A stretch of 64,000 bases of DNA from assembly GCF_026571515.1 (NCBI RefSeq), contig NW_026851649.1:1-64000 (forward strand), written 5' to 3'. Below are positions 1 to 64,000 of the stretch, in pieces. Origin of the DNA: Ruditapes philippinarum (taxonomy: Eukaryota). The notes under the pieces are model-generated. The model worked only from the letters and a program-made list of their open reading frames with translations, ran no database searches and was not told the DNA's origin. The translations under genes and the position numbers were made by a program. How positions within the stretch are numbered: position 1 is the stretch's first letter; every line of letters starts with the position of its first letter.

Positions 1-107
1 AATATAACATTTTTAAAAGCAAAAAATTCTTAAAGAGGAGATAACTCTTGAATTAAAGATGCAATTTCATAAAAAAATTTCAGCTCTTTTTGACTAATCA
101 CAAATAA

Positions 108-795
108 TGTTATATTTGCCATGTTTTAAGCCTATTTGTTGCCAACGCAACCAATATTTTTTCAAAATAGGGAGAACAGATAAGACATGCATAATCTCAA
201 GACTGCCATCTACCCATATGTCAAGTTTCATAAAAATATTTCCAGTACTTTTTGAGTTATCACTGGATTCAGTGTATGTGTAAAATTTGCCATATTTTCA
301 GTCTATGTGTTGCCATAGCAACCAGAATTTTCAACATAGGAAGAAAAGAAAAAGACGTGCATAATCTCCAGACTGCCATCTACCCATATTACAAGTTTCA
401 TAAAAATATTTCTATTACTTTTTGCGTTAACACAGGATCCAGTTTATATGTAAAATTTGCCATATTTTCAGTTTATTTGTTGCCATAGCAACCAGAATTT
501 TCAACATAGGAAGAAAAGAAAAAGACGTGCATAATCTCCAGACTGCCATCTACCCATATTTCAAGTTTCATAAAAATATTTCCAGTACTTTTTGCGTTAT
601 CACTGGATCCAGTTTACGTGTAAAATTTGCCATATTTTAAGCCTATTTGTTGCCATAGCAACCAGAAAGCAACCAGAATTTCTACATAGGATGAAAAAAA
701 AAGACGTGCATAATCTCCATACTGCCATCTATCCATATATCAAGTTTCATAAAAATATTTTCAGTACTTTTCAAGTTATTGCGGGATCCAGTTTT
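108..795. repeat. Tandem satellite array, ~170-bp monomer x4 (first monomer degenerate)
   Basis: Direct repetition with period 170 read in the sequence. Each monomer contains the palindromic core TGTTGCCATAGCAACCAGAAT. Confidence 0.85.
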
Positions 796-796
796 G

Positions 797-872
797 TGGA
801 CGGACGGACTGACGGACTGACAGACAGACGGACGGACGGACAGACGGACAGACAGACAGACGGACGGAGGGT
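797..872. repeat. (GGAC[G/A]GAC)n tetranucleotide-derived microsatellite
   Basis: GGACGGACGGACTGACGGACTGACAGACAGACGGACGGACGGACAGACGGACAGACAGACAGACGGACGGA read directly. Confidence 0.9.
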
Positions 873-1446
873 AAACCTAAAGTCCCCTCCGGTAAACCGG
901 TAGGGGACTAATAAAAAGACTGCTCCACTCAGTGAAAATTACCTTTATTATAAATTACAAAGGATATTTATAGAAATTTTCCTGAGTTTTTTGAGTTGAT
1001 GATTAGTGTATTAAATTGAAAAGTTTATGATTCATTTCACTCATCAGGGGATAAGCTGCTTTAAAGAGAACAGTTTGAGAATGATCTTGCAAGGTTTATA
1101 TTTGTCAATTCTTAAAATGCAGAAATTTAAAGTATGAAAACTTTACGACTTTTCATATCATACATGTATATATAACAGAATTTTATGGACCTGGGTGTTT
1201 CCACCTTTTTTAAAGGAAATATTTTAGGTCACCATGCAAACATTAAAGATGTCAAGTAAAATATTAAGTTAAATTTGATATGCCTATGTATTTATCAAGG
1301 AAATTATATTTAAGGACAGTTAAAAAAATTGGTTTTAAAAAGTCATGTTTGTTTGCGAGTCAGGTAATTATGTGATATACCGTAACTTAATTTTAGTTGG
1401 TCAGGCTTTCCTTGATAACTTAGATCAGTAATTTTACCAATTTCTC

Positions 1447-3135
1447 TGTGAGCGACCAATTATAAACAAGAGGGCCATGATGGCCCTAGATCGCTCACCT
1501 GAATTATCAAACTCATCCAAACAATTACCTAGACAAGCATTCTGACCAAGTCTCATGACAGGTGAGTCAAAAATGTGACCACTACAGTGTTAACAAGGAT
1601 TATCCATATTTGAGCAGTGCGACCTAGTTTTTTACCCAGGTGACACATATTCAAACTTGACCTAGAAATCATCAAAACAAACTTTCAGACCAATTTCCAG
1701 GATACTTGGATCAAAATAGTAGCAACTAGAGTGTTAACAAGATTTTTCTATTTTTAGCTCCGGTGACCTAGTTTCACATGCGATTTCGAACTCATCCAAG
1801 CAATTACCTAGACAAACATCCTGACCAAGTTTGATGATAATTGAGTCGAAAATGTGACCACTAGAATGTTAACAAGGTTTTTCCATATTTGGGCGGTGTG
1901 ACCTAGTTTTTCATCCAAGATGACCCATGTTCGATCTTGACTTAGAAATCATCAAAACAAACTTTCAGACCAATTAACAGAATATTTGGATCACAACAGT
2001 AGCCACTAGAGTGTTAACAAGATTTTTTCTATTTTTAGCTCCTGTGACCTAGTTTTTCATCCGAAATGTCCCATGTTCGATTTATTCCCAGCAATGACCT
2101 AGACAAGTTTCCTGACCAAGTTTGATGACAATTGAGTCAAAATTGTGACCACTAGAGTGTTAACAAGGTTTTTCTATTTTTAGCTCCTGTGACCTAGTTT
2201 TTCATCCGAGATGACCCATGTTTCGAACTCATCCGAGCTATCACCTAGACAAGCATCTTGATCAAGTTTGATGATGATTGATGCAAAAATGTGACCGCTA
2301 AAGTGTTAACAAGGTTTTTCTATTTTTTAGCTCTGGTGACCTACTTTTTCATCCGAGATGACCCATGTTCGAACTCATCCAAGCTATCAACTAGATAAGC
2401 ATCCTGACCAAGTTTGATGATGATTGATGCAAAAATGTGACCACTAGAGTGTTCACAAGGTTTTTTCTATTTATAGCTCCGGTGACCTAGTTTTTCATCC
2501 GAGATGACCCATATTCGAACTCATCCGAGCTATTATCTAAACAAGCATCCTGACAAAGTTTGATGATGATTGGGTCAAAAATGTGACCACTAGAGTGTTC
2601 ACAAGGTTTTTCTATTTTTAGCTCCTGTGACCTAGTTTTTCATCAGAGATGACCCATGTTCGAACTCATCCAAGCAATTGACTAGACAAGCATTCTGACC
2701 AAGTTTGATGATGATTGGTTCAAAAATGTGACCACTAGAGTGTTCACAAGGTTTTTCTATTTATAGCTCCTGTGACCTACTTTTTCATCCGAGATGACCC
2801 ATGTTCGAACTCATCCAAGCTATCACCTAGACAAACATCCTGACCAAGTTTGATGATGATTGGGTCAAAAATGTGACCTCTAGAGTGTTCACAAGGTTTT
2901 TCTATTTTTAGCTCTTGTGACCTAGTTTTTCATCCGAGATGACCCATGTTCGAACTCATCCGAGCTTTCAACTAGATAAGCATCCTGACCAAGTTTGATG
3001 ATGATTGAGGCAAAAATGCGACCGCTAGAGTGTTCACAAGTAATTGTGGACGGCCGGACGGACGACGGACGACGGACGACGGACATTCACCGATCCTAAA
3101 AGCTCACCCTGAGCAAGCTCAGGTGAGCTAAAAAA
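1447..3135. mobile_element. Family-B satellite-carrying non-autonomous element, copy 1 (Helentron/HINE-like candidate)
   Basis: The 5' end CAAGAGGGCCATGATGGCCCTAGATCGCTCACCTG matches the 5' end of the second copy at 26161. It is followed by an internal tandem array and a (GGACGGAC/GACGGAC)n microsatellite at 3047-3085. The 3' end is the hairpin AGCTCACCCTGAGCAAGCTCAGGTGAGCT plus an A-run, matching 27424-27438. Confidence 0.6.
1700..3045. repeat. Tandem array, ~146-bp monomer (about 9 copies), preceded by a ~300-bp higher-order variant
   Basis: Marker GTGACCACTAGAGTGTT recurs at about 1848, 2149, 2291, 2437, 2583, 2729, 2873 and 3019. That gives spacing 301, 142, 146, 146, 146, 144 and 146. 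Confidence 0.85.
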
Positions 3136-3578
3136 CAATATGTTAATTTCTATATTTAAGTTTGAAAGATTACAATGTATACCAAAATATAAACAAAGTT
3201 ACTATGATTTATCATAATTATGTTATTACAGCATTCTTACATATAGTTCCCAAAGCAACTTTCAAATATTATTCTTACAAAGTAGGTTATTAAATGGCAT
3301 ATGTTTGAATGATTTGATACACAATAACTTATAAATTTGAGTTTTTTTTTGTTTGTTTGTTTGTTTGTTTTTTTTTCTTCCAGGATTAATTTTCAAACGT
3401 CATTATCAGACCCCTCAGGCAATATGTATATTTAAGTTTTGAAGGGGCCTTATACACATTGCTACATATCTGATCTATTCAGCTACAGGTCTTTTATGTT
3501 GGGTGTATATTTCCATTTTTTCTTATTGTATAGATTTGAAGGGAATGCTTCAATTGTTGAAGATATTACTCAAACAAA

Positions 3579-4481
3579 ATGGTACGAGACAGACTGAAAG
3601 AGTTACAGGAAAAACATGAACAATTTTGCAAGAATGACAACCACCAGACAGAAGGAGGTAAAATTGTCGCACGTTATTCAAACTCTGAAATACAACTTGA
3701 CTTATGTCTCCATAAAGTGACACAAATAAGTAAAAAGATAATCGCAATAACAAATGACGTAGAACATTTAGAGCACCTGCAAAAAGACATCATAGCAAAT
3801 CCATTATTAGATCACAACGAAGTTGTGCGGCTCGAAAGATCGTCTGATGTAATATTCAATACATCGGCTGCGATACAGAAAGAAATAAGTGAATATCGAG
3901 CAGAGGTGGTTCAGATGCAGATGCAAAAGTCTCACGAAATTGTGATTAAGAATCATCTAAACAAATTAGAAAGTGATTTAACAAAAGCGAGAAATGATTT
4001 CAGAGCGGCACAAGTAGATTATATAGAAAAGACCCAAAAATTACATCAGAGGGAGTACGACATAATGACAGGACATGATGATGATCACCATGACGACCAT
4101 GACAAAACCCACTCCCCATTACCTGCAGAGTTCCTAGGTGATTATTTTGTCCAGGCCGAGGATGCAAAAGCAGAACTACGTGAAATCAAGGCTAGAGATA
4201 AGCAGATAAAGAAAGTTGAAGAAAGCGTGATTCAAGTGAATCAACTATTTAAAGAAGTTAATAGTTTATTAAAAGAGCAAGGGGAAAAAATTGATACCAT
4301 AGAGAAACATGTGGAGAACAGTGTGGACTATGTGCAGGAAGCAAATGTTGGATTAAAGCAAGCAAAGAAATACCAGAAAATTACGAGGAAACATAAAATA
4401 TATTGTGTGGGTGTTTTAGTGGCTATATTAGCCGTTACTGTACTTCTTGTTGTCATAGTGATTACTTCTCAAACAGATTAA
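3579..4481 (+). CDS. Syntaxin-1-like Qa-SNARE (t-SNARE), complete and intronless, 300 aa, C-terminal TM anchor
   Basis: The N-terminus MVRDRLKELQ resembles syntaxin-1 MKDRTQELR. The SNARE motif IKARDKQIKKVEESVIQVNQLFKEVNSLLKEQGEKIDTIEKHVENSVDYVQEANVGLKQAKKYQKITRKHKI aligns with syntaxin-1A [72 protein letters not shown]. A hydrophobic tail IYCVGVLVAILAVTVLLVVIVI precedes the stop. The whole protein sits in one ORF. A (GTTT)n run and a TTCTTCCAG acceptor-like site lie upstream (3330-3385), so a 5'UTR intron is possible. Confidence 0.85.
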   Translation: MVRDRLKELQEKHEQFCKNDNHQTEGGKIVARYSNSEIQLDLCLHKVTQISKKIIAITNDVEHLEHLQKDIIANPLLDHNEVVRLERSSDVIFNTSAAIQKEISEYRAEVVQMQMQKSHEIVIKNHLNKLESDLTKARNDFRAAQVDYIEKTQKLHQREYDIMTGHDDDHHDDHDKTHSPLPAEFLGDYFVQAEDAKAELREIKARDKQIKKVEESVIQVNQLFKEVNSLLKEQGEKIDTIEKHVENSVDYVQEANVGLKQAKKYQKITRKHKIYCVGVLVAILAVTVLLVVIVITSQTD

Positions 4482-4639
4482 ATTAACCGATAGATAGCAA
4501 ATATGTGTTTGAACATAAATTATTAAACAAAAAGAAGTGTAAACAAGCAATTATCATAGTATTGCAAGCAATCCATAAGTCCCCTACCGGTTATAACCCC
4601 ATCAACATTCTGAAGGGCCATTTATTGGAAAAGTTCTTT

Positions 4640-5635
4640 AAAAGTGATCACAGGAAACAGTTTTTATGAACAGACAGACAGACGGACTGAAGGACACTCT
4701 AAGTTAATATTTGAAACATCCCTGTTACCAAAATATAACATTATTAAAAGCAAAATTCTTAAAGAGGAGATAACTCTTGAATTAAAGATGCAATTTCATA
4801 AAAAATTTCAGCTCTTTTTGACTTATCACAAATATTGTTATATTTGCCATGATTTAAGCCTATTTGTTGCCAAGGCAACCAATATTTTTTCAATATAGGA
4901 AGAACAGATAAGACATGCATAATCTCAAGACTGCCATCTACCCATAAGTCAAGTTTCATAAAAATATTTCCAGTACTTTTTGAGTTATCACTGGATTCAG
5001 TTTATGTGTAAAATTTGCCATATTTTCAGTCTATGTGTTGCCATAGCAACCAGAATTTTCAACATAGGAAGAAAAGAAAAAGACGTGCATAATCTCCAGA
5101 CTGCCATCTACCCATGTAAAAAAGTTTCATAAAAATATTTCTATTACTTTTTGCGTTAACTCTGGATCCAGTTTATGTGTAAAATTTGCCATATTTTCAG
5201 TCTATTTGTTGCCATAACAACCAGAATTTTCAACATAGGAAGAAAAGAAAAAGACGTGCATAATCTCCATACTGCCATCTATCTATATATCAAGTTTCAT
5301 AAAAATATTTTCAGTACTTTTCAAGTTATCGCGGGATCCAGTTTTGTGGACGGACGGACTGACGGACAGACAGACAGACAGACGGACATCCGGCCGAAAT
5401 GGAATAAGGGGCCATTTCATTTGTTATTTTCTATTGTTTAATAAAGGGCCAATGGCCCCTTACTCTATTGTTAGGGAATGAACTCTATTGTTAGGGAATG
5501 AACTCTATTGTTCTCTTTTGTTCTGTTTACAGTTAGATTGCCCCCTTTCCTTATTCGGTAATGCGGACAGACAGACGGACGGAGGGTAAACCTTAAGTCC
5601 CCTCCGGTAAACCGGTAGGGGACTAATAAAGTACA
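4640..5635. mobile_element. Family-A satellite-carrying element, copy 2 (direct repeat of 1-915)
   Basis: 4730-5010 aligns base-for-base with 3-290. Three ~170-bp monomers run 4838-5340. A microsatellite at 5340-5390 is interrupted by a 170-bp insert carrying 3x GAATGAACTCTATTGTTAGGG (5466-5530) and resumes at 5565-5585. The terminal hairpin AGTCCCCTCCGGTAAACCGGTAGGGGACT lies at 5596-5624. Confidence 0.6.
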
Positions 5636-6272
5636 AACCAACTTGATTTTGATTTCTTTTTTTAAGGTTAAATCAAGTAATCAATAAATACTATAAATGC
5701 AACCTTATAGAAGATATTATTCGCATTTATCATCAGTTTTCAAGAAAAGTCATATGTAACTTATTAAGTTGAGCTGTTTGGAGGAAATCTTCCATTCTTT
5801 TATTATTTTTTTTTGAAAAATTCTAAAGATAAAACTGTCAAGTTTTAGCAACTAGTTTTAGTTTTTAGCAAAATACAAAGCCTTTATTTAGCCTCTTTAT
5901 CATGCAAAACTAAATTAACAAGAGTCATTTATTTCATTTGACTTATCCCATGCATGAATCATGTTGTTTTTGTTTTTTTTAAGTTAAACACAGTTAACAA
6001 TTAACACCCCTCCAAACAAGGAACATGTGCTTTGAAAATTTAACACTCTTAATAATATATTTGAGCTGCGCCATGACAAAACCAACATAGTGCGTTTGCG
6101 CAGCGCAGTCTGATCAGAATCCATGCTGTTTGCAATCAATTTCTCTACTTGTAATAGGGTTTGTAAGCAAACAGCATGGATCCAGCACAGATGCGCAGGG
6201 TGGTCTGGATCCATGCTGGTTGAAAACGCAATATGTTGGTTTTGTGATGGCGTGGCTCAATTATGTACTCAC

Positions 6273-6413
6273 TATTTCTAGAGTTTCAACATCCCCTTTT
6301 ATATCCTCAATAAACTCAGACAGAGTATTGTATATGTCCTCTGCCTGAACCATAGAGCAACTTTCCTGAATCTCACCTCTCTTAATAATATCTTTCACTA
6401 TAGCTATTGGGTC
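6273..6413 (-). CDS. Probable further 3' exon of the same gene
   Basis: Acceptor is TATGTTTTCAG|GAC and donor is GAAATA|GTGAGT. The exon is 141 bp, phase 0. Translation DPIAIVKDIIKRGEIQESCSMVQAEDIYNTLSEFIEDIKGDVETLEI. Confidence 0.4.
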
Positions 6414-6726
6414 CTGAAAACATAATAACACATATAATCATGAAGATGAATATAAATAAGCTCATTAAAAAGTCTTTATTATCATATTCTAAAATCATGA
6501 AAAGTTTAAATAAATTTTATTCTGTAGTGTTTTTAATCTGCTATAAAAACAAAATATCTATAATGGAATATTTAGCATCAGTCATGTTCTAATTGTAAAA
6601 CAGTTCAAGACCCTTTAGAATCAAATAAATTTTCTACATATAGGTCTTACAAAAATGTTGTTTTATCACTGAAAACAGTAAAATAATGCAACCTGAAGTG
6701 AATGTTTTAACTAATTTTTTGTATAC

Positions 6727-6837
6727 CTCATCTTTATCTTCAACACCTGGTTTCCAGCTTATGTATGGTAAAATGTCCACTGTTTCCTTCTCAATGAGAT
6801 CAGCTATGGAAGGAATTATGGAAACATCATGTTCATC
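6727..6837 (-). CDS. Probable further 3' exon of the same gene
   Basis: Acceptor is TTACTATTTTCAG|GAT and donor is GATGAG|GTATAC. The exon is 111 bp, phase 0. Translation DEHDVSIIPSIADLIEKETVDILPYISWKPGVEDKDE. Confidence 0.45.
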
Positions 6838-7639
6838 CTGAAAATAGTAACCAAGACATTTAATTACCAAGCTTAATTTGTACTATTACTCCAGATACAT
6901 ATAGTAGAGTTCTATATGACTAAAAGCCTTAGATAATAACAGTGTTCCCCTTTAAAAGTTCTGTTAAAGGGATTCCACTGAGGGTGTTTTTTTGACGATA
7001 TTGAAAATCATTTCTCTAGAATCTATTTGATGTAGGTCTATACTAATCAATAGGGATGGCAACGAATACCAAAATCAATACTCGAGTACTCGGTCATTTT
7101 TCCGATCGAGTACTCGGTTACTCGGATGATTTCCAATGATCTCACGATATCAACACCGTCTGCATGCTACTTTCGTTTTCTATTTTAATTCATAGAATTC
7201 GTAACTATAAATAGGACTGCAAGAAATACATATATAAATATAAACATAAGAAATGTCAATGGCAACATTTATTATATACCTTCAAATTTTCTCCCTAAAA
7301 TACAGGATGAACTTGAAGCGCAAATACGCTTCAACGGATAGAAAATTCCGTATTATGGTTAGTGACAAATACGGTACGATATATGGAAGTGCCGGACTAT
7401 TTTTGACGTTGGTTCCGATCTTAGCTGTGTATAAACGTAGCATTTGGAAACGGAAACCAAAATTATAAAAGGCGTGTACGGTTTTGCAAAATTACGTATT
7501 CATCCGTTGGTCATAAATTTATTTCTCGACAGCTACATTTCATTTTCTGAAACTTCTTATAGAAGTGAAGTTTAATGAAAATCATTTATAATTCAAACGA
7601 AAAGGTATATAACAAGAGCTGTCAGAAGGACAGCGCGCT

Positions 7640-8530
7640 CGACTTTTTTAGTGCTTGCCTATAAAACAAAACTTTGACAGTTAAGGGCACACAAGACTTT
7701 AACTAGGAATTTCTAAGTACAAATCAAGAAACATTTTCACAGAGTTATCTTCTCTTGCTTACAGATAGGTCTCATGATGGCACATAAGAACTCCAACTTC
7801 CAAAGTAATATCTCAAATGGTTAAGTCAACAAGTGGACAAGAATGAAAATCTTAACTGAGTTTCTAAGTCAAAAAGGGCCATAATTCAAATAAAATCCTT
7901 AACAGAATTACCTTCTCCTGCCCATGTTTTGGGACCATGATGGTAAACAAGTATTCCAACTTTCAAATTAATATCTCAAACAGTTCAGTCAAAAAGTGGA
8001 CTGGTACTAAAAACTTAACCAAGATTCTAAGTCGATAAAAGGCCTTAATTTTTAAAACAAATCCTTGACAGAGTTACCTTCTCTTGCGTACAGATGGGGG
8101 TAATGATGTGAAATAGCATTAAAAGTTTCAAAGCAATATCTCAAAGGGTTAAGGCAATAAGTGGATTTTACCCATATTCAATGTATTTTCTAAGTCAAAA
8201 AGGGGCATAATTCTGTCAAAAACCTTGACAGAGTTATGTCCTCTTGTCTGTTGATGAAGGTCGTGATGGTAAACAAGTATGGTCAGTTTCAAAGCAATAC
8301 CTCCAATGGTTTTGAAATAAAGTGAGGTGGTACAAAAAACTTAACCAAGCTCAATACACTTTCTAAGTCAAAAAAGGGCCATAATTCTGTCAAAAACCTT
8401 GACAGAGTTATGTACTCTTGTCTGTAGATGGAGGTTATGATGGTGAACAAGTATGGTAAGTTTCAAAGCCATACTTGTAATACTTCTGAAATAAAGTGGG
8501 GTGGTACGAAAAACTTAACCAAGGTGTGAC
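7640..8530. repeat. Internal tandem array of the hAT element, ~166-bp monomer (about 5 copies)
   Basis: Marker CTAAGTC(A/G)A(A/T)AAAGGGCC recurs at about 7865, 8029, 8190 and 8362. Confidence 0.8.
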
Positions 8531-8534
8531 GCCA

Positions 8535-8572
8535 ACGCCGACGCTAACGCCGACGCCGACGCCGGGGCGAGT
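8535..8572. repeat. (GACGCC)n-like hexanucleotide microsatellite
   Basis: GACGCCAACGCCGACGCTAACGCCGACGCCGACGCC read directly. Confidence 0.85.
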
Positions 8573-9461
8573 AGGATAGCTCCCCTTTTCATAGAAAAGT
8601 CGAGCTAATAAAAGGACAAATATGTTGTAGCCTATGCATTTTTCTACTCGCAATGTTGGAAAATTGATATTTCGCTCGACCTTCGGTCTCGTAAGATATC
8701 AATTTTTCCACCACGTTTATACAATTAACAAGTTTCGGCTACAAACTGTCTAATAGTTAAAGGTGGTTAAATATCATAAGAGGCCGAATGACGTAAACGA
8801 CACAGGACTGGGTTCAATCCCATACGCGTGTCAAAATGCTGATCGCATCGTTAAACTTACGATATCATATTCACACCTCTGGAAGGATGTTTTGATTGCA
8901 CTTAACAAGTATTTATACAATAGATACGTGTACATTTCCGAATTTCTGAACTAATCTTTCTAAATGGCAAAAAAAAGTAGAAATTATTAATTTTTTTTTT
9001 CGAGTAATCGAATATCAATTTTGTTAACCGATATTCGGACATTCGATCGAGTACTCGGTTAATCGGTTACTCGTTGCCATCCCTACTAATCAAATAATTT
9101 CTGTGCAAAATTTCAGATCATTCCCTCACTCAGCTTTCCAGAATATATATTCTATTTGTGAAGATTGACCCAAGTTTGAGAACTGTTTCAATGCTTTTCA
9201 CTCAATTTTGGCTATGAATAGCACTAAAATATGATTCCTTGTTTATTTCTGAGTATATTTCTTAATTATCTTTTGCATTTAAGTGCCCAAGCTGATCTAT
9301 GTAAGAAATTCAAACTTTATGTTTTGACATATTTGGGATTCAGTGGAGTTACTTTAAATGTAAAAACGTCAAACAATAATAATCAGAATAATAATCTTAA
9401 TATTTGACAGAGTTCAAAACACATGGTAGTTTAAAGAAATTGTGTTTTCACACAATATTAC

Positions 9462-9563
9462 CTGATGCCTGTCCTCTATTGCCACAAAGCTGGTGTATGG
9501 AGTCACTATACTGTGTTTCTTACTCAAGTCAATGATGTACTGTTTCCTCTCATTTTTGATCAC
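9462..9563 (-). CDS. PARP4-like exon (C-terminal region)
   Basis: Acceptor is CACTTACTAG|GTG and donor is CATCAG|GTAATA. The exon is 102 bp. Translation VIKNERKQYIIDLSKKHSIVTPYTSFVAIEDRHQ. The VTPYTSFVAIED motif resembles the VTPLTSMV segment conserved after the VWA domain in the ITIH/VWA5A family. Confidence 0.6.
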
Positions 9564-10115
9564 CTAGTAAGTGAAAAGAATGATAGATAAAATCTTATGT
9601 CAAATTGTGATGAAATTTTCATCGAAACAAATTACAAATTATAAGATGCTGTATAAATCTAAATGGCCATGATGGACCTATCAATGCTAACCTTTAGAGA
9701 AAACTACCTTGCTTATGTTCAATAGAATGTAAACATAATCTGAGCATAAATCAACAAGATACCGTATTTGCATTTAACAACCCCCCCCCCCCCTACTAGC
9801 GCCACAAACCACATATTATAGAAGAAAAAGATCTTAAAATCTTACCTTATAGATTTATAAACCATGATGAATGAGCAATTAACAAAAAACAATTAAGGAC
9901 ACTCCATTAATGTTAAATCATTATAAAAGATAATCCTGTATTATATATATAATCATAATATTCAATGATTTTTTTAATTGAATTGTAACTTAAATTAACA
10001 TATTTTGAAGCATATTTTTATAACCACGACAAAATACGTGCATGACCATGCCATACCATTGTAACTGAGTCGCAAAAGCAGCACAGCAATGTGATATACA
10101 TGTAAATAGATTTAC

Positions 10116-10196
10116 CTGATGTTTGATCCTGTCATCGTCCAGGGTTCCATTCTCATAGTCTGTAATCACTGCCCTAGCTGTTAACTGATGTAACAT
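10116..10196 (-). CDS. PARP4-like exon (C-terminal region; acceptor ambiguous between 10196 and 10184)
   Basis: Donor is CATCAG|GTAAAT. Translation ...LTARAVITDYENGTLDDDRIKHQ. Confidence 0.45.
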
Positions 10197-10482
10197 CTGT
10201 AACATGTTTTATATATTAATATAAAATGAATAGCTTTAAACATTTCAATCAAAAACCACATTCATAAAAAACATAAATGTAGTTTTCTAACAGTGAGTCA
10301 CCAGATTATTGTAGTTCATACACAGACAATGCATAAAAATATATAAGGATGTAACAGCAGACTTTTATTTTATACACATGCAATGCATAGAATTATCCAA
10401 AGATGTAACATAAAAAGGAATATATAATAAAGTTAAGAATAAATTAAATATATTTAAGGTCAATTAGCATGAAGAAAATGCA

Positions 10483-10760
10483 ACAGTCGCTGTGGTGTAG
10501 TGGTTAGTATACTGGACCGGCAATCCAGACACCCGTGGTTCAAGTTCCTGCTGTGCCCAGCCAACTTTTCATGTGACTTTTCTGTCTGTGTATATATATA
10601 TGTGTACAGGCTCCTTACAACAAAATTATACCTTCCTTAAGTGGGCTAGATAGCTTCCTCACATGAAAGAAGTCCATGATGGGATTCCAACCAACAGCTG
10701 CGAAAGAACAAATGATTTGAAGGCAACAAACTTAACCGCTCAGCCAAGGAGGTCCTAATG
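10483..10760 (+). mobile_element. tRNA-derived SINE
   Basis: The 5' head GTCGCTGTGGTGTAGTGGTTAGTATACTGGAC...GTGGTTCAAGTTCC carries tRNA A-box and B-box-like motifs, but does not fold as an intact tRNA. Confidence 0.5.
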
Positions 10761-10855
10761 ATATTGCTGGTTCTTTATTTGATAAAAAGTTTTATCATAT
10801 AAGATCATGACAACTTTGTATTACAGCAACATTAAACAGGTGAAATAAAACTTAC

Positions 10856-10936
10856 TGTTCCAGTTGTTATATTGAGATCCACAGTTGACACCATTGTAGA
10901 TATTTCATTATTACCAACCTTGGCCTTTAGTGTTGC
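10856..10936 (-). CDS. PARP4-like exon (C-terminal region)
   Basis: Acceptor is TTATTTTCAG|GCA and donor is GGAACA|GTAAGT. The exon is 81 bp. Translation ATLKAKVGNNEISTMVSTVDLNITTGT. Confidence 0.5.
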
Positions 10937-11433
10937 CTGAAAATAACATTAATATTGTGCAATATTGGGCTTTCTTTAATATATCTAATGTGTATTATGA
11001 GCTTTCCTATTTGGTAATAAATAAGTTTGTTAAAGGAACACCATTTAGTTTTTTTTTTTTAACATAACATGACTGAATATATTTGGGTATCATTTTATGT
11101 AGGTCTGGACCATTAACTTTTAACTGAAATCAATTTTAGTATAGCATAAAATATCAATTTTAGATTTAATTCAGAGTATCTTTCTATTACCAAGGGGCAT
11201 AACTCTAAACATATAGCTTTCATTATAGTGTCCCTTGTCTAAACAACTGCACCTTGTCATGATAATAAGTATTTCAAGTTTCATGTTGATTACTTTTAAA
11301 ATGTTTGAATTATGAATTAAATTAAAGTTTTTTGCACAACAACAATGCTGTGATAATAATAGCTTGACTTTTTCTTCAAAACAGACAATCTTAAAATGAA
11401 AATGGAACTGTAAGAAATATATAAAGTTCTCAC

Positions 11434-11704
11434 TTGAGTGCAGCTCTCTACAAATCCATACACAACTTGCCGACAACCACTAAATAAACAAGGGATATGA
11501 ATTGGTGCTTGTGTTGGAGGTGTAGCTTTGTCATTGGTCTGCATCCAATCAACATGCACGTTAGTTAAACTTAGTTGGCATGCCTTTTCAAGCTGTGAGA
11601 GTAGTTTCCCTTTCCACTGAGATTTAGTATCAGGATTAAAATGTTGATATGTACCGCCACTTACAGATGAAATACTCCGCAACAAATGATGATTTACTGT
11701 CGAG
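11434..11704 (-). CDS. PARP4-like exon: post-VWA region
   Basis: Acceptor is TTCTTTTAG|C and donor is ACTCAA|GTGAGA. The entry phase (1 nt) completes AGC with the upstream exon. Translation STVNHHLLRSISSVSGGTYQHFNPDTKSQWKGKLLSQLEKACQLSLTNVHVDWMQTNDKATPPTQAPIHIPCLFSGCRQVVYGFVESCTQ. Confidence 0.6.
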
Positions 11705-12129
11705 CTAAAAGAACATGAGGCAATAAAAGTCACGTTTAATACTGTTCAAAATTCACATGCAAGTGGCAAATAACTCCATAAATAGAAGCCAAAGAGCAAC
11801 ATGTTGTGTCCAATAGCAATGGTTGGGGGAGGGGGGGGGGGGGGTGTTAACAACTGTGGCTATATGAAAACAGTGGCTATATGAAAACAGAGGTTTATGC
11901 AATATCTATTTCTTAAAAATTTACTTCTGAATTGTTGAGAAATTCAATATCCACTTACACACACAATGGTTGTAATTATTTCCATGCACATATCTGCCAT
12001 TCAGATAACTAAGTTTTCAATACCCATAAGGGTTCTTACACTGAAATCATTATTGCAGTGTTAATATCAGGGATGGTATTACAAGTACAGATCTTGAAAC
12101 AGTAAAATTAAAGAGAAACACAAAAATAC

Positions 12130-12335
12130 CTGACTCCAAGTGAAAAAATTCTGATTTGCTGAGAAGTTTTCTGAGCAGCCAATAGAATTGAAGATTCCTG
12201 AGTCACATGACCATCAGAGATGAGAAAGAGATTCAGGCAGCTTTGATCAGCAGACGACACTGTAGCAGACGACAATATCTGTGTAGCATGAAGAGGCTCT
12301 AACAATTCTGTGGAACCTAAATTTGCAGACGCTAC
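12130..12335 (-). CDS. PARP4-like exon: VWA domain
   Basis: Acceptor is CATTTACAG|GTA and donor is GTCAG|GTATTT. Translation VASANLGSTELLEPLHATQILSS...LNLFLISDGHVTQESSILLAAQKTSQQIRIFSLGV. The LGSTELLEPL, FLISDGHV and IRIFSLGVG motifs are typical of VWA. Confidence 0.7.
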
Positions 12336-12640
12336 CTGTAAATGAGATACAGTAATCAGTGTTACCTTTACATTGCATACATTTTTTAGCAAAGAAGTAA
12401 TTGACAAAAATTTACCAAATATTTAAAAACTATATGACATATTATATGCCCGACATTTTTCTATTTTTTAAGTTCTATTTAATAGTAAAAGAAAATTATT
12501 TGCTTCAATTTTAGTGTAAATATAAGAGTAAGCACTGTATTGATCGAATTGTGTCAAATGTCTTTAGAACAACCTTCCAGAAATCATGACTACAGTGCAA
12601 TTACAAATATAAAACACTGCCATCTTGCCAAAAATATTAC

Positions 12641-12781
12641 CTGGATGAACTGTTTCGCCAACTGAGAGGAGAAGTTGTTACATGATTGAGGAGATGGAAA
12701 CAATTCTTTATATGTACTACCAAACACAACCAAGTTGAATTTGCACTGCAGCGGTAAATTGTCTATAGCTAACAGGGCCAC
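12641..12781 (-). CDS. PARP4-like exon: VWA domain
   Basis: Acceptor is CTATTTCAG|GTG and donor is ATCCAG|GTAATA. Translation VALLAIDNLPLQCKFNLVVFGSTYKELFPSPQSCNNFSSQLAKQFIQ matches human VWA5A TLILLLKSLPIGCYFNIYGFGSSYEACFPESV. Confidence 0.7.
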
Positions 12782-13317
12782 CTGAAATAGATCAACATTC
12801 ATTGCTTTATAGTTTTAGTTCATGATAAACACATATACAATGTATATTAGAAAAGACAATTATCTCAGTATGTCTGAAAATTAAAACTGGTTGGACAGTT
12901 ATTTATCATGAAATCATACTGAAAACAAAATCATAAATTTTACATTAAGAACTCTTGTATATCCTACCAGTTAACACTTAACCTGCTCAATTTGTGTAAC
13001 TGATTTGCCCAGCTTTAAATTTGAAACAGTCCATTCTAAGTTAAAGGGATTAACATATCAAAAAGACAAAATACAAAGAATTGAGCTACTGAATATACAG
13101 ATCCTGGTCAGACTACAAGGATGTGCCAGGCTTGCCTGGTTCTATACCGGTGACATCGGCTAGTCAGTTTTAGTTCAAGCAGGTTAAGAGTCTTAAAAAT
13201 ATACCATAGGAGAAACATATATATTTTTAGTAGGTAAAAAGTAGAATTTACAATATTTTCCACCATAATTATTCATAAAAACAAATAAAGACATAAAAGA
13301 TTCAATCATGTATTTAC

Positions 13318-13437
13318 CTTCTTGGCCTGTTCCTCAGGTTGGCCTTTCATTGAATTAGACATGTCTAACAGAATAATAATGTTAGCCTCAGTCACAGACT
13401 GTGTCTCAAATTCAGGGTAGAATGTCAGCATACATGC
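13318..13437 (-). CDS. PARP4-like exon: VWA domain start (MIDAS-like DxSxS)
   Basis: Acceptor is TATTACAG|GCA and donor is AAGAAG|GTAAAT. Translation ACMLTFYPEFETQSVTEANIIILLDMSNSMKGQPEEQAKK. ILLDMSNSM is the VWA motif hhhlDxSGSM. Confidence 0.7.
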
Positions 13438-13984
13438 CTGTAATACAAACATGATATACTCAATTCATAAATTAATGTAATACTATACTGTGGTATATTT
13501 TCCTATAGGTAGTGTAGACCAAGAGCTAAACCTTTTAAGAAAATAATCCCCTGAACATATTTATTGATCTAAATATCCATCAAAATGCACCTCTGACAAT
13601 CCAGAGCCAAAAATTAGCATCTTGGGGTGCATGCCCCAGACCTCTACCCCATATAATTCAACATTCCTGTAAATTTAAAATAAGCTATGCCCCTCCTGTA
13701 ATTTTGTTTAAATGTAACAGTAAAGTTTTGCTATATTGGTATAGTCCTAAAAGATAACAACCTTTAGTGTTGAAGATACAGCTCAAATCACTACATATGC
13801 GTGCATAATCTAAACCAAAAGATGAACAACATGCAATTTGAAGCCAAAAATTTTAACTTGTCTGCCAATAATTCATTTTCAAACATTTCTTATCTTTTGA
13901 AAATGACAAAGTTTGTTCTATCTTAAGGTAATTTTCTTGTCTACAAAGTTAAAATGGAAATAACACTAGACTAAAATGTCTTAC

Positions 13985-14119
13985 CTGAGTATTTTCTGTA
14001 GGATGTTTCTCCACCCACATTCTAGGAACATGGATTTCAGCCAGGTATATATACAGCTGGAAACCTTCATCAAATCTGCTCCTTCTGGGAAGGGAGACAA
14101 CTGCTTTTGTTGCTGTTTT
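13985..14119 (-). CDS. PARP4-like exon: VIT-VWA linker
   Basis: Acceptor is AATTCCAG|AAA and donor is ACTCAG|GTAAGA. The exon is 135 bp. Translation KTATKAVVSLPRRSRFDEGFQLYIYLAEIHVPRMWVEKHPTENTQ. A second frame is also open; this one was chosen by phase continuity with the neighbouring exons. Confidence 0.5.
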
Positions 14120-14431
14120 CTGGAATTATAAAGTGAGGAATCAGTAAGTTATATCCATTTCCCTGCTTCCATAACCTTTACCCTGCCAAATTTCTTAAAT
14201 GGATTTGTCCAACTTTGATTTCTAGAACTGTCCATCACCAATTTAAAGAATATTAAGATGTAGATTGAAGTTAGTCAGCCAACCTTTAAATGCCTCGTTC
14301 CGGCAGATTATGGGTTAAACCATTAATCGGTTAAACCATTATTATATTTTACAATATTTGGTGACTATTCAAGGACCAACTTTAATTGCAATTAATATAT
14401 TCAAAATTTAAAAAGAAGCTATCATAATTAC

Positions 14432-14554
14432 CTTCCACTTGACCCTGTGGGATGGTGAAAATATTCTCCTAATGTCAAATGGCATCTCTATGGCAACCAT
14501 TAGAGAAATGTCACATCTCTTGTTGTCAGACACTTTAACAGATTCAGTTGTTGC
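14432..14554 (-). CDS. PARP4-like exon: VIT-VWA region
   Basis: Acceptor is TTCACAG|GCA and donor is GGAAG|GTAATT. Translation ATTESVKVSDNKRCDISLMVAIEMPFDIRRIFSPSHRVKWK. Length 123 bp, phase 0 at both ends. Confidence 0.6.
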
Positions 14555-14989
14555 CTGTGAACATAGAAAATATATAATTTCTATACCAATCAATGTTGAT
14601 GAAAATAAAGAATGCCATTCTTAGCTTTATTAATGAAAAATGGAAATCAGAATAAACATCAAATAATATCAAAACACGAAACCGTACCAATCTGGACAAA
14701 ATCATTAGTCATAATTATGGGAAAATTTCGAAGTATTTACTGACTGAAAAGAGAACCAGCAGACCATGATCAGACAGCATGGCTGGGCAGGCTAACCTTG
14801 GTCAGCACTGGTTGCACAGGTAGAATATGTTGCCACCAGCAGGGTAAGTTATTTTTACTTATTCAATAAATGAAGGTAAATATCAATAATATTGATGCTA
14901 TTTGTTACACTAAGATAATAATTGCTACGTAATTTCTGCTTTATATGAAATTGACTACTACCCTCATGATGAATATATTTGGATGTTTG

Positions 14990-15240
14990 TTTTTTCTGGT
15001 TTTTACTACGATTTTAACACATATTTTGGTCATCACTTCTTTGTGGTCAGACTGTTCAACAGGCTTTTCTGGAAAAATTCCCAGTAATTACCAATTTTTT
15101 CACAACTTACTGACTACTAATCCTGAATGATAATGCTTTCCAAATGATTATTAGACTCAATGTCTGGGTTCAATTGTCACGGACAAATTACGCCTTGACC
15201 AAGGATCAAACTAGCCACCCCTAGATTTTTAATTTAATGC
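14990..15240 (+). mobile_element. SINE family S2, truncated copy
   Basis: The body aligns with 15700-15930 and 21360-21590. Confidence 0.45.
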
Positions 15241-15311
15241 TTTCTCTACAGTGGGACAGACTGGTCCTCAAATATTGATTTATTTCTATAGAAAAAAAAT
15301 GATTTAATCAC

Positions 15312-15476
15312 CTGTGTCTTCTGTGACAGAGCTCCATCTCGTAACCATGGAGCTACTGAAGCTGGAATAGTGAATGCAATTGCCTCCCCTTGGACCTGCA
15401 GCTCTGAGATGTATGTGATCTTGATGAGGACGTCACATTTAGGAGGTAAATTACCAACACTGACTGAGAATACATC
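15312..15476 (-). CDS. PARP4-like exon: VIT domain core
   Basis: Acceptor is TTCTTTTTCAG|GAT and donor is ACACAG|GTGATT. Translation DVFSVSVGNLPPKCDVLIKITYISELQVQGEAIAFTIPASVAPWLRDGALSQKTQ carries the VGNLPP...IKITY...P..VAPW signature of VIT domains in VWA5A/ITIH/PARP4. Confidence 0.75.
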
Positions 15477-15534
15477 CTGAAAAAGAAAATGTTTCAATTA
15501 TGAATTGATAATTCCCCTCTGAAAGAAATTAAAA

Positions 15535-15930
15535 GGGTGGCATGGCTGAGTAGTAAACACTCCAGACTAGTAATATAATGATTGTCAGCTGTGTGGGTTC
15601 AAACTCCATCAGGGGCAAGCCATCGTTTCCAATTAAACTAAAACAAATTTTGTATTATTTTGCATAATCATCTGTGAAAGCAAATTCTTTTTACTTTGTT
15701 TTTTTTCTGCTTTTTAACCCAATTTTGGTAATATTTTGGTGGAAAATCCATTTTCTGAATTTCCTGGATTTCTAAAGAGTAACTACCAATTTTTCTGCAA
15801 GTGACCGACCACTAATTACACATGATTTCTGAATCAGATGTGAGGGATAAATGATGATGAGACTTTATGTCTGAGATCAATTGTAATGGAAAAATTTCAC
15901 CTAGCCCTAGGATTGAATCAGTAACCCTTG
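15535..15930 (+). mobile_element. tRNA-derived SINE, family S2
   Basis: The head GGCATGGCTGAGTAGTAAACACTCC...GTGGGTTCAAACTCCATCAGGGG has A/B boxes. Its body shares TTTTCTGCAAGTGACCGACCA(C/A)TAAT...CATGATTTCTGAATCAG(A/C)TGTGAG(G/A)GA(T/C)AAATGA with 21380-21560 and 14990-15240. Confidence 0.55.
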
Positions 15931-16064
15931 GATTACTTTTATCCGTCACATGGTTAGCAGCAAAACAAAACTACATAAAAACGCTGTTTAATCGGGGAAA
16001 AGTAAGAATTAAACCATTTAAATAATCTAAAAACATGATCAAAGCAGGATAAATCAAATACGTA

Positions 16065-16186
16065 GTTGATGTCTGGATAGGAGAAGGTTTATCCGGTTTG
16101 CTGTGAAAGTGAATCTTGGCTCGCTAAAGCTCGCCAAGATACACTTTCTCGCTCACCGGATAAACCTTCTCCATCCCAACATCAAC
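16065..16186. mobile_element. Palindromic MITE (~120 bp) with ~33-bp TIRs
   Basis: GTTGATGTCTGGATAGGAGAAGGTTTATCCGGT at the left end pairs with ACCGGATAAACCTTCTCCATCCCAACATCAAC at the right end. Confidence 0.7.
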
Positions 16187-16278
16187 CATGTATTCTCTAT
16201 ATCCAACACTCTCCTCCTTGAGTTAAGATGGCAGATTTCTATATTTAGAATGTGATATAAAACACAGATAATTCTTAC

Positions 16279-16370
16279 AGGTGTCTCTTCTTCCATTAGG
16301 TATGCCCCATCACCCCTGGCAACAGCTTCTTTATATTCCTTCCTAGCTTTACTCTTCTCTTTAACTTCAC
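16279..16370 (-). CDS. PARP4-like exon: VIT domain
   Basis: Acceptor is TTTTGTAG|GT and donor is ACACCT|GTAAGA. Translation (G)EVKEKSKARKEYKEAVARGDGAYLMEEETP is the conserved VIT motif K.EYE.A...G.AyLLEe. The 1+2 split codon with the upstream exon closes as GGT. Confidence 0.7.
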
Positions 16371-16755
16371 CTACAAAATGTTAAATGGAAAAATCAATCA
16401 GTAAATCATTTTTACCATTTCAATTTTTGGAATTCTATCATAGCAACTTAAGGTCTTGTCAGTTGAAAATACATATTTTAAAACCTAGAATTACGATATG
16501 AGCTGCCTGAAAGTGTTGATATAAAAGTTGATTACTTCAAATAACTTAACACATTATCAACAAAACAATTATCATGTTATCATTATCATGTTTTCCTAGG
16601 TAAAGCTATCCTTAAATGATTCTTAACCATCAAGTAAATTTACTTTCAGCAATTAATGGGGCCAATCCATCATGGAAACTGCTTGAGTTGGTTGAATTTT
16701 TAGGATTTTATTTCTGAATTATTGTAACTCTTATCAACAATTTTTTAATGTATAC

Positions 16756-16882
16756 CTATCACATGTTTTCCGTTAATGAAAGCCTCAAATCCACATACTG
16801 CTGCTGTATCATCCAATGGGAACACATACTTGGCCTCTATAGCAGTTGTACTGTCATTTCTGTATGCTTGTAGAACCACAAC
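16756..16882 (-). CDS. PARP4-like exon: VIT domain start
   Basis: Acceptor is TATTGATAG|GTT and donor is GTGATAG|GTATAC. Translation VVVLQAYRNDSTTAIEAKYVFPLDDTAAVCGFEAFINGKHVI(G) matches human VWA5A VSATLNYENEEKVPLEAFFVFPMDEDSAVYSFEALVDGKKIV. Confidence 0.75.
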
Positions 16883-16918
16883 CTATCAATATATAAAAGA
16901 TATAGAGAATAATAGGTT

Positions 16919-17035
16919 GGTGCCATGGATTGAGAAAGTTTATCTGGCGAGGCGGAGGAATTTATTGGGGTCGCCTTCGGCTCACCCAATAAATTCCGGA
17001 GCAGAGCCAGATAAACTTTCTCCATCCACGACACC
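16919..17035. mobile_element. Palindromic MITE, same family as 16065-16186
   Basis: GGTGCCATGGATTGAGAAAGTTTATCTGGC at the left pairs with GCCAGATAAACTTTCTCCATCCACGACACC at the right. The core GGAT(A/G)GAGAA(G/A)GTTTATC(C/T)GG is shared with the first copy. Confidence 0.7.
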
Positions 17036-17924
17036 AATCTATTATTCTACTTATCCTGTCACCGTTTTTTTTAAAGAATTTTATTAGGCAAACTACCTTT
17101 AATCACACTATCGGAAAATGTTTCTATATAAACAAAGAAGGCCCGAAGCGTGCATTATTCTACAACAATGCACTCGCCGTTCTTATTATCTCCCTGTGTA
17201 TTTTTACATCGAGGGCGCCATTTTGTTTGAAAAATGTGATAAATAAAAACATTTTTTTGTTGAATTTTGTTGTGAAAACTATCTAGAATGAAAGAAAATG
17301 GTCTAACTAAGAAAATGAATTCGAACAACAATATCTTTTATTGAGTCGTTAACGCTGTACAGACGTTTAAAGTATTGTTTACGTGACGTCATAATGTAGC
17401 GCAAAACAGCACGTGTCAAACAATCTAATCAACTATTTATATGCTGCAAACGAGTAAGTTTTACAATTATTTCACTTTTAATAATTTGTATTTCGCTTGA
17501 AAAATTATAGAGTGAAATAAAATAAACAAAGTTTTATCAACATTTCCAAAATTCGTTATTCTACACACAGAAGATTTAACGACAGTTTTTATATTTTTTT
17601 CTTGAAAAGTAGTCCGGCAAACATGCATACCACATTATCAAGTGCCGTAGATCAGTAAAAATATACGGCACCTTGTTATCGGGCCGAAATTGATACAAGT
17701 GACAGGATAAAAACTATTATATAACAGATAAACCTAAAATGACTGGATGGGAACCCCAGGACTTCAGAACATGATGTTGACTGGGCAGCTGATAAACAAA
17801 CACATGATAATGCTGTCTCAATTTAAACATTATTCATTTTAATTTGTCAGTTTGTTTCTAGGAACTAACAAGTACTGTTGACATAAGAAGAAACATGGTT
17901 GTGGCCCCTGTATGGGCTCAAACC

Positions 17925-18610
17925 TCATTTACACCATGCCATATAGCTTTACCCCATGCCAAAAAGCTTTATATCATACCATATTTCCCTACACCATTCC
18001 ATATAGCTTTACATTATGCCATACAGCTTTACACTATACCATATTGCTTTACACTATGCCATATAGCTTTACACTATGCCATACAGCTTTACACCATGCC
18101 ATATAGCTTTACACTATGCCATATAGCTTTACCCATACCATGTAGCTTTACACCACGCCATATAGCTTAACACCATGTCATATAGCTTTACTCCATGCCA
18201 TATAGTTTTACTCCATGCCATATAGCTTTACACCATATAGCTTTACTCCATGCCATATAGCTTTACACTATGCCATATAGCTTTACTCCATACCATGTAG
18301 CTTTACACCATGCCATATAGCTTAACACTATGTCATATAGCTTTACTCCATGCCATATAGTTTTACTCCATGCCATATAGCTTCACACAATATAGCTTTA
18401 CTCCATGCCATTGCCATTTAGCTTTATCCCATGCCATACAGTCCATGTCATATTTCTTCATATCATGCCATATTTCTTTATCCCTTGCCATATAACTGTA
18501 CACCATGCCATATAGCTTAATCCCATGCCATATTGCTTTATCCCATGTCATATAGCCCATGCCATATTTCTTAATATCATGCCATATTTCTTTTAACCAT
18601 GCCATGTAAC
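17925..18610. repeat. 21-bp minisatellite, consensus CATGCCATATAGCTTTACAC(C/T), about 32 copies
   Basis: Direct tandem repetition, period 21. The periodicity produces the spurious ORFs 17895-18170, 17912-18106 and 18363-18605. Confidence 0.9.
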
Positions 18611-18766
18611 CTTACATGAGTTAAGAGGGTTTGCACACATCACATTATTTCTTAATAATTAATTATGACCAAAACTTTATACTTTTGCATACTGAAAGAC
18701 AAGAATGTATCCTGCATAAAAATAATTCAGATAATGATTTTTATGGTAATATAATAATATACAAAC

Positions 18767-18897
18767 CTTGGCCACCATGTCCATCATTTTTCCTCTGATA
18801 TGTACACTTTTAAGAGGGATATGTTCCTTCTTGTTACCTTGTAATCCTGCTTTAACCTTGGCAAGAGGATCTTGAACATCTTTAATATCTGAGATAT
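18767..18897 (-). CDS. PARP4-like exon: linker into the VIT domain
   Basis: Acceptor is CCTTTTAG|AT and donor is GCCAAG|GTTTGT. Translation (D)ISDIKDVQDPLAKVKAGLQGNKKEHIPLKSVHIRGKMMDMVAK. HIPLKS matches human VWA5A PVPLKS. The phase fits both neighbouring exons. Confidence 0.6.
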
Positions 18898-19437
18898 CTA
18901 AAAGGGAAATAACCTATGTGTTTCTTCTAAAATTATGCAATACAAATACATCTTAATGTGAAATCTTCTGAAATGTATGGGTAACAATCTCGTTTTACTT
19001 AAAATTTAGATAATCTTACTTTTGTATCACCGAAACAATCTGAGATTATGTAAAAATGAAACAATCTACATAAACTGAATAATCTGAAATTATCTAAAAT
19101 GAAGTTTGATTCTTTGTGTGAATCTAATATATGCAAATTAGGTTTCTACTGTATTTCCCGCCATTTACAAGTGAAATTTACAACAAAAGAAGTTTGATAT
19201 ATATATTTATATGAATGTTGTAAAGTCTACTATATGAATGTTGATAAGTCTACTTAGTTACTAGACAATGGAAACGTTCATTCTCCAACTAATGTTAACT
19301 GGATATTTTGTGCTTAAAACTTTTGTTCATGTACCATGATATTGTATATTCAATATGCTATACAAATATATGTTGTAAAGACTATGTACTAAACGTCAAT
19401 AAATCATTTATCTATCTATAATAATGAATTCACTTAC

Positions 19438-19621
19438 CAATATCAGTATTTGAAGAAGTCTGAGGTTGAGTGTCCTGATTTGTGACCTCTAAACCTTTCA
19501 GTACCTGTAGATCTCCATCTCTTATAGTTGGGTGTTCTGTAATATTGTCTCCCGGTAGAGAAAACTCAACCAGGTATTTCACACACTGTTGACTTGGGTT
19601 GTATATAACAAATTCATTATC
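19438..19621 (-). CDS. PARP4-like exon: end of catalytic domain (Glu of triad) plus linker
   Basis: Acceptor is TTGTTTTAG|GAT and donor is GATATTG|GTAAGTG. Translation DNEFVIYNPSQQCVKYLVEFSLPG... matches the PARP signature [22 protein letters not shown]. Confidence 0.7.
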
Positions 19622-20317
19622 CTAAAACAAACAATTTTAAGGTTTAAATGGGTATGCTTCCATAAACATGTTGCATAAAATATATCTTCAAGAATCAAAC
19701 TTAAGAAAAATATAATTCTAACTTAAACAAGAGTGTTAATGCAGTGCTAATGCTCTAGTGTAAAAAATCTCAAGTTAAAAAAAATAACTCCAAAAATATT
19801 TTTTCAGAATTATGCGCCTTGTCTTACCACTGCACATTGTCATAATTGTCCTAATAAGAAAATATTCTAAGTTTTATGTAAATAATTTGAAAATTGATAT
19901 AATGGGCTAAATTTATGTTTTTGCAACAAAGACAACAACACCACAGTAATCAAAAGCTCAACATTTCTTTGAAACAGACAAGCTTAAAATGTATAAATAT
20001 TCATATCCCAAGTGAAACTTTGAACCTATGATGAAAAATTACTTATATGGTTTCTATATCACATTATATCCTATACAGTTCTAAAAAGCACTGATCTGAT
20101 TGGCTGATAAGCATTGATGTCACAAGTTTGCAAGACTACTTGTAGACCCCTAAGATATGTAGACTTGATGGTCATTTCCACATATAACTGCAAGCAAGTC
20201 AAAATATCCTGAAATATCCTGAAGTCAAAACTTCCTTGAGTCAAAACATCCCAAAAACACAATGTTTTGACAATATATCATATAAAATAACAGCCAAAAA
20301 CTTATCCTTAATATTAC

Positions 20318-20501
20318 CTCAAATGAGCTCTGGTTGTCATTTGATGATTTCACACCTTGTACACAGTCAAAACCTTCAGGGGCTGATGTAATAGTGAAGT
20401 CAGTCTGGTACATTTTACAACAGTGTCCTAGAGATACGTTACACAGCAACATAAACCTAGTACCAGTCTGGGAATTTGCTGTAGAGTACTGGGAGCTTTT
20501 T
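20318..20501 (-). CDS. PARP4-like exon: catalytic domain
   Basis: Acceptor is TTATTTCAG|A and donor is TTTGAG|GTAATA. Translation KSSQYSTANSQTGTRFMLLCNVSLGHCCKMYQTDFTITSAPEGFDCVQGVKSSNDNQSSFE matches PARP1 [25 protein letters not shown]...VPLGTGISSGVNDTSL. Confidence 0.7.
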
Positions 20502-21117
20502 CTGAAATAATTTTGAAATACACATGTATATTATTTGATTTTTGATGGGTTATATGGCCATAAACAAAAGCTGCCATTAAGACAGCATACTTGACTATTC
20601 TCAGCGCTTGATAGTAAAACAAGACCTAAAAAAGAGTCAAAATTTTAACAAAATCCATGTTAAGAGTTATTGGCCTTAATCAGTGGCCTTCTATAATGCT
20701 CTAAAATAAGCGTGCAAGTTTTTAACCCATCTCTTATAGTAGTTTTGGAGATACAAACTTCACCAAAGATGACGCTGCCACTGACCCTGGGATGAATTCA
20801 ATAGCTCTCCCTATTCTCTGAATAATTGAGCTAAAGCATCTAAAGCATCTATTTCTCTATGGCAACTTCTGCAACAAGTGCTTGAGTAAGACAGTGTGCC
20901 AAGTTAAGAGTATGGACCTTGGTCAGTGACCTCCTATTATACTCTCAAATAAGTGAGTGAAGTTTCAACTCATTCCCTTCAATAGTTAAGGAGATACTAA
21001 ATTGCACACAAAAATTAACAAGAGTGTGATGCAGACAACAAGGCCTTGGTGAGTACAATAGCTCTCCCTATTTTTTAAATTTTATCGAGTTAAAAAGAGA
21101 TATGACTGTAAACTTAC

Positions 21118-21216
21118 CCAGGATTATCTGAGAAGTATATCCCAGCACCAAGGTTTCCAACATCTGTTCTTGCAACACCCATTTTGTCTGCTACCATATT
21201 GGGCATTAATAAACCC
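21118..21216 (-). CDS. PARP4-like exon: catalytic domain (Tyr of triad, GIYFSD)
   Basis: Acceptor is GTTTGTTTACAG|GGG and donor is CCTGG|GTAAGT. Translation (R)GLLMPNMVADKMGVARTDVGNLGAGIYFSDNPG matches PARP1 [29 protein letters not shown]. Phases join the neighbouring exons. Confidence 0.7.
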
Positions 21217-21329
21217 CTGTAAACAAACAATGATTTACTGAAAAAACATATTTCACTACTCTTTATGTACAGGTCAATTATACTACATGTATAACAAAGA
21301 GCCACAAATATCTTCTTTTATGATCCTGC

Positions 21330-21595
21330 ACAAACAGTTTATTATTGGTATTTTTGTTTGTTTTTCTGTTCATAAGGCCAATTTTACATATGTGTGGTCA
21401 TTTTTCAACAAACACCCACCGAACAGGACTTTTCTGGATAACTAACAAGTAGTCAAAAATTTCTCTGCAAGTGACTGACCAATAATCATCCATGATTTCT
21501 GAATCAGCTGTGAGAGACAAATGACTGTTAGACTCAATTGTCACATTGACTTAGGATCCAACAAGCATCCCCATGAATACTAATCAGATGCTCTC
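21330..21595 (+). mobile_element. SINE family S2, copy
   Basis: The body aligns with 15700-15930. Confidence 0.5.
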
Positions 21596-22338
21596 CCTAT
21601 TGAGCTTTTTGATAATAGGTAAAAGCATGAACAATCAAATCGATATTGCTATTCAATCTCCCTCCCTTCGTCTACATTCTAGAATTTTTATATTCAACAA
21701 AGCAGGTGATGCCCCATACTTCACCAGATTTGTGAAATTGTTTTCTCTGGTTTTCTGGATCATTGGTTCCAAATACTTACAGTGTTGACGGGGTGTGAGT
21801 GATTTGCACACTTGCCCCAAAGTTTGGAAATTTGCTAAATGTATTTCAAATGCAGTCTAAAGCTTGTTTCAATAAAAACTGCAACAATAAAGACATTATT
21901 ATTGAATTAATGCATTATAATTAAACATATTACAGCTTAAAGTACATTTAATATACATTTAGCAAATGATTAAACTGAGAGGGAAATGTCGACTTTACAT
22001 TTCCATGGGGGGAGGGCAAAATTTTAATTGATGCATTTTTTTACTGCAGGGAGTGGGTGGGTATCAAGTGTCCTGGAGGGCAAATGTCCCGTATATCTGA
22101 CAATAACTGAATCTTGTAATGAAGAGTTTATAATATCAGAAAACTGATTATTACACTGTCCCCTAACTTGAGCATTATAATGGGTATGCTAGTGGAAAAT
22201 AAAAATTTAGCTTCTATAATTAAAAAAAATTCCTACTGTTTTCTTTCTTAATGGACATCGCACAAGACATAAATTAAAATGGTACTGAATCTAAAACACA
22301 AAATGATAAAATAAAACTGTCTCAAATATTCAGCAAAC

Positions 22339-22634
22339 CTTGACAAAATTCCAAGCATGTTGTGACAGGGTGAAGCATGACTCAGCAGATTTATATTTCC
22401 CACATCCGACATAAAGTTCACCTCTTCCACAGTCCGCCTGACTCTGTATAAACCATGTATCTTTCCTCTATCTTTAGCTAGCTTCTCTTCCAAGATCTTG
22501 TAAATTTCTGCTGAGTCAGCATCAGACTGGTTTACATATTTTATATGACATCCCATGGCTCTGTATTTAGCAATAACTGTAGTATCAGGGGACCAGTCTG
22601 TGGCTTTACTTACAGCAACAATATCTGATAAAAG
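22339..22634 (-). CDS. PARP4-like exon: PARP catalytic domain N-part (His of catalytic triad)
   Basis: Acceptor is GGGTTTTTATTTTGGACAG|CTT and donor is TCAAG|GTTTGC. Translation includes IKYVNQSDADSAEIYKILEEKLAKDRGKIHGLYRVRRTVEEVNFMSDVGNINLLSHASPCHNMLGILS. This matches PARP1 IKVVDRDSEEAEIIRKYV...[20 protein letters not shown]. Confidence 0.7.
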
Positions 22635-23183
22635 CTGTCCAAAATAAAAACCCAAATTATGTCCAGACAGGTCTTGACTGTAAATGATTTTCAATTAACT
22701 GAATTATTTATAACCTAACTTACATGAATAAACTTTAAAGTCACTTCAAAAACATTAAGCTGGAAGAAAAAGTCATCAATTTTGTCCCAAAATGATAAAA
22801 AAAATTTGCATCATAAGTTGCGTTATTGAGTGTTCTAACATTTTTGCATGCACAAAGCGTTTTACACACTATAGCCATAACTGTTTGAGAAAGACTCCAG
22901 GTGTATTTCTACAATTCCACAATATATGTGTAAGGCAATGCCACTCCCAGTTTGTGAGTTTAACAACCACATTATTATAGACAACTTCTTTATTCAACTT
23001 ATCACAAGTTTAAAATGTTAACCTTTTATAAGGGAGGGCCCACACTAATGCTAATATAACTTTCAGCTCAACCCTTTTTTGTATATTGCATAAAAGTACA
23101 CACGGTTAGATAACAAATAAAATATTTTTTTAACTTTCTTGAGACATATGTACATATATTGCATAACAAGACTTAGCTTTTAC

Positions 23184-23360
23184 CTGACAAAGGTCCTGTT
23201 TACCAATGACTTCTCTTAAAGTCCAATCACTTGACTTCTTAAATTGTTCTTTATGAGGCAAAACCTCATAAAATTCTTCTATAAGCTTGTCCATATCATC
23301 ATCATAGTTGCCTAGTAACTTATCCGTTAATTGAGACAGTATCACTTTCGCTTCAATTAT
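23184..23360 (-). CDS. PARP4-like exon: PARP regulatory (helical) domain
   Basis: Acceptor is TCTCTTGTAG|ATA and donor is TGTCAG|GTAAAA. Translation IIEAKVILSQLTDKLLGNYDDDMDKLIEEFYEVLPHKEQFKKSSDWTLREVIGKQDLCQ. The FYEVLPH motif matches PARP1 FYTLIPH. Length 177 bp, phase 0 at both ends. Confidence 0.6.
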
Positions 23361-24689
23361 CTACAAGAGATAAATAACATTTAGAGTTAAAGTGACATTA
23401 TGCCCATCAAAGTGTAAATGAACAGGTAAAATCAAAGTTACTTGACATTTTGCCATAATCGTGTTCAACCTTTTACTTGTCTATAAAAAACGAATTAATA
23501 ATTCAGGTGACCAACTGAAATTACTGTAAATATAGTTCAGAATATATCAGTAATTTTCAATTCTTAAGAGGAGTGCGGCAGTCTTTTTATAAATAAGGTC
23601 ATTTTTATATTTGCATCATAAACATTTTTCATTATCCATCATTGGTCAATCAACATTATAATAGTCATTCTTTTGAAATATATAACTTATATGAATTAAT
23701 AAAACTTATACTTAATTAACTGAAAAACCAGAAAAAAAGCAAAGATTCATACGGAACTCTTAAAATGGCATCATGTTATAAATTTTTCATACGGCAATAT
23801 ACTGACCCCTTAATTTGAATAGTTATGTCCCAAATATAAAAAAAACCCCAGAAATTCATGTCAGGAAAAAGCGTTATCCTAAAGTTGAAATCCCAATTTA
23901 TATTTTCACATTCCAAACCTGTTTCTTAATAATGCAATATATGGTCCCCACAAAAATTTAGGTTTCACCCATATTAAGTTACCCACCCCCCCCACTCCTG
24001 TTTTTTTTGGAACAGGGACCCTGAAAAATATTATCTAGATAAAATCAACCCCTCTATGTATGTAAACCAAAATCTAATCCCACATACTGAACACCCCAGA
24101 TCTTAAAACTCACTCTGCTTATTTATGTAAACCTTTAAAAACTATGAGACCTTTTTGTCTTAAACAAAACCACTTGCAATTCTTTCTCTTTTGGTTCCTT
24201 AAGACTTTGACTGGATCTTAACCAAAAATTTTTCTCTGTAAAAATACTTCTTTAGAGTTTCCAAGATGGATCAACCTCTGTCAGGGCCTCATTCCAGACT
24301 ATTGAAGTGAGTGCTGCCACCTGGGGGGAAATTTCTTCATTCAAGAGAGATAACTTTCCTATTTTCTATAAAGAACAATGAAAACAAACAACAATTAATC
24401 TTTTAAGAAATCTCTTTTTACAAAAGGCTTACTTCTTATTCAATTTTATGGATAGAAAAGTAAGTTATTATTTTTTGTCAAAAATCTGTAGAGAACAATA
24501 TCTCAGAAAAAAACAAAACTTTTAAGAGTTTTTCTTATAGCTTGAATGAGTTTAACAATCAAAGTAGGACAAAGTGAAAAATTACTAACAGCACAAGAAA
24601 GCATTTACTTACTGAAATTGACATTAATTATACAATGTTCGAAAATTGAAATAAAAATTGTACCATTCTTAAAGTAGCAGATCCAAAGT

Positions 24690-24831
24690 CTTGCACATCT
24701 ACTGATCCTGGTTTACAAGGAACCATACACACAGGTTTGTTGGCATATTGTCTATACAACTGCTCATAACCACTCAGTACCTCCGACACCGTCTGAAAGT
24801 ACCAGACTATTGCCTCGTCTATTTTCACCAC
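24690..24831 (-). CDS. PARP4-like exon: BRCT domain C-terminal part (3' boundary uncertain)
   Basis: Acceptor is TATTGTCAG|GTGGTG. Translation VVKIDEAIVWYFQTVSEVLSGYEQLYRQY resembles the human PARP4 BRCT end HVHIANPDFIWKSIREKRLLDVKNYDPY. Confidence 0.35.
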
Positions 24832-26160
24832 CTGACAATACATGTACATTGTATCAGTACAATAAATACAGGATATGGAATGAGTGTAGGTTTAATACTT
24901 AATTTATTGAACAAGTTGAATAAAATCATATTAAGCGAGCCTCAATAAATTTAGTATTGAATCTACACAAATATAATATTCTGTTTATCACATACATAAA
25001 ATAAGAACGGGAAACTGTTAAAAAGAGCCATATTTCATTAAAGGCCAATGGTGTAGCACTAAAATTAGCGCACTTAAATGCTATGTTTATATATAGCGCA
25101 AATGACGTCACGCCAAAGTGTTATTACAATAGTGTAATATCATTTTTATCAAATAACTTTATTACACTCATGTGCTGCGCTTTATGTGATAAAAGGTATT
25201 TTGAAATAAATCTCTTAACACCAATGAAAACATAAGACATGGAAACAATTTTTTTATTATATACAATTTTGGCCAAAATTTTAAGTTAAAAAGGTCAATA
25301 ACTCCAAAAATATTGCTTTTAGAATTATGCCCCTTGTGTTATAACTGAACATTGTCATGTTAAGATAGTATTCCTATTTACGTGTAAATATACTCCCAAA
25401 ATAGAACAATAAAACAAAAGAAAATGGGTTGGGCAACAAGTTCTAACAACTTTTCATTAATCCCTTCCCAGAAATCTTTGTCTTATAAAGGGTGTTGCTA
25501 TACAGAGGCTGTACTTTAGTATCTAATGCAAAAACAACAAATATTTCAAACTAAATAGACTGGTACCTTATTATTGTCAACTTGAGCATTCTGTGCATAT
25601 AACCTGTACCTGAACTGGCAGTCCAGTCTGGTGGCAACATGTACCTCCAATGCTTCCATTTTCTTTGTCTCCTGTGAATACAACATAAGGTAAATGACAG
25701 TCAAAAACAAAATTCATTTTCAGTTGAATACTTTTTTATAGGAATTGATTTTTTTTTAACTTTTAAATACATCAGTAAAAAAAGAAATGTCCATGGACAG
25801 TGCTCTACTTTACTGAGTGCTGGAAAGTTAAATACATTTGTAAAGGCAACATAGAAAAAAGGGTATAACATTGCAACAAGATAATTTTAGGATTATCTGC
25901 CCTTTTGAAACAGTGCCTTTTTATGGCAATAAACATGTACAATGTATACCAAGTTTAAAGTGAATAGCTTTTATAGTTTCTGAGAAAATAGACCTTAATA
26001 AAACAGTCAGACAATGCTGACGCCAATGCCAAAGAGAGGGTTATGACAAATAGCTTCACATTTTTCCCCCGGAAAAGTGGAAATGACAACAGATACCAGA
26101 GTCTTATAAAACCATCTTTGAAATATTCTAAAATAAGTCTATGCAGTAGGACTAACAAAA

Positions 26161-27438
26161 CAAGAGGGCCATGATGGCCCTGAGGTCGCTCACCTGTATA
26201 TAGGCCCCCCGGAGCCGGGCCAGTTTAAATCCAAGGCTTTTATTTGAACAAACTTGGAAGACACCCATTAGAAGATGTTTCATGATGTTAAGTTTTTACT
26301 ACACACATAAAATGAAAAACATTGCCCCCCCCCTCCCCCCCGTTTAAACCCCAGGGCTTTTATTTGAACAAACTTGGTAGACACCCATAAGAAGATGTTT
26401 CATGCTAAACATCTAAGCTCTAGCTCATTGGGTTTTTCAAAAGAAGATTTTTTAAGTTTTTACTATACACATATAGCAAAAAACAATGACACCCCTGGGG
26501 CGGGGCCAGTTTGCACCCCAGGGCTTTTATTTGAACAAACTTTGTACACACTTACTAGAAGATGTTTCATGCTTAATATCTAAACTCTAGCTCTTTGGGT
26601 TCTTTAAAAGAAGATTTTAAGTTTTTGCTACATTGTATACACAAATAAGGAAAATCAATGACCCCCAGGGGCGGGGCCAATTTTGACCCCAGGGCTTTTA
26701 TTTGAACAAACTTTGTAGACACTCACTAGAAGATGTTTCATGCTTAATATCTAAACTCTAGCTATTTTGGTTTTTTAAAAGAAGATTTTTTTAAGTTTTT
26801 GCTATACACATATAAGGAAATCAATCACCCCCGGGGGAGGGCCAATTTTGACACCAGGGCTTTTATTTGAACAAACTTGGTAGACACCCATTAGAACATG
26901 TTTCATGCTAAATATCTTAGCTCTAGCTCTTTGAGTTCTTTAAAAGAAGATTTTTTAAGTTTTTACTATATGCATATAGGGAAAATCATTACCCCCTAGG
27001 GCGGGGCCAATTTTGACCCAAGGGCTTTTATTTGAACAAACCTGGTAGACACTCATTAGAAGATGTTTCATGCTAAATATCTTAGCTCTAGCTCTTTGGG
27101 TTCTTTAAAAGAAAATTTTTTAAGATTTTGACCCCAGGGCTTTAATTTGAACAAACTTTGTACACACTTACTAGAAGATGTTTCATGCCAAGCTCTTTGA
27201 GTTTTTTAAAAGAAGATATTTAAAGTTTTTTTCTTTTGGTTGCCATGGCAACCAGAGTTCTGCATGGAATTAAATTCTTTGAACAATTTTTAAAGGTGAC
27301 CACCAAAGGAACATTCCTGTGAAGTTTGGATGAAACTGGCTAAGTGGTTTATAAGGAGATGTCATTTAAAGTAAAAGTTTACGGACGGACGACGGACGAA
27401 AAGCGATCACAAAAGCTTTGTGACAGGTGAGCTAAAAA
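26161..27438. mobile_element. Family-B satellite-carrying non-autonomous element, copy 2
   Basis: Same 5' end as copy 1 (CAAGAGGGCCATGATGGCCCTGAGGTCGCTCACCTG). It has an internal ~168-bp tandem array, a (GGACGGAC)n stub at 27380-27400 and the 3' end CAGGTGAGCTAAAAA. The 3' region also contains TGGTTGCCATGGCAACCAGAGTTCTGCATGG, related to the family-A monomer core. Confidence 0.6.
26225..27215. repeat. Tandem array, ~168-bp monomer (about 7 copies, two truncated to 120 bp)
   Basis: Marker GGGCTTTTATTTGAACAAAC recurs at 26233, 26353, 26521, 26691, 26859, 27018 and 27138. Confidence 0.85.
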
Positions 27439-27579
27439 TTTGCTGTTACAGAAACATAAGGCTTTTTAAAATTTTCAACTTATCTCAAGATTATGGAGAC
27501 AGTATTTGTTTGTTAATATCTAATTCATTTTCTAAATCTTTAACAATAACTTTGAGTTTATGTAAGATAAAACATATAC

Positions 27580-27740
27580 CTTATTTATTAGAAGCGCCCA
27601 TTTTGGTAACTGGAAAGTGTCCTCATCAAACTCGGGAGCATTTACATCACCGTATAAGAAGCTAGGATAACTGGACAAGTTTACTGTGACAACCTTCTTC
27701 TTAACAAGCCTTGTACCTCTACCTACTTCATTATGTGTTG
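27580..27740 (-). CDS. Exon of the same unidentified gene
   Basis: Acceptor is TTTTACATAG|CA. Its 2-nt entry closes the split codon with the upstream exon as ACA. Donor is AATAAG|GTATAT. Translation THNEVGRGTRLVKKKVVTVNLSSYPSFLYGDVNAPEFDEDTFQLPKWALLINK. Confidence 0.4.
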
Positions 27741-28350
27741 CTATGTAAAACAAAAAACAAAAATTTTCAATGCCAGCTCATACAATATGTTTTCGCAACA
27801 GTTTAATGTTAATGGCACATTGTGCCTCAGAAATGGATCATTCACTGCAAAAATGAGTTTTATAATGTTCAAATAACTTGGGGCATGGGAGCATGGGGGA
27901 TGAATAATTAAAATGTATGCTTACTTGTTCATTTTGTATTTGAATCCTTACTTTTAGTTACTGTTTATTTGTTATACACAGACTCATTTGACAAAATCTA
28001 GTAACTCTATGTCTGCTTTTACGGAGTAAAATTTTGTACACAAATGACAAATTATTGAAATTTTTTGCCTGGTATCCGGAATATCTATTTTCTGGTTTTA
28101 TAAAGATTTTCATACTATGTAAAAAGAAGGACAAACCAGTAAAGCTTGAAGTCGCCGTATGACTTTTACATTGTTGGTGTGACTTAAAATTTTACTTAGG
28201 TCACAATTATGTTTCATTTAAACTCAAATAATAAAATAAAATAAAATCTTCAGCTTTCTCAAAACTCAATCTTAAATAGATATGTCTAAACAAAAAATAA
28301 TAAAAGAGTTGTCTTCATTCCTTAATTGATGTATCGTAAATAATTCTTAC

Positions 28351-28549
28351 TCTGAATTTTTCCTTTCCCAAACTCCTGATTATTGTTGATGTCCGCTAAC
28401 CTGTATTTGCCAGTATCAAGGAGTCTATTTTTAGTAACACATTGTTGTACATATTTTGGGCTCACCACAGGAATATTATGCCTGTTACACTGCCGTAACT
28501 TGTATGAAATACTTGTGCCTTTCTTGTTGAAAACAACAAAAAATGAAGC
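28351..28549 (-). CDS. Exon of the same unidentified gene
   Basis: Acceptor is TATTTTTCAG|GCT (phase 0) and donor is TTCAGA|GTAAGA (1 nt overhang). Translation ASFFVVFNKKGTSISYKLRQCNRHNIPVVSPKYVQQCVTKNRLLDTGKYRLADINNNQEFGKGKIQ. Confidence 0.4.
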
Positions 28550-29058
28550 CTGAAAAATATAGCAAAAATGAATTGATATTATACATGCAAACATAACTAA
28601 TATTCTGAAATCTTGTAAATTGTTTAAAACCACTGATAGATCATACTCTAACCTTTTATTTGAATAACAATTGATTTAACCACAAACATACTGACATGTG
28701 CTTTTTTGTTAACAAAATTTTGCGGTGAAATTCTTTTTGTATCCACTATAAATCAAATACATGTAATTAGAATAAGACTATTCTATGCATTGAAACAAAA
28801 GAAAACAATTTGTTAGGAAATTCATACCTTCCATATAAAAATCTAAATCTGATATCCCACAATTTCAATAACCAAGTCAATTTCTTTATCCAGTAAACTT
28901 AACAGTTCTTTAGATTTTCCCCACAACAACTGATTCAGGATCAGAAACAAAACTGAACACATCAATAAGTTTGTTAAATTTTCCCTTATGATAATCATGC
29001 TAATTTAGGTAGAAATTGGTGCAAAAGAACAAAACAAGTGAGATTTTTTTTTTGATAC

Positions 29059-29226
29059 CTTCTTGGTGAGGATGTATGATATTACACCTCCATTATCTGT
29101 TATTGTCTTTCTCCATGTACACTTCTCCTTGTATGATGTACATGCCTCAAACTCCAATACAACTGTACAATTAGTGAACACTTTCATCCTAGCACAAAGT
29201 CTGTCATCACTTGCTAAAAATTTCCA
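29059..29226 (-). CDS. Exon of an unidentified minus-strand gene (5' boundary not defined)
   Basis: Open frame ...DDRLCARMKVFTNCTVVLEFEACTSYKEKCTWRKTITDNGGVISYILTKK. Donor is CCAAGAAG|GTATCA, phase 0. Confidence 0.35.
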
Positions 29227-29515
29227 CACATCTCATCTGTTTGATAAAAAGAAAGACAGTGGCAACTATTTTTTATTTGGGAGTTAAAGTCGATGTATTA
29301 AATGTCAACATAATTCAATTTTACAAATGAAGAGGATGTCTAATAACTGAATAAGTCTATTTAGCATAGATTTGTCATTTTCATTTTGTTTGTTTTGTTT
29401 TTCTTTGAGTTCATTGTTGTTACAATAATATGAATTTAAAAGCTTGAGTTTCTTTACCATCTAAAAAAAGTCATCTTTAGTTGATCATTGATCAGTGTTG
29501 ATCTCATAATTTATA

Positions 29516-30351
29516 GGAAGTGGCTAGCCGTACGGCACTCTTCAAAAATATATGGAAGGCGAAAGTGCATATGTTAATTATGACTTTAAGGGAGGATTTT
29601 AGTCAAGAATGTTTACTTTTTAGAGATTAATCGACGTGTTGGCTACAGTAAAGAATTTACTTTGTCATCTCAAGACGTCGAGAAAAAATAGCGTTTGGTT
29701 GCAGTTCAATAACATCAATTGAAATAGTTTACAAAATTTTGATAATAATCCTTTCTTGTTTCATTAACTTTAATTTTTAAACTGAAAAAAAAAAAAACAC
29801 AAAAAACACCGAAAATAATTGTTGTTGGGCTCTGATAATTGCGTCAATTATCGACGGTATAGAAGTTTGTCCATCATTAAGGCAAGTTTGCATTATTAAA
29901 TTATTTTTCCTTTTCACTTTTTTTAATATTCTTTTTATTTATATATTTATTCCTCACCGATCATTATCTATTCGATCCATGTGCTTAATTAATAGATTTA
30001 ACAATTCATCTTTCATACAAATCATAAGCATGAAAATTAAGGACGTTATAACATGCAACTTTGACACTTGATTTTATTAAGATAGATTATACAACGCTTA
30101 CTCTTATTCATGTTTTTGTGTGCAAAATTGCGGAACATCTTTATTAAAGTGAACACACTAGGACAAATGCGGAGATTTGATTACAATCGTTGTTTAAAGA
30201 CACAAAATAACATATGCACTTTCGACTTCCATATAATTTTGAAAAGTGCCGTATGGCTAGCCAATACAGTGTGTACAGGCTAGTCGTACGTGACTCACGT
30301 ACGGCTAGAACTCTTGGCTAGCTGTACGGGCCCGTACGGCTAGCCACTTCC
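29516..30351. mobile_element. MULE-like (Mutator-type) MITE with long TIRs and 9-bp TSD
   Basis: Left TIR GGAAGTGGCTAGCCGTACGGCACTCTTCAAAAATATATGGAAGGCGAAAGTGCATATGTTAATT mirrors 30210-30351. A perfect 9-bp direct repeat TAATTTATA lies at 29507-29515 and 30352-30360. Extra internal copies of the TIR tip (GCCGTATGGCTAGCCA, GTACGGCTAGAACTCTTGGCTAGCTGTACGGGCCCGTACGGCTAGCC) occur at the right end. Confidence 0.75.
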
Positions 30352-32657
30352 TAATTTATAATTGTGATTTACATGTCATTTTACATGACCATTGATTGGA
30401 AATAAAAGTTTTTCTATTCTGTTCTGTCACAAAGATAAAACTGGTATGATATGCAGCAGTATTATAAATTAGTTCATGTAAAAATGTTTAGTAGGTTTGT
30501 TTATCAGTGTTGATGTCAATTTCTATTCTCAGTTTTGTCATTTTTGACCATCGCTACGAACTTACTCCTGGTTTCTCATCTACTCCCAGAACAATGATAT
30601 ACATTGATGCTTCTTTGAAATGTTTGTATGACAAAGTATACAACCTTAATAATTGTTCTTAATGAAACTGTTCCTCATAACGATTTCACAACATTGAGCG
30701 TTGCAAATGGTGATCATTTGTAACGGGGAACAACTCTTCTTCCCTTTTTGTTATGCACGAACAAAACAGATATCGTCATCATCTTCAAATCTCGCAGATC
30801 GTATCGATTTACATATACGTATAATAATGGTATACAATGTATGTAGTGTATCTGCTATAATGTATCGTGTACTGTGATATCGCAGATACTCTGGGTCAGA
30901 GCTGACCCAATTTTTTTTTTTTTTTCATTTATTTGATATTTGAAGTATAACAATATCCCCGTACTGCCTCTTTCTGATCAGCTGACATATTTTTCAACAA
31001 TAACTGACAGTGAAATTATATATAAAAAAAATTATCTTTCAATTCTGCAAATATTATCATTTCAGCTAATAAATGCACCAACTTTTTAAAATTTTACTTG
31101 AATTATTACTATGAATCGAGGACAAATCATTACTGACCCATTTTCCTGTTCTTCAAAATTTCGCAACCACTTTTCAATCAGTTAACAAAATATAAACTGT
31201 ACCACATAAAAAATGTCATACAATGTTAAAATATAATTAGTTCTGTATTTTGGAGAAATTTTGACAAACTCAACTTCAGATAAATGGTAATAAACAATTT
31301 TAACCTAATTATAATGCCGTTTTTCAATCTAGATATTTATTTGCAGTGGTAAAGCTGTCACAATTGGGGTATGGATGTACATTTCAATTTGCATAACAGA
31401 AAAAGCATGTTCTTGTGAAATTTTTAGGATCTTAGGGTCTATATGACCCCATTCTAGTGACTGCTTACTGAAAAGTTATCACAGAGAATGTTTTCCTTGG
31501 TTAAGTGACTGTTACTTTACTGATGTATTACCTTCCAATTAAGAAATGTATGGTAAAATATGTACATATTAAAATTACAGCTTTTGAAGTGCAGTATACA
31601 TTATGACTTCATGATATTGAAACAGTTGTCCAACTTAATATCCATTTCTGCAGACTGACAAAAAACTGAGTCTGTATATCAATTATTTTTAGAAAATTAT
31701 TGCGATTTGTAACTGTGTAAATAAAGGATTAGTGGAAAACACACGTTTTACATATTTTGAACTAATTGCTAGCATTTTCTTTTTTTATCGCCTAAATTGA
31801 CATTGCTGCTGATAAATTTAGTCAAGGGGAATACAAGATGTGCTTACAGTTTGGTTACATGACAAATAAGGTCAAAAATAAAAAATTTCTAGGGGTGATT
31901 GAAAAGTGGTTGTGATTGAAAACTGGCAGTGTGTGGATACAAACATACATATTAACATACAATTCATAGACTTATACCTATAATTTCAAAAACAAAAAAA
32001 AACTACATAAGTATGAAAAACATCCATTTACTCCATATTTCTACTATATATTTTATCATTTCGAATAATAGAAAGAGTATTTCAGATAAAGGGACTGAAA
32101 ATTTAAAGTACATGTATATTCAAAGACATTTTAACATTATTTGGAGAAAGGGAGAATGAAAAAAAGAAGGAGTTTTGAAGTATATTCAAAAATATTTAAC
32201 ATTATTAGGTGTAAAAATAAGGAAAGAGAGAGAAAAAAAACAACAAAGAAAATGTCAGAGAAAAATATACATACACAAACATACACACAGACATTCAAAA
32301 AGATACTTTTTTCCTACATACATACAAAAACATACATACAATCGCAAAAAAAGATACAAACAAACAAAAAAAAGGAACAAGCGAGCTAATTTCAATTAAT
32401 TTTCTTACGTTTTATGGTTTTGAAATTATTTTTAACTTTCTCTTACTGTTGGTTTGTAGGTTAGAGCGTTAAACAAGTTACCCCATTTTTGTTTGTGTGA
32501 TTCAACGTTATCATTTAGAAAAGCAATTTCCTCTTCAATTTGTATTTTCAATAGGAAAAAGTTTTTGAAAATATCAAAAGTTGGTTCATGCTTTCGGTAT
32601 TTCATTTTAAGGATAAAATATTTCATAAGTATGATGATATAATTTACTAAAATACTA

Positions 32658-34517
32658 TTAATATTGTTTTTCAGTTCTCCAAAAAAACACTGTTTCTAAA
32701 TTATATGAGAAAACAATATTGATTGATAAAAGAAAAGAATGTAATTTTGACCATAAATTTTGTACAATAGTACATTCCCAAAAAAGATGGTAAAGCGTTT
32801 CTAAATTGCTACCACAAAAATCACATAGATTTGAATTACAAAGGCTATACTTAAATAACATTGTATTAGTTGGAATAAGTCTATGAATAAATTTGTATTG
32901 AAAATTTCTCAATGACACGTCTGTAGTACTTTTAAATGGAACCATATATATTTTTTGCCAATCCAACTCAGTTTCTATTTCTTTTTCCCATTTCTCTTCA
33001 TTTGTATTTTTGAACCTTTCATCATTTTCAAGTTGAATATTATATAAAAGCTTATTTGTAGATTTTGATTTTTTAACTTTATTTAGGAGTGTATCTTGTA
33101 CTTTGTTATAATTTCTTGTAGATTTCAGACTATTAAGATATCCTTTTGGTATATTATTCACAAGCGTGTAATATTTTAAAAACTCAGCATTTTCCATACC
33201 ATAGATATTTTTAAGGTCTTCAAATTTGTAGAGTTCATTTTTCCTATAATCATATAGATGTTCTAAATATAGAATACCTTTTTGATGCCATGTTTTATAG
33301 TACACCAATTTATTATCAATTTTAATATTCGAATTATTCCATATTATTTGTTTAAGGTTATCTTTTTTATTATTGTGTTCTTGTTGAATATGAAACCATG
33401 ACGAAAGCACATTGTTTACAAATGAATTATGAGGAAAAAGCTTATTGATATCTGATTTCGAAAGATTACAGTCAAATATAAGGTCATTTCCATATTGTTT
33501 TATCTTTTGATTTATAAAAAGTTTCCATAATCCTTTATTGTCCTCATTTATATATCGTTTGACCCAATTTGCCTTTACTGCATTTAAAAAATTATTAATA
33601 TCGATCATTTTTAAACCACCATTTTTAACATTAAGTTTTAATGTTTTACGTTTGATTTTTTCTGGCTTGCCATCCCAAAGAAACAAAAACATTGCTTTAA
33701 TTATTTCTTTTATCTTATTACTTGATGGGTTTTCTAAAACTGAAAATGGATACAACAGTTTAGGTAAGGCAAATGTTTTTATTACCATCACTTTACCCAT
33801 AAGGGTCAGTTTTCTGTGTTGCCATTGTTTTAAGCAAATAAAAAAGTTTCTTAGTTTTGGTTCTAAATTTATATCTGTATTTATTTTGTAATTAGACGAG
33901 AAAAGAATACCTAGAGTTTTTGCTGAATCAGATGTCCAATTGAATTTTTTATATTTACAATGTTCTATATCACTTTTTGTGAGCGATCCCACTCGTAGAA
34001 CTGTGGATTTTTTTGTATTAAGTTTTAAACCAGAGATTTTGCTAAATTCCGTTATGACATATACAAGTTTTTCAAAAGACTTCACTGATCCATCATTAAC
34101 AAATGTTGCATCATCTGCAAAAAAGGATTGCTTTATTGTTTTGTTCGCGATTTCTATTCCTTTAATTTCACTATCTTTTTCTATGAAATTTGATAATATT
34201 TCTATACATAAAATAAATAATGAAGATGATAATGGACATCCCTGACGTACTCCCCTTTCTATATTAAAAGACTCTGAAAAATGTCCATTATTGATAACTA
34301 TACTTGATATATCAGTATAAAAGATTTTAACCCATTTTATAAGATCTTTGCCAAAATTAAATTTATTCAGTGTATCAAATATAAATTGATGGCTTAGACT
34401 GTCGAATGCTTTTTCATAATCAGCAAAGAATAATAAACCCGGTTTATTTTCTTTCTGCAGATGTTCAATAATTTCAAAAATCAGCCTTACATTTTCACCA
34501 ATATATCTATTTTTCAT
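32658..34517 (-). CDS. LINE ORF segment 3: reverse transcriptase and C-terminal domain (619 aa open)
   Basis: GENVRLIFEI...YEKAFDSLSHQF...FADDATFVNDGS... Confidence 0.85.
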   Translation of the reverse strand: MKNRYIGENVRLIFEIIEHLQKENKPGLLFFADYEKAFDSLSHQFIFDTLNKFNFGKDLIKWVKIFYTDISSIVINNGHFSESFNIERGVRQGCPLSSSLFILCIEILSNFIEKDSEIKGIEIANKTIKQSFFADDATFVNDGSVKSFEKLVYVITEFSKISGLKLNTKKSTVLRVGSLTKSDIEHCKYKKFNWTSDSAKTLGILFSSNYKINTDINLEPKLRNFFICLKQWQHRKLTLMGKVMVIKTFALPKLLYPFSVLENPSSNKIKEIIKAMFLFLWDGKPEKIKRKTLKLNVKNGGLKMIDINNFLNAVKANWVKRYINEDNKGLWKLFINQKIKQYGNDLIFDCNLSKSDINKLFPHNSFVNNVLSSWFHIQQEHNNKKDNLKQIIWNNSNIKIDNKLVYYKTWHQKGILYLEHLYDYRKNELYKFEDLKNIYGMENAEFLKYYTLVNNIPKGYLNSLKSTRNYNKVQDTLLNKVKKSKSTNKLLYNIQLENDERFKNTNEEKWEKEIETELDWQKIYMVPFKSTTDVSLRNFQYKFIHRLIPTNTMLFKYSLCNSNLCDFCGSNLETLYHLFWECTIVQNLWSKLHSFLLSINIVFSYNLETVFFWRTEKQY

Positions 34518-34530
34518 AAAACCAGTTTGA

Positions 34531-35883
34531 TTAAAACTTATTATAGACGGCAGAACTTTTTTTTATTCTATTTGAAATTGTTTTTGTTGCAAGTTTATAA
34601 TCAACATTGAGCAAGCTTATTGGTCTCCAATTTGAAATATCTGTAAGATCTTTATCCGGTTTAGGAATAAGGGATATTATTCCTTGTCTTTGAAGTGTTG
34701 TTAATTTTGAAGTATCAAAAGAGTAATTAATGGAAGCTAGATAATAGTCTTTTATGCTATTCCAAAATAATTTATAGAATTCAACTGTTAAACCATCAGA
34801 TCCTGGACTTTTATTATTTTTCATTTCTGATAAAGCTATTTTACATTCATATTCATTAATTTTCCCTTCACATGTGATCTTTTCTTCTTCATTTAATAAT
34901 TTTATATCTGTATCAAAAAAATTAATATTTGAGTTTTGAGAAGTTCTATATCTATACAAACATTCATAAAAGGATTTTTCTTCTTTTAATATTTCTTTTA
35001 TTTCTGTTATTTCTTTATTTTCTACTTTTAATTTATGTATAACTTTTTTCTCGGCTTGTCTTTTTTCTAAGTTTGCAAAATATTTACTATTTTTTTCGTT
35101 ATGTTCTACATGAATAGCTCTTGCTCTTAAAATTGAGCCATTTACACGATATTCATAAATTTCATCAAGTTTTTGTTTTTTTAATAAAATTTCATTTTTT
35201 AACTTATTTTCATCTTCACTTTCTTTATAGGAATCAATTGTTAGTATTTTTTCTTCTAATTGTTTTATTTCATCGATCAAATTTAACTCTTGTTCTTTTT
35301 CTTTCTTTTTCTTAAAACTTGCATAACGTATTGTTTCATTTCTTATTGCACCTTTTATTATTTCCCACAAAGTATTTGGATTTGATGTTTTATTTATTTC
35401 TGCTGTTGTTTGAATAATTTCTTTAATTTGACTTTGATAAACTTCATCTAATAATAAAGCACTGTTCATTTTAAAGTATCCAGGTCCTTTTTGCATTGCA
35501 TTATCATTAAATGTCAAAGTAACTAGAGAATGATCTGTTTTAAAGCCATGTGAAATATTACTTTTTGAAATGATGTTTCTAAGCGAATCGGATATAAGAA
35601 AGTAATCAAGTCTACAGTATATGACTGGTTTTCCATTAGAGTGCCATGTAAATTGCCTCTTTTCAGGGTGTTTAAAACGCCAAATGTCAATTAGATTACA
35701 TGTTTCAATTATGTTTTTTATCTTATCTCTACATTTTCTACTTGTATGAAGATTTCCATTCTTTTTATCCAAAGATGTATTAATTACTGTATTGAAATCG
35801 CCACCGATTAAAATGTTCTTGTCGTCATTTTCAAGAATAAACTTTTCAAGTATATCAAAAATATATATGTTATCATCATTTGG
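34531..35883 (-). pseudogene. LINE ORF segment 2: AP-endonuclease C-part, linker and RT N-terminus (same frame as segment 1; ends at homopolymer frameshift)
   Basis: ...GGDFNTVINTSLDKKNGN...YCRLDYFLISDSL...ISNWRPISLLNVDYKLATKTISNRIKK. Confidence 0.75.
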
Positions 35884-36222
35884 TCAATAAATATTAATCA
35901 TTGTGAAATCCTTGTCATTTATTTTTACATCAATCATTATTAATTTTCCTATAATCAATTCTTTTTTATTTAAAATTTTAATATTACAATCGTTTTTAAT
36001 CAAAAATGCAACGCCTGCTTTGTTAGATTTATTTCCACTGAAAAAATGTGTGCCATTCCATTCATTTTTCAAAGGTTCATATGGATTTGTTAAGTGGGTT
36101 TCTTGTAACATATAAATAGAATATGGTTGTGAATCCAGCCAATTAAATAATTGTTTTCGTTTTTGACTATTTCCTAACCCTCTAACATTTAAAGTAATTA
36201 TTGTAGTTTCCATGAAGAGCAA
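35884..36222 (-). CDS. LINE ORF segment 1: AP-endonuclease N-terminal part (ends at in-frame TGA)
   Basis: MLFMETTIITLNVRGLGNSQKRKQLFNWLDSQPYSIYMLQETHL... Confidence 0.8.
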   Translation of the reverse strand: MLFMETTIITLNVRGLGNSQKRKQLFNWLDSQPYSIYMLQETHLTNPYEPLKNEWNGTHFFSGNKSNKAGVAFLIKNDCNIKILNKKELIIGKLIMIDVKINDKDFTMINIY

Positions 36223-36822
36223 ACCAACCTCATACTTAAAAGTATAAAACCATAATACACAAAAAACAAAACCAGCTCACCTATTAAACTGAAAAAAAAA
36301 ACAATTACGAAAACAAACTGTTGATTGTTTTTCATTTACATGTAATGTGATCCATATATTGCTAACCTCAAAAAAATATACAAAGTAGACTTTAAAAAAG
36401 TGACAGAATTATAAATGCAATTTTATTAAGCAATCAATATATGTGCTCTTTTGCTTACTCTTATTTTTTAACTTTATATAGTATGCTTTTTATTACTTCA
36501 ATATAATAAACTTCAGTAAATAATGCTTCCACAAATAAAACAAAAATATTCTTAATTGGATACATTTAAATGTAAAACTCATGTTAACTTGTTATCTATT
36601 TTATAATTATCCATAGTGTATTTTATTACTAAAATTATTAAAGTTGTTTCTTATACTTTAGAAGTATACATACAATTTCCATGTATATTAGTTTAGTATT
36701 TAACTTTTTTCTTTTTGCTCCGTGGTTTTAAATATTGTACCGCAAAATTCGAAAGTTGTATTGAGAAACAACATAAGTGAGAAAAAATAACCTTTTGAAT
36801 GTGTTCTATTAATAATAGAAAA

Positions 36823-36925
<103 letters not shown>

Positions 36926-37564
36926 CAACAACAACAACAAAAAACACACAAAATACAATCTCTTGCTTATATGCCTTTTAAAGAAAAATGAAAAGTCGAA
37001 AAGAATATAAAATACATACGACATGGATTGTAAAACTAATGGTATTGTTTTTCTATCTATGTCACTTATTTTTCATAAAAAAATCTGAAAAGATTAAAAA
37101 TTATAGTATCAAATATTTTATCATCAATATTAAATACGATAAAGTAACAATTTAACCTTTTGAAAAGTTAGAGTAAAAAACTAACCTTATTATAAAATTT
37201 TTTTGCTGCTACAGTTATACCAGTAATTATTATTAACATTTTAATTTATTACCTGATACCTTATATAAATGTAATTTGTTATTATTTACTGTTTTCTGAA
37301 ATTCTAAAAACGTCAACGTTCGCGAACTGTTGACCGGTCAATAGTTTCGACTGTTTCCCTCGCGTGCTCTGAAGTCATTGACGTCATATCATAGAGGATT
37401 CCCACTTGAAGAGTCCATCGATCTTGATCATAAACCAGACGTGACGTGACATAGTTAAAATATTAAGTTTAATTATTAACATAATATTATGTGCAAAACT
37501 ATTTTCTTGTTCCTTTTTTTCTTCTACAACTACTGTTAAAACAGTAGTTGATCAGGTAATAAAA

Positions 37565-37738
37565 CAGTTATTTCATGCTTGATTTGGGAACAGTCAAACA
37601 ATTGTCCTTCGGTGTCGGGGATAGTGTTTTGAACTGTTGCCCTCGGCCTACGGCCTTGGGCAACAGTTCAAAACACTATCCCCGACACCGAGGGACAATT
37701 GTTTGACTGTTCCCAAATCACATATGAAATAACTGTGT
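37565..37738. repeat. Near-perfect long hairpin (foldback element), arms ~80 bp with a 12-nt loop TCGGCCTACGGCC
   Basis: GGGAACAGTCAAACAATTGTCCTTCGGTGTCGGGGATAGTGTTTTGAACTGTTGCCC pairs with GGGCAACAGTTCAAAACACTATCCCCGACACCGAGGGACAATTGTTTGACTGTTCCC with one mismatch. The outer extension TTATTTCATGCTTGATTT pairs with AAATCACATATGAAATAA. Confidence 0.85.
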
Positions 37739-37739
37739 A

Positions 37740-38240
37740 ATAATATCAACCATTAATCGTCTAGATTTTACCAGTTGGATAACCACACCCTTCAACAAGT
37801 ACCAGAGAGTCATAATATCCGACGACCTGAAATTGAGTACCCATATAAGCAAGATTACTAAGAAGGCAAAGTCTACTCTAGGATTTCTAAGAAGGGACCT
37901 GGAATACGGTCCTGAATCTTGTTGCAAAACAGCATTCCTGTCTCTGATACGCTCTACCCTGGAATATATTTCGATCGTCTGGAATCCATATCTCCAGAGA
38001 GACATTGACTAGCTTGAGAAGGCCCAGAAACAGTCCGCTAGGTTTATTACAGTCGACTTTACCACCAGGTCCCAGTGTGCATCCCACAAATGCTTTGTGA
38101 AACTACAGGTCTCCATTCAAGGACCGAAGGAAAGCAAACAGACTGACGATGTTTTATAAGGTGGTTGGGGGCTTATTTCAGCCCTGCCTTTCCAAGACTA
38201 CTTAATTGACGCCTGTCCGAGTAAACATACGAAGAGTGAA
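37740..38240 (+). mobile_element. CR1/L2-like LINE 3' fragment (RT C-terminal domain), frameshifted
   Basis: Plus-strand translation ...GFLRRDLEYGPESCCKTAFLSLIRSTLEYISIVWNPYLQRDI...LEKAQKQSARFITVDFTTRS... This matches the conserved CR1 tail R.TLEYCS.VW.P....DI..LE.VQRRA.R.I. Confidence 0.6.
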
Positions 38241-38870
38241 GGCTAAGACTATTGAGAATTGTGCTAACAAAACATTAAAAAAACAGATAATAAATCACTC
38301 TAAATGCTTAAATTTAAAGCTGTGCAGTGTAAAACTCTATGTTATAATCATTTTTCCCACGAACAATTGTCGATTGAAATAAATAGAGTGATAGTGTTGC
38401 TCAAGCAAAGATAGTAGACGGCTTTAAACCAGCCTTATTACATTTGGACTAACTCCTCTCTAGCTCCCGTTGCTTATTTCCTGAAATGCAACGTACCATC
38501 CAGGTCCAGATCCAGTAGCCAGTTTATAAATATATCCTACAAGATCTCACACCCAATCTATACTCAAACCTTTCATTCATGAGCTGGTTACTTTTTAATT
38601 GCAGTGCCTCTGTTGTCATCAACTTGTGCGCATAAAGTTTAGTTTCTGATAGACATGTCTGCTGCTGTAAAATGAAAACAATGCATAGGAAAGGATATTT
38701 ACATATGTTAATTATCACTTAATGTAATTTCATACAAATTGCTATTATATACCTTTGAAATCTTAAAGCTCTTGTTATGTGAAAGTCATATGACAATCAC
38801 TTCATTAAACTAAACAGTAGCACTTTGAGATTCTTGATTAGGTTATTTATTTTAAGAAGCCGTACCGCTC

Positions 38871-41800
38871 AAGCCGGTGCTAGGGGGCGTGAGGGATGTT
38901 GCACTTATTCATTATCCCTCATGTACAGACTCATTCACACCGAGTATGCAGTTTTCATGTAATTACATGTATGTTGTGATTAATGTATCACTTTGTTTCC
39001 AGATTTTTTTACAGAAGAGGGTTGTCTTTTTCAAGGATGGAAATAGAGCTGTTTTAATTGTTGAATTTCAGTCAAGTTTCACAGAAATGTTAAATTAAGA
39101 TTAAAGTGTACATATGTGAATAATTTTTATAAAGATATAATTTTTATTTACACTAATTAAGACTTCTTGAATGCTTAGAGGTTTAAAGGTTTGAGAACTG
39201 GTTTGTACACGATATACATGTATATTGCGCGTGATAAGTAACATGTCTATATTTATCTTTGTTGCATTTTTGTGTTTTATATGCATGTTGATATATGTGA
39301 CAATATTGTATGTGTTTATGTATGTTTCCCTGAATAAATCAATATGACAAGCGCTGAGCAAGATTCAGGGCCTGGCCCTGAGTTTCTGTGTTTAACACGT
39401 TTTGTTCTTAGGCGGAATCTGCCGCTCGGGTAACTTTGAACGTGGCGCGAGATCAGCGCGTATGTAACAATCTGCCGATATTCTGACTGAGCCGATGGGA
39501 GTGGCCCTGGAAAGTAGACAGTGACGCCGAGAATAAATACTTAATTTGATGCATGAGCCCTAGCGCGTAGTGGGGCAATTTGCTCTTTTCAAATAATACA
39601 CATTGAAAACAACGATCTGTAAAATATATTTCAGGTAGGATTCGAAATTAAACCTATGATTAAAATCCACACTAGCTTCCGTTGTTAATAGAAATCCCGC
39701 CAAGAAAATATTGTCTTATAGGAAATCTATCTGTCATGGAGTTTAATCTCTCTAAACGCTAAGCCAAAAACACAAACATATCTTACATGGACGCAATCTT
39801 GACTCTCATTCATCATGTTCATCGGCCAAAACCTTGGACTCGACATCTAATACATGATTTATTGTCATCGAGTGGTATGAAAATAAATATTTCATGAGTG
39901 GCGGTAGCCACGAGTGAAATATGGTAATTTTCATGCCACAAGATGAAAATAAATCATGTAATTATAGAAAAACTTGAATTTTCTGTTTATTATATACATT
40001 TTTCACTTTTTTTGGGATAATATTTGAAAGACTTTCCCTTAAATTTTCTGTACTGGCAGCATTTAAAAGAAAGTAGTCCGGCAAGACACCAGTGAAAATA
40101 CGGAAAATATGTTTCACTGCAGTGAAAAATAATTTTTACAGTGAAAATACGGAAAATGAAAATACGCATTTTATTTCATCAATATTTCTCAATATTTCAT
40201 TTATAAGTATATAATAAAACACTTGTATTCGATAGATTGACAGAACACAGGCGGATTTGAGCTACTTTATATCACCTTAATATTATATATGATATAGAGA
40301 GCATTGAGCGAATCTCAAAAACAAAACTTGTAATTTATAGTAATTGAACATACATTTTGATAGGACTATTATACTTATCATGTTTTTATGCAGTTCTACA
40401 TCAACTTAAACCTAGTTTTAACTCCAGTCAGACAATTCATATACTATAGTCTGTCCCATCAAATTTGAACATTCCATTTTTTATTTAATATAATAGTAAA
40501 ATCATTTAAAAATAATGTCATGTTAACCCTGACGTCAATATCTCTAGGCATGTTTTTCATTTTTTCCATAAAATTATATTTTTTCCCGTTGACTTACGTT
40601 GTAACCTGACGTGACGTCCATTTCAAAATGGCGGCGCCCATACAGACGTCATTTAGGGTTCGTCTCACAATTAGCGTGAACTGTACTCGGTTATTATAAA
40701 AAATTGATTATTCTTATTTACTTACTGATCAATAGCTAAATGTTATCATTGAAATGAAAAATGAGAACAAAGTTGGTGTCAAAAAGGCAATTTTAATAAA
40801 ATAATCAATTTAAAACACTTTGAAGTGAAATATCAGTAGAGTCTAACCGCTTTTTAAATTATAACACACAAAGATTTATATAATCATATAATTACCATGA
40901 TATACTGTCGTATTTTATATCATTAAGAGAAGTGATTTGATTAGATAGCGTTTCAATCAAGCGAATACCGCAACGCGTCGTAGGGGAACGGGAACACTAA
41001 CTAGAAGACTAAAAAACTAGTTCTTCGCTGATTAATGTTTAATTTAAATAATTCTGTAGTTGTCTGAAAACTGTCTATTAGTATGTATCACGTCTATTTA
41101 AAAATAATTAAATTAACCAGGACTGATGGGATTCAAAAATTTGTTACCCTTCTTATTTTTTATAGACTTTCTCCAGAGCAATAACCAAAAATAATACACA
41201 AATTATTAAAAAATAATGTTCTTAAAAATAAAGTTAAGTAATAAAATATCAGACAAAATATTATTTTCGATCTTAATCGTCTCTCCATTTTCGATACATC
41301 AAACCATTATATTAATTATCACTTATCTATTTTTTTCATATAAAAGTTATTATGCTGTACAGTACGTTACAACCTAAACTTTATCTTTATCTTATCAATA
41401 AGAAAGCCATCATGTATGATTGCATGGATTAGTTCGAAATCAGCAACAGAATTACTCTTTAGATGAAAACACCTCCAATCCAAAATAACATTTTTGTTTG
41501 TTTTATAAAAAATGAAAAACAAGATATCAAGTTAAGTCTTAAAAAGAATATCAGATGATAATGTTTGGAAAATTTGAGGTCCTTAAGTATGCCAATAGGC
41601 CAAGTTAAATAAAGCACTGTCCCATACTTCACAAACAGTTGAACAAGCTTAGACCATTAAAGCAAATACAGGCTTTTTTTCTTCGCAACCCCACGATACA
41701 TATTCTTTTGAATATGGACGATACAAACAAATACAATCATTGGAGTCAAGCCCCCCCCCCCCAAACTTGGCACAAACATTCACTGGACCATAGCCTCTGT

Positions 41801-42889
41801 AACAGCATGCTTAATCTTAAATTTCCTGTTACCATGGCAACGGGGGACATCTCAAAATTGCCAAAATCACTATTTTGCATTGTTTTTTCCATCAAAACTG
41901 TTTTCAAAGTTTTGCAACTTCTCAATGGATTGAGATAGAGTAAAAGGCTTATCAGTGTTGGTGACACGTTACCTTACGATCGACCTAAGGCCATTTTTAG
42001 CCTGTCACATGTCCTAAATTTTCAGGGAAATGAGAGGGGCTGCCGCCCCCTTCAAATCCCCGAAACTGAAGGGGGGTACATTCCCCTTCTGGCAACCCCT
42101 TGATGTACATTTTAAATAGTGGGCGCCGCCGAAAAAGTGATCCCTTTTTTATCAACATTTCTCAAACTAAAAACAGTGTTTGGGGCCTAACTAGAGCATA
42201 TTTACACTGTTTGATTCCTGAAAGGAGGGGGGGGGGGGCGAAAAGTCATCAAAACACGTCTATATGAGATTAAGAGGTTTATTGGTAATGTTGTTTATAT
42301 TCATATAAAAGTATGTTTTCAAATGAATAAAGAATTAAAGTTAAAAAAATACGTAACATTTTTTAAATCAGGTTATACTATTTATTAACATTTTTACTAA
42401 ATACTTTACTTAATCTTAATATATGTAATATTACATGTAGCTTGTCATGTGGTTCAGTACTATCCCTTTACATAAAAAGTCATATGAGTGTGTGGATTAG
42501 TTGGAAATCAGTAACGTATTTATCTGTTTTACAAAGAAAGCGAAATTTGATGAAGATAATGAATTTCGATTATTAAAGGTGTTCATCTAATAAAAAGGGG
42601 CTTGAATGAAGTTTTGGCCTCCATTACTCCGTTATCTCTGTTTAACAAACTCAATGAAACCGAATTTTGCAGCTTTAAACTACTTGCTTTTGCTTTTATT
42701 GCTCTTAAAGGATCTGCCCTTTCCAGAATTTTATTTATATTGGAGTTCTACTATAATAGAGAAAATCAGAATCCCTAAAGAAAGGCCAACACAGCAAAAT
42801 AGAAAATGTTGCAGGTTCGGTTTGATTGAGACTGTACATGCACGGTACTGGAAAGTGCATGTTACCGTCCACGCCCCTAGCACCGGCTT
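38871..42889. mobile_element. 4.0-kb element bounded by ~75-bp terminal inverted repeats, no transposase ORF (non-autonomous DNA transposon candidate)
   Basis: Left end AAGCCGGTGCTAGGGGGCGTGAGGGATGTTGCACTTATTCATTATCCCTCATGTACAGACTCATTCACACCGAG. The reverse complement of 42806-42889 reads AAGCCGGTGCTAGGGGCGTGGACGGTAACATGCACTTTCCAGTACCGTGCATGTACAGTCTCAATCAAACCG. No clear TSD is visible. Confidence 0.5.
42290..42590. repeat. Left unit of a ~1.8-kb tandem segmental duplication (partner at 44078-44385)
   Basis: About 300 bp at ~90% identity (TTGTTTATATTCATATAAAAG(T/C)ATGTTTTCAAATGAATAAAGAATTAAA...GTGTTCA). The downstream motif CTTAAAGGATCT(G/A)CCCT(T/C)TCCAGAATT is also duplicated at 42706 and 44546. 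Confidence 0.8.
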
Positions 42890-44077
42890 TAAAAGAATTC
42901 TACATTTAATAATGGTAATGATGAAATTTAAAATTTAGAAACCTCCGCAGATGTGTACATACGGTGGTTATTATGGAACCTTCAATATGTCACGGTACTG
43001 CAATGTCATGAAAAGCGGCGTATGGCCCCCAAGTAAAGGAATGCGTGTGCTGTAAGCGAGAAATCAATTAGCGGAACTAAATAAAATAAAATTTTGGAAG
43101 GGGATCTGAGGTTATGAAACTTGCATATAACAGACAAGACTTAAAAAGACAAAACCGTCAATTAAAAGACAAAACTAAATTAATTATTCTTTTCTATGTC
43201 ATTTGTTGAGCCTTACGTCTTATGTATTATAATGTAATTTATATTTCACCGGGTATTTTCATTAATATACAAAATTGAAAAAAGGAATCAGAAAGTCTAA
43301 TTTAAAATTTGTATGTGAAATATTGAAACGAAAAGAACGCATTTGTATGTGCCAGGTACCAGTCCGAGTTGCAAACCTCATCAGTCAGTCAATCTCGTCT
43401 GAAAGATATGATCATTTATTTGGACAGCAACATCAATATTTTTCTCCATTTACTGGTCTCATTGGCCTCCCATGCATAACAAAAGTAAACATCACTTAAT
43501 CGACTTACATACATATGTAATATCATTCAATGAAATACTAAATTCAAAATTTATAGGTTACCTTTTGGCAGGTAAAATTCGGGTCGGACCTTGGATCCGT
43601 ATCTACATGACTTTATAAATGCAATTCCATATCACTTTAGTCCCAAATACATTTATGCAGTTCATATGGTATTTTATATTATTTTGTATTATTCTTTATT
43701 TTATTTGAATCTGTATTTTATCTTATTTTGTTTTATTCTTAATTTTATTCCTTATTTTTTTTGAATCTGTATTTATTTATTTTTGACACAGCAATAAAAA
43801 AATGAAGTTAATCTCCTGCCAAAAATAATGGACAAGACAACTGATAAATACGTATTAATGTAAAGCATGCATAAGGAACGGGAAAATATTGTTTAATTAT
43901 TGTTTTATAAAGTTTGCCCTCTCATAATTGTCATTCTTTCTCATATTTTATTTTGGTAGTATCTCAAAAAGCATAATATTTTAGTATTAAACCTGTGTCA
44001 AATGTGTGTGCACTTGAATTTGTAATTGCTTGTTACATAAATTTTATGAGCTCTTATTGTTTTGTTATTTGTTAATG

Positions 44078-44385
44078 CTGTTTATATTCATATAAAAGCA
44101 TGTTTTCAAATGAATAAAGAATTAAAATTGAATTAATTACGTAACATTTTTTAAATCAGGTTATACTATTTATTAATCTTTTTACTAAATACTTAACTTA
44201 ATCTTAATATACGTAATATTACATGTAGCTTGTCATTAATTTAGTTCAGTACTATCCCTTTACATAGAAAGTCATATGATTGTGGTGTGGATTAGTTGGA
44301 AATCAGTTACGTATTTATCTGTTTTACAAAGAAAGCGAAATATGACGAAGATAATTTATTTCGATTATTGAAGGTGTTCACCCAA
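44078..44385. repeat. Right unit of the tandem segmental duplication
   Basis: See 42290-42590. Confidence 0.8.
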
Positions 44386-45272
44386 TTTCGCCGCCACCGA
44401 TAGAGGGCGCTTTGACGTCATAGTAACGCTATTAATTTTAAAAATAATGCCGCAGAAGTAAAGCTTACTTATCTACATATTTTATACCAAAAATCATCAA
44501 GATCTGAGATGTTGTCAACTTTCGGTCGGAAAGAAGCGAGCTACCTTAAAGGATCTACCCTCTCCAGAATTATATTATAAAAATTCAACAGCAAAGGTCT
44601 ATAAAGGACAGAATATAATTTTATGACAAATTGATATAATCATGCCTACAAGGTAATTTACATCTGCATTGAAATTATTCAAAACATCTGACATCTGATG
44701 TCACTATAATATCTACATAACTTTATACATATCATCTGATTTACTTAATTACCTTTGACCTGTAGATAAATTAAATATTTTGAGATAACAGATATTTTAA
44801 AAACTATCATTTTAATACCTATTAGATATTGTTAGGGAATCTGCGTAGACAGTAACTTGGGCAAAGCAGAGATAAATCCGATCGAAGAAAACTAGGCAAC
44901 GACAAGGTACACGCTTTACTTGACTTTTTATTGTTGCTTTCTTTTTTCCGGACATGATCAATAATTGTTTTACCTAAATTGATTTAATTCAAGAATTATT
45001 GGATTTTAGAATTTTTAGATTTAATAAAAGTTATGGAAAACAATGTTTGGAATTCAAGCCTTCAATGTAATCAAATTCATAACAAATACAATTTTATTGT
45101 CATCTGCTAACTTGTATTAAGCAGTTTACATTTTTTATTTTATTCCTTTCATTTATTTATTATGGTGTTTATTTTTAACTTATTTTAATTATTTTTCCCA
45201 ATTACCACTTACCTTGATCAATTTCCTATTTTCTGATCAAATCATACGGACCTTTTTGTGTTGTAGGCAAAT

Positions 45273-45401
45273 ATGTTCTACAATCTAGCAAAATTGACGC
45301 TTATCACTTTAGTTTCGAACTACATCGATGCATATGAATTTAAGATTGATCTTCCAGATAGTGCGAAGTCTGAAATTGAAACATGCATTCAAAGGTCTAG
45401 A
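45273..45401 (+). CDS. Tyrosinase-like gene exon 1 (start codon, signal peptide)
   Basis: MFYNLAKLTLITLVSNYIDAYEF... has a hydrophobic N-terminal signal. Donor is TCTAGA|GTAAGT. Confidence 0.6.
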
Positions 45402-45655
45402 GTAAGTTTAACTCTATTTATCTATATTTATTTATTACAAAAAGTAGCATCAATCTGTTTTGATATTCTTAAATAAGTAATGATAAGTTAAAATACGTAC
45501 ATCTTACTTACAGTGTGAGATTGCTATGTCCATAAACAGGTATCTCCTATAATATAATCACATAAATATTATAATTATTATTTTGATAATTGTAAAGTAT
45601 TGTTCCAACAAAGTGTCTGTATCAAGTAATTATCATTTTAATTTATGATTTAAAG

Positions 45656-45777
45656 ATGTCACCGGCTATAGATCGGCAAGCAGAAATGGCTTGTGGCCAT
45701 GAATATTTCGAGAAACTTGGGCCAAACAATCTTACAGATGATGATTGGGCAATTTTTGAAGAAGTGAAGGATGACAG
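45656..45777 (+). CDS. Tyrosinase-like gene exon 2
   Basis: Acceptor is TTTAAAG|ATG and donor is GACAG|GTTCTT. Translation MSPAIDRQAEMACGHEYFEKLGPNNLTDDDWAIFEEVKDD. Phase 0 to 2. Confidence 0.5.
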
Positions 45778-45909
45778 GTTCTTATAACATTCTATAAATA
45801 TTCTAAACATCTGATCATATATTTGTTGTTATTATTATTATCATTATTACATTTACTTTCAAACCTTGGTCATTCAATTGACGTATATCTCACATTGTTG
45901 CAATTTTAG

Positions 45910-46018
45910 TTTCGGCCACACGCCTCCATCCTTTGGCATAAGCATAAGACGAGAAGTTCGCACATTGTCAGAGGTCGAATGGCAAAATGTGGTAGACGTT
46001 TTCCGAGAATTATACGAT
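45910..46018 (+). CDS. Tyrosinase-like gene exon 3
   Basis: Acceptor is AATTTTAG|T and donor is TACGAT|GTAAGT. Translation (S)FGHTPPSFGISIRREVRTLSEVEWQNVVDVFRELYD matches the conserved tyrosinase R.E.R.LS..E...f..A motif. Confidence 0.65.
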
Positions 46019-46907
46019 GTAAGTCTAGTTCCAAAGTTATTGATCTCATAGATATCCTTTGTTTAAAACCAGGAATATTTCACCGAGCATAATTTCGTGA
46101 ACACTTATAAATGCTACAATTCCTAGGAATTCGATTTTCAATGCCAAATTTGAGATGATTAATAATGCAAAAGATGATGCTATGGTTAAAAAAGTGTCGT
46201 TTTAAACATGAAAAATGCCATTTGCTAAATGTAATTACACACAGCTGTACACTTTTATTACAGTTCTCGGTATATTCGTTACAATGAAGAAATTTAACAG
46301 CAAAACATATACATTTATAAAACTTTTATAACATAATATTTTACTCCTGAAATCAAAGTTTTCTTAGTTTAATCATTGCACTTTTTAATTAAAAGTAGGC
46401 CAATAAAACATAAGAACTATGAAAAGTTTAAACGAATTCTATTTTACAATTTTCGTTTTGCCTTTATGTCAAGATATGTTACAATTATAACATTTAAATA
46501 TGGTATGTTGTTAAGTCGTTTCTGAACTAATATCCTTCACAATATTTCTAGATATTTTATAAATATTTTTATTTGAACTATAGAACGTTCTAATTTTCAA
46601 AACGTGAACAATATTTTTATTTATAGGTATGATACAGGATAAGAACAAAATGTACAGTATTCAGAGCATTTTTTGTGAATTTATATTTCATATTCTTATC
46701 ATAGGGTGTATATAGGGTTATAGAATTTTAAGCAATCGTATTTCCTTTGAAATGTTGCTCCTTCAAATAGAAACATTTTAAGGATAGCTACATTTGCAAG
46801 TGCATTTGTGTTGCCTGTGTGAAAGAATATTTCATTCTCAAATAATTCTTATCATTTGGCATTTTAATGTTGTACTTATTTATCAAGCACCTTTCTCTTC
46901 CTTGCAG

Positions 46908-47008
46908 ACAGGAGTTCTTCAATCATTTGGACGTTTGCATGGGAAGGTGAAATTAAGGGCTCACAAGGGAGGTGCATTTTTACCATGGCACCGGGTCTTC
47001 CTTGCTCA
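46908..47008 (+). CDS. Tyrosinase-like gene exon 4: CuA copper-binding site
   Basis: Acceptor is TTCCTTGCAG|ACA and donor is GCTCA|GTAAGT. Translation TGVLQSFGRLHGKVKLRAHKGGAFLPWHRVFLA has three His with the tyrosinase CuA spacing (H..., AH, FLPWHR). Confidence 0.8.
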
Positions 47009-47183
47009 GTAAGTAATAGGCTTCGAAAATCTGTCTTGAATAATTCTAAATGAATTTTGAAATGACAGATTTATTGTTTTAAATTCTTTAACAAAACAGG
47101 ACATTGTTCTAATTTCCTTGAGATAATAATAAGATGGAGACTCCACTTGTTTATGCCCTTTTATGATATTTTTAACATTGAAG

Positions 47184-47457
47184 CTTTGAACAAGAAATGA
47201 AGAAAATTAACCCGAGTGTATCCTTACCTTACTGGGACTATACAATTGACACAGAAATAGTTCAACCTTTTGAAGCTGTGTTGTGGACGCCATGCTTTTT
47301 TGGAGAAAAAACCGGTACTGTCAGATCAGGTTCTTTCAAATTAATGTACGGTGCTCATGGCTCCGTTCTGTCGAGGAAACTGGCGGATAAGGCATATTCT
47401 ACAAGGTTGATCAACAAAAGAGACATTCAAAACTTAAAAGGGTTTTGTAGTTTTAAG
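47184..47457 (+). CDS. Tyrosinase-like gene exon 5
   Basis: Acceptor is ACATTGAAG|C. The split codon CA+C gives His. Donor is TTTAAG|GTATGT. Translation (H)FEQEMKKINPSVSLPYWDYTIDTEIVQPFEAVLWTPCFFG... PYWDW/Y is the canonical tyrosinase motif between CuA and CuB. Confidence 0.75.
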
Positions 47458-47914
47458 GTATGTGATTATTTGATAATATTTACAATTCCATATGGACAGC
47501 TAATATTTTATCATTCGAAGATTGGCAATAAAAATCATTTATATTCAATATTTAATTGTTCGTCACCGATTTATGTGTTTGCTAAGACAATCATTAAGTT
47601 TTATACATAGTTAGATATTAGTAATACAATCTTTTTTTTACGAATATCTGTTGATATTAATGCCTAGATAAAGATATTCAAAATGTGTACAATGGGTGTC
47701 ATTGAAAAAAAACCATATAAAACTGCTTTGTTGGAGCTAGGAAAATTATAGTAACAAAGTCTATCACATCTGAATAAAATAAAGAAATGGTATGATTAAA
47801 CATGGCGATTGTATTAAGACATCCAAACATTTTGATCTGGCAGGTGCAGATATCATATGGCTCATATAATCTCGTGACAAAGTACAGTAAAAAAACAGTA
47901 TCTGTTTATTTTAG

Positions 47915-48102
47915 GACATAACAACGGGCATTTTAGAAGATAAAAATGAACGTAATCTTGAAACTCTACACGATAGCGTACATGACTACATTGGAGGAGA
48001 TATGGGTGTTGTTGAAAACTCGGCGTACGATCCGATATTTTGGTTTCATCATGCATTTATTGACTATATATGGGAGTCATTTAGGGAGCATCAGACAGAA
48101 AA
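47915..48102 (+). CDS. Tyrosinase-like gene exon 6: CuB copper-binding site
   Basis: Acceptor is TGTTTATTTTAG|GAC and donor is GAAAA|GTATAT. Translation DITTGILEDKNERNLETLHDSVHDYIGGDMGVVENSAYDPIFWFHHAFIDYIWESFREHQTE matches the CuB signature H..H.Y.GG.M......DPiFw.HH..vD. Confidence 0.8.
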
Positions 48103-49238
48103 GTATATATCTATTTGAGGTTTCTGTGTTATGTCAACGATGTCAGTGTATATGAAAACTTTAATTTCTACAAGTGCAACGAAATAGAGGATATTTGTTT
48201 GTTTGTGTGTAAGATGAAATTTTATTTCATCGAGTGAGCTTTAAAAACAGTATTCTCACGAGTGGCGTAAAATTCTCACAAGATTAAAGATTACATCTTA
48301 CACAACAAACAAACAAATATTCTTTTTATTTTGTGCTTAAAAACAAGTTTAAATTAATTTCCTGAATATCAACTTGAATATTAAAATCTGTTTCCTCAAC
48401 TTGTAGCCTCGATTTCAGACAAAATTCTCATAAATAAAAGTAGTCTTGAGCTAAAAAATAAGTTTAAATATCATAAGAAGGAATACTTACTCGTGGATTG
48501 TAGAAAACAATAATTAATTGTTGACATATGCGCATTCATTCAATAAGCGACTAGGAAATTTGAAGACAGGAATTATTTGAAAGACTGTCTCATGAACGTT
48601 TGGTTATTTACTCATCCTTCGGGGGGCAGATGACTGTCATTGATTTTACTCAGTTTTACAGTTATTGCTAGTAAGACCTAAGATATGCCAAAATGTCATC
48701 AAGAGCACCTTTGCATGATGTGTAATTAACAGACAGTTACGAAAAAAAATTAAAAAAAGGTAGAGCGGTAAATTGAATGAAGTGAAGTATGTTTTCTCTC
48801 TTTGATAACGTTTGAAATTTAATTTACTTATCAATTACAGCTTTGCTTTGCTCTAATCAGTCCTATATATGTTAGAATTATAAGAATAAATTGAAGTGAG
48901 GTACCACATGGGGAAAATCTTAAGAAATAGTCTCTTCATTGAAAAGTGTGAAATTATATTATGATAATTTTCACTTTGAAATTATCAAATATGATTTTCA
49001 CGGATAAACCAGTTATCCACTCAAAAGCATAAAATAAATGTATGTAATTCATTGTTGATTTGTGATAAAAAAAATGATGAAGAAATAGCTCTACTTTGTC
49101 AATGATTCTTTAGCAAATTGCATTTTTAAAGTATTAAGTGTACGAAACATTTATTTTTCAGGTATTACTTTCCGTCTACAATTCCGAAACTATAGAACTT
49201 TTTGCTGTATTGTTATAATCGTTATAGTATTATTTTAG

Positions 49239-49660
49239 TTGTGGCCACATAGACATTGAAACAGATTACAGGCCAAAAGATGACATTGGATGGAAGAACA
49301 TTATAGGACAAGGCCACGAAGATGCATTATTTGGTTATAGCCACTTGAAGACAGTAGATGGACTCTGGCGGAATTGGACACAAATGTTTTATAAATATGA
49401 GCCCCAACCTGCCTGTGACAGTACGTGCAGTGGAGAGTATCTTTACTGCGATGACCAAAAACGATGTTTATCTCGAACAGTAGAGGCTTGTAAAAAGGAA
49501 TTCTCGACACGAAATAAACGTGAAGTGAATGTCACAGATCAGCTTGTACCACAAATACCTTGTGAATCTGGGACGAAAATAGTAGGTCTTAAAGGCGACG
49601 GTAGGACAATAAAAACATCTAAAGAGGAATGTGAAAAGATTTTGCAAAGCAAAGAACAGA
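49239..49660 (+). CDS. Tyrosinase-like gene exon 7: Cys-rich C-terminal ectodomain
   Basis: Acceptor is TATTTTAG|T and donor is GAACAGA|GTAAGT. Phases are consistent with exons 6 and 8. Translation ...DGLWRNWTQMFYKYEPQPACDSTCSGEYLYCDDQKRCLSRTVEACKKEF... Confidence 0.65.
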
Positions 49661-50077
49661 GTAAGTCTTTCATTGCCCTTTTTTTATTTAAATTTGTTTG
49701 ACATGCAAAGGTTTCTAATACATTAAAAATAATCGAAAAAAGTTTTTTATCCAATGCAATAAACTGACAATTCTTCGTAAAATGCAGAGAATTTGCTTCC
49801 ATTAGTACAATTCAAAATCTATCAATGATATGTCAAACGTTTTATATAAACGAGGGTATTAAGAATTGATCATTTTTACAAAACAAGGTCCAAATACCTT
49901 TTTTTATACGAAGAATCACCATTTCAGTTTATGTTACCTAAATTTGTATCGCATTACAGATAGTTTTCTAAAAGAGATCTAAAATTAAGTAAAGTATATT
50001 GTTTGACACTTGCTTATGTATTTTTACTGCCATGCCAAATTATTTCATTATAAGATATTTTTGTTACAATTTTATAG

Positions 50078-50208
50078 TTGCAGAAGAACCCAGACAGGAA
50101 GAAAGTAAAAATACATCTGCTAAAAATTTTGGATTTGTTACACTTGGAGCGGTTGCTTCTATTGGATTTGTAGTAATAGTGAGGCAAATTAGAAAGAGAA
50201 GGAGTTAA
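50078..50208 (+). CDS. Tyrosinase-like gene exon 8: transmembrane anchor, short basic cytoplasmic tail and stop
   Basis: Acceptor is TTTTATAG|TT. Translation (I)AEEPRQEESKNTSAKNFGFVTLGAVASIGFVVIVRQIRKRRS* has a hydrophobic 18-residue helix followed by RQIRKRRS. Confidence 0.65.
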
Positions 50209-50344
50209 CTATGATAATATAACTCGCAAATGAATTATTTTCATCTTATCTTTGATAATGTTGTACATACAAGAAATATTTAACACGTGTTAATCCGATC
50301 TATCTCGACAAGCCAATCATATGAATTTAATTTTGCATGCTCCG

Positions 50345-50392
50345 GATTTATGAACTTTGGTGTGTGCGTGCGTGTGTGTGTGTGCGTGTGTG
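50345..50392. repeat. (GT)n/(GTGC)n microsatellite
   Basis: GGTGTGTGCGTGCGTGTGTGTGTGTGCGTGTGTGTAT read directly. Confidence 0.9.
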
Positions 50393-51304
50393 TATATTGT
50401 TTTTCCCATTTGTTTGGTTAGCTGTTAATGATGTCTGACATAATGTCCGGTTTCTTATATGTAAATTTATAATTGTATGTTAAGGTGCAAGAGCTATATT
50501 TACATTGAGACGCAATTTTGAATGAACAGAAACCGATATCTAAAATCATATTAAAACAGCTAAGTTTTGTGCAATTCTTAAAACTGGCTTTTTTAGGTAT
50601 TTACTATTTTTGTTATGGTTGTCACACATTCGTGAGAAATCTTGTGTGAGGGCTTCATCTAGTTACAAATGTCTTTGTCAACAGCATTAGCAAAGTGTTT
50701 GGTAAAATTCGTGAATGATGGTAAATCCTAATCAATAAACATGTATGTATTTTAATACTTTGACTTATGTATTCATTATTTTCCTCATTGTAAATAGTTT
50801 TAATAAAGTCTCTACAAGTCTAGTGTCTGTTTTTTGTAGTAAAAAAACTACAATTCCTAGTTCTAAGCAACTTAATTTTGCTCTCCATATTTCATTTAGT
50901 GTAGTTAATTTTGCTCAACGAGTAAGTTAATCTTTGTGAGAAAAGCACAGAACAAATAAAAATCTTAATGCAGATGCGCCAAAAGGCAATATCATTTTAA
51001 ATCTATCAAATTAGACCTGAAATTTGTAAAAAGTACTATGGCCTCTTTCATAATTAATACTGACTTTTGAAGTGTTTGTAATATCTGGTAACGTTATCGG
51101 GTCAGGTCCAAATCAATTGCAGCGCGAAACATTTATGCAGTTTGTAGAGTGTTGTTATATTGTACTGGTGCACCGAGATCATTGATCCTAGCACATTTAG
51201 TTGTGAAAGTTGAACATCGCAGGCTTGAGAGGTGTTTTCACGTTAACATTACCTCTCTTTAACAGATAATTTATTCCAGCAATTTTAGTGTTGAAGATTG
51301 AATT

Positions 51305-51375
51305 CCGCTTGTAGATACTAGGGGGCGTGGGAGAGTCACATATTTACAATATCCCTCATGAACAGACTCAATTTA
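51305..51375. repeat. Solo copy of the terminal module of the 38871-42889 element
   Basis: CTAGGGGGCGTGGGAGAGTCACATATTTACAATATCCCTCATGAACAGACTCAATTTAA aligns with 38876-38945. Confidence 0.6.
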
Positions 51376-52544
51376 ATAAATCAGGGAGACACACAATCAA
51401 GAAAAAAGAAAAAAATGAAAACGATAAACAGTTGAAAATAATGCAGACTCGGCTTCGTCGGCTTCGTCCATGAACAGGCTTAATCCAATTAAGTATTTAT
51501 GGTCTACAGCCATATTTAATTCTTATAAAATAACTTAATATGAATTTAAATTATTTAACACTGTATGATTAAAGAGTTTGAGGAAGATTTGTTATAATAT
51601 TGCTTGGCATTTTCCTTGAAAGGCTGTCAAGCAGTTCACCAGTACATGTACTAGCTAGTTGCCTCCACATTTGCAATGAACTGATTGCGGTGGTGATGAT
51701 GCTGATAGTGATTTGTACATTTCAGACCAAGATAAGATTTACTCATGCTGGGCAACTGAGACCAATTAAGGTATCCACTGCCGAGTGGTTAAGGTCTTAG
51801 ACTTTGAATTTTTGACCACTTTTCTCTCATCACTGTTTGTTGTAATCCCGCCTGTGACTTAGAATTCTTTAATGTATGGAAGGTATCAAGAAAACTTACA
51901 GAAGGTTGGTAGTTCCACTCGTGTGTCAGAAGTTGTCGAGATGGGGCATCTGAGGTCTTCCTTAATCAGTAAAGCTAGAAAGTCATTTGACCTTTGAAAT
52001 ACCGGTGTGACATAAAAAAACCAACTGTGGTGTCAATGTTCAAGTCAAGTCCAGTATCCTATTGGCAAAACCATACACAACACCTTTGTTAACATCATTA
52101 TTCTATATCTTTAAGGTATTTTATTTTCACCTCAGCTATTGATTTTAATCACATACGAAAATTAGGGTTGTACTTGAAAATAAACACTTGATTTGCACCT
52201 GTGTTTAGTTAGTTGTTTTTCTCACAGCGTTTAATTTATCGTTCAGTAATAGTCAAACGCTTCTAAGAAAATAAGGATATAAACAGCTTATAAAGTGAAC
52301 GAGTGTCGCAGTATTTGTCCCACTTTTCGGTTTATTGAGAAAGCTTTTATTTGAAATCTTCTGATTTTCTCTTTCGCTTGAACTGTCTTCAGTATCGTTC
52401 ACATTATATTATTCTTTAGCTAATTGTTTTATATAAATAAGAATTAAGCCTTATTTATGTTGATATCATTGTATAAACACAACTCAATTTAAGGTATGTT
52501 TAGTGCGGAATACTGTTAGGGCCATAATGGTTATACTTTTTAAT

Positions 52545-52792
52545 CCAGACGGCGACAATGCGACAGTGCGAAAGTGCGATGACGACAATACGACAGTGCG
52601 ATGACAATAATACAACATTGCGATGACGACAATACGACATTGCAAAGCCGACAGTGTGATAATGCAATGTCGAACATACGATAGTGCGATAGTACATCGC
52701 ACTGTCGTTTTGTCATCATCGCTCTGTCGTATTGTCGTCATAGCACTGTCGTTTTGTGGTCATCGCAATGTCGAATTGTCGCCCTCTGGACT
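52545..52792. repeat. Palindromic minisatellite / foldback: ~22-bp unit (GACGACAATACGACAGTGCGAT)n on the left arm, reverse-complement units on the right arm
   Basis: CCAGACGGCGACAATGCGACAGTGCGAAAGTGCGATGACGACAATACGACAGTGCGATGAC... mirrors ...GTCATCGCACTGTCGTTTTGTGGTCATCGCAATGTCGAATTGTCGCCCTCTGG. Confidence 0.8.
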
Positions 52793-53949
52793 ATATAGTG
52801 ATTTACATGAAAGAATATGGGGAAATAATTTTACTTTTGTCAATAGATTTCTTTCTTCTTTTTTTTTGTTTCTTTTCTTTTTATATACTGAAAACATCTA
52901 ATTTAAAAGTAAATTACAAATTAATAAAAATAACGTTTCTATTTTAAATACTATCTTTTTGATAATGTTTTTGGGACTTTATATATATATTGTATCTTAT
53001 TCTCAGAGTAAGGGCTAAACAGAATATGTGATGGTTTAGTTTAATAATATTTTATTGTATAAATATACACACAATTACAATTTCATATTTTTACTGACAT
53101 AATCAAGTGTACATACAAATAGGTTGGGCCAAAAGTTCTAACAACATTATCTTGGGCCCTTCTTTGAGGTTAGTCAGAAATAAGTTTATGTTATTTGAAT
53201 GAAGTTGTATGATATCAAATACTTATCAATTTCAGTTTTAAGTAATTTTCAGGAACTAATTTTAACAAATGTTATATATGTAAATAAGAATAAATCGAGA
53301 GAAATGAGAAATTAAAAGAAAAAAAAATTATATAAAAAAAGAAATGTAGATAAGCATTATAATAAAAATATGATACTAAGAATGATTTAATTAAGTTATT
53401 TAAATATTTTAAATGTATTAAGTTTAAGTTTCAAAAGTTAATAGTGTTCCATTTAAAGTTATATATGGCTTTTGAATTAAGTGTTTTAAGCATCAAATTT
53501 TGAGAAAAAGGAATATATTATAGAATGAAATAATAAAATTATTGTTTCATGTAGTTACAAAAACAGCAAAAATATATATAGATAAATAAATACGAAGATA
53601 TTCACCGCACAAAATCCTGTTTAATCTTAAAGTACTGTTTCAGCAGTAAAATGATTGGATTTTATTCAATTAAATCTCTTGCTTGATTTAATAAAAGTCT
53701 GTACCTTATAAAAAGAATTTCATTTTCGGATTCAGAACGCCCTTCTATTCCAAACAAAAGTTTTCGTACACTAAGACACTTAGAGGATGAAAAGATCTTG
53801 TGTTTAAAAACAATGTTCGTCTTTGTTCACTGTATTATTTGCATTTAAATAAATAGTGTTCTGAATTTTCAATGTTTGCTCCACATATACAAGATGGACT
53901 GGAAACAATGTGCTTATCATATAAATCCGAATTAAGGTTATTGCAGTTG

Positions 53950-56720
53950 TTTCTTAAACGAGTATGATGTACTGTAGAGAAGCGTTCACCTTTAATGAAA
54001 AATGAAGGAACCGATGGGGATTTAAATATTTTTTTAATGTTTGCTTTAAAGGAACGGAGGGATTCTGATTCACGTATTTTAATTGGAAGTTTATTCCATT
54101 GTTGTAGTGCTGATGGTAAAACGGATTTCGAAAAAATGTCTGTTCTTCTGACAATTGATGCTTAGTCTTTACTGTTTGTTAAAGAATATGGGTTTTCATG
54201 TGCATATTTCACAGATGGGGGAAATAATTGCATTAAATAAAGTGGTACCTAATAAATTGTTTTTGCCTTTGTATATTAAAAATAATTTTTGAATATGTCT
54301 CCCATCTGAAAGCGAAACCCAACCTATTTCTGTTAATAATGTTTGTATAGTAACGGATTTTGTCAATTCTGTAACAACACTGGCAGCTTCATATTGATAT
54401 TTTTCTAATGTTTCTTTCTCGTATTGCGCACAGTTATCACAGACTAACGATGAGTATTCTAAATGTGGACGTAAATATGATACATATATATTATTAAGTG
54501 ATTCTCTTTTAATTTTGAATTTGAGCATTTTCATGGAACCGAGTATTTTAGAGGCTTTAGATACTATGTTAGATATATGTTGATGCCAAGACCAATCTTG
54601 ACTAAATGTGACCCCAAGATGTTTATGATGTTTGACAAAATTGAGTTGTACATTATCAAAAAATAATTGTGTATGATCATATTAAAAAAAAATTAAAAAA
54701 AGATTGCTTCGGTTTTTGCCGAATTGAAATTGACTAACCATTGCTTAGACCATCTTGTTATTGTCGCTAGATCCTTTTTTAACGTTTCTTCCATAAAGGT
54801 TATGTTTTTTGAGGACACAGAAAGAGAACTGTCGTCTGCGAAAAAAAGAGTCTAGTAATACTTAAGAGTGAGTCTGCTATGTCATTGACATATATTAAAA
54901 ATAATAATGGACCAAGTACTGAGCCTTGAGCAACGCCCCCTTCTAAAGAAGAAAATGTCAAAGATACGAAAACTTTTTGGGTTCTGTTATTTAAGTAGTC
55001 TTTTAACCATGTATTTAGTTTCCCTTGTATACCGTATTGCTTTACTTTGAAGATAAGACCAGAATGCCAAACTCTATCGAATGCTTTAGAAATGTCACAA
55101 AAAATAACACAAGTAGATTCTTTGCTGTCAAATGTTTTGCAAATTTGGTTATATATATCAATAAGTTGATACTCTGTAGAATGACCTGGCATAAACCCGG
55201 ATTGATTTTGATATATTAAAGAATTTGTATGGAGATAATTATAGAAATGTTTAAAAATTATGCGTTCCATTATTTCACCAACACAGCTTATTAATGAAAT
55301 TGGTCTATAATTTGATGGTTCGTCTTTATTAACCTTTTTAAAAAGAGGCATAACATGTACCAGTTTCCAACTGCTAGGATAATAACCTTCATTTTACGAA
55401 TAATTAAAAAGTATAGACAGTGGAATAAGTTTCTTTCAACATTTTATGGCTTATTTCGTCTAGTCCAGAAACTTTATTTATAACTAAATTTGTTAATACA
55501 TCTTTTATTTCTTGTTCACAAACATTAAAGTTTTCTAGTCTTGAATTTGCATTAAAACTAAAGTCTTGAAGTTGGGTATGTGAATCATCCAACTGTGAGA
55601 TTGAACTGAAGAAGGAGTTTAAAGTATTGGCTTTGTCTAAGTCTGATAAGGAGAATGTGTCATTATTATTTCTTAAAGGTGGTATAGAATCGTTTTCAGC
55701 TGAATTATTCTATCTAACATTTTAACTTTTTTCCAATATTGTCGAGGGTTTGAGCTATTGAGATCATGCAAAGAAAATTCTTAACTATTGTATAATAACT
55801 CTTTTGCGTTTTTCCGTTTTTCTTCATATTGTTTACTTTGTTTCGAATGTGTTTATATTAAGTCCAATCTGATGTTTTATTACTGTTTATTGCCTTGTGA
55901 AATAATCTGTCTCTCTGCCTTAAGCTTTTACGAATATTTCTGTTAAACCATGGCTTATCTTTTGGCCAAATTAATGCAAAATACGACGGGATGCACTGAT
56001 TAACTAAATCCATGAATTCTGATGTAAAAATATTGCAAGCTTCATTTATATTTTAATTATTAATAAAGGTCCAGTCAGTATCTCTTATTAAATTATTGAG
56101 TTTAACAAAATCTGCTTTTTTATAGTTCCAAATTTTCCTTTTAAATTTGAATCGAAATCAACCTTTAAATAAGCTAATGTTTCATAATGGTCACTTATTT
56201 CATTATCTGTTTCAAAAACTCCTGAATCAAAAACTTGAATATTGTTTGTTAATGCGATAGGCTCGAGAAGAGTTTGCGAATTATGGATTACCCTAGTCGG
56301 GCTATTAATAATATTTTTCATGCTATTTGTCAACAGTGTTTCTTTCAATTTATGATTTTGCATCTTGAGCTGATTTTCATTTACATCTCCTACTAATATT
56401 AAGTGTTGTTTGTGTTCCAGAGCCATTCCTAAGCATGAGTTTAATTTGTCCAAAAAGTCAAATCTATACTGAGGAGGTCTATATAATGACATAATTTAAT
56501 AAGTCTGATTTTTATCTTTTATTTCAACCCAAATAGAATCAGGAACTATATTTTCAAAGGAGACAACGCAATTGGGTCTAAGAAAAGATGAAACGTAAAC
56601 AAGAATCCCTCCCGAGCGACACGACTTATCTTTACGAAACATTAAATTAAAACCCGATAATTGTAATTCTTTATCTTCAATATTAGAATCTAATTTGGTC
56701 TCAGTAAAACATAACACATA
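53950..56720 (-). pseudogene. Degenerate CR1/L2-like LINE copy (APE + RT, multiple frameshifts)
   Basis: Minus-strand ORF fragments are APE at 56717-56088 (LCFTETKLDS..., LILVGDVNEN). RT lies at 55592-54800 (NYRPISLISCVGEIMERII...SKAFDRVWHSGLIFKVKQYGIQGKL...GVAQGSVLGPLLFLIYVND). The RT tail lies at 54534-54196 (RPHLEYSSLVC...LEKYQYEAASVV). Confidence 0.75.
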
Positions 56721-57399
56721 GTTTATTAGTTTATTAGTTTATTTCAGTCTCTTTCATATGCATACATATATACATAAAACATATTAAAAATTGATAAAAA
56801 GTACATATGACCATTCTACAATAGAATTATAAGAGACTATATCATGTATATACTTATCATTATCCATTTACAATTGATAGTTAGTTCCTATTGTTAACAG
56901 TAAAGATACATTATAAGAACATTTTACATCATAAAAGTTAGATTATCCCCACTGACCTTCAATAAAAAATAAATGAAGAAATGCTGTAAGATATTTTGAT
57001 AATAAATCTCTAAGTGTTCTAAAAAGTGGCACTATTCCGCAAATTTAATAAAATTATATCACCCATGGTCAGACCATGGATGATTGGTCAGTGGTGATAT
57101 TCTATACATTAGTAGATAAAACAACTTATCATGTTTAAAACAGATATGTTTCATTTGTACCATACAAATTACTATCATCACATGTGTACAATAAAATTTA
57201 CTATCATGTACTACGAGTATAAGCACCGATCATCTGAAAAAGATGTTAAAAGACTATACTAAAATTAATTTAAAAAAGAAACTAAAACACTAAGTGGTCT
57301 GAAAAACCTTAACTTGTACAATATATTGTAGCGGAGTTGAAGAATATTGTAACAGGTTTTTGGCTGTGACTTTAACAATATCAATGTTGGAGAGAATAA

Positions 57400-60300
57400 A
57401 TACAAGTTTATCTTTCATCAGAGAGGTCAACAAATTCTGGGCCTTATGTTACGTGCTTTTTCTAACATAGGTAACCTAATGTGCTCATATGCATTACAAG
57501 ATAAATAATACATGTTTTTTACATTCAACTGTAATTTTACATATTGGACATATCCTACTGTCAACAGCAATGTTTTCATATCTTACCAGTTTCAAGCTTA
57601 ATGGGAGCTACTCCACATCTGAATTTGGCTAGTGCAGACATGTGTTTACGTGGCAAATATAGTTTACAATAATTTTTTCAGTTTTATAATCATTTTTTAA
57701 CAACTTATAGGTTCTTAATTTATTACCACCATTCCCATTTAGACTAACATTCCTATTAAGCTTAGCTATCCATTCATCTTTATAACAATGACATACATTT
57801 TTGAACAACTTTTTTCACAAAAGACTTAGATGAGACTGTTGCACAACCACGTGCATACTCTACTAAATTTAACTTTTTCCATATATTATTAAATATAAAT
57901 TGCCAGTTTTTTACACCTATTGCTGCTTCTTGCGCAAACAAGTAGAAAAGATCTTATAATTAACTCTATTTACATCCATTCTAACAAATCTATGCCATTG
58001 TTGACATACAGATCTCCATTGTTTCACATGTGTAGGCTGCCAAAGCTAATTCTCCATATAAAGCTGCTGTATGGTGTATACCGCCCTACCCCAGATAAAA
58101 ACGCATTGCCTATTTCTGTATCGCATCAATGCAGGAGAATGACTTATTACCCCAAATAGAAGCACCATATGAAATGACTGGCCAAACCATTGAATCATAC
58201 AATTTAACAAATACATCAATATGGCATGGACCCTAATGCTTTTGATTTGGCAATAAGTAACCCCCAGTGCTCTACCTGCACTTTGAGCTATACATTTAGC
58301 GGTCTTATTATAATCAAGAAACTCATCAAGTAACAGACCAAGGTAAGTATATGTGTCCTACAAGTTTTTAGACTATGATCACCACATGTGAAGACAAATG
58401 AGGATCTGCTGGCCGACTGCGACCCTAAAGTGAATAATGTTGCTCTTTATCATGATTTACAATCATAGCATTTGATGTACACCATTTAACAAAACATTAA
58501 GCATAAGTTGAAGATCATTTTCAGTTTCAGCTACAAGAAAAATGTTCATCAGCATATAATAAAATGCAAACCTTATCATTATCTATATCAATTCCTTTAC
58601 CAATAGCTTTAATTTTTACAACAAGATCATCTATAAACAAATTAAACAATAAAGGAGATAACGAACACCCTGTCGGAGCCCACATTTTTACATCGAACCA
58701 TTCTGTTGTAAGGCTATTTATCCTTACACAAGATGAAACTGAGTTATATAATGACTGTATTGCTGTAACATATTACCATGGAAACGCTTATTATCTAATT
58801 TGTTCCATAACAATGATCTGTCGATAAAGTCATATGCCTTACGGAAATCAAATGAATGCACAAAAGGTTGATAAATTTCTGTTTCTTTCTAGTTTCTACA
58901 ATATTAGTTAAAGATGATAAATGATCAATGGTACTAGGCGACCTTTCCTAAAACCATTTTGCTCATCACTGAGTATATTATTAGATTCTGCCATTTTGAT
59001 AAACGGTTATTCAAAATTGTACAGTATATCTTATACATGGTGCAAGACAATGACAAGCCTCTATATGACAATGGATCTCTTGGATCTACAGTACTTTATT
59101 TCGGTATAGGGCTTATTATATATCTTATTCCATGCAGAAGGAATAATTCCTTTTGAAAAACAGATATTATACAAAATATGAAGAAAAACACGGAGCAATC
59201 ATTTTTCAAGATTTCCATAGGTATATATTATCACAACCCCAGGCTTTACCATTTTTAGCCTGTTTTGACCGCATTAAACACTTCTAAGATAGATATATTG
59301 TCGTTAAAATTTCTGTATTGTCATTCATATGATTACCACTAGGCACAAAATTTCCAGTATTTGTAGTATTAGGACTATTAAAAAGCTTGCTAAAATCATT
59401 TTTCCATTTCTCAAGAACAGTGTTAACATCATTTGAAACACCATGTTCAGTAATAACTTCCATAGGTATTTGTCTACTTCTTGACTGTGAAACACCTACC
59501 CTGCCAATGGTTTTCCAAAATTCAGTCTGGTTACTTTTGCAATCTGACAATAAATCATTTTGCAAACCTACCCAGTATTGACGCTTGCTTTGCTGTACCG
59601 CCTTATCAAAATTCTTTCTCGCAGAAATAAACCGAGATTTAAGTACTGATTTTTCAGCACGCATATTACATTTAAGCCAGTTGCTTTCAGCATCGCAGAC
59701 AGTATTCCAAAGGCAAAGATAAGTTGTTATTCCACCATGGTTTCCCTATTTTTCTTTTCTTATTAGACGTTCTACTGTTAACTTTAATATTCTTAAATGG
59801 AACTTTACTATACATTTCATGCCTAATATTATGACAAATATCTGCATATGCAGTATCTACATCACTTAGCTCTTGTAAACTTTGTTCTAGTTTAAAAATA
59901 CATTGGTGAATACTATTTATTACATCATCTGAACACATAAAATTTTCGGGAATACCCTTTAAATCAAACTTATCAATTGTAACATTGGCATTATGACTTC
60001 TGTCGGGTTGTTCCGCAGGGTTTTCACATGAATTCCCTAACTGCACAGTCCATGATAATACAGAGTGATCCGGAATAGACACAGCAGACAAACCATTCAC
60101 TGTACTTATCTCATCTATAAGCTGTGTAGACCTTTTGACTGTGAAGTTAGAAAATCTATGCAAATACTCGTGTTGAACTAAGCAATAGTCCACTACAGAA
60201 CATCCTTTAGTGGATACAGAGGTAAAATCATTGTTATCACTATTTCTACCATTAAGAACACACATATTACTGTCAATAAGAAAATCTATTAAAACAATCA

Positions 60301-60890
60301 CCATACATATTTGACTTATAATCAACAATATCTCTTTCAGGTAAAATTATCAACACCAACAATGTAATCAAAATTATCACCAATACGACTATTTAAATCC
60401 CCGCATATGAATAACATGCATCATTTTGAAAACATATAGATACCAGCTAAAAGATTGTCATAAAATCCTGTACATCAGTTTGTCTTGACGAATTAATAGG
60501 TGGTAAGTAGCATACACAAGCATAAAATTTTTCATTTGAGATTTTACTTTCAAATTTCAACCATAAAATACCATCAAAACTGTCTTCAACAATATTAATG
60601 TCATACAGGTTTAATAAATCATCTTTAATAGAAGAAACCCACACCCCCTGACCCTGATCTTGCATTAACATGAATATTTTTTCTATTATTTCCAAACCAG
60701 GAGTAACCAGATAAATTTATATAGCATCATTATCTCTAAGATGTGACTGAACTATAACCTAAAATATCAAATCTAAAAATAGAGCACATTGTTCCCCTAA
60801 CATAAAAATTATCACTATTTTTGCACAACACTCCAACCATTAACGTTTCAAAACCTATTTCTGGCCTATCTTCCCTTTGCTGCCATCCCC

Positions 60891-60935
<45 letters not shown>

Positions 60936-61400
60936 TTTGGTAACCACGACCTCTGGCTTGTCCTCTTCCCCTTGAACCCTGACCCTGTTCGACCACCTAT
61001 TGTTCACATCTTGTCTATCTGGGCCGCGAGGTGCCAGCAATTATTATTAGAAGATCTACGCACATCGGCAGGGTTTGTCATTATAATTTGAATCTCGAAT
61101 TCCTACTATTATCACTTTTTCTCTCTGCACTTAAAAAATTTGAAGTGTCAGCACGATTATTCGCGATTTATCACTTCTGTCGTTATGAAACACGCGCGAT
61201 TTCCTTTTACTGATAGGGTACCAAACCCCTGTTTACCGCCCTAATCACCGCCCGAAAGTGTATTGCCGCCACTCTTTCTTCCTTGGATTGGTCCTGATGA
61301 ATGAAGATCTCATGAAATAATGCATCAGTTTCTAAAACAATTTCCTTAATATACTCAAATTTATGGCGTATGCTTCTAATGTTTAGTGAATAAGTGACAG
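57400..61400 (-). pseudogene. Degenerate CR1-like LINE copy interrupted near its 5' end by an insertion carrying a 46-nt poly-A tract
   Basis: APE N-terminus at 61404-61207 (YSLNIRSIRHKFEYIKEIVLETDA) and APE at 60695-59687 (YLPPINSS..., GCSVVDYCLV...PDHSVLSW). The linker is at 59664-59284 (WKNDFSKLFN). The RT remnant near 58700-58550 on minus reads SPTGCSLSPLLFNLFIDDL. Confidence 0.6.
60890..60935 (-). repeat. 46-nt poly-A tract (poly-T on plus), the tail of a short retroposed insertion at about 60936-61040
   Basis: An uninterrupted T46 run on the plus strand. It creates the spurious poly-K ORFs 60736-61040. Confidence 0.8.
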
Positions 61401-61744
61401 ACAATTTTCCTTGCTAAAAATAGGACCTGGGTTTTGATTCTTCATCTCCAGAAAGTTTTAAAATTTGTGCAAAATAACTAAGTGAATAAAACATAATAGA
61501 TTACACAACAGTATAAATGGACTGTAACATACCACACTGTAATCTTTACCTTTTTCACTTAACAAACTTACTTTACGTTTTTGACCAGTTGATTTTTTGA
61601 CCCCCGAATTAAAATAATATATTACTATGAGAATCACAAATTAACTATACCCTTAAGGCTAATGCAGGTTTTAAAAGCGTTATAATAACACGGGTTAAAA
61701 AGAGCAAGAGTCGCTTGAGGCTGATATCCTGGAATTTCAAGATT

Positions 61745-61860
61745 TGTTAGGCGTGAGGGATGTTGCACTTATTCATTATCTCTCATGTACAGACTCAATC
61801 AAACCGAGTTTGCAATTCTTATGCAATTTTGTTGTGATTAATCACTTTTTTTCCAGAATT
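61745..61860. repeat. Solo copy of the same terminal module (longer, includes GTTGTGATTAAT...TTTCCAG tail)
   Basis: AGGCGTGAGGGATGTTGCACTTATTCATTATCTCTCATGTACAGACTCAATCAAACCGAGTTTGCA...GTTGTGATTAATCACTTTTTTTCCAG aligns with 38885-39005. Confidence 0.65.
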
Positions 61861-63299
61861 TTGTGATGAAAAACAGGCTGAAAAATTGCATTATTAGTAT
61901 AAGTGAAACAGTTGTATGATTAATAGAAAAACGGCCAATTCTACTGTATGAATAGACGGAGCGTTTTCGTATGAACTGCTGACTGTTATTGAATGACCCC
62001 ACAGATGCTCACCATGCCATAATATCATTACCCATTAGGATATATGTAAAGCATTAGTACATAAAAGACAAGCATAAACGGGGTCATTGAGTTAACAGAT
62101 AAGTCAGATATGTAGTGGAATAACATAAAAACTATACATCATCATATTAATAATAAACAACAAAAACAAAAGTAAATAAAAGTTAACAAAGTTGAACATA
62201 TTTGACGATAGGGGAATAGGGGACAGTAATCTTAAAACATTTTTAAAAAACTATATTTATTATACAAGTTCAGAATAACGTAGAGTTATTAGGTGTACCC
62301 ACTATTTACAGATTGTTTACTTTTTGTTCAGTTAATGACGAAAACAAAACAAGCTTATAGTTGACCTATCTAAGACAGTTTAAGCTATTTTTATGCTAAG
62401 TATATTTAAACAAAAATATATACTTCTCTCTTTAAACAAATTGCTAAAAGTTATAGCATAGGCTCTATCTATGAAATTTGAACTAATTCCTTTATTACTT
62501 ATTAATTCATTTATTATTTTTTAGCCTTTTCTATTTAATTACATTATATTTTATCAGTTAATAGTTACTTAAATAAAGTAATAGATTACAAAGTAAAAAT
62601 GTAAACACATAATAAACTGTTCCGGTCAATCTTTCTGTTCGAAAAGACAAGACAAAAAATCAAAACAACAATACATATATCCATATTAACATGTATTAAA
62701 ACATGCTTGTCCACATTCAAAGTTACCGGTCTTAATTAATTGTTATGAAATTTCCAGTTCAATAACTATTCAAATAAGGCTGAAGCTATTAAATCGGGCC
62801 CTGTTATTTTTCAGCCATGTAAACATGTATATAGTTAACGTACTTTTTTACTGCATCTCTGAGGAAATGCGTTAAATAACTAATAAAAGTAATACGGTTA
62901 TATATTTTTGACTGGCATTTTTACGTAAGGTAAATGCTAATTTCGAGTAAAGCCAGTAATAAGCATGAAGCAAAAATACAAACACAAGATAATTTGAGTT
63001 GGTCTGTCAGTCTATTATATAGCAGAATATCGCTATTACCGTTGTGTAGTTCTTTTATGATAACATAATTATATAGTAAATATTTAATATGTTGATTTTA
63101 AAAACCTTTACAATGTGGTGAAAAAAATTGCATTTAAGAATTGTATAGGATAACATGATTATGGTAAGACAAGACGTCTACATGTTATATATAGGTTTTT
63201 GATTTTTTACCGGTAATACTGATTTCTAAAAATAGATTGATTAGATGTTAACAATAAGGACATTACAATGTAAATAAACACAGGAACGTGTATAGATGA

Positions 63300-63760
63300 C
63301 AGTTTTGTATTATCTACGAAAACGTTGGTGTGTAGATTCCTGGTTCTTCACCGGCTCTGATTTTTTCAATGGAGTCCATGTTTTTGATGTGAACTTTTAT
63401 TTCTTGGTCACCTTTTTTCATAGTTTCATATATGTTAGCACCGGCAACCTATGTTTTCAACAGTTTGCCTTCTCTTTTAAGTTTTCTGGCTTCGTATCCT
63501 ATCTGCTCTCTCCTTCTCGTCAGAGAGTCCTGTACGAATATGCCACTCGGAAGTGATTTCCTTGCATTGAAGAGCCTGTGTCGAGGTTTTGAGTTCGTAA
63601 TTTTTACGATAACTCGTCTGTTTACTGTAACATCACTCCTCTACTTTTCCAACCGATGGACTTTGTCTATATCATTTTCATTTAAATTCAGATCAATCTT
63701 GTTTGCATAATCTAAGATCTTTCTTTCAACGTTTTCGTGAGCATCTCCTGTGTAATGGAG
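63300..63760 (-). pseudogene. LINE ORF1 fragment of L1/Tx1 type (Transposase_22-like), frameshifted
   Basis: Minus-strand translation ...NDIDKVHRLEK / SDVTVNRRVIVKITNSKPRHRLFNARKSLPSGIFVQDSLTRRREQIGYEARKLKREGKLLKT. It resembles the conserved ORF1p C-terminus (RAHRLG...RPIIVKF....k..il...r.l....i.i.eDls...r..R..l). Confidence 0.5.
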
Positions 63761-64000
63761 AGTTGAGTGGAGTAAAATAATTTTCGCAGTAAAGTCCTGT
63801 TTCCGTTTCAGTTTCGATGATTTGTTTTAATTTGTATTTTTGTGTATTATATTTACTTGCCTGGTTTGGAGAAGATTTATTTCTTTTTCGCTTTACTTTA
63901 TTTTTTCCAGGCATAAGCAGATGTGGAAATATATATATTAGCAAATGAAAAGTCAACTTATTTGCTGTTGAAATAGTTCATTTAAAAACAAAAGAAATTA

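Follow-up and report, generated by a model that had tools for sequence, protein, structure and literature searches.

What kind of element lies on the minus strand between positions 36213 and 32432 of this 64-kb stretch of Ruditapes philippinarum (Manila clam) DNA (the whole of which is here called the window), and how far is it from an intact, mobile copy? The initial annotation described a young RTE-like LINE, two mutations away from an intact ORF of about 3.57 kb and 1,190 aa. The analysis presented here indicates that the locus very probably represents a genomic copy, dead but little decayed, of an autonomous non-LTR retrotransposon from the L1 superfamily; the most likely type is Tx1, which is common in bivalves. 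A three-frame reconstruction on the minus strand yields an ORF running from the ATG at 36213-36211 to the TAA at 32434-32432 (3.78 kb once repaired), with the following features.

32432..36213, minus strand: interrupted LINE ORF (AP endonuclease, reverse transcriptase, zinc domain), 1,259 aa after three repairs, obtained by translation and repair
36211..36213, minus strand: start codon ATG (METTIITLNVRGLG...); homolog alignments start at residues 1-3
35884..35886, minus strand: lesion 1, codon 110 turned into a premature TGA, read N-I-Y-stop-P-N at the place of the NIY-G-PN motif
34557..34564, minus strand: lesion 2, a +1 frameshift from one extra base in an A8 run of the coding strand (T8 on the plus strand)
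32681..32687, minus strand: lesion 3, a +1 frameshift, the T7 run of the coding strand (A7 on the plus strand) being one base too long
32432..32680, minus strand: final 83 codons of the ORF, in a third frame hidden by lesion 3, placed by repair and by alignment to homologs and to the closest relative, L007

The repaired frame contains two stops (the TGA and the terminator) against 46-180 in the five other frames, which places it far beyond chance. An in-frame TAG lies 24 codons 5' of the ATG. In a protein search, intact homologs of 1,247-1,254 aa covered 99% of the 1,259-aa repaired protein; 89 homologs are full-length (1,200-1,290 aa), and the clam copy has no internal deletions.

Each lesion can be read against these homologs. 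At the column of codon 110, 65 of the 89 full-length proteins have Gly and 24 have Ala, with Gly in all of the closest homologs shown. The ancestral codon was thus most likely GGA, a single G>T change having given TGA. An alternative genetic code was considered for this codon and rejected in view of the animal nuclear host, the Gly of the homologs and the fact that this is the sole in-frame TGA. The A8 run of lesion 2 is the only 8-nt homopolymer in the ORF. Deleting one base from it restores the frame (...NRIKK followed by VLPSIISFNQTGFMKNRYIGEN...), and the restored NRIKKVLPS..QTGF agrees with homologs such as P0013 (...NRIKKVLPTLILETQTGFMKGRYIGEN). At the site of lesion 3, L007 has T6 and reads in frame through TVFFGELK, whereas the clam copy has T7. 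Past this point the reading continues as ...TVFFGELKNNINSILVNYIIILMKYFILKMKY...KWGNLF... up to the terminal TAA, and residues 1141-1259 were recovered in the third frame by tblastn. The TGA and the extra base of the T8 run had both been correctly recognized in the initial annotation; the extra base of the A7 run was missed, and the size given for the ORF was too small. The ORF is not closed by the TAA/TAG near 32658 and runs on past the second frameshift. In the sequence as assembled, three mutations rather than two separate this copy from an intact ORF. As assembled, it cannot transpose, being disabled by the nonsense change at codon 110 (GGA>TGA, if the ancestral codon is correctly deduced) together with two +1 slippage frameshifts in homopolymers.

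Whether all three lesions exist in the animal is less certain. It is possible, though we would not favor it, that both frameshifts are assembly or consensus errors, in which case the true locus would carry the TGA alone and be one base substitution from an intact ORF and from competence. Such a locus would be a variant of the same element and not a different one. Both frameshifts are of the +1 type and fall in the longest homopolymers; runs of at least 7 nt number six in the ORF and make up 43 of its 3,782 nt, so that two random indels would land there with p ~1e-4. For a published long-read Manila clam assembly, wtdbg2 was run on 25x PacBio RSII data and short reads served for polishing; it is contig-level, with an N50 of 183 kb and a GC content of 0.32 (PMC9803972). 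The 72.5-kb size of the source contig and the GC content of the window agree with this assembly, making it a candidate source. PacBio RSII chemistry is prone to homopolymer-length mistakes, and short-read polishing is unreliable within repeats. Homopolymers are, however, also a natural hotspot of real replication-slippage indels, so that position in a homopolymer does not by itself discriminate between the two origins. Moreover, L007 bears a frameshift of its own nearby, indicating that such lesions occur, or get assembled, in this LINE family.

The repaired protein carries the following domains.

35521..36198, minus strand: AP-endonuclease (EEP) domain, aa 6-231 (Pfam Exo_endo_phos, 6-228)
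33909..34668, minus strand: reverse-transcriptase domain, aa 516-768 (Pfam RVT_1)
32751..32936, minus strand: C-terminal zinc-binding domain, aa 1093-1154 (Pfam zf-RVT)
32772-32825, minus strand: Cys/His motif CDFCGSNLETLYHLFWEC (CDFCG...HLFWEC), aa 1130-1147, spacing CX2CX8HX4C

The catalytic FADD (aa 698-701, 34110-34121) is intact and, as judged from a motif scan and from the alignment to human ORF2p, the endonuclease motifs NVRG, QETH, GDFN, RLDY and TDHS are all present, in keeping with what had been noted of the active sites before repair. About 490 aa lie 3' of RVT_1, zf-RVT included. Endonuclease, reverse transcriptase and a long C-terminus with a Cys/His motif thus follow one another in the order found in L1-superfamily proteins. 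Residues 3-1183 align collinearly with residues 7-1182 of human LINE-1 ORF2p (PDB 9K6G, 8UW3, 8SXT, 8C8J; endonuclease 1VYB) with E=6e-109, the collinearity extending to the spacer between endonuclease and reverse transcriptase and to the region past the latter. R2 proteins match the reverse-transcriptase core alone (query 450-925, E=1e-29). The clam and human proteins are of similar size (1,259 and 1,275 aa), have a Cys/His motif near the C-terminus and share the catalytic motifs N14, QETH E, GDFN, SDH/TDH and FADD. The relationship is nevertheless a distant one, a matter of HMMER-level similarity and not of close identity: the Cys/His spacing is CX3CX7HX4C in human ORF2p as against CX2CX8HX4C here, and the clam copy further differs from human L1 in having no upstream ORF1 and in residing in an AT-rich invertebrate host.

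Within the superfamily, assignment to the Tx1 clade is the most probable one, given that bivalve surveys have recovered Tx1 as the sole L1-superfamily clade and that, of 39 mollusc genomes, 35 contain L1-Tx1 elements (PMC10294476). Mollusc L1-Tx1 LINEs (for example, the 14 RepBase L1-Tx1 entries from Crassostrea gigas) resemble the clam copy in their bivalve hosts and in the order endonuclease, reverse transcriptase, Cys/His motif; their insertion style, with poly(A) and target-site duplications (TSDs), is that seen in relatives of the clam LINE. We infer that the clade is shared. The clam copy and several of its relatives differ in showing no detected ORF1. As no database sequence exceeds 77% nucleotide identity to it, the clam LINE may represent an undescribed family.

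Two ORFs are the rule in classical L1 and Tx1 elements, and the missing ORF1 counts against the reading proposed here. A separate ORF1 was not found in the clam copy: upstream of it there is no ORF of at least 60 aa apart from reading frames that cross a (TA)48 microsatellite. One way to account for this is that the locus was dead on arrival, having lost the 5' part of a longer L1/Tx1 element with two ORFs, and was never autonomous. There is a precedent for truncation in the lineage, as the relative L001 is cut at about codon 6 and flanked by a TSD, and curated bivalve L1-superfamily consensi, at 5.85 kb on average (PMC10294476), exceed the length of an ORF2 with short untranslated regions. 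We nonetheless consider truncation unlikely. The clam ORF has its own ATG and a complete N-terminus, and in at least three families intact relatives have no same-strand ORF1 upstream over the distances scanned, which were 4 kb for L009 and L010, about 0.85 kb for L011 and, for L003 and L004, the final 520 nt. (None was found within 4 kb of L001 either, this copy being itself 5'-truncated.) The absence of ORF1 from these intact relatives suggests that the lineage may be a single-ORF one. A broader proposal, that the clam LINE belongs to an undescribed, ORF1-less L1/Tx1 branch, found widely among bivalves and with transposition continuing in the Manila clam, can be put forward tentatively at best; if it were true, intact master copies would exist elsewhere in the clam genome. 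The apparent absence of ORF1 across the lineage would be of modest interest for LINE biology.

Members of the RTE clade (RTE-1, BovB, RTE-X) have, like the clam copy, a single ORF with endonuclease then reverse transcriptase and no ORF1, and bivalves have RTE-X elements in abundance (PMC10294476). Yet membership in this clade is highly improbable, and the label "RTE-like" given initially is not supported, since the alignment to L1 ORF2p is end to end, inter-domain and post-reverse-transcriptase regions included, and the Cys/His domain is of the L1 type. RTE elements are reportedly compact, of about 1,000 aa and 3.2 kb, and devoid of a Cys/His domain. The clam LINE lacks this compact form with its short region past the reverse transcriptase, and its 1,259 aa, long C-terminal extension and zf-RVT domain make it a poor fit. 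Furthermore, RTE 3' ends consist of short tandem repeats and not of poly(A), whereas relatives of the clam LINE finish in poly(A) with TSDs.

The ends of the clam copy are another point that counts against the proposed L1-superfamily reading. Only the beginning of a 3' untranslated region could be placed.

32340..32431, minus strand: start of the 3' UTR, with weak similarity to the L007 3' UTR (low-complexity sequence, identity in about 71% of columns)

The flanks showed no defined 5' or 3' end, no poly(A) tail and no TSD. Exact k-mer comparison of the flanks returned only A/T-rich 9-11-mers at chance level; a model-based scan in which an A-rich tail had to precede a repeat of 10-14 nt gave 0 hits (0.3-0.6 in shuffles); and alignment to the UTRs of relatives gave noise except for a weak GT-rich similarity. 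A very young canonical insertion should carry a tail, a TSD and clear ends. Such features exist in the relatives: poly(A) is present in L003-L005 and also in L001, where the TSD AAGATTTGTTTTC stands on both sides of the truncated sequence. The one 1,259-codon ORF of the clam element has its AP endonuclease at the N-terminus, its reverse transcriptase in the middle and its Cys/His zinc domain at the C-terminus. By analogy with the family, the RNA of such an element would be translated, the endonuclease of the encoded protein would nick an A/T-rich target, and the polyadenylated RNA of the element itself would be reverse-transcribed from the nick (target-primed reverse transcription), leaving a poly(A) tail and a TSD of about 11-13 bp.

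Little decay is apparent in the ORF, in agreement with the earlier description of the copy as young, for which the evidence is all internal to it. By a Poisson estimate, the probability of finding at most one nonsense codon in 1,259 falls below about 0.05 when neutral divergence exceeds 2-3%, from which neutral decay is put at less than about 2-3%. A neutral divergence of 5% predicts about 9-11 nonsense codons, with P(<=1) below 0.005. Conserved columns are violated at none of 55 invariant positions and at 3 of 139 positions with at least 93% conservation, the mean for intact homologs being 2.96; this and the lack of internal deletions (see above) likewise indicate low decay. The dN/dS ratio of 0.12 relative to L007 suggests that the lineage was under purifying selection until recently. 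A recent insertion is supported by these internal features. The alternative of an ancient remnant, or of a frame open by accident, is all but excluded, with nothing in its favor besides the undetected tail and TSD and, against it, the stop count of the repaired frame relative to the other five, the single nonsense codon where 5% divergence predicts many, and the retention of all 55 invariant family residues.

BLASTN and TBLASTN searches with the element found no second copy within the window. The only other hit, a LINE at 54.8-56.5 kb, was discarded, being unrelated, degraded and 27% identical at the amino acid level. The best protein matches are 53% identical over the full length, 72% in the C-terminal part and 55% in the N-terminal part; a scan of JGI metagenome contigs gave one relative at 33% identity. 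Many of the homologs with 35-55% identity go back to sequences from marine bivalves (proteins of Dreissena polymorpha, bins of lucinid-symbiont MAGs). Nothing exceeded 77% nucleotide or 72% amino acid identity in the protein and contig collections, which apparently do not include ORF calls from the whole clam genome; as that genome is not part of the contig collection, the absence of siblings is uninformative. Should intact siblings exist, they would reveal a LINE family that is active in a bivalve of commercial importance, potentially useful for insertion-polymorphism markers and for studies of SINE mobilization. For the present, the analysis adds one well-preserved L1/Tx1-type locus, with corrected classification and anatomy, to the repeat catalogue of the Manila clam; this is routine transposon biology, of little significance beyond annotation. 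Elsewhere in the window, the ORF at 3579-4478 establishes the source species by matching XP_060575273.1, a syntaxin, exactly.

The LINE copy lies on the minus strand, and translation of positions 36300-32300 yields one protein-like reading that passes successively through all three minus-strand frames:

36213, minus strand: ATG beginning the frame 0 segment (METTIITLNVRGLG...), whose sole internal stop is TGA 35886-35884
34557-34564, minus strand: A8 run (T8 on the plus strand), shift from frame 0 to frame 1 in the three-frame translation
32681-32687, minus strand: T7 run (A7 on the plus strand), shift from frame 1 to frame 2 in the three-frame translation
32434-32432, minus strand: TAA ending the ORF, in frame 2

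Deleting one base from each run (A8 and T7) produces an ORF of 1,259 codons (3.78 kb). The repaired frame contains two stops, the TGA and the terminator, as opposed to 46-180 in the remaining five frames; thus, the ORF is no chance feature. The initial annotation, largely right yet incomplete, had described a 1190-aa ORF broken by two lesions. Both are genuine: the TGA at 35884-35886 is the only internal stop of frame 0, and correcting the extra base in the T8 run gives NRIKK-VLPSIISFNQTGFMKNRYIGEN, in agreement with intact homologs (e.g., NRIKKVLPTLILETQTGFMKGRYIGEN in the database protein P0013). The extra base in the A7 run (32681-32687) had been missed, however, and the ORF had wrongly been ended at a TAA/TAG near 32658. 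Intact homologs, 1,247-1,254 aa long, span 99% of the repaired protein, residues 1141-1259 are retrieved by tblastn in the third frame, and with T6 in place of the T7 run the in-frame reading of L007, a related copy from a metagenome assembly, is TVFFGELK... These results put the ORF at 3.78 kb (1,259 aa) and the number of lesions at three. L007 has a frameshift of its own about 15 codons upstream of the third lesion, and its first 127 nt are unrelated. At codon 110, where the TGA lies, full-length homologs have Gly (65/89) or Ala (24/89), with Gly in all of the closest homologs shown, so that the stop would most simply reflect a single G>T change in GGA. Both frameshifts fall within the ORF's six homopolymers of at least 7 nt (43 of 3,782 nt), a placement that fits natural slippage or homopolymer-length errors alike. 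A published long-read Manila clam assembly, which may not be the one used here, combined 25x PacBio RSII data, wtdbg2 and short-read polishing (PMC9803972).

The repaired protein contains the Pfam domains Exo_endo_phos (aa 6-228), RVT_1 (516-768) and zf-RVT (1093-1154). The endonuclease motifs NVRG, QETH, GDFN, RLDY and TDHS, the RT motifs DYEKAFD, RQGCPLS and FADD, and a CX2CX8HX4C motif are all found. As originally noted, the catalytic FADD and APE motifs are intact; all the motifs listed align to the corresponding positions of human LINE-1 ORF2p. Residues 3-1183 align to ORF2p 7-1182 (E=6e-109), whereas the match to R2 proteins is confined to the RT core (450-925; 1e-29). The clam LINE has a long post-RT region and a Cys/His domain, both L1-type features that are missing from the compact RTE elements (about 1,000 aa, about 3.2 kb). 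On the strength of the end-to-end ORF2p alignment and these two features, the RTE-like identity first proposed is rejected. Related copies on public contigs bear hallmarks of L1-type TPRT: L003, L004 and L005 share a 320-nt 3' UTR with a poly(A) end, followed by unrelated flanks, and L001 is a 5'-truncated copy between 13-bp TSD copies (AAGATTTGTTTTC) with a 10-nt poly(A) (3990-4007 and 7990-8010 of its contig). These families thus behave like L1-type TPRT elements. The L001 truncation point lies ~6 codons into the ORF, and the gene caller spuriously placed the start at a TTG within the flank. In a survey of 27 bivalve genomes, Tx1 was the sole L1-superfamily clade recovered, and L1-Tx1 is listed as one of the most widespread LINEs of molluscs (PMC10294476). 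Together with the ORF2p alignment, the post-RT and Cys/His features and the relatives' poly(A) and TSDs, this survey argues for filing the clam LINE in the L1 superfamily, probably as a Tx1 type.

Many homologs trace to marine bivalves; among them are proteins of Dreissena polymorpha and contigs that had been assigned to MAGs of lucinid-clam symbionts. Five GenBank bacterial-MAG proteins, 38-50% identical to the LINE ORF (P0016 and P0023, near full length; P0040, P0073 and P0378, partial), are labeled Candidatus Thiodiazotropha endolucinida/taylori, Sedimenticola sp. or Thiolapillus sp.; almost certainly, they come from LINE contigs of the host (clam or invertebrate) that were wrongly binned with its symbionts.

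The copy had been considered young, and its little decay is consistent with this. Random substitutions create stops in 4-6% of cases in this AT-rich ORF; the one stop seen corresponds to a maximum-likelihood divergence of about 0.5%, and the probability of at most one stop falls under about 0.05 at 2-3% divergence. Conserved columns are violated at 0/55 invariant, 2/92 (>=97%) and 3/139 (>=93%) positions, the means in intact homologs being 0, 0.6 and 2.96; two widely occupied columns are gapped, versus a median of six in the intact homologs. L007, the nearest relative identified (77.4% nt identity over 2,112 nt; ENA ERZ23491064, scaffold KRUG19-2_SAMN08776908_METAG-scaffold_75818), gives a dN/dS of 0.12 and a dS of about 1.25, showing that the lineage has been under purifying selection for almost its whole history and that L007 belongs to a different family, not a sibling. 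Stops, conserved columns, gaps and dN/dS, all internal to the sequences, do support little decay. No second copy occurs within the 64-kb window, and no match exceeded 72% aa or 77% nt in the databases searched, which hold no clam genome contigs; active siblings elsewhere in the genome are plausible. On the other side, the window copy yielded no identifiable poly(A) tail or TSD and no identifiable ends, and its UTRs gave no convincing alignment to those of relatives. A truly recent canonical insertion should show tail, TSD and ends, and their absence is unexplained. The element is a routine, well-preserved pseudogenised copy.

No ORF1 is present upstream of it. Among intact relatives, none was called in the 4 kb upstream of L009 and L010, in about 0.85 kb upstream of L011 or in the last 520 nt before L003 and L004; L001 has none within 4 kb but is itself 5'-truncated. 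The lineage may be single-ORF, or the window copy may be truncated upstream of ORF2. A perfect (TA)48 microsatellite (36826-36921; 100% matches) lies ~610 nt upstream of the ATG. Farther out is a near-perfect 183-nt hairpin (37559-37741; 90-nt arms with 91% complementarity, 3-nt loop) that has the look of a foldback or MITE-like element; it limits how far the LINE could extend in the 5' direction. Directly 3' of the ORF is a T/G-rich low-complexity tract (32210-32380, minus) that contains (TGTA)-like repeats as well as a 22-nt tandem repeat (32326-32380); in composition and position the tract is similar to a GT-rich 3' UTR block of the family of P0002, another homolog. Downstream are two copies of a ~27-nt direct repeat (AATAATGTTAAA..TTTGAATATAC; 32114-32141 and 32180-32206, minus), ~66 nt apart.

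A second, unrelated and far more degraded LINE (54803-55351 and 56091-56492, minus) is 27% identical to the element studied; its fragments match RVT_1 (E=2e-25, motif GFMPGHST) and, weakly, Exo_endo_phos_2 (E=3e-4, under the Pfam cut-off). A 213-aa ORF (59687-60328, minus) has no Pfam match; its ...SIPDHSVLSW... recalls a LINE endonuclease at its C-terminus, so the ORF is possibly the remnant of a third retroelement. An intronless syntaxin-like gene (3579-4481, plus; ORF 3579-4478) encodes 300 aa identical to R. philippinarum RefSeq XP_060575273.1, whose contig measures 72.5 kb. It has a 90%-cluster paralog, XP_060569858.1, on another contig and could have arisen by retrocopying or by recent duplication.

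Follow-up and report, generated by a model that had tools for sequence, protein, structure and literature searches.

A Manila clam alpha-type tyrosinase gene whose last exon encodes a predicted membrane anchor

Mollusc tyrosinases are usually described as 'secreted alpha-subclass' enzymes (PMC3658974, PMC11667028, PMC6831834). By its architecture, the alpha subclass is secreted and lacks a transmembrane (TM) domain (PMC3658974, PMC4003781), and molluscan members occur as soluble shell-matrix proteins (PMC4003781, PMC8217771). The distance between the first and second histidines of the CuA site is diagnostic, being 7–9 in mollusc type a and 16–24 in chordate type g (PMC11803259). Here, we analyzed a 64,000-nucleotide stretch from the genome of Ruditapes philippinarum, known as Manila clam (contig NW_026851649.1; hereafter, the window), in which an earlier note had described a membrane-anchored tyrosinase. 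The clam protein, tyr-3, belongs to the mollusc type a, or alpha, lineage by its CuA spacing, its phylogeny, and its nearest structures, while its C-terminal TM anchor makes it a variant of a class defined as secreted. Our preferred reading, which we consider probable, is that the cell produces this mollusc alpha (type a) type-3 copper phenol oxidase in the form of a type-I membrane protein.

Gene structure and catalytic domain

Eight exons with GT-AG splice sites on the forward strand (45273–50208; Table 1) join into 1476 nt encoding 491 amino acids and a stop codon. The translation matches the NCBI protein P0001, 'putative tyrosinase-like protein tyr-3 [Ruditapes philippinarum]', with 100% identity over 100% of its length, and the 8-exon gene proposed in the earlier note is therefore confirmed in full. 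The locus reads as an intact Manila clam tyrosinase gene, the last exon of which would add a membrane anchor.

The tyrosinase family Pfam PF00264 matches aa 126–303 (E = 1.5e-33; 117.5 bits, cut-off 22.6), whereas the Pfam search gave no match for aa 1–122 and no family for the C-terminal part of exon 7 (extension, linker, and GDGRT module). All six copper-binding histidines are present: the CuA ligands H131/H139/H148 lie within ...LHGKVKLRAHKGGAFLPWHR, with a spacing of 8 between the first two, and the CuB ligands H264/H268/H291, nearly invariant across 38 homologs, lie within ...LHDSVHDYIGGDM...DPIFWFHH. By PF00264 and the six histidines, the protein belongs to the type-3 copper tyrosinase family, whose enzymes are marked by monophenolase or diphenolase activity. 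In an AF2 model of the 491-aa protein (mean pLDDT 85.4, pTM 0.82), the globule extends to about aa 399. The Cys-rich region expected downstream of CuB was also found, with eight Cys in the segment aa 309–439. Eight Cys of the protein are conserved in the alignment of homologs; the globule extension in exon 7 carries conserved Cys367/378/384/392 and an N353-W-T sequon that is kept in 18 of 22 aligned sequences.

Table 1. Positions of the features of the tyr-3 locus within the window.
Feature	Position	Strand	Content and basis
Upstream direct repeat, copy 1 (~315 bp)	42282-42591	+	blastn
32-nt box, copy 1	42704-42735	+	CTTAAAGGATCTGCCCTTTCCAGAATTTTATT; blastn
Upstream direct repeat, copy 2	44069-44386	+	Its end lies 887 bp upstream of the start codon; blastn
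32-nt box, copy 2	44545-44576	+	91% identical to copy 1
Coding exon 1	45273-45401	+	aa 1-43; start ATG, predicted signal peptide MFYNLAKLTLITLVSNYIDA with YEF after the predicted cleavage, conserved Cys38; NCBI identity, paralog alignment, AF2
Coding exon 2	45656-45777	+	aa 44-83 and 2 bases of codon 84; Cys56, N68-L-T sequon; splice model, NCBI identity, paralog alignment
Coding exon 3	45910-46018	+	Last base of codon 84 to aa 120; splice model, NCBI identity
Coding exon 4	46908-47008	+	aa 121-153 and 2 bases of codon 154; CuA histidines at 46938-46994; splice model, Pfam
Coding exon 5	47184-47457	+	Last base of codon 154 to aa 245; invariant PYWDY motif; splice model, homolog alignment
Coding exon 6	47915-48102	+	aa 246-307 and 2 bases of codon 308; CuB histidines at 47969-48052; splice model, Pfam
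Coding exon 7	49239-49660	+	Last base of codon 308 to aa 448 and first base of codon 449; globule C-terminal extension, disordered linker, GDGRT module
Candidate proprotein-convertase (furin-type) site R399-N-K-R402	49510-49521	+	Putative cleavage; alignment, AF2 pLDDT < 50
Intron 7 start	49661-49701	+	Unspliced read-through would add SKSFIALFLFKFV, stop at 49699-49701, giving a predicted soluble, anchorless form; ORF listing
Coding exon 8	50078-50208	+	Last 2 bases of codon 449 to aa 491 and stop; stalk, TM helix, tail; hydropathy, AF2, homologs, allele L001
TM helix F466-V483	50128-50181	+	Hydropathy, AF2 helix
Basic tail RQIRKRRS	50182-50205	+	5 of 8 residues basic; TAA at 50206-50208
Out-of-frame relic of the ancestral tail	50207-50233	+	AAC TAT GAT AAT ATA ACT CGC AAA TGA = N-Y-D-N-I-T-R-K-stop; frame translation

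Upstream repeat

The tandem ~1.8-kb duplication described upstream of the gene proved to be real only in part. The ~315-bp repeat (90.3% identity between the copies over 318 columns, E = 1e-121) and the 32-nt box are duplicated, whereas the remainder of the two proposed units cannot be aligned by blastn. About 19% of each unit, or ~0.35 kb, is shared, and 1.79 kb is the spacing between the copies, not the length of the repeat.

Could the repeat be a duplicated regulatory block, either an enhancer or a promoter? Copy 2 is located about 0.9–1.2 kb upstream of the ATG, a position that a promoter-proximal element could occupy, and the 90% identity exceeds that of the unalignable surroundings. We lean, however, towards the remnant of a local duplication that happened long ago, or towards one short low-copy element present twice, in either case without a regulatory role. 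The common sequence has a sharp 3' edge and unalignable flanks, a third copy is absent from the window by blastn, and a metagenome collection that contains DNA of the tyr-3 locus gave no hit in either of two scans for exact words. Furthermore, the MITF-type TCATGTG in copy 1 occurs at chance frequency (9 seen, 10.6 expected).

C-terminal anchor, linker, and tail

The highest hydropathy peak of the protein is at aa 465–483 (Kyte-Doolittle 2.08, 19-residue window) and is followed directly by RQIRKRRS and the stop codon. AF2 models a helix at aa 461–490 and disorder at 400–410 and 452–465. The single TM helix and the basic tail thus stand as the earlier note had read them, and so does the difference that it drew from the secreted molluscan form. 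Of that gene claim, the least secure element is the signal peptide. The N-terminus aligns with the clear signal peptides of paralogs, has a cleavage-like site between I-D-A and Y, and is modeled as a helix at aa 2–19 with pLDDT < 50 at aa 16–25, but its hydrophobic core is short, and its best 12-residue hydropathy window reaches 1.34, compared with 1.9–3.0 in most full-length relatives. A type-I single-pass protein is recognized by a cleavable signal peptide, a single hydrophobic span of about 18–23 residues close to the C-terminus, and positive charge on its cytoplasmic side. Taken together, the predicted signal peptide, one C-terminal span, a basic cytoplasmic side, and a lumenal NWT predict a type-I single-pass protein inserted in the membrane.

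In such a protein, the signal peptide would take the tyrosinase into the ER, and the catalytic globule (aa ~26–399, with the two copper sites, the disulfide Cys, and the N-W-T sequon) would face the lumen or the cell exterior. The disordered linker and a short stalk would then lead to the C-terminal helix, which is encoded separately in the last exon, and to the 8-residue cytoplasmic tail.

Could the anchor go unused in vivo? If the main product stopped after exon 7, by read-through into intron 7 or by alternative poly(A), the gene would make an ordinary secreted alpha tyrosinase. Read-through would add 13 residues before a stop, and the NCBI model of the paralog P0005 ends in exactly such a homologous read-through (...RKSKSLQYPSF), without an anchor exon; a minor isoform of the clam gene may end in the same way. 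For the main product, we consider this very unlikely. The NCBI model of tyr-3 contains exon 8, the open frame and AG acceptor of this exon are also intact in an independent allele (L001), and conservation of the anchor extends over Venerida and Myida. Furthermore, full-length TM-bearing relatives of 507–521 aa sit on Logan contigs of 1.76–2.46 kb, which are too short to hold introns and must therefore be spliced transcripts in which the catalytic domain and the anchor are linked.

A second alternative differs from the type-I membrane protein only in the mature form and otherwise overlaps with it. The R-N-K-R site in the disordered linker would allow shedding of the ectodomain: a furin-type convertase, in the trans-Golgi or at the surface, would cut after R402 and release a soluble secreted globule (aa ~22–402) for use in, for example, periostracum or shell-matrix tanning, leaving the anchor to serve only in sorting or latency. 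R-x-x-R stands at this position in 11 of the 12 closest relatives (RNKR, RKKR, REKR, RNAR, RVLR, RFSR, RVSR, and others), within a linker that is otherwise variable. The site falls in the sole internal segment with pLDDT < 50 (aa 400–410), which separates the globule from the membrane-proximal module, and soluble shell-matrix tyrosinases are known in molluscs (PMC4003781, PMC8217771). Given the conserved R-x-x-R, the enzyme could be free of the membrane once mature. On the other hand, the Dreissena and Mya members retain just one Arg at the site, and conservation of both the GDGRT module and the Tyr-based tail motif points to a separate function for the anchored part. We regard release by cleavage as a tentative alternative, rather unlikely to describe the mature enzyme.

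Where would the type-I membrane protein reside? Tails of the Y-x-x-hydrophobic type, such as GYQTI of LAMP1, are read by adaptor complexes for endocytosis and for delivery to lysosomes or lysosome-related organelles. The short basic tails of the relatives carry Y-x-x-[VLI] at the C-terminus or at most two residues from it (YDNV, YENL, YSTL, YNNI, YNKI, and YRRV, as in GYNNI, NYNKI, PYSTL, and RYDNVD). In tyr-3, one extra T at 50205/50206 (AGT-T-AAC) leads to an early stop; N-Y-D-N-I is still present in the 3' flank, but in another frame. The same T is present in the independent allele, a metagenome contig with 97% identity, and we therefore take the frameshift to be real. The reading frames indicate that this 1-nt insertion removed from the clam gene the Tyr-based signal of its own family, found in most close relatives. 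Trafficking, like substrate and tissue, we infer: tyr-3 would remain on the plasma membrane or the membrane of secretory granules and would not be sent on to endolysosomal organelles. The weak signal peptide and the truncated tail could also mean that the gene copy is decaying.

Relation to known tyrosinases

We placed the clam gene in a neighbour-joining (not maximum-likelihood) tree of 155 domains and 285 columns with fish TYR as the outgroup. It falls within a clade of 25 tyrosinases from Venerida and Myida that was monophyletic in 100 of 100 bootstraps and lies inside the mollusc representatives, among unanchored mollusc tyrosinases. The CuA spacing is 8 in 21 of the 25 members, and 19 of them have a C-terminal anchor, compared with none of 27 sequences in the next three outgroup layers. 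These results indicate that the anchor shared by the clade arose within the mollusc radiation, independently of the TM anchor of vertebrate TYR/TYRP, and is therefore convergent with it.

The earlier note had assigned to the clam protein the topology of vertebrate melanosomal tyrosinase. The likeness to TYR/TYRP1 (gamma, PPO type g; PDB 5M8L) holds for the predicted type-I layout, with a lumenal copper domain, one C-terminal TM helix, and a short tail, and the succession of a signal peptide, a Cys-rich part, and a TM helix agrees with the gamma subclass as defined by architecture (PMC3658974, PMC4003781). Could tyr-3 be a true gamma-subclass, melanosomal enzyme kept in bivalves? We consider this improbable in the extreme, and several features besides the nesting of the clade contradict it. 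The CuA spacing of 8 lies outside the 16–24 of type g (PMC11803259) and compares with 23 in fish TYR. The vertebrate EGF-like Cys cluster precedes CuA, whereas the clam cluster follows CuB; only two Cys (C38 and C56) precede CuA in the clam protein, whereas fish TYR (P0038) has 10 within its first ~115 aa. TYRP1 matches poorly both in sequence (E = 1e-8, 44 residues, aa 132–175 only) and in fold (target-normalised TM-score 0.47), and is outscored by far among PDB matches by bacterial tyrosinases and mollusc hemocyanin units. Finally, the vertebrate tail has a di-leucine signal (ERQPLL in P0038), whereas the clam family uses YxxPhi, and the [DE]xxxL[LI] melanosomal signal is absent from the tail RQIRKRRS.

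The top solved structural match for the catalytic core is the tyrosinase of Bacillus (Priestia) megaterium, by sequence (phmmer E about 4e-25, aa 122–302) and by fold (3NM8 and 4P6R; Foldseek E about 1e-13, target-normalised TM-score 0.78, 25% identity). The bacterial enzyme differs in being soluble and in lacking a signal peptide, a Cys-rich extension, and an anchor. LAMP1-type GYxxPhi lysosomal tails resemble those of the relatives in motif class only, so that a like function in molluscs would be by analogy, and in the tyr-3 gene the motif is out of frame.

Two other mollusc type-a proteins, Mytilus edulis tyrosinase-like protein 2 (P0117; tail ending SYSKI) and Octopus vulgaris tyr-1 (P0043), also have a C-terminal TM segment. 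They are far from the clam clade (tree distance 1.57–1.65, with other nearest neighbours) and lack the GDGRT module; consequently, their anchors were probably gained separately. Among the closest described enzymes are those of the mollusc alpha class (PPO type a), such as Pinctada fucata PfTy and R. philippinarum tyr9; the clam gene nests among them and shares with them the Pfam domain, a CuA spacing of 8–10, a predicted N-terminal signal peptide, and a C-terminal extension that reaches about aa 390 and contains conserved Cys (PMC11803259). These alpha enzymes are described as secreted and without a TM domain (PMC4003781, PMC11667028, PMC6831834), whereas the clam clade extends their common plan by a linker, the GDGRT module, and a stalk, followed by a TM helix or an end that resembles a GPI signal, and by a short tail.

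Gene model and upstream region of the tyrosinase

In this AT-rich animal DNA (~31% GC), the eight coding exons of the tyrosinase gene sum to 1476 nt, that is, 491 codons plus TAA. A database search showed that the 491-aa product is identical (100% over 100% of the length, at equal size) to the NCBI [quoted passage not shown]. The DNA is therefore that of the Manila clam, and the 8-exon splice model proposed in the earlier note is the public NCBI model, even at the exon 1/2 junction that the note had doubted. The two copper sites that it had claimed, CuA and CuB, were found with all six copper His (H131/H139/H148 and H264/H268/H291). PF00264 (tyrosinase) was the only Pfam match on the 491-aa protein (aa 126-303, E = 1.5e-33); the N-terminal 122 aa and the C-terminal 185 aa matched no Pfam family, with a non-significant Cys_box as the sole match (E = 0.36), and a tblastn search of the window for extra tyrosinase copies found none besides the gene at 45273-50208. 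The gene is already in public annotation; its motifs are confirmed, and its predicted membrane topology is supported.

Positions of the tyrosinase exons and of other features in the window
Feature	Position	Strand	Basis or content
Coding exon 1	45273-45401		three-frame translation and GT-AG joins
Coding exon 2	45656-45777		three-frame translation and GT-AG joins
Coding exon 3	45910-46018		three-frame translation and GT-AG joins
Coding exon 4	46908-47008		three-frame translation and GT-AG joins
Coding exon 5	47184-47457		three-frame translation and GT-AG joins
Coding exon 6	47915-48102		three-frame translation and GT-AG joins
Coding exon 7	49239-49660		three-frame translation and GT-AG joins
Coding exon 8	50078-50208		three-frame translation and GT-AG joins
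Probable non-coding first exon	within 44830-44908		possible donor AAG/GTACAC at 44907/44908
Acceptor region before the ATG	45255-45272		ttgtgttgtag/GCAAAT
Repeat copy 1	42282-42591		direct repeat
Repeat copy 2	44069-44386		direct repeat
AT-rich tandem array	43670-43773		period ~22-27, ~3.5 copies
CRE-like palindrome	44418-44425		perfect TGACGTCA
Inverted repeat, intron 6	48187-48324		MITE-like
Candidate convertase site	49510-49521		encodes R399-N-K-R402
Extra T and out-of-frame tail	50205-50233		AGT-T-AAC
Microsatellite	50360-50393		(GT/GC)n
Counterpart of contig L001	49500-50420		exon 7, intron 7, exon 8
Syntaxin-like ORF	3579-4481	+	uninterrupted, 300 aa
Non-LTR retrotransposon	32658-36222	-	three ORFs split by frame breaks
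Reverse-transcriptase fragments	54196-56492	-

A 137-aa database ORF (P0047) matches exon 5 and its read-through into intron 5 at 98% identity. Two coding differences separate it from this gene, one in exon 5 (E to K) and one in the read-through, and it probably comes from a different assembly or allele of the same locus. The inverted repeat in intron 6 is imperfect, with arms of ~30 nt (GAGGATATTTGTTTGTTTGTGTGTAAGATG / CATCTTACACAACAAACAAACAAATATTC) and ~77 nt between them. Elsewhere in the window, the 300-aa ORF contains a SNARE domain (E = 1.4e-12), matches Syntaxin weakly and is hydrophobic at its C-terminal end; it is apparently an intronless syntaxin-like gene or retrocopy. The non-LTR retrotransposon encodes an Exo_endo_phos endonuclease, a reverse transcriptase and zf-RVT.

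Upstream of the gene, a tandem duplication of ~1.8 kb had been described. We observed two direct copies of ~315 bp each that are 90.3% identical (E = 1e-121), followed by a 32-nt box 112 nt 3' of copy 1 and 158 nt 3' of copy 2 (91% identity between the boxes), but nothing else between or after the copies could be aligned, even at 9-nt words. Since only the ~315 bp and the box align, 1.79 kb is the spacing rather than the repeat length, and only ~19% of each "unit" is common; the repeat is real, but a 1.8-kb unit overstates it. A third copy was not found in the window. Exact-word searches of the metagenome collection containing the window locus, one with a 39-mer and one with a 23-mer from the repeat, gave no match, which is a weak negative.

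Could the direct repeats be the ends of an LTR or TRIM element? The sequence argues against it: clean TG...CA ends are lacking, the target-site duplication is unmatched (ggtaa vs cccaa), and there is neither a primer-binding site after copy 1 nor a polypurine tract before copy 2. An MITF M-box was likewise rejected, as TCATGTG is present in copy 1 but not in copy 2, and its frequency across the window is that of chance. The CRE-like palindrome lies in the 158-nt segment unique to copy 2 and is missing from copy 1; the AT-rich array lies between the two copies.

Copy 2 ends 887 bp before the ATG. The pyrimidine tract and AG that precede the ATG, with the acceptor six bases from it, point to a probable non-coding first exon further upstream. 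If so, the gene would have at least nine exons, with its promoter ~250-750 bp 3' of repeat copy 2.

Membrane topology and origin of the anchor

The membrane anchor and basic tail claimed in the earlier note were upheld as a predicted topology. The top hydropathy peak of the whole protein is at aa 465-483 (2.08; Kyte-Doolittle, 19 residues), AlphaFold2 places a helix at 461-490, and the C-terminus consists of FGFVTLGAVASIGFVVIV, then RQIRKRRS, then the stop. The AlphaFold2 model (38 homologs; mean pLDDT 85.4, pTM 0.82) is a single compact body at aa ~26-399, with low confidence at aa 16-25, 400-410 and 452-465. Two features agree with a lumenal or extracellular catalytic domain: the N353-W-T sequon, which 18 of the 22 aligned relatives retain, and eight conserved Cys. 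The weakest element is the predicted signal peptide, whose core, LTLITLV, is short (best 12-residue window 1.34, compared with 1.9-3.0 in most relatives); this N-terminus aligns with obvious signal peptides of paralogs and shares their ending, NYI(Q/D)A-Y(Q/E)F. Type-I topology is a strong prediction.

HMMER, run over the full set of 1.8 billion representatives, yielded 6922 relatives, 119 of them with E < 1e-30, and scoring of C-terminal hydrophobicity showed that anchors are concentrated among the nearest relatives and rare elsewhere. In a neighbour-joining tree of 155 tyrosinase domains rooted on fish TYR, the window gene fell inside a 25-member clade (bootstrap 100/100) from Ruditapes, Mercenaria, Dreissena, Mya and unnamed transcript contigs, the named members all being Neoheterodontei (Venerida + Myida). 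A C-terminal anchor is present in 19 of the 25 members compared with 0 of 27 proteins in the next three outgroup layers. An entire clade of alpha-type tyrosinases, Venerida + Myida, is defined by this anchor, whose resemblance to the vertebrate arrangement is convergent. Furthermore, several full-length TM-bearing relatives (507-521 aa) are on contigs of just 1.76-2.46 kb, which can only be spliced transcripts, so transcripts in related species do connect the catalytic domain with the anchor.

Some Mya and Dreissena members (P0016, P0019, P0022, P0023, P0025 and P0039/P0193) have a hydrophobic C-terminal end with no cytoplasmic tail, which looks more like a GPI-attachment signal than a TM helix; membrane attachment itself consequently appears to be the conserved trait. 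One Mytilus and one Octopus tyrosinase have TM ends too, but they are far from the clade in the tree and are without the membrane-proximal module, and their anchors were probably gained separately.

The tail motif, its loss and possible soluble forms

The aligned relatives carry Y-x-x-hydrophobic at the C-terminus or at most two residues from the end (RYDNVD, KYENLQ, KYDNVK, PYSTL, GYNNI, NYNKI, PYRRV). Tyr-based signals of this class are recognised by clathrin adaptors, and a C-terminal position like this one is characteristic of lysosomal membrane proteins, LAMP1 among them. The unrelated Mytilus protein has a tail ending in SYSKI. The window protein stops eight residues past the helix, and the 3' flank, one base out of frame, reads AAC TAT GAT AAT ATA ACT CGC AAA TGA, or N-Y-D-N-I-T-R-K-stop. 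The stop codon is created by a single extra T, and deleting one T from AGTTAAC gives the family-typical tail.

Could the short tail be an assembly error? A search with the restored peptide retrieved L001, a 913-bp contig (Ga0499543_0570322) of JGI metagenome 3300049158. It is clam host DNA and represents a second allele of the locus at 97% identity. Its intron carries several SNPs and indels, and exon 8 differs by two amino acids, an R to I change and, in the helix, S to A. At ~700-735, L001 has the same extra T, and an identical insertion in an independent, 3%-diverged contig rules out assembly error; the truncation is a real feature of the window gene. A verified 1-nt insertion has thus deprived the window copy of the Tyr-based tail motif that its clade carries. 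The microsatellite, likely in the 3' UTR, differs in length in the L001 allele.

R399-N-K-R402 follows the globule and precedes the membrane-proximal GDGRT module; it is within the only internal segment with pLDDT < 50 in AlphaFold2, a disordered linker. R-x-x-R aligns at this position in 11 of the 12 closest relatives, and the surrounding stretch is variable. It is a candidate furin-type convertase site through which the ectodomain might be released. In addition, unspliced intron 7 would add 13 residues and then a stop, and the NCBI model of a paralog, P0005, ends in the equivalent read-through; soluble isoforms of the window tyrosinase are therefore possible.

Comparison with vertebrate tyrosinase

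Is the clam protein, likened in the earlier note to vertebrate melanosomal tyrosinase, of the vertebrate type by descent? The CuA His1-His2 distance is diagnostic, being 7-9 in mollusc "type a" and 16-24 in chordate "type g" enzymes (PMC11803259); the window protein and 21 of the 25 clade members have 8, compared with 23 for a fish tyrosinase from the same search. Among solved structures compared by sequence, bacterial tyrosinases matched the whole domain at ~4e-25 and mollusc hemocyanin units matched strongly, whereas human TYRP1 matched only aa 132-175 (1e-8). The target-normalised fold TM-score was 0.78 for B. megaterium tyrosinase and 0.47 for TYRP1. Fish TYR has ten Cys before CuA, whereas the window protein has two, with its Cys-rich part C-terminal to CuB, and the di-leucine signal sought in its tail as a test of vertebrate descent is absent. 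Together with the lack of any Pfam family in the extensions, these six agreeing lines of evidence rule out vertebrate descent. The likeness thus holds for the predicted topology but not for ancestry, given the CuA distance of 8 and the poor match of TYRP1 by both sequence and fold.

In the searchable open-access literature, mollusc tyrosinases are described as secreted alpha-subclass enzymes, and the gamma subclass is defined by a signal peptide, a Cys-rich region and a TM segment (PMC3658974, PMC4003781, PMC11667028, PMC6831834). Mollusc enzymes are routinely classed as secreted alpha by domain architecture, from which the anchored, Tyr-motif clam clade departs; architecture alone would misfile this clade as gamma-type.

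Should the anchor and motif act as they do elsewhere among animals, phenol oxidation would be compartmentalised in bivalve cells, which would bear on the making of shell pigment and periostracum, and the family, with paralogs with and without the sorting signal, is a natural experiment. Function, tissue and trafficking are inferred. It is conceivable, though unlikely, that neoheterodont bivalves (Venerida + Myida) independently evolved a melanosome-style tyrosinase: a membrane-anchored alpha-type enzyme that a LAMP-like C-terminal YxxPhi signal directs to a lysosome-related organelle for pigment or tanning, and that a furin-type cut may optionally release, the window gene being a natural tail-truncation variant re-routed to the cell surface or secretory pathway. 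If this were true, the vertebrate gamma architecture would be a recurrent solution, and the architecture-based alpha/gamma classification would break.
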